This document shows, in pieces, positions 1-21,039 of a stretch of DNA of 21,039 bases. Source of the stretch: Wallemia ichthyophaga EXF-994 (Eukaryota; Fungi; Basidiomycota); contig NW_008806286.1 of NCBI RefSeq assembly GCF_000400465.1, forward strand, positions 2,762 to 23,800. The letters are read 5' to 3'. Below the pieces are notes generated by a model. That model searched no databases, had not been told where the DNA came from, and saw only the letters and a program-made list of their open reading frames with translations. Within the stretch, counting starts at the first letter, position 1, and every line of letters starts with the position of its first letter. The translations under genes and the position numbers were made by a program.

Positions 1-951
1 GTGCGTAGATTGAGAGGCTCACCCAGGCAGAGAGACTTGGACGGATGGATATTCGGAATGCCTCTTCGCTATGGAGGTCTGGGTCTACCCTCGCATGCAA
101 GCATCGCGCCCTTGGCCTACAGATCTATGGAGGAGGCAGCAGATCGGAAGCTGCAAGAGATTTTCCACCCGGATGCAATCGTGGATTATGATGATGCTCC
201 AGTACTCCAACGGCAGCGTACGAGTGCGTTCTTTGAGGCAGAATTCTCAAATACGTTTAGCACACTGTCGAGAGAGGAACAGAATATCATGTTGGACAAT
301 CAATCCAAGCTCGGTAGGAAGTGGATGACTACTCTACCCTTCAACAAGTCTCTCCGCTTCTCAGACAATGAGATTTCTTTCGCCCTTCACTCACGTACCT
401 TATGCCCAGGAAGCCAAGCTTTTTGCAAGTGCGGTTTGGAGAATGTAGTTGGTCATGACGACCTCTGCAATTCTCGTACTAATCTTCGCCTGGCACGGCA
501 CGAATTCATCAAGCGTCTGCTGACTCGCTTCATTTCATCGGCTCCCAATAGCACAACCACCACTGAGCCGATGATCGAGGGGACTTCAGCACGAACGGAC
601 TTTCGTGTTTCAGGAATGGCTTCGAGCACGGGTGGCTCCTCGGAGTATGATTTGGCTATCATAGCTCCGACTGCAAGTGTCAAGGCTGCGCGTGGTGAGG
701 TGGAAAACAAATGTGCTGAGGACAGGTACAAGGCAGAGTTGGCTTTTTATGAAAGGGAGAAGGTAAATAGGTACTCACACAGGACGTCATCACCTTTCGT
801 TCCCCTGATTATGTCCAGTGGTGGCTACCTTACAGACACAGCTAAGGATGTCTTCAAGCGTTGGCGGATGGTAATTCCTCATTACGAGATGCTGACTCGG
901 CTTATTTCACTCGGGCTCATAAGATCTCGGGCGGCTTATTTCGAGTTCTAG
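1..951 (+). CDS. Retrotransposon ORF, C-terminal 316 aa (RT thumb, zinc knuckle, restriction-like endonuclease); 5'-partial
   Basis: The frame is open from base 1 to TAG at 949-951 with no stops or frameshifts. Motifs as listed for the element. Confidence 0.85.
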   Translation: MRRLRGSPRQRDLDGWIFGMPLRYGGLGLPSHASIAPLAYRSMEEAADRKLQEIFHPDAIVDYDDAPVLQRQRTSAFFEAEFSNTFSTLSREEQNIMLDNQSKLGRKWMTTLPFNKSLRFSDNEISFALHSRTLCPGSQAFCKCGLENVVGHDDLCNSRTNLRLARHEFIKRLLTRFISSAPNSTTTTEPMIEGTSARTDFRVSGMASSTGGSSEYDLAIIAPTASVKAARGEVENKCAEDRYKAELAFYEREKVNRYSHRTSSPFVPLIMSSGGYLTDTAKDVFKRWRMVIPHYEMLTRLISLGLIRSRAAYFEF

Positions 952-1022
952 GCGCATCAAGTTTAGTGACGGTATCGTGAACTTTTTACTTTTCTACTTT
1001 AAAATATTTTAGAAATAAGACA

Positions 1023-1050
1023 AATTGTATCGACAATAATTAAATGCTTG
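1023..1050 (+). repeat. 28-bp direct repeat, copy 1 (AATTGTATCGACAATAATTAAATGCTTG)
   Basis: Exact match to 1335-1362. Contains the small hairpin ATTGT-ATCG-ACAAT at 1024-1037. Confidence 0.95.
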
Positions 1051-1057
1051 CTAACCT

Positions 1058-1373
1058 GAGGAGCTCAGCTTTTATGAGCGAGAAAAGTACAATCGTTACC
1101 AAGGTAAGACGGATACACCGTTTGTGCCATTGTTGATCACTGCCGGTGGTTATCTTACGGATACTTCGCGCGATGTCTTCAAGAAGTGGCGTCAGGTAGT
1201 TCCGCACTTTGAGATGCTATCTCGAACTATCTCACTCGGGCTTATTCGTGCTAGGGCAGCCTATTTCGAATTCTAGACAACGATTACATCAAGAAATTAT
1301 TATTTTTAACTTTTTATTTTTAAAGATTTTTGGTAATTGTATCGACAATAATTAAATGCTTGTTCACCTAACC
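1058..1373 (+). mobile_element. 5'-truncated second copy (diverged subfamily) of the same RLE retrotransposon
   Basis: 1058-1276 translates without stops to EELSFYEREKYNRYQGKTDTPFVPLLITAGGYLTDTSRDVFKKWRQVVPHFEMLSRTISLGLIRARAAYFEF*. This is 51/72 aa identical to the end of ORF 1..951 by hand count. A homologous T-rich UTR and the same 28-bp motif follow. It is absent from the ORF track because it has no start codon at its 5' end. Confidence 0.9.
1335..1362 (+). repeat. 28-bp direct repeat, copy 2
   Basis: Exact match to 1023-1050. Confidence 0.95.
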
Positions 1374-1797
1374 AGATACTTCGCCGCACATTCACACCGC
1401 CCTGCCGGCTTAGCCTCCGATGCTTCACACGGCACACATATAAAAGCCTCACTACTTTTCTATTGTATCTTAACGAATTACATTCACTTCTATCTATCTG
1501 TTTAGCTGTGTACAAAGCCATTCCTCATAGCCTAAGCTAAGACAAGCCCAAACCTTAACACTAAAAGCGAAACAATCGTCGAATTGTTTATCCGCTGCCG
1601 GAATTGGAAGACTTTTTAATAGCCGAACTAATTATGTGGAGAGAATTGCAAAAACAAGGCGTTTATGACCACAGAGGATACTGATTGAGGTCTTGTCAGG
1701 TTCAGGTTGGAGGTCAGCGGTCAACTACGACTCAATAATGCTTTTGAAATCCATGCAATGTACAAGATAATTGGTATAGCAAAAATAAATAAATAAA

Positions 1798-3842
1798 TCA
1801 AAGGCTATCATTCGCTAGCTTCATTGATTTTAGTGTAGAAATCTCGCTCGCGGTTAGTTTCCAATAATTTCTTGAGGTGCTACTTCCTTGCTCATTAAGA
1901 ACGGAGCTTATTTGTCTTATGCGACTAAACAGCTCTCTGATTCCTACGTTCGACAATCCACTGAGATAACCAAGCAGGTCATAGACATCCTTCTCGAATT
2001 GGATTGCACCGCTAACGCTGAATTTTAAAGTGTGAGAATTCAATACGAAGTTCTCCCATAGCTGGATCAGATGCGTCGTTGACTTGATAAACACCTCGTC
2101 AAAATTGTTCGCAGTGAGGCTATTATTCCATTTATCGAACACGGCACTCCACTCGCGCTCAAACATTGTCACAAACACTTTAGATTGTGCGTCAGCGTTC
2201 TTGTCATAATTAGTCACGTCCATTGAGGTTTTGAGGCAGTCTTTGATGGGGTTTTTGAATGTGGTTGCAAAAAGTGTGTTGAGGCAGCTCTTGATAATTT
2301 AAAGTTAGCAAGTCGAAGAGGATGGAAGGAAATCATAATACCCACAGTCAAACTGGTTTGAACGTGGTCGGATATCTCTTTTAGCCGGAGGAGTTGATCT
2401 TTGACTGGGGCAATATTCTCAGGGTCGTAAAACCGGTGTAGATTGCTATCCTTGGGTAAATCCGACAGTATGCGCATGTTATACTCGGAGCATATGTCCA
2501 AGTTGTTCAGACACACCGCAATTTTCAGCGCCTTGCTACGACTGCCAGCAGTGCTACCGCCAACTTTCGACTGCTGTGCTATCATCTTGCTTGTACGGGG
2601 CTTGATGTTGTTGTCAAAATCCATCTGCATCTTTTCGATGAAAGACTGCTGGAAGACCCTGATAATGCCATCGACTGCATTCTTCAGCACAGATACATCT
2701 CCACATCCTACCAGTCTATCAAGTAATCCTTTGTAAATGTAAAAAGTGTCTTCAAGGATAGAGGACGTATAAGGAAGAGCATCTTCGTCTATCTCATTAG
2801 CTTCTAGAGCTTCTTTCATGGTGGACTTAAAGTGTGCCATCTCTAAAGGAATATAGGTATCATTAATGTGTTGTCGGAGTAGGTGGGCAGTGGTGGATGA
2901 GCTGAGAATATGTTTCATAGAATCGTCTGTATTCAAATTTGACATGATAAATAGCTTGAACGCAGCCCAGTGTGAAGCTAAACCTGAGAGTTGAGATATT
3001 TCCGTATTGATATGCTTCAATTCGCCATTTTCTAAGGTAGACAAGTTGCGAGTCCAATTAAGAAAGATGACGTTGGCTTTGTCATCCAGTTCAGCCAGCA
3101 GACTGTGCAGCACAGTCACCATATACTCGCTTCCGTAATACTTGTGCACAACTGGCTGGTGATCTTCCAATACACTCGCTATGCTGTCGAGGAGCGCTCT
3201 GAGACTGTCGAGACTATCCATGCCACCCTTAAACTTGCGCTGAATCAGCTTGACTACGAAATATGAATAGGCAGTTATACCATCCTGCTTGCGGTTAATT
3301 TTTGGGAAAAGTTTGAAAAAGCGCGATATCTCAGCCTGGTCTAGTGACTGGCTGGCTTGGTTGAAGTGAGAGATGAAGATTTCGTTTAGGGTGTCTAGAC
3401 TGTTGTCCAATCGCTGCAGCGGTGGTTCTGGGTGGTGGGTTGAAGGAACGACCGTATCTGCGAATTGGCTGGTGATTATTGAGTGGGGTATGTTCAGCGC
3501 TCTCTGTGCATATAAGCTGGCCTGGTCATAGTCACGCTCATCGATTGCCATATCGAGTAAGCGCAACGAGGATTGCAGGAGCTCAGTCTTCCTGACCATG
3601 TCGAGACTAGCGCTGAGACGTTGCTGCTGCGTATCAAGTGCACTCAATGTTCCGTGGAAGCCCTCTGCGTACATCAACTTCCCACTTAGGCTCCGTCTAA
3701 ACGCAGTGAGCTGATTCGACAACCTATCTAAATCGCCCAAATCAAGCTGGCTGTACGAGCTGGATTGCATGGCTATCAGATTATCCAAAGACACTTCAGC
3801 GTCTTCCAGTGAATTTAATTTATTTTTAATTTCTATTTCCAT
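1798..3842 (-). CDS. COG4: Conserved oligomeric Golgi complex subunit 4; exons 3842-2346 and 2289-1798, about 662 aa
   Basis: A long helical protein with COG4-like segments (EISRFFKLFPKI...GITAYSYFV; SVSGAIQFEKDV...RELFSRIRQIS; WKLTASEI). A phase-0 intron at 2345-2290 (GTGGGT...GCTAAC...AAG) joins the two ORFs. The start was placed at MEIEIK rather than the upstream ATG at 3917, which overlaps CHS7. Confidence 0.85.
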
Positions 3843-3904
3843 CAATCCGTGTGTTGGCCGTGCTGACGCAGGAGCAGCGGCATATCTCGAACGGCGACCA
3901 TCAC

Positions 3905-4884
3905 ATGCCTTCATCAATCAACGACGTCTGCAGGAATGTCGCCATGGTTAGCTGTCCAATGCTCGGCAGCGACGAGGGTATCGAGCCTATCTGCTACGCC
4001 CGCAACGTCGTTATCGGTGGCACGCTCATCTTCCAACCAGCGACATGCTTCATTCATATAGTGGCAATATTTATGACTGCCATTATGCTCTATCACATAC
4101 GCACAAAGTATACCGCAATTGGTGGGTTTACTCTATTTTGTGCCAGTGAAAATTGGCTGATTTGGTTGTTTTAGGTCGCAAGGAAATAACTCTTTTTTTC
4201 TATCTTTACGGCGTTTGTGAACTTATCGCTCTCTTTCTCGATAGCTCGATTATACCAACATACCACGAAGCTTATCCGTGGTTCACTGCTATATATATGG
4301 GACTGACGACAGCCATGTTCTGGTGTCTGCTCGTTAACGGCTTTATTGGATTTCAGGTGGTTGAAGATGGGACGGCGTTGAGCGTATGGTCACTGCGCGT
4401 GTCTTCATTTGTCTTAGGCGCACTCTCTTTCTTTGTTCACATCGCTACGTTCAAATCTGTACCTGGATTCGATCGCAGCAATCCTATCGCAATTTCCGTC
4501 TTCACATTTATCCTGCATATCATCTGCGTAGGAATTTATGTTATCACTCAGCTCATACTGGTCATACGGACACTGGATGACAGATGGCCAATCACTAATA
4601 TCGTATTCGGCGTTGGCTTTTTCGTTATTGGTACAGTCGTCACCTTTGGGTTTAGCGTAAAGGTTTGTAATGCCGTCGATCATTATATCGATGGACTATT
4701 TTTCGAGACACTTTGCTACCTGCTCAGTGTTATGATGGTGTACAAATACTATGATGCCATTACAAGAGAAGATCTTGAATTCAGTGTGGGTTCTAAAGGG
4801 ACGGTATGGGAAGTGAAGGATACGAACGCGGTACAGGATACACAACAAAGTGATACAAAATATCCACCAACAACCAACAACTAA
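3905..4884 (+). CDS. CHS7: Chitin synthase export chaperone; exons 3905-4121 and 4175-4884, 308 aa
   Basis: Chs7 motifs GIEPICYARNV, YTAIGRKEI, CLLVNGFIGFQVVEDGT, HYIDGLFF and VMMVYKYYDAITREDLEFSVG. The 53-nt intron 4122-4174 (GTGGGT...TAG) restores the frame. Confidence 0.93.
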
Positions 4885-4950
4885 GCGCATAACTACTAAA
4901 TTTATCGCTTTCAATAGCGTGTATATGACTAAACCATCTAAACAAATGTA

Positions 4951-5779
4951 CTAACTACTTAATATCAATAGCAAATTTTTCATGTTAGCGAGTATGTGAC
5001 CTAGTTCGGGTAGTGGTAGGTCGTAAGATAGCATGAGCTGTGTGTGCAGTGTGAGTGATGTGTTGCAAGCTGAGTAAAAGCCCACGCACAACTTGAATAT
5101 TCTTGTTGAATAGGTATATAGCATATTCGAGTCTATATCGATGATCATTTTTGAGGTTATAGTGGAGTGGGAAAGAGTTGTTGCCTCTTATGTTGGATAT
5201 ACTGTCTATAATGTAGGAGTGGCTGCCTTTATACACGATTTGGTAGGGGAGGTGGATGTTGAGGTAGCTACTGAGGATTTGAGTAAGCAAAGAAGTGTAA
5301 CCTAATGCAGAACTGGATATTATGGGATTAGGGTTCTCTAATTCAAGCCCTAAGATTGAGAAAGTGAAAGAGTCGTCGGTATTCAAGATAGGAAAAAGTG
5401 AGATGAGGTGGTTGAGGAGATGAGAACGGGCAGCTTTTGGTGACAGGTGATTGATTTTTTGTGAGGGAGTGTCCTTGGGTATACTTTGACTATTTTCAGC
5501 TTCCTGAAGAGCACACAAATGACGTCTTCTCTTAATGAGACTTGTACGTCTTCTTTGGATAGAATTTGAGAGATCAGAAGATCTTTCTTGAAGCTGTTTG
5601 ATATTACTATTCAAAACAGATGCCCTTCTATTCAAATCATCGAGATGTCTATTGTATTTCAAGTGTCTGGTGTTAGTTGAGATTCTATTGTCGATCTCAG
5701 CCACCTCAATTGAAAGCTCGTAGTTGCAATTTAATAGAGTAGACAGTCTGACAATTTGGTCAAAGTTTTCAGATGACAT
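4951..5779 (-). CDS. UVRAG/Vps38-like (Atg14 family) PI3K complex subunit; exons 5779-5090 and 5037-4951; 5' end uncertain
   Basis: A coiled coil is followed by FSILGLEL, SALGYTSLL...LPYQIVYKGSHSYIID, FPL...RLEYAIYLFNKNIQ, and a last exon LGHILANMKNLL after a 52-nt intron (5089-5038). Upstream exons in 5800-6210 are possible but I could not resolve them. Confidence 0.75.
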
Positions 5780-6283
5780 TTGCCTTGTATTATCGTTATT
5801 GCGTTATCGCTTGTTGGAAGTGTTAATGAGCGGGTATCTTGATAGACTTGGAGAATCAAAATCAGTGAGTGGATACCGTTGGGTTTCTTATTCTAATCCG
5901 GGCTAGAACATAAAGTATAGAAACCTTATTTACTCTGTTTCGACAAGTGTGATAGTGAGTAAGTGGCAATGTATGGGAAGTTAAGTGGAATGTTAAGGGT
6001 AGAGACAGCATCTTTAACATCCAAGTTGACAAACTTCAAGCCAAATCATCTCTCGCTCGTTGCGATATCTACGTTCGCAGCCACGTCATATTTAAACTCA
6101 GTGGCTGAATTAAGGGGGGAGATGGAAAAGGATAAAAACAGATAGCCTAGACTCACTTTATTTAACCAAATAATTTTATAAACTTGATTTTTTATTTTAC
6201 ATTCCATTTTCGTCCGATTGATAAATCCGATAATTTTTGATAATTTTTTGATAAAGATCGCGCGTTTTTGGGAGTGATCAGCC

Positions 6284-7797
6284 ATGAGCGATTTGAGGGA
6301 AATGAAGAATGTACTTGTACTTGGTGGTAGCTATGCAGGTGGAAGAGCAGCAAGGCTTCTATCCCAGCAATTGCCACCAACTCACAGAGTAATCTTGGTC
6401 GACAGGAATAGCCACCATAATCACTTATACGTATTTCCAAGATATGCGGTTGTAAAGGGACATCAGCACAAAGCGTTCATCCCTTACGCTAAGTTCGATA
6501 ATAAGAAGACAGATAGCGCTTCCGAGGAGAGTAGAAGTTTGAAGGGTAATCCACTTAGTAGACCACACTTGAGTGATTTACATAGGGTAGACAGCACTTC
6601 AAATATCCTTCTTAACAGTGGTCCTCAGAATCCAACTCATGGCAGTGACCACCTCATTCTACACGCCTCAGTTGAAAAAATAAATTCAAACTCTATAAAG
6701 CTTAGTAGGGGGTTCCCTGAGTTTGGTTTGAATGACGAAGTTCAATTCGAGTATCTCGTATATGCACTCGGCTCAATTATGCCACGCTCTTTAGAAATGG
6801 ACTCTAAAACACTTCAATCTGGTACAAAACAGAGCGGAACAAACTGGCTTGAACACCGTCAACGCGTTATTGAGAACAACAACAGAATCGTTATCGCAGG
6901 TGGTGGTGCTCTCGGTATTCAACTCGCTAGCGACATCAAAAACACATATCCAACCAAAGATGTCACTTTAATCCACTCACGCAACAGACTGCTTCCACGC
7001 TTTGATCCTCAAATGCACGATATTATTATGGAGTCCTTAATCAAATTGGGCGTCGATTGTGTTTTGGAAGATCGTATAGAACTAAATAACGCGACTCTCG
7101 ATTTTGATGGTCATGTTGAGCAGAAGCGAGTCTTCACAAGAAGTGGCAGAAGAATTGAATGTGATTTGGTGGTGAGTTGGCGTAGGAGCGTATGTACACA
7201 CCTTTCTAACTCATTTCATAGCTCATGTGCACCGGTCAAAGACCAAACACTGACCTTCTCAAACAACTCTCTCCATCGTCTATTGACCCCGCTACAAACC
7301 TCGCAAAAGTTACGAGATCAATGCAATTGGCTAACTTGCAGAGAGCAAAAGAAGGCACAGAAGCAACTACAGACGCAGTCACAGAAGCCCTTGCAGACAC
7401 TCACATAAACTCTCACACATCAACCAACCCAGCATCCATCGACATACGCAAGAGCATGTCTGAATCAGACTCCACCCTCTCCCCATCTGCATATCCACAT
7501 ATCTACGTGATTGGTGACGCTGCTGATGCTTACGGGGCTCTTCACGCCGGGCACACTGGATGGGCTCAAGCTGAATTTGCAGTGGGGAACATAATTCGTC
7601 AAATAAACAACGACACCACTACCTCACCAAAGCTCTACTATGCAGGCAAACCCGCCATCAAGCTCACAACTGGCCTTCACTCTGCTGTCATTCAGCTAGG
7701 CGATGATATAACCGTGAACGACAACTGCCCTATCGACCTCGACGCCGCGAGCGCTTGGAGATTCTCGGGTGCTGATACCACCGACATGAGTGTGTAA
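6284..7797 (+). CDS. FAD/NAD(P)-dependent oxidoreductase, AMID/AIFM2 (FSP1)-like; exons 6284-7171 and 7222-7797, 487 aa
   Basis: Two Rossmann motifs (VLVLGGSYAG; IVIAGGGALGIQLA), MCTGQRPNT and HIYVIGDAAD. Intron 7172-7221 is GTGAGT...CTAAC...TAG. Confidence 0.88.
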
Positions 7798-7881
7798 AAT
7801 TGAACAAACATATATAAAAGGAAAAAAAAATTACTTGTAACAATGCTTTCATCTATGGTACATATCTGATTAATTATGGTT

Positions 7882-8142
7882 TCATTCGTAGACGGCCTTT
7901 ACTCGATGCCTTGGTATCATCACTATACCCACCCAACGCTCGCCTGGAGCGTCTGCGTCCACTGCATTTTCATCGCTCAGTTCGCTCTGGAAATGCGTCG
8001 AGTTTGTTACTTCGCGCGCGTTCGTCACTATCACGTTCTTCTCCTTATCGATTAGCGTGAATTGACCAAATATTGTGCGATCATCTGTGAGCTCGAAATA
8101 AAGCGTCTTGTTGAGTCTTGAGATGAGCCTGTTTACTGACAT
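7882..8142 (-). CDS. MAK31: LSm-domain protein, probably NatC auxiliary subunit Mak31/Naa38, about 86 aa
   Basis: Sm1 (LTDDRTIFGQFTLIDKEKNVIV) and Sm2 (ERWVGIVMIPRHRV) motifs. The likely start is MSVNRL at 8142. Confidence 0.7.
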   Translation of the reverse strand: MSVNRLISRLNKTLYFELTDDRTIFGQFTLIDKEKNVIVTNAREVTNSTHFQSELSDENAVDADAPGERWVGIVMIPRHRVKAVYE

Positions 8143-8275
8143 GATGGGCGTTTTTTTGAAGCGATTTATGACGATGTGGCTTGTGTGCATGAAGCATTAA
8201 ATTGAATTACATTCTTGATAGTGAAAACATGCAATCAGCATCCCACCGAATAACCACTAGAAACTCACCACCTTC

Positions 8276-9416
8276 TCAAAAATACCCTCCGATGCGTGCC
8301 GTACCGATCGCAGTGAAGAAAATTTCTTCAAGAACAAGATCGAAGTCATTTAGTTCATCTATTTCGCTAGTAGCCTCCAGCATAACTCTCAAATTAGGTT
8401 CGTGATTTGGTCTGTAATTAGATATGACACTTAGCAAAGCAGTGTGGAACACATCGGGAGTTATGTGTGTGTTGAACTCTTTACTCGTGTGGTATTCCTC
8501 TTGTAACTGTCTACTGATTGCTTTGAGTAGTTCGAACACACTTCCATCGAATTGAAAGGCGTGGTTGGTGTGGCACCCAGCCAAAACCTCCACAATGCGT
8601 TTCATGTCTTTTATCTCCTTGAACGCTTTCTTGCCGGAAAGTTAGAACACAACAAATTCGTCAAAATGGTCGCAATAGCACATGACCCAAGATTGCTTCG
8701 TGTTTTCCATGTGCCTTTCATAATACTTGAAGAGTACCGTCTTGAGATGTGGAAGTGGGTTAGTGTGTCGTAGAGCGTATTCTAGAGCCACCATGAAACG
8801 TTTCTTTTTCGGCGGTGTGAAACCTCTGTAGGCATTCTCGTAGCGGTATATGTTCAGTTGTGCTATGTTTGAATATCGGTCGCATAGTTCCCGTGCTATT
8901 AAATTAGCGTCATCCGATTTGATGACTTCGATCATGATTGTGAGGTATTTGACACTCTTAGAGCTACCCAAGACATCGCAATCTCGAACCGACTTGAAGT
9001 GGCCGAGTGTGAGTGTGACTTCTTTGAGATTCGAGAGGTGAGGAATGGCGTGCGGTAGGAATGCAGCGTCTGCTGTGCGCTTTTTATCCGCACCAAATGT
9101 GCTAAGTTGAGATTGATGCGGCTGTAGTGCTGTGTGAGCTGTGCGCTATGGACTGTATACCTCACAGTCTGCGTCTTGATGGTGTCTTTCATGAAGCTAT
9201 CAAGCACCCTTCAATACTCCCTCACGCTCTCATTCTGTCTGTTGATTTTTCTACTTTGTTGTCGGTAATCGCTACACGTGGGGGCGATTCGAGCGTTGAG
9301 TGGTGCATGGTGTAGCCGATTGCGAGGAGCAACTTGCACGTGTAGTGTAGATTCTTATCAGAAATGCTCAGTATCTCTAGAATAAGCTCATCGGGGAGAT
9401 TTAGAATGCTTGTCAT
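8276..9416 (-). CDS. F-box domain protein, multi-exon, structure only partly resolved; may be a pseudogene
   Basis: N-terminal F-box (MTSILNLPDELILEILS) and an LRR-like stretch (PHLSNLKEVTLTL) in a frame that is open from the acceptor near 9122 to 8642. The same frame continues after TAA 8644-8642 to 8276. Confidence 0.55.
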
Positions 9417-9507
9417 CGGTGGTGGTAAAAGTGAAACAAAGAAAATTTGGTAAAATTTGGTTGAATTTAGGGAATTCATGAATATCAGTACAAATAATCT
9501 ACTCCAT

Positions 9508-10352
9508 TTACTCGCCTAAACACTCCTCAACACCATCAGACCAGTCTTTCGGCATAAAATACATGATGAAGAAATGGCCAAACTCCAGCGAATGGAGATT
9601 AATCAGCTTACTCCCCTTCACCGTCAAAAGCGCATGCTCAGCCAAGGCAAATGTCAGTAGCTCATCCCTCTTTCCGTGCAAAACATATATTAAATCAGTC
9701 CAATCACCTATTTTCAGCTTTTCTGTTGTATCTTGCCCACCTATCGCCCTAGCTTGGGCTTGCATAGTTTCCAATGGTCTTTGAGGATGATTGAAAGACT
9801 CAAGAAACTCATTCAATTCATTTGGATGGCTATCCCTCCACTCCGGGTCAAATCCAGCAGCTACGAATGACTGGAATGTTTCAATGCTGTTAGGCAGGAC
9901 TTTTGTTGGCGGGAATCGTATAGAGCTGGCTGCAAGGATTACCTTGTTTACATGGAATTTACGGGTGGTGTTGAAAAGTATATACTGGGCAATCATACCT
10001 AGATGCATTGTGAGCGGGGCTTGCAAAAGAACAACAATCTACCTCCCATTGAGAATCCTAGCAAGTTCACTGTTTCATATCCCAGCCTTTCGACAAGCTC
10101 AATCATGTCGTTGGCCATGACATCGATAGTCATCCCTTTAACATCCCCTTTGCTATTGCCCATATTGCGGTTGTCAGGTGTCACTATAGTCCTGTTGGCC
10201 ATCCTAGCCATTTCTACCGCTGTGCCGGTCCAATCATTCTTTATCCCGGTCATGCCGTGGATCATAACGAGTGGGACCTTGTTTGCGCTGTCATTAAATA
10301 CGTTGTACGCCAACTCGCTTCTGTCGCTCAGTGTAACTCGTTGTTCAGTCAT
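9508..10352 (-). CDS. Alpha/beta hydrolase (AB hydrolase-1, enol-lactonase-like), paralog 1; exons 10352-10043 and 9998-9508, 266 aa
   Basis: HGMTG oxyanion segment, DNRNMGNS, GFSMGG nucleophile elbow, HGKRD acid and FGH histidine. A 44-nt intron at 10042-9999 restores the frame. Confidence 0.88.
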
Positions 10353-10440
10353 GACGTCAATTAATCTATGATGATCTTACTTTTCTGATTTTCTTTCTGA
10401 AACAAAATAAAATGAAAGTTAGGAAGCTAAATGAAGAGAT

Positions 10441-11268
10441 CTACAATTTCGCTTCGGTTTTCTCTCCCAGACAGCCTTCAATAGCATCCGACCAGATTTT
10501 TGGATCAAAGTATGCCCAGAACAAGTGGCCATATTCGAGGGTAGGAAGGGTGTTGACCAACTTGGCACCTTTAGCTATCTCAAGAGTGTGTTCAGCCTCT
10601 TTAAAGCTAATGATAGCATCGCGTTTACCGTGCATTACATAAAGTCTGTTTGTCCAGTCGGTGTATTTGAGTTTCTCGCCCAATTCCATGGCCGACAACG
10701 CCTTAAATTGAGCTTGGAGGGTTTCAAACGGTCTGCGCATGTAATTGCTGGCTTCCTTGATAACAGCGAGGATTGCTTTGTTATTACTCACCCACTCCTC
10801 ATCGTACAGAATCAGATTGAATGCTTGTGCACCTTCCAAGGAGGACATATCTATGTGAGACAGTTTAGGGCGTCTGCATGCGCTGGAAGAGAGAATAATT
10901 TTGTGGATAGTGAATAGAGGGGAGTGATTGAGCAGCATCTGCTGTGCTATGATACCGCCCATTGAGAAACCCAACAGGTGGACGTCTTTAAGGTTGAGCT
11001 GCTCGATCAGTTCAATCGTGTCTAGTGCCATACTATCCACGGATAAGCCATCGATATTGCCGTGGCTATTGCCGATATTGCGGTTATCGAAGATGACGAC
11101 TTTGCGATTGCCTGCTTTGGCGACGGCCTCCGCCCACATTTGCCAGTCGAGCATACATCCCGTCATGCCCATGATCAACACCAGTGCAATCTTATCGGTG
11201 GCATCCTCGTTGAAGACGTTGTAGGCCACTGTAGAGTTATCTTTGAGTGTTGTGAGATGTTCTGGCAT
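10441..11268 (-). CDS. Alpha/beta hydrolase, paralog 2, single exon, 275 aa
   Basis: DNRNIGNS, GFSMGG, HGKRD and YGH. Colinear with paralog 1 along its whole length. Confidence 0.9.
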   Translation of the reverse strand: MPEHLTTLKDNSTVAYNVFNEDATDKIALVLIMGMTGCMLDWQMWAEAVAKAGNRKVVIFDNRNIGNSHGNIDGLSVDSMALDTIELIEQLNLKDVHLLGFSMGGIIAQQMLLNHSPLFTIHKIILSSSACRRPKLSHIDMSSLEGAQAFNLILYDEEWVSNNKAILAVIKEASNYMRRPFETLQAQFKALSAMELGEKLKYTDWTNRLYVMHGKRDAIISFKEAEHTLEIAKGAKLVNTLPTLEYGHLFWAYFDPKIWSDAIEGCLGEKTEAKL

Positions 11269-11334
11269 TTTTTTTGTAATTTTTATCCGATAAGCAATTT
11301 AATAGTGTTTGCGCAAGTAATTTACTAGCCTTCG

Positions 11335-11346
11335 TGGTTCGAACCA
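11335..11346. promoter_or_regulatory. 12-bp palindrome TGGTTCGAACCA matching the Pol III B-box consensus on both strands
   Basis: Matches GWTCRANNC. I found no convincing A box or tRNA fold nearby. It lies in the 84-bp gap between divergent genes. Confidence 0.3.
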
Positions 11347-11352
11347 ACTGCG

Positions 11353-12406
11353 ATGGGAACAGACGCACACGCGCACGCACGAGTTTCGAAAGAGCGCAAC
11401 AAGTACAATGAGTTGCTATCATCAGTGAAGCGCACAGAACGCGTATCTGATATTGAGATTGAGGAGAAGCTCAAGAAGCTGCGCAGGCTGATTGTGCTCT
11501 ATGGAATACCAACATCGCCGCCGAACCTACGCCCACTGGTGTGGAAGCTGCTTCTTAAAGTACACGACATGAGCAGCCACGATTTCCTCAGATTAGTGAG
11601 CAGGGGGAGGAGTCCCGTTGCCGATAAGATACGCAACGATGCGTCACGCACGCTTAAATCAGACAGTGACTTTCAAACTTGCGTCGGCGAGCAGAAGCTT
11701 ATTAGACTGTTGGACGCGTTTGCTTGGAGAACGGAAGAGAGAGGTGACGGCGAGAGTCTTTATGTGCAAGGGATGAATGTCTTAGCTGCACCATTCCTCT
11801 ATGTCCAGCCAACGGAGCTAGAAGCATTCAACTGCTTTGCCAGGTTCATCGAACTCACTTGTCCACTTTACGTCTTGCCGACGTTGGAGGGCGTCCATCG
11901 GGGACTGCGATTGGTGGACAAGTGCTTGCAGATCGTTGACGCTAAACTCTACTCACATCTGCGTAGACACAACCTCACAGCTGAGATATATGCATTTCCG
12001 TGTGAGTTGGTTTTTCACGGTGCTCACACGCCACTCTCACTCACCCCTCACACAACACTCGCAGCCGTTCTCACCCTCAGCGCTTGTACTCCGCCCTTAG
12101 ACCAGGTACTCTGTCTGTGGGACTTCCTGCTCGCTTTCGGACCGCATATGAATGTACTCTGCGTTATTGCGCAGGTTCTACTCATGCGCGATGACCTTTT
12201 GGCCACTAGCAGCCCAATGAAGCTGCTTAGAATGTTTCCTCCGCTAGACGCTCAGCCTATCATCAGCATTGCAGTAACGTTAGTGAGAGATATACCCGAG
12301 GACGTGAGTGGGGGTTTAGAGGATACAAACCTGTGCAGCTAACAAAGACGTGCAGGTGTATGATGACTTGGTGAGACATTGTTTTGATCCACGCGAGAAT
12401 TATTAG
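11353..12406 (+). CDS. BUB2: TBC-domain GAP of the mitotic exit/septation network, Bub2/Cdc16; exons 11353-12001, 12065-12303 and 12356-12406
   Basis: LRPLVWKLLL, KIRNDASRTL, YVQGMNVLAAPF, YAFPSVLTLSACTPPL (after removing the in-frame intron 12002-12064) and LWDFLLAFGPHMNVLCV. The second intron is 12304-12355. Confidence 0.92.
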
Positions 12407-12475
12407 AAGGACGTATTTATAATATTATACCACGGAATCATGTAAAGTATTTCATTATATCATTTAAAAGTATAA

Positions 12476-13448
12476 TTACGCACTCAACGTCGTTTGGATA
12501 AATAGTATGTAGAGACCAGCTACAGACTTTGCATCAATCGCCTTATCATTTCTATGCAAGCCAACAAAAGCACGCCTATATCTATTCATCTGCGCCGGAG
12601 TGATTTGTTTGAGGGGGAGATCTATTACTGGGCGGTGTGGGTCAGAGAAATCTTTCTGGGGCAAGGGGAGTAAGTCTTTTGGAAGAGCTATGGTAACACT
12701 ACCGCCAACGCCAGCGTTATCAGCTGAGGCGGATGTGATGGCAGATGAAACCTGCGTAGTTGTAGCTTCGAGGACTTGTAAGTAGTTTGCAGCAGTGGCT
12801 GGCATGGTCATGACGCCAATGTTAACCTTTTTCTGCTTCTGAGTTGTTAAAATGTTGAGTAGTTGAGTGTAGTTGATTGATTCATCCTCGAGAAGAACAC
12901 TGATGAGTGGCTGATCCCAGCGAGTTGCACCGTTTGGTTCTTCATATCTGAAAGCGAGTTGATCGAAGCTGGATGGGTGTGAGGGGTTGGTTCAAGTTGT
13001 GATAGAGCTTTATCCACACTCACACCTCGCTCGAATATCCATCCTCTCTCTGATTGTTGAGCTGCCTCGCCTGATCTGTACTGGCTAGCGTCCATAGTGT
13101 CAAATTCAACGCACCAACTTCACGCGCTGTGCAATAAAGCTGATAACGAAACCCTTTAATGTAATTCGGTGCATCGCATATAACGATAGTATTCTTATCG
13201 AGGTAGCGTTCAACTGCTGCGAATATAGCACCTCTGGCTGGTTTTTCTAGGCGTGTATCTCTGTAAATATCTCTATCCAAGTCAAAATCATGCTCGCTAA
13301 CGATTCTAACATTGAGATTCCGTCCTTTGAGTGTTCCCTGGCTTTGCTCGCTTATCTCGCCCAATCGCGGTTGAATATAATTATAAAGCTGTGTGCTGCG
13401 TGTAGATTTCCCGCTGGCTGGTAGACCAGTTACGATAACGAGTGCCAT
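12476..13448 (-). CDS. KTI12: Elongator-associated P-loop protein Kti12; exons 13448-13024 and 12968-12476, 305 aa
   Basis: MALVIVTGLPASGKST, DAPNYIKGFRYQLYC, and FDQLAFRYEEPNGATRWDQPL after the 55-nt intron 13023-12969. Confidence 0.93.
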
Positions 13449-13487
13449 GGTTGTTTCTCACTGGCAATGGCTTTATCTGATACCACC

Positions 13488-14994
13488 ATGTTCTTAATCA
13501 TCTGCGTTTTCATTTTTATTTTCATTTTTACTTTTTTATCTCTTGCTTTCCTTTATAGGCAGCGCGTCGATTGCCATCTCGCAGCAGTTGTCGTCCTCGG
13601 GGATGTCGGCAGGAGTCCGCGGAGTATGTACCACGCGCTGAGCTTGTTGGATAATGGCTATGACGTAATGTTGGTTGGCTATAAAGGTTGGTGCTGTGTT
13701 TGTGCCTGTCTCTTACCTTACACGCGCTGCAAAGGCTCAACACCCATCGAACAGCTGCAGAATAAGAGAGTCAAATTGTGCACAATAGACACTCCCTCTA
13801 ACCAGCGAATGGCTACTAGAATCATCACTCAAACTTTCTCCCTTCTCTCCCTCTTCTTGGCTTCTAAAAGGATTCCCATGTGGACACTCTTCCAGACTCC
13901 ACCGGCTATTCCAACACTCGTCGTCGCTCAACTACTCAGAATTATCACTGGCACACGCATCATCATTGACTGGCACAATACTGCTTTCTCCCTCCTCGCA
14001 TTGAAGTGGGGCAAGGCACACCCTTTGGTTCGCCTGTCCATGTGTATAGAGAGGGTGGCTGGAAAAGTTGCCGATGTGCACTTGTTCGTTACACACGCTA
14101 TGAGGATTCAATTGAGTTATGAGTGGGGACTGACGTGGGTAGTGTGAAAATTTTTACTTTTTTGTCTCACAACTGCTGCAGCGGGAAGAAACTCACCTTA
14201 CACGACAAACCATTGAGTACGTTCAAACGCCTTTCCTTGACGGAGAGGGGGAGTGTAAGTGGCCATGCGTGGTGGTATCAAGCCATACTCACTCACACCA
14301 CTCACAGCTACTCTCCCGCCTCAATCTCACAGATGACCCAGCTTTCCATCCCTCCAGCAGCGATACAGACGTGCGTACAGCTCTCCTCGTTACCAGCACA
14401 TCTTGGACACCCGACGAAGACTTTGACATGCTCCTCTCGGCGTTAGAGACATACGAAAAGGCAAAGGCGAGCAGTGGTAATAGCCAACTCCCCAACATTC
14501 TCCTCGCTATTACAGGCAGGGGACCACTGAAACAGGAGTTTGAAAAACGCGTTCACCATCTAGAGAAGACTTGGAAGTGTGTCAGAGTGTGCACCGTCTG
14601 GCTCGAGCCTCATGACTACCCAAAGCTTCTTGGCGCGGCTCATCTAGGCCTCTCTTTTCACTCCAGCTCATCCGGGTTAGATCTCCCGATGAAGGTAGTC
14701 GATATGTTCGGCGCTGGATTGCCTGTCTGTGCGCTTAACTTTGCTTGCCTCCACGAACTCGTCGTCGATGGCGTCAATGGTCTTACTTTCGAGAGTGGCA
14801 CCCAGCTCGGAGGGCAATTAGTGGTGGGTTGTGCAGTTATATAGGGGTAATCTGCTCACACTTTTCTTCCCCTTTCACAGGACCTCCTCGCTAGCAAGAA
14901 TAAACTGTCGAACCTGCGCGATTATCTCGCTCATTCGGCCGACGCCGATTGGCAGACCAACTGGAATACCCACCTAAATGTGCTATTGGAATAG
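13488..14994 (+). CDS. ALG1: Chitobiosyldiphosphodolichol beta-mannosyltransferase; introns 13687-13734, 14135-14181, 14255-14307 and 14824-14880; alternative start at 13467
   Basis: N-terminal TM helix, VVVLGDVGRSPR, FQTPPAIPTL, IIDWHN, LLVTSTSWTPDEDF, HSSSSGLDLPMKVVDMFG, and ELVVDGVNG. Four GT-AG introns give one continuous frame. Confidence 0.93.
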
Positions 14995-15098
14995 AGAGTG
15001 TGTGATAATGTATATGTATATTATGTTGTGTACTATGTTATGTGTATTGTCATGTATCATGTACTATGAACTTTAAGTCATGATCCATGTGTACTATG

Positions 15099-16148
15099 CT
15101 ACGTGCCATGCAACGATACACCATTCAATCCAAATGTCATACTGAGTTTGTTGTTTGCTGCGAGGTGTTCAAGTGTGGATTCATCTTCACCCTCACTAAT
15201 GAGGACGTTGAAGCTGTCTAGTTGTGGCCCACTAATAAACAACCTCCGATCCTCGAGAAGGGCGATAGAGTGGTGCACACCTGACCATATGTTGATTGCT
15301 TTGCAGGGTAGTGCGACTTTGGATGGTGTGGGAGTGATCACCACCTTGCCGTCCATCAGATGCAGTCCAACCGTGTAGATATCTCCTGCTAATGGATGTC
15401 AGAGGGGGTGATTAGACTAACACTTTCAGATCTGCAGACTATCAGACATGAAATTTGCAGTGCTTCACGTCATCGTCGCTCAGAAATGGTAATCTAGCAA
15501 AATCTAGCAAATCTAGCAACTCAGCTGGCCTCTGCGGTTGTTTGCATCCTTCTAAGAGAAGAGAAAGTGAAGAAAAAGCGACTCACATTCATCCAAAAAC
15601 CATGAATGGGCACCAGCGAAGGAAATCCTGCGCACGTAGCGACATCCAGCTGTGTCTAGGTATGGCGACAGAAGCAAAGGTTCAACGCCAGTCTCTTGCA
15701 CCAGGCACAGCCCCCCATACTCGGAATTGCCCCAACCAACGACATGGCCGTCGTTAGTGAGCACACCCGCAGAGTCACCATTTGCGGACATCTGTCTGAC
15801 ACCACCCTGAGCCATGAAATCCCATTCCACCTGCTCAAAAGACTCGCTAAGCGGGTGGGTGGGCGAGTGACCGAGTTGCTTATCCGTGTTCAGTCCAGCG
15901 CTGAGTACCGAGGTGTGTGTGGTCAGATAGACATTGGAGAGACTTGTGTGGGTGGATGTCACTGCTTCTCTTGCGCGTACTTGTATCGCCGTCGGCTCGA
16001 TCACTCGCTGCCTTCTCGCTCTCCCCAGCTGCCCAAATGCATTTCTGCCGCTGAGGATGGCTACACCATTGATCAATTTAGCTTCAAAATCTATCTGCGG
16101 TTGCAATTTGACATTTCGCGTTAGCGCATTGCTGATGGTTCTGAGCAT
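15099..16148 (-). CDS. RCC1-repeat protein resembling mitochondrial RCC1L/WBSCR16; exons 16148-15587 and 15388-15099
   Basis: Presequence-like N-terminus (MLRTISNALTRNVK), GRNAFGQLG, GLNTDKQLG and WGNSEYG. Splicing 15586-15389 gives HSWFLDE-SGDIYTVG, a clean RCC1 blade, followed by SGVHHSIAL. Confidence 0.75.
15491..15519 (+). repeat. Three-copy tandem repeat (A)ATCTAGCAA inside the long RCC1L-like intron
   Basis: AATCTAGCAA AATCTAGCAA ATCTAGCAA read directly from the sequence. Confidence 0.85.
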
Positions 16149-16252
16149 AGAGGAGAATGGGGCACATGAGTCATATGAGCTGTGCCAGGGCTATAAAAAG
16201 TGGTATATGGCACTGCGATCGTGCTCTCCACCACCACGAACCAGCGCTCACG

Positions 16253-17186
16253 ATGACGACGCATAAATTCAACCAAGTGGATGTCTTCACCGACGAGCCA
16301 TACCGCGGCAACGCGCTAGCAGTGGTTAGCCTTACCGCGGGTACAGCTACAGACGATGGCGCGATGCAGCGATTCGCCAACTGGACGAATCTCAGCGAGA
16401 CGACGTTCCTCGCGCCATCCAACAAAGCCGACTACAGCGTGCGGATATTCACACCCGCCTGCGAGCTACCCTTCGCGGGCCACCCGACGCTGGGCACTGC
16501 GCATGTGTATCTTAACGCCTTGTCGCCCGAGCAGCGCCGGGCTATTGCTGACAGAGGCGGCAGCCTTACCCAGGAATGCGCCGCTGGGGTATTGCAGCTG
16601 CGGTGGGATGCGCGCTCCGATGTCATATCCTTCCAGGCACCGCCTCTGAATCGGTTCGCAGACGTGCAGGCCGAGCTGCTCGATAGAGTGTGCAGAGGCG
16701 TTAGCATCAGCAGGGATGATATTGTCGACGCCAAGTGGATCGATAACGGACCGCCGTGGTTTGCACTGCGATTGCATAACGCGGATATCGTCCTTGATGC
16801 CAAGTTGTCCGATAGAGGCGCAATAGACGGCCTCTACTTTGGTATATTTGGCGAGCACACGGCTGGACACTCTCAGGCTACTTTCGAAGTGCGCGGTTTC
16901 GCTTACGATGTGGGCGAGGATCCCGTTACTGGGTCACTCAAGTGGGTTTTTAAATACTTATCACTATACGTATATGCAGCTTACACAACTCGCACATATC
17001 ACTATCACCATCACTCACAGCGCAGGGATTGCTATGTGGATGAAAAATGAAACACCTGCTCACTACTTGAACTCCCAAGGCACGGCTCTCGGTAGAAAGG
17101 GATTGGTGAGCGTGACGAAAGACGGCGATGACATTTGGATTGGTGGGAGTGTGATGGGGTGTATCGAAGGCACGGTTGTCCTTTGA
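16253..17186 (+). CDS. PhzF family (phenazine biosynthesis-like, DAP-epimerase fold); exons 16253-16941 and 17021-17186, 284 aa
   Basis: FNQVDVFT, NWTNLSETTF, RIFTPACELPFAGHPTLG, IDNGPPW, EDPVTGSLNAG (across the 79-nt intron) and SQGTALGRKG. Confidence 0.92.
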
Positions 17187-17357
17187 TGGGAGGCGGAGTG
17201 GTTGTATCGTATGGCGCGTGGCGTGTGGATATGCGAGCATCCCCGAGCGCCCTTCTAAACTCATTTGAAAACGTGTTTTATCTTTTATTTTATTCTGACT
17301 TGCTTTTCGTTAAGCCGACGATTCCTTCTCCTTATCAACCATATCATCCAACCGATT

Positions 17358-18677
17358 ATGTCACAAATGCAAAAAGAATTGGCAGCGAAATGGTCAAAAT
17401 TGTCAGAGGACATTGACGCGCAGCAAGATGAAACAGACGAGGCTGCCGACGGGCTCGGAGTACTTGGGTTAGTGTGATAGCGGCAGCGATGTTTGCTATG
17501 CGTGATAAACATGACACAAACGCTAACTCGCAGCACAAACCCAGCGGAAGAAACACGACGCGCACGACGCCAACCCAATACACCCCACTCAGCGGCCAAG
17601 GGTACTTCAGCGAAGCACTGCAAGTGGAGACGACGCCGGGGTGTGTGTTCCGCGTGTACTACACTCCACCACAGCACGACAGTCCTGTTTTTGTTTTCCA
17701 CCAAGGCGCTGGCTATGCTGGACTATCTTTCGCCTGTCTTGCAAAAGAACTGTGGCGGCTTAGTGGGGGGAGAGTGGGCACGCTTGCTTTCGACGCACGC
17801 GCACATGGTGGGTTGGTGTGGGTTTTGATGCTACCTTCTCTTCTGATCTACCGCTACAGGCAAGACAAGTATAAAAGACGGTGATGAATTCGACGAGTAT
17901 GATTTGTCACTCGATACACTCACAAATGACCTCACTAGCATTCTTGAGAGGGTGTTTACTGGGAGCCACAAGAATAAATTCATTCTAGCCGGTCATAGCA
18001 TGGGCGGGAGCGTGTGTGCGCACGCAGTCGCACCCGTCTCGGAGCGTATCGGTGAAGTCATCGGGCTATGCATACTGGATGCAGTAGAAGGCACGGCTAT
18101 TGAAGCACTTCCGGCAATGGCGGGGATTTTGAAAGGTAATCCAGCCTCATTCTCGTCGTTGAGCGATGCTATTGTTTGGCATATCCATCACAAGATAATT
18201 CGCAATACAGAATCAGCTAGGCTGTCCGTACCTTCAATGGTGGTAGAGAGGGAGGGGAAATGGATATGGAGGACTGACTTGCTGAAGACCGAGCCGTTCT
18301 GGTTAAGTGGGTGGTGTTTGAATAATGCATGTCTCACACTCACACTCACACTTACTCACTCCACTAGACTGGTTTAAAGGGCTTTCAAACAAATTCATTG
18401 CAGCTAAACCTTCCAAGCTGCTCGTTCTCGCCGGGGCTGATAAACTAGATACGCCGCTTATGATTGCTCAGATGCAGGGAAAATTCCAACTCAACGTCAT
18501 CCAGAATGTCGGGCATTGTCTTCAGGAGGTGAGCGTGTTTATAATGCTCTCATACTCCACTCACACTCCACCCAGGACGATCCTGCACGCGTCGCCCAAG
18601 TCTTGTATGCATTTTACGAAAGGAACTTTGGACAGTCGATTGATCTCTCAAAAATAAAGAAAGTGGGACAGGTTTAG
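17358..18677 (+). CDS. PPE1: Protein phosphatase methylesterase 1; first intron boundaries ambiguous (about 17460/17468 to 17533/17544), then introns 17808-17859, 18307-18367 and 18529-18575
   Basis: [80 protein letters not shown] and GHCLQED. Confidence 0.9.
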
Positions 18678-18808
18678 AATGCATCTATATCGCTTGTATT
18701 ATTCATTGGAATAAAAAATGTGACCCATCAGTGCACGCCGGCATTCTGCGAAGCACAGAGATTCTTCTTACAGCGCGATAACGCAACGCCGCCGAACACC
18801 ACCCAAAA

Positions 18809-19677
18809 ATGGCAGACGCTCTCGAAGAAGCTGTACTCAGCGGCCGCCTATTTACCAATGGCCTTGCAATTAACGAGCGAGCGAATGGAGACGATGAGGA
18901 TGGCTTCGATGACGACGAGAAGAGCGCAGGTGATGGCCAATCTGAAAAAGCTAGCGATGACGACGATGTGGATGCCAGCAATGCTCAAAGCCAGCGCACT
19001 GGCCCTCGCACCGGCGCAAAGGGTGTCAAGGAGGATGCACGCATCCATGAAGAGAAACAGTCTCTATCCAGCCTCACCGATGAGAAAGCTAAATCGGATT
19101 ACCTCAAATCGAAAGCACTGGTTATGTCACAAAGCGAGAGTGATACAGATGACTCAGAGAGACAGGCTCGCGAGTCATACAGACGTACACGTATTAGGCA
19201 GCTCAAAATGGCCTCTACTGGTGGTGTTCGTGTCTTTGGTCATTTGCGAAAGGTCGATGCCAACACGTACATCACTGCCATCGACGACGAGGAAGAGGAT
19301 GTCTTTGTGGTTATTCTCATTAAGGATAATGTGGGTTTGGTGTGGTGTGTACAGGCTCGATTCATTCTAACACCCATCTCCAGTCTATTGAAGCTTGCGT
19401 CGATTTAGAATACTCTTTCGCTAGCTTGGCTCAGGTTTACACCTCTACCAAGTTCCTCTCGGGTGAAGCAACAACATTGGAATTCGGTCTCGATGCTCAT
19501 GGCGTACCAGACCCAGACATTTTACCCACTGTGCTCGTTTATAGAGCCGGCAGCCTCCACTCCTCCCTCATTCGTCCCGATTTAGAGAAAAGCCCCGTCG
19601 AGCAGACTCTCGCTGACGACGGCGTCCTCCAGTTGGTCGAGAGAGCCGTCGACGAGAACGGTGACCTTGACGAGTAG
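18809..19677 (+). CDS. Phosducin-like protein (PhLP1/Bdm1 type); exons 18809-19330 and 19384-19677, 271 aa
   Basis: Acidic N-terminus, TGPRTGAKGVKEDA, YRRTRIRQLK, FGHLRKV, and a thioredoxin-like C-domain (TKFL...DPDILPTVLVYRAG). Intron 19331-19383. Confidence 0.85.
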
Positions 19678-19993
19678 TTCCCATTTTACACATTAATTAT
19701 ATACACTAACCATCAGCTTGGATACCCTTCTCAATACTTTTTCGCTTCACCTTATTGAACTCCTCTTGTCAACTTTGTTTGTCATACATTTGAGTTATAG
19801 AACCTTTTGGCTGTTGTGCTAGCACAATGCGCATACATTTTTGTACAGAAGATTGTATGTCATCTGCATAAGGTTACTATGAACTGCAGAAATTTTAATG
19901 TATTCAGACATGCTTTCGACTGCTACTTCATTATGAAGCAGACTGTTTAATTAAAATTATTTTAGGTTGTACTTTCGCGATGCAGAAAGATGC

Positions 19994-20003
19994 AAAAAAA
20001 AAA
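19994..20003 (-). terminator. Pol III oligo-T terminator (T10) of tRNA-Gly
   Basis: A run of 10 T on the minus strand starts 7 nt after the discriminator base. Confidence 0.85.
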
Positions 20004-20009
20004 GAATAT

Positions 20010-20089
20010 TGCATCAACCGGGAATCGAACCCGGGGCCGATCAAGTTTCCTAGTGGGAACGATCGAGGTTACCACTACCCCATCAATGC
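20010..20089 (-). tRNA. tRNA-Gly(CCC) with a 9-nt intron (20053-20045)
   Basis: Cloverleaf: acceptor GCATTGA/TTGATGC, D stem GGGT/ACCT, anticodon stem GATCG/TGATC with loop TT-CCC-A[CTAGGAAAC]T, and T arm CCGGG-TTCGATT-CCCGG. The mature length is 71 nt. Confidence 0.92.
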
Positions 20090-20407
20090 TGAACTTCTTA
20101 TGTTCTAGTTCAGATATATTCCAAAAGTTTTGTATAAAACAGATCAATTGCCGTTTCGGCGTGACATGAGACAAAATGGTGGCTCAGTGTAATTGAAAAC
20201 CACCAACAATTTACAAATTACGATGCTAGTCAAGAAACGCTTCCAGTAAAGTCAGCACCCCATTTGACTCTTCATGCTTTAAGAAGTGTTGATGAACGCA
20301 GCTTGAACATGTATCGTCCTAACAATATAATCAGATTTCACCATCATCATCATTTAGTGAGAACAATGAGAAGACCCCAAATCTAATCTATTTAAACGAT
20401 TCCTTTT

Positions 20408-20423
20408 TAGATAGATAGATAGA
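20408..20423 (+). repeat. (TAGA)4 microsatellite
   Basis: TAGATAGATAGATAGA read directly. It may be near the 3' end of the LINE remnant. Confidence 0.7.
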
Positions 20424-20559
20424 AATTATAATATAGTCAAAAACGTTACAACGATTAATAATCTTAGCCTATCTATACTTCTTGTGCATTGAAAGCTGAC
20501 GATTGTAGTGACTCAAAGGGATGCGGTTCTTGGCACGTGCACCGTAAATTGGGAGGTAA

Positions 20560-21039
20560 CTACGTGGAGCTACCGGAGGTGCATGGGTGGGTGCTGAGCT
20601 GGTGTTTGAAGAACTCGTAGAGAGTTATAAGAGCTTTTTCATTTGAAAGCATATATTTCATCTTGAACCTTAACTCCAATCCATATATCCTCCTCCTCAA
20701 CGATAATCTTGCATGATCGAATTTAACTACATCTGAAAATCCTGTGTGTGATACTGTCTACTTCATTGCACTTGCTGCAAAGTGGTGAGTCATACAGTTT
20801 GAATCGGAATCGGTAAGACTAGGCAGTAGGGAAGTGGCCTGAGCGGATCTGTGTGGCCACACTTCGCGCTCCACAGGGAAGCTTGTTGAAAATCCTGGCC
20901 GCCTTTGTAGAAGTTATCATACCCATTGCTCTGACTGCATCTTTCGACTTTGTTCCTGGTAAACTACGTGCATCTACTCTCAAGAGAGCAGTGTGTCGCT
21001 CACGCAGTTGTCCAAGGAAAGCGGAAAGAGCCGGCTTGC
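20560..21039 (-). mobile_element. Degenerate Tad1/I-like LINE, C-terminal part of ORF2; runs off the right edge
   Basis: The minus frame from 21037 reads ...SVATQIRSGHFPTA*SYRFRFKLYDSPLCSKCNEVDSITHRIFRC, i.e. the QLRxGH motif plus a C-x2-C-x8-H-x4-C knuckle. There is a nonsense codon at 20821-20819 and a +1 frameshift near 20725, after which the frame reads KFDHARLSLRRRIYGL...LSNEKALITLYEFF to TAG 20562-20560. Not in the ORF track. Confidence 0.8.

What the first reader, a model, noticed from the sequence alone, without database searches (positions are those of the whole stretch)
1..1373. Head-to-tail array of two RLE retrotransposon subfamilies ending in an identical 28-bp sequence: possible new site-specific element
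Seen: an open CRE-like RLE ORF, then a 5'-truncated sister copy directly behind it. Their UTRs are only patchily similar, yet both end in the identical 28-mer AATTGTATCGACAATAATTAAATGCTTG, which flanks the truncated copy on both sides. Known: RLE elements are often sequence-specific, and CRE-clade elements of trypanosomatids make target-site duplications tens of bp long. Inference: the 28-mer is either a long target-site duplication at a fixed target used repeatedly, or a conserved 3' RNA signal for the RT (it contains the hairpin ATTGT-ATCG-ACAAT). I do not recognise it as any known target such as rDNA, snRNA or tRNA.
Basis: partly seen in the sequence, partly recalled or inferred. Interest (0 to 1): 0.7.

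Follow-up and report, generated by a model that had tools for sequence, protein, structure and literature searches.

The report
Telomere-targeting retrotransposon array in Wallemia
The repeat is real, but the shared 28 bases are the conserved tail of two related jumping genes stacked at a chromosome end of the salt-loving fungus Wallemia ichthyophaga, each joined to a few telomere repeats, so this is a new member of a known kind of telomere-targeting retrotransposon.

Summary
An open 316-codon reading frame (1-951) is followed by a 5'-truncated sister copy (1060-1362). Both end in the same 28-mer (1023-1050 and 1335-1362).

The window is Wallemia ichthyophaga EXF-994 scaffold KE007236.1 from position 2762. 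It lies beside the COG4 gene, which sits next to a true telomere in W. hederae.

About ten junctions from five W. ichthyophaga assemblies and one sequencing-run assembly share one layout. An intact 3' UTR comes first, then usually (T)TTCA, then 5-15 nt of C-strand telomere repeat (CCTAA/CCCTAA). After that comes either a differently truncated copy or unique DNA. Two further subfamilies lack the 28-mer but have the same layout. The 28-mer is therefore the element's conserved 3' end, not a target or a target-site duplication. The target is the telomere or chromosome end.

The protein belongs to the R2 superfamily: zinc fingers, reverse transcriptase, CCHC motif and a restriction-like endonuclease (RLE). 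Its nearest named relative is a Cryptococcus neoformans protein, presumably Cnl1. The nearest metagenome relatives are also flanked by C-strand telomere repeats (9 of 14 loci against 0 of 66).

The proposed hairpin has no support. Verdict: a new member of the Cnl1/MoTeR/FoTeR kind, of moderate interest.

The parts
1..951 (+). C-terminal 316 codons plus stop of the subfamily-1 element ORF; it is cut at the window start by a scaffold gap. It holds the GGLG linker (aa 24-29), the CCHC motif (C142, C144, H152, C156 = nt 424-468) and the RLE motifs (R166-H167, E189-P190, D200, D217, K254, G274-G275 = nt 496-825).
   Evidence: Open frame. These residues are invariant or nearly so in relatives. A profile of the domain matches the CCHC+RLE region of Bombyx R2 (8gh6_A residues 932-1018), with the motifs aligned. 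It is 58% identical to the W. ichthyophaga RT-bearing protein P0175 and 31% identical to a C. neoformans protein.
952..1050 (+). 3' UTR of the subfamily-1 copy; no poly(A) tail.
   Evidence: 98% identical over 112 nt to the same UTR in another strain (L009 1-112), where it sits beside a different subfamily.
1023..1050 (+). 28-mer, copy 1: the conserved 3'-terminal segment of the UTR.
1051..1059 (+). Junction: CTAACC (one C-strand telomere unit) plus 3 nt of filler, TGA. The usual TTCA is missing here.
   Evidence: Sequence. Homology of the next copy starts at 1060.
1060..1276 (+). 5'-truncated subfamily-2 copy: the last ~72 codons of the ORF plus the stop at 1274-1276.
   Evidence: Translation. 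99.7% identical to the two subfamily-2 copies upstream of the scaffold gap. Identical to the C-terminus of P0175/P0001.
1277..1362 (+). 3' UTR of the subfamily-2 copy.
1335..1362 (+). 28-mer, copy 2.
1363..1373 (+). TTCA (conserved end of the element) followed by CCTAACC (1.4 telomere units). This is the boundary between the array and unique chromosomal DNA.
   Evidence: The same TTCA+CCTAACC follows the 28-mer in L001, L008 and L009. TTTCA+CCTAA... follows other subfamilies in L004, L002 and L003. CCTAACC and TTCACCTAA each occur only here in the 21-kb window.
1374..1556 (.). Strain-specific stretch next to the array. It is absent from strain GCA_004918335.1, whose array joins the chromosome at a different point.
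   Evidence: Homology to L004 starts at window 1557. The L004 junction reads TTTCA CCTAACCCTAAC + 24 nt + ACTAAAAGCG.
1798..3770 (-). COG4 gene, the first conserved gene inside the array. It serves as the synteny anchor to the W. hederae telomere.
   Evidence: Pfam COG4_m and COG4_N. Gene model in L001. Orthologous contigs.

Best explanation
Window 1-1373 is the inner end of a head-to-tail array of telomere-associated non-LTR retrotransposons at a chromosome end of Wallemia ichthyophaga. Each element encodes one protein of the R2 superfamily: N-terminal zinc fingers, reverse transcriptase, a CCHC motif and a restriction-like endonuclease.

Inferred mechanism, by analogy with R2, SART1 and MoTeR:
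- The protein binds the 3' end of its own RNA, and the 28-mer is the terminal part of that recognition region.
- The RNA ends in ...TTCA, probably followed by one to three CCUAA units.
- That tail pairs with the G-rich telomere strand (TTAGG/TTAGGG) at a chromosome end or at a nick made by the endonuclease.
- The 3'-OH of the telomere strand primes reverse transcription.
- Incomplete copying gives 5'-truncated copies.
- New repeats or new elements are then added distally. Copies therefore stack with their 3' ends towards the centromere, separated by a few telomere repeats and without target-site duplications.

The 28-mer is identical in two subfamilies whose synonymous sites are saturated. It is therefore under strong constraint, most likely as the RNA signal used by both reverse transcriptases.

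What is shown: the anatomy, the location at a chromosome end, strain polymorphism, recent copies, homology, and the same layout in relatives. What is inferred: RNA binding by the protein, priming on the telomere strand, and the role of the endonuclease.
For: 1. Identity and location. The window equals KE007236.1 from position 2762. In W. hederae the COG4 neighbourhood ends in a true terminal telomere, CCTAACCCCTAACCCTAACCCTAACCTAACCCCCTAA....

2. Junctions. About ten junctions read [intact 3' UTR]-(T)TTCA-(CCTAA/CCCTAA, 5-15 nt)-[truncated copy or unique DNA]: window 1051 and 1363; L001 601 and 1321; L004/L002; L008 (two); L009; L003 (two).

3. Independent insertions. There are at least five different 5' truncation points.

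4. Strain polymorphism. The same chromosome end in another strain carries a different subfamily joined at a different point.

5. Recent activity. Subfamily-2 copies are 99.7% identical to one another.

6. Constraint. dN/dS is 0.16 and pS is 0.71 between subfamilies 1 and 2, against 28/28 identity in the UTR end.

7. Protein. There are 648 relatives. The full-length ones carry RVT_1 plus this C-terminal domain. The best matches among solved structures are R2 proteins (E = 3e-29), with the CCHC+RLE region aligned separately.

8. Relatives. A C. neoformans protein is 31% identical (E = 7e-39). Nine of the 14 closest metagenome loci have C-strand telomere repeats on the sense strand next to the 3' UTR, against 0 of 66 more distant ones (Fisher p = 9e-9), and none has G-strand repeats. 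They include telomere + full-length copy (L023) and UTR + 2-3 repeats + truncated copy (L019, L020).

9. Tree. The Wallemia subfamilies, the Cryptococcus protein and all telomere-flanked elements form one neighbour-joining (NJ) cluster with 77.5% bootstrap support.

10. Literature. MoTeR, FoTeR and Cnl1 have the same layout (PMC8381367, PMC12857005, PMC12810828, bioRxiv 10.1101/2021.08.11.455996).
Against: - No full-length Wallemia copy or 5' end was seen. The array is interrupted by a 1.4-kb run of N and its distal telomere is not assembled.
- The telomere of W. ichthyophaga itself was not observed; its repeat is inferred from W. hederae and from the tracts between copies.
- I could not search a whole Wallemia assembly for the 28-mer, so copies outside chromosome ends are not excluded.
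- The telomere tracts are very short (7-12 nt at the three boundaries with unique DNA). They could be templated by the element RNA rather than be remains of a telomere.
- One junction (window 1051) lacks TTCA.
- No structure or covariation supports an RNA fold in the 28-mer.
- Placement relative to named references (CRE, SLACS, MoTeR1, Repbase Cnl1) was not computed here.
- That P0017 is Cnl1 is my inference.
Confidence: 0.85

Rival explanations
1. The 28-mer is a long target-site duplication of a fixed genomic target that the element uses repeatedly.
For: The 28-mer literally flanks the truncated copy on both sides. From my own knowledge, trypanosomatid CRE/SLACS elements make long duplications.
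Against: - In every copy the 28-mer continues a subfamily-specific UTR.
- What follows it is telomere repeat, not a constant target flank.
- Sister subfamilies 3a, 3b and 4 have the same junctions without the 28-mer.
- The element-free homologous chromosome end in W. hederae has a telomere and no 28-mer.
- No Rfam family or tRNA overlaps it.
Confidence: 0.03
2. The tandem layout is an assembly artefact or a local segmental duplication or unequal crossover, not repeated retrotransposition.
For: The scaffold has a 1.4-kb N gap inside the array. Arrays of this kind (Cnl1) are known to expand and contract by recombination (bioRxiv 10.1101/2021.08.11.455996).
Against: - The neighbouring copies belong to different subfamilies (66% nucleotide identity) and have different truncation points.
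- The same kind of junction recurs in independent assemblies of at least five strains, with different partners: sub1-sub2, sub2-sub2, sub2-sub3b and sub1-sub3b.
Confidence: 0.05
3. The two subfamilies share the 28-mer because one recently acquired the other's 3' end by template switching or recombination, not because of long-term selection on an RNA signal.
For: The identity block has a sharp 5' edge: the four bases ahead of it differ and the rest of the UTR is 51% identical. Both subfamilies live in the same arrays, so hybrid cDNAs are plausible.
Against: - The 28-mer is fixed in both subfamilies across strains and beside different neighbours (L008, L009, L001).
- A core, A-TTGT, at the same distance from the end, and the terminal (T)TTCA, are kept in all four Wallemia subfamilies. 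This points to constraint.
- Even an exchanged end would have to work with the recipient's reverse transcriptase.
Confidence: 0.2
4. The elements do not need telomere repeats as a target. Their RNA carries its own short telomere-like tail (UUCACCUAACC), and they are added to any free or broken DNA end, healing it as Drosophila HeT-A does.
For: - All three boundaries with unique DNA have only 7-12 nt of repeat (window 1367-1373, L004, L003), and copy-to-copy tracts are 5-15 nt, whereas the plain W. hederae telomere is at least 55 nt.
- The two W. ichthyophaga strains have different end points on the same chromosome arm.
Against: - The tracts vary in length and in unit (CCTAA against CCCTAA), as telomerase products do.
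- The endonuclease motifs are conserved under purifying selection, which suggests that cleavage of a target is still needed.
- Relatives such as L023 sit under long telomere tracts.
Confidence: 0.2

Closest known systems
Cnl1 of Cryptococcus neoformans/deneoformans (non-LTR, R2 superfamily; subtelomeric arrays)
   Same: - Basidiomycete host and a single ORF with RT and a C-terminal CCHC+RLE.
- Head-to-tail subtelomeric arrays with many 5'-truncated fragments.
- A C. neoformans protein (UOH81167.1, presumably Cnl1) is the closest named relative of the window ORF: 31% identity, E = 7e-39. It is itself a fusion of two truncated copies.
- Cnl1 duplications contain CACCCCT, which resembles the telomere seed (PMC12810828). 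The Wallemia junctions read TTCACCTAACC.
   Different: - Only about 31% identity; the Wallemia subfamilies form their own clade (98.5% bootstrap).
- The host telomere unit is different (CCTAA/CCCTAA).
- Cnl1 also inserts in genes, with duplications. No internal Wallemia copy has been seen, and none could be searched for.
MoTeR1/MoTeR2 of Pyricularia (Magnaporthe) oryzae
   Same: A conserved 3' terminus abuts C-strand telomere repeats (CGCGAATTAAAA+CCCTAA..., PMC8381367), and copies are separated by short telomere tracts. The arrays sit at chromosome ends, and the element is RLE-type.
   Different: Ascomycete host. The 3'-terminal sequence is unrelated. MoTeRs carry variant telomere-like repeats at the 5' end; the Wallemia 5' end is unknown. 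No direct sequence comparison was made here.
FoTeR of Fusarium oxysporum (PMC12857005)
   Same: Found exclusively at telomeres. The 3' ends are followed by telomere repeats, and truncated copies keep the repeat on the untruncated side. It is reported to lie in one clade with MoTeR1, Cnl1, SLACS, CRE1/2 and CZAR.
   Different: FoTeRs have 3-7 repeats at the 3' end and large 5' VNTRs. The Wallemia tracts are only 1-3 units, and no VNTR has been seen. The metagenome relative L014 does have one.
CRE1/CRE2/SLACS/CZAR of trypanosomatids
   Same: The same superfamily architecture (zinc finger, RT, CCHC, RLE), and strict site specificity.
   Different: Their target is the spliced-leader RNA gene, with a long target-site duplication. 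Here there is no spliced-leader gene and no duplication, and the target is the telomere.
R2 (solved structures 9nl3, 9dou, 8gh6, 8ibw)
   Same: R2 proteins are the best matches among solved structures for both the RT and the CCHC+RLE regions. From my own knowledge, R2 protein binds its own 3' UTR RNA and primes on the nicked target.
   Different: R2 targets 28S rDNA, and no rRNA is present here. Similarity is distant: E = 0.016 for the C-terminal profile alone.
SART1/TRAS1 of Bombyx and HeT-A/TART/TAHRE of Drosophila
   Same: They work alike. They insert into or attach to telomeres, and their arrays have 3' ends facing the centromere. From my own knowledge, SART1 needs its 3' UTR and a read-through telomere tail for a precise start.
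   Different: They belong to other clades (an APE endonuclease or none; poly(A) tails; two ORFs), so they are not relatives in the narrow sense.

Membership tests
R2-superfamily (RLE-bearing) non-LTR retrotransposons | C-terminal CCHC motif followed by a PD-(D/E)xK restriction-like endonuclease | tested here: met
   C142, C144, H152, C156, R166-H167, E189-P190, D200, D217 and K254 are present in the window ORF and conserved in relatives. Profiles align these motifs to the CCHC+RLE region of R2: 8gh6_A 932-1018 (E = 0.016) and 9nl3_A 980-1096 (domain E = 0.001). No Pfam model covers the domain. The structure prediction failed (pLDDT 34).
R2-superfamily (RLE-bearing) non-LTR retrotransposons | Single ORF with the reverse transcriptase upstream of the RLE and N-terminal zinc fingers | tested here: met
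   This part is not in the window, which is cut by the gap. It is shown in W. ichthyophaga P0175/P0021 (subfamily 2, whose C-terminus is identical to window copy 2) and in full-length relatives: RVT_1 hits, the alignment with N-terminal Cys/His motifs, and R2 as the best solved-structure match at E = 3e-29.
Telomere-targeted fungal elements (Cnl1 / MoTeR / FoTeR type) | Location at chromosome ends, in head-to-tail arrays with 3' ends towards the centromere | tested here: met
   The array lies at the start of the scaffold, pointing inward. The syntenic end in W. hederae is a terminal telomere. In all W. ichthyophaga assemblies seen, contigs break inside the element just beyond COG4.
Telomere-targeted fungal elements (Cnl1 / MoTeR / FoTeR type) | An intact 3' end directly followed by C-strand telomere repeats, 5' truncation of copies, and no poly(A) | tested here: met
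   About ten junctions; at least five truncation points; no A-run at any 3' end.
Telomere-targeted fungal elements (Cnl1 / MoTeR / FoTeR type) | Variant telomere-like repeats or VNTRs at the 5' end of full-length copies | not testable with these tools
   No full-length Wallemia copy is available. Contigs holding the N-terminal part (P0021, P0175) could not be fetched. Relatives L017, L023 and L014 do show such 5' repeats.
Telomere-targeted fungal elements (Cnl1 / MoTeR / FoTeR type) | Reverse transcriptase or RLE groups phylogenetically with Cnl1 and MoTeR1 | tested here: inconclusive
   The window ORF groups with a C. neoformans protein (presumed Cnl1) and with telomere-flanked metagenome elements. 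Bootstrap support is 77.5% for the wider cluster but only 32% for Wallemia+Cryptococcus+L011-13. No named MoTeR1, CRE or Repbase Cnl1 sequence was available for inclusion.
CRE clade in the strict sense (CRE1/2, SLACS, CZAR) | Insertion at a fixed site in spliced-leader RNA genes, with a long target-site duplication | tested here: not met
   No RNA gene lies at or near the junctions. The flanks are telomere repeats. The 28-mer is part of the element, not a duplication.
R2 proper | Insertion in 28S rDNA | tested here: not met
   The Rfam scan of the window found no rRNA. The neighbours are single-copy genes.

The most novel reading that the evidence does not exclude
In the very compact, repeat-poor genome of Wallemia ichthyophaga these elements may serve as an end-healing or back-up telomere system. 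Their RNA would carry its own one-to-three-unit telomere tail next to a conserved 3' signal (the 28-mer plus TTCA). They could then be added to critically short or freshly broken ends. This would explain the 7-12 nt tracts at every boundary with unique DNA and the strain-specific end points of this chromosome arm. The same conserved 3' end in two old subfamilies would then define the minimal RNA signal for end-directed reverse transcription in the Cnl1/MoTeR group, whose target rule is still called undefined (PMC12810828).
Probability: 0.15. Interest if true: 0.7.

Novelty: new member of a known kind. Interest (0 to 1): 0.45.

Why it matters
- It adds a third fungal class (Wallemiomycetes, an early-branching lineage of Agaricomycotina) to the hosts of telomere-targeting RLE retrotransposons. 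At least four co-resident subfamilies are polymorphic between strains.
- Metagenome relatives with the same layout show that telomere association is a clade-wide, probably ancient trait, not three separate curiosities.
- The sharply conserved 28-mer, the terminal TTCA and the very short telomere tracts give concrete, testable candidates for the RNA signal and the priming register of this group. For Cnl1 the target rule is still open.
- Practical points: these arrays explain why Wallemia scaffolds break at chromosome ends, and why genes such as J056_000982 are mis-annotated fusions of element fragments.

Tried and rejected
- Rfam and tRNA scans for a known RNA target at the junctions found nothing.
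- Pfam on the ORF gave no hit. A single-sequence search of solved structures found nothing meaningful; only profiles reached R2.
- RNA folds of five 3' UTRs were no more stable than shuffles. The hairpin had no compensatory changes and paired no better than slid controls.
- AlphaFold on a 7-row Wallemia-only alignment gave pLDDT 34. The model is unusable, so no fold search was run.
- The first metagenome scan, with the Wallemia-only profile, found no confirmed relative, and alignment A3 was too diverse to make patterns. The scan with full-length relatives worked.
- I tested whether window 1374-1556 is a decayed older element tail, prompted by a shared ATTGTATC. Local alignment was no better than shuffles, so I rejected the idea.
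- I looked for nucleotide self-similarity in L011 and L013 as evidence of same-family tandem copies. There was none, though L013 has a protein-level hit downstream.
- The 'CCTACCTA' in L025, L026 and L029 is not telomeric. These are degenerate internal relatives.
- Literature: no paper in the library holds both 'Wallemia' and 'non-LTR', and the papers holding 'Wallemia' and 'telomere' did not look relevant by title or abstract.
Full report
**1. Observation**

The 28-mer AATTGTATCGACAATAATTAAATGCTTG occurs exactly twice in the window, at 1023-1050 and 1335-1362 on the + strand. There are no near matches, and none in 100 shuffles. Frame 1 is open from base 1 to the stop at 949-951, giving 316 codons. 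A second, shorter remnant in frame 2 ends at 1274-1276 and is 71% identical in protein to the end of the first. Between the two copies the coding part is 66% identical in DNA, the UTR ahead of the 28-mer is 51% identical, and the 28-mer is 28/28 identical. Over 205 codons the two subfamilies have pS 0.71 (near saturation) and dN/dS 0.16. The identical 28 bases therefore cannot be left-over similarity.

**2. Where the window comes from**

Neighbouring ORFs are fungal housekeeping genes: COG4, Chs7, an ATG14/VPS38-like gene, a TBC RabGAP and PhzF. The closest relatives of the ORF are Wallemia ichthyophaga hypothetical proteins. Locus L001, the first 11.2 kb of W. ichthyophaga EXF-994 scaffold KE007236.1, contains the window from scaffold position 2762 onward, directly after a 1.4-kb run of N. 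Upstream of the gap lie two more copies of the second subfamily. The window thus shows only the inner end of a longer array at the start of a 337-kb scaffold.

**3. It is a chromosome end**

I fetched contigs carrying COG4 orthologues.
- In W. hederae the contig ends about 1.3 kb beyond COG4 in a terminal telomere, CCTAACCCCTAACCCTAACCCTAACCTAACCCCCTAACCTACCCCTAACCC... This is an irregular TTAG(2-5) repeat.
- In a second W. ichthyophaga strain (GCA_004918335.1) the contig breaks inside an element of a third subfamily. That element is joined to the chromosome as ...CGTTCG TTTCA CCTAACCCTAAC + 24 nt + ACTAAAAGCG. Homology to the window resumes only at window 1557.

The same arm therefore has a different element and a different end point in the two strains.

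**4. Junction anatomy**

Every readable junction has the same order: intact 3' UTR, usually (T)TTCA, 5-15 nt of C-strand telomere repeat, then either a 5'-truncated copy or unique DNA.

| Locus | 3' end | Linker and repeat | What follows |
|---|---|---|---|
| window 1051 | 28-mer | CTAACC + TGA | copy 2 |
| window 1363 | 28-mer | TTCA CCTAACC | unique DNA |
| L001 601 | 28-mer | TTCA CCTAACCTAAC(C) | copy truncated at ...LPYN |
| L001 1321 | 28-mer | TTCA CCTAA | N gap |
| L008 | subfamily-2 28-mer | TTCA CCTAACC | truncated subfamily-3b copy |
| L008 | 3b UTR ...GCATTTAGC | TTTC TAACCTAACCTAACC | other sequence |
| L009 | subfamily-1 UTR and 28-mer | TTCA CCTAACC | a longer 3b copy |
| L004/L002 | subfamily 3a | TTTCA CCTAACCCTAAC | unique DNA |
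| L003 | ...GTTTTAAT | CTAACCTAA | 37 nt of unidentified sequence, then a short 3'-terminal UTR remnant |
| L003 | ...AAGAG | TTTCA CCTAACC | unique DNA |

At least five different truncation points show separate insertion events. Subfamily-2 copies are 99.7% identical to one another, so they are recent. In the 21-kb window CCTAACC and TTCACCTAA each occur only at 1363-1373. No 3' end has a poly(A) run.

**5. What the 28-mer is**

It is always continuous with a subfamily-specific UTR. It is kept in subfamilies 1 and 2 across strains and beside different neighbours. It is replaced by other sequence in subfamilies 3a, 3b and 4, which still have the same junctions. Across all four subfamilies, only the core A-TTGT at a similar distance from the end and the terminal (T)TTCA are shared. 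The 28-mer is therefore the conserved 3'-terminal part of the element. It is not a target and not a target-site duplication.

The proposed hairpin is unsupported. It is absent from the minimum-energy folds, and the UTR folds have z-scores near zero. Across subfamilies it has no compensatory change, and it is paired in 63% of cells, which is no better than slid controls.

**6. The protein**

A profile search found 648 relatives. The full-length ones are 950-1300 aa, with N-terminal Cys/His fingers, RVT_1, a GGLG linker, a CCHC motif and the domain seen in the window. W. ichthyophaga itself has partial proteins of 836-911 aa (P0021, P0175) that carry the RT and end exactly like window copy 2.

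Invariant or near-invariant residues are C142, C144, H152, C156, R166-H167, E189-P190, D200 and D217, with K254 in most. A profile of the C-terminal domain has Bombyx R2 as its best match among solved structures, over its CCHC+RLE region and with the motifs aligned (E = 0.016). A profile of full-length relatives hits R2 proteins at E = 3e-29, ahead of LINE-1 ORF2 at 1e-15, with the RLE region matched separately. Structure prediction from the shallow Wallemia alignment failed.

**7. Relatives**

One relative is C. neoformans UOH81167.1 (31% identity, E = 7e-39). It is itself a fusion of two truncated copies. I take it to be Cnl1, the non-LTR element of that species. This is an inference from the literature, not a test.

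Eighty metagenome loci were fetched. Nine of the 14 closest have at least two C-strand telomere units on the sense strand, right after the 3' UTR or ahead of the element. None has G-strand repeats. None of the 66 more distant loci has either (Fisher p = 9e-9). Examples:
- L011: ...GATGCAGCAGAATCA|CCCCCTAACCCCTAA
- L017 and L020: ...GATGCTGCAGTAA|CCCTAACCCTAA...
- L023: a 67-nt telomere, then a UTR fragment, variant repeats and a full-length ORF
- L019 and L020: UTR, then 2-3 repeats, then a truncated copy

Several of these 3' ends share an ATGC some 9-12 nt ahead of the repeats, as the Wallemia 28-mer does (...AAATGCTTGTTCA). This is an observation only and was not tested.

In a neighbour-joining (NJ) tree of the C-terminal 330 aa, the Wallemia subfamilies form one clade (98.5% bootstrap). 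The cluster that holds Wallemia, the Cryptococcus protein and all telomere-flanked elements has 77.5% support.

**8. Mechanism**

The anatomy is what target-primed reverse transcription on the telomeric G strand predicts. The cDNA is attached to a ...TTAGG-3' end, so on the C strand the element reads 5' to 3' towards the centromere and is followed by CCTAA units. Failure to reach the 5' end gives truncated copies. Further additions stack distally.

By analogy with R2 and SART1 (my own knowledge) and with MoTeR and FoTeR (PMC8381367, PMC12857005), I propose that the protein recognises the 3' terminal region that includes the 28-mer. The TTCA(CCUAA)n tail would then set the register on the telomere strand.

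Shown: anatomy, location, polymorphism, recency and homology. Inferred: RNA binding, priming and the role of the endonuclease.

One detail remains open. The repeat tracts are very short (7-12 nt at the three boundaries with unique DNA), while the plain W. hederae telomere is at least 55 nt. The tract may therefore be templated by the element RNA, with attachment to very short or broken ends.

**9. Comparison and novelty**

The closest known systems are Cnl1, MoTeR and FoTeR. CRE/SLACS and R2 share the protein architecture but not the target. PMC12810828 reports that CNL1 is closest to MoTeR and that its target rule is undefined. PMC12857005 places MoTeR1, Cnl1, SLACS, CRE1/2 and CZAR in one clade. 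I found no paper linking Wallemia with non-LTR elements; Repbase could not be checked. I rate this a new member of a known kind, of moderate interest.

**10. Limits**

- No full-length Wallemia copy, 5' end or distal telomere was seen.
- No whole-assembly search for the 28-mer was possible.
- No named reference sequences were in the tree.
- The telomere repeat of W. ichthyophaga is inferred from W. hederae and from the tracts between copies.

Noticed in passing
L001 161-1245 (P0001, J056_000982) and P0017 (C. neoformans UOH81167.1): Both annotated 'hypothetical proteins' are gene models that fuse two 5'-truncated element copies. The 3' UTR plus telomere tract between the copies is read as an intron.
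   Followed up: partly
L006 13262-13316 (W. hederae SPNW01000069.1, contig start): The terminal telomere is irregular, mixing CCTAA, CCCTAA, CCCCTAA and CCCCCTAA units (TTAG2-5) rather than a uniform TTAGGG. The tracts between copies in W. ichthyophaga are mostly 5-nt CCTAA units.
   Followed up: partly
L005 5926-5945 (Logan SRR25399871, a Wallemia-like species with COG4 79% identical): An interstitial CTAACCTAACCTAACCCTAA lies 3.8 kb beyond COG4. It has the orientation of a left-end telomere, although in W. ichthyophaga and W. hederae the chromosome ends to that side. It may mark an old end-capture or fusion point at a synteny break.
   Followed up: no
window 1374-1556 against L004 12214-12237: The 183 nt between the array and the conserved DNA in EXF-994 are replaced by 24 unrelated nt in strain GCA_004918335.1. 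The origin of either stretch is unknown, and neither resembles element tails more than shuffles do.
   Followed up: partly
L014 13-2893 and 3290-3644: A metagenome relative has about 3 kb of nested tandem repeats (20-nt and 91-nt units) between a telomere repeat and its ORF, like the VNTRs reported upstream of FoTeRs.
   Followed up: partly
L017 1789-1983 and L023 222-290: Full-length relatives have variant telomere-like repeats (CCCTACCCCTA, CCGACCCGACCC) just upstream of the start codon, as described for MoTeR 5' ends.
   Followed up: no
L025, L026, L029 and L043 (JAABU... contigs up to 177 kb): Degenerate relatives (41-49% identity to P0011, broken ORFs) lie inside long contigs without telomere repeats. 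They may be internalised relics or a non-telomeric sister lineage.
   Followed up: partly
L008 1142-1306: After the telomere tract that follows the 3b copy comes 165 nt of open frame (SGGDIDSVKDVDAELTK...). It has no similarity to any fetched locus and could be unique subtelomeric DNA or an unknown part of an element.
   Followed up: partly
window 20010-20089 (-) and window 5001-6000: A tRNA-Trp (CCA) gene. Separately, there is an unusually high GC skew (+0.34) over the ATG14/VPS38-like gene.
   Followed up: no
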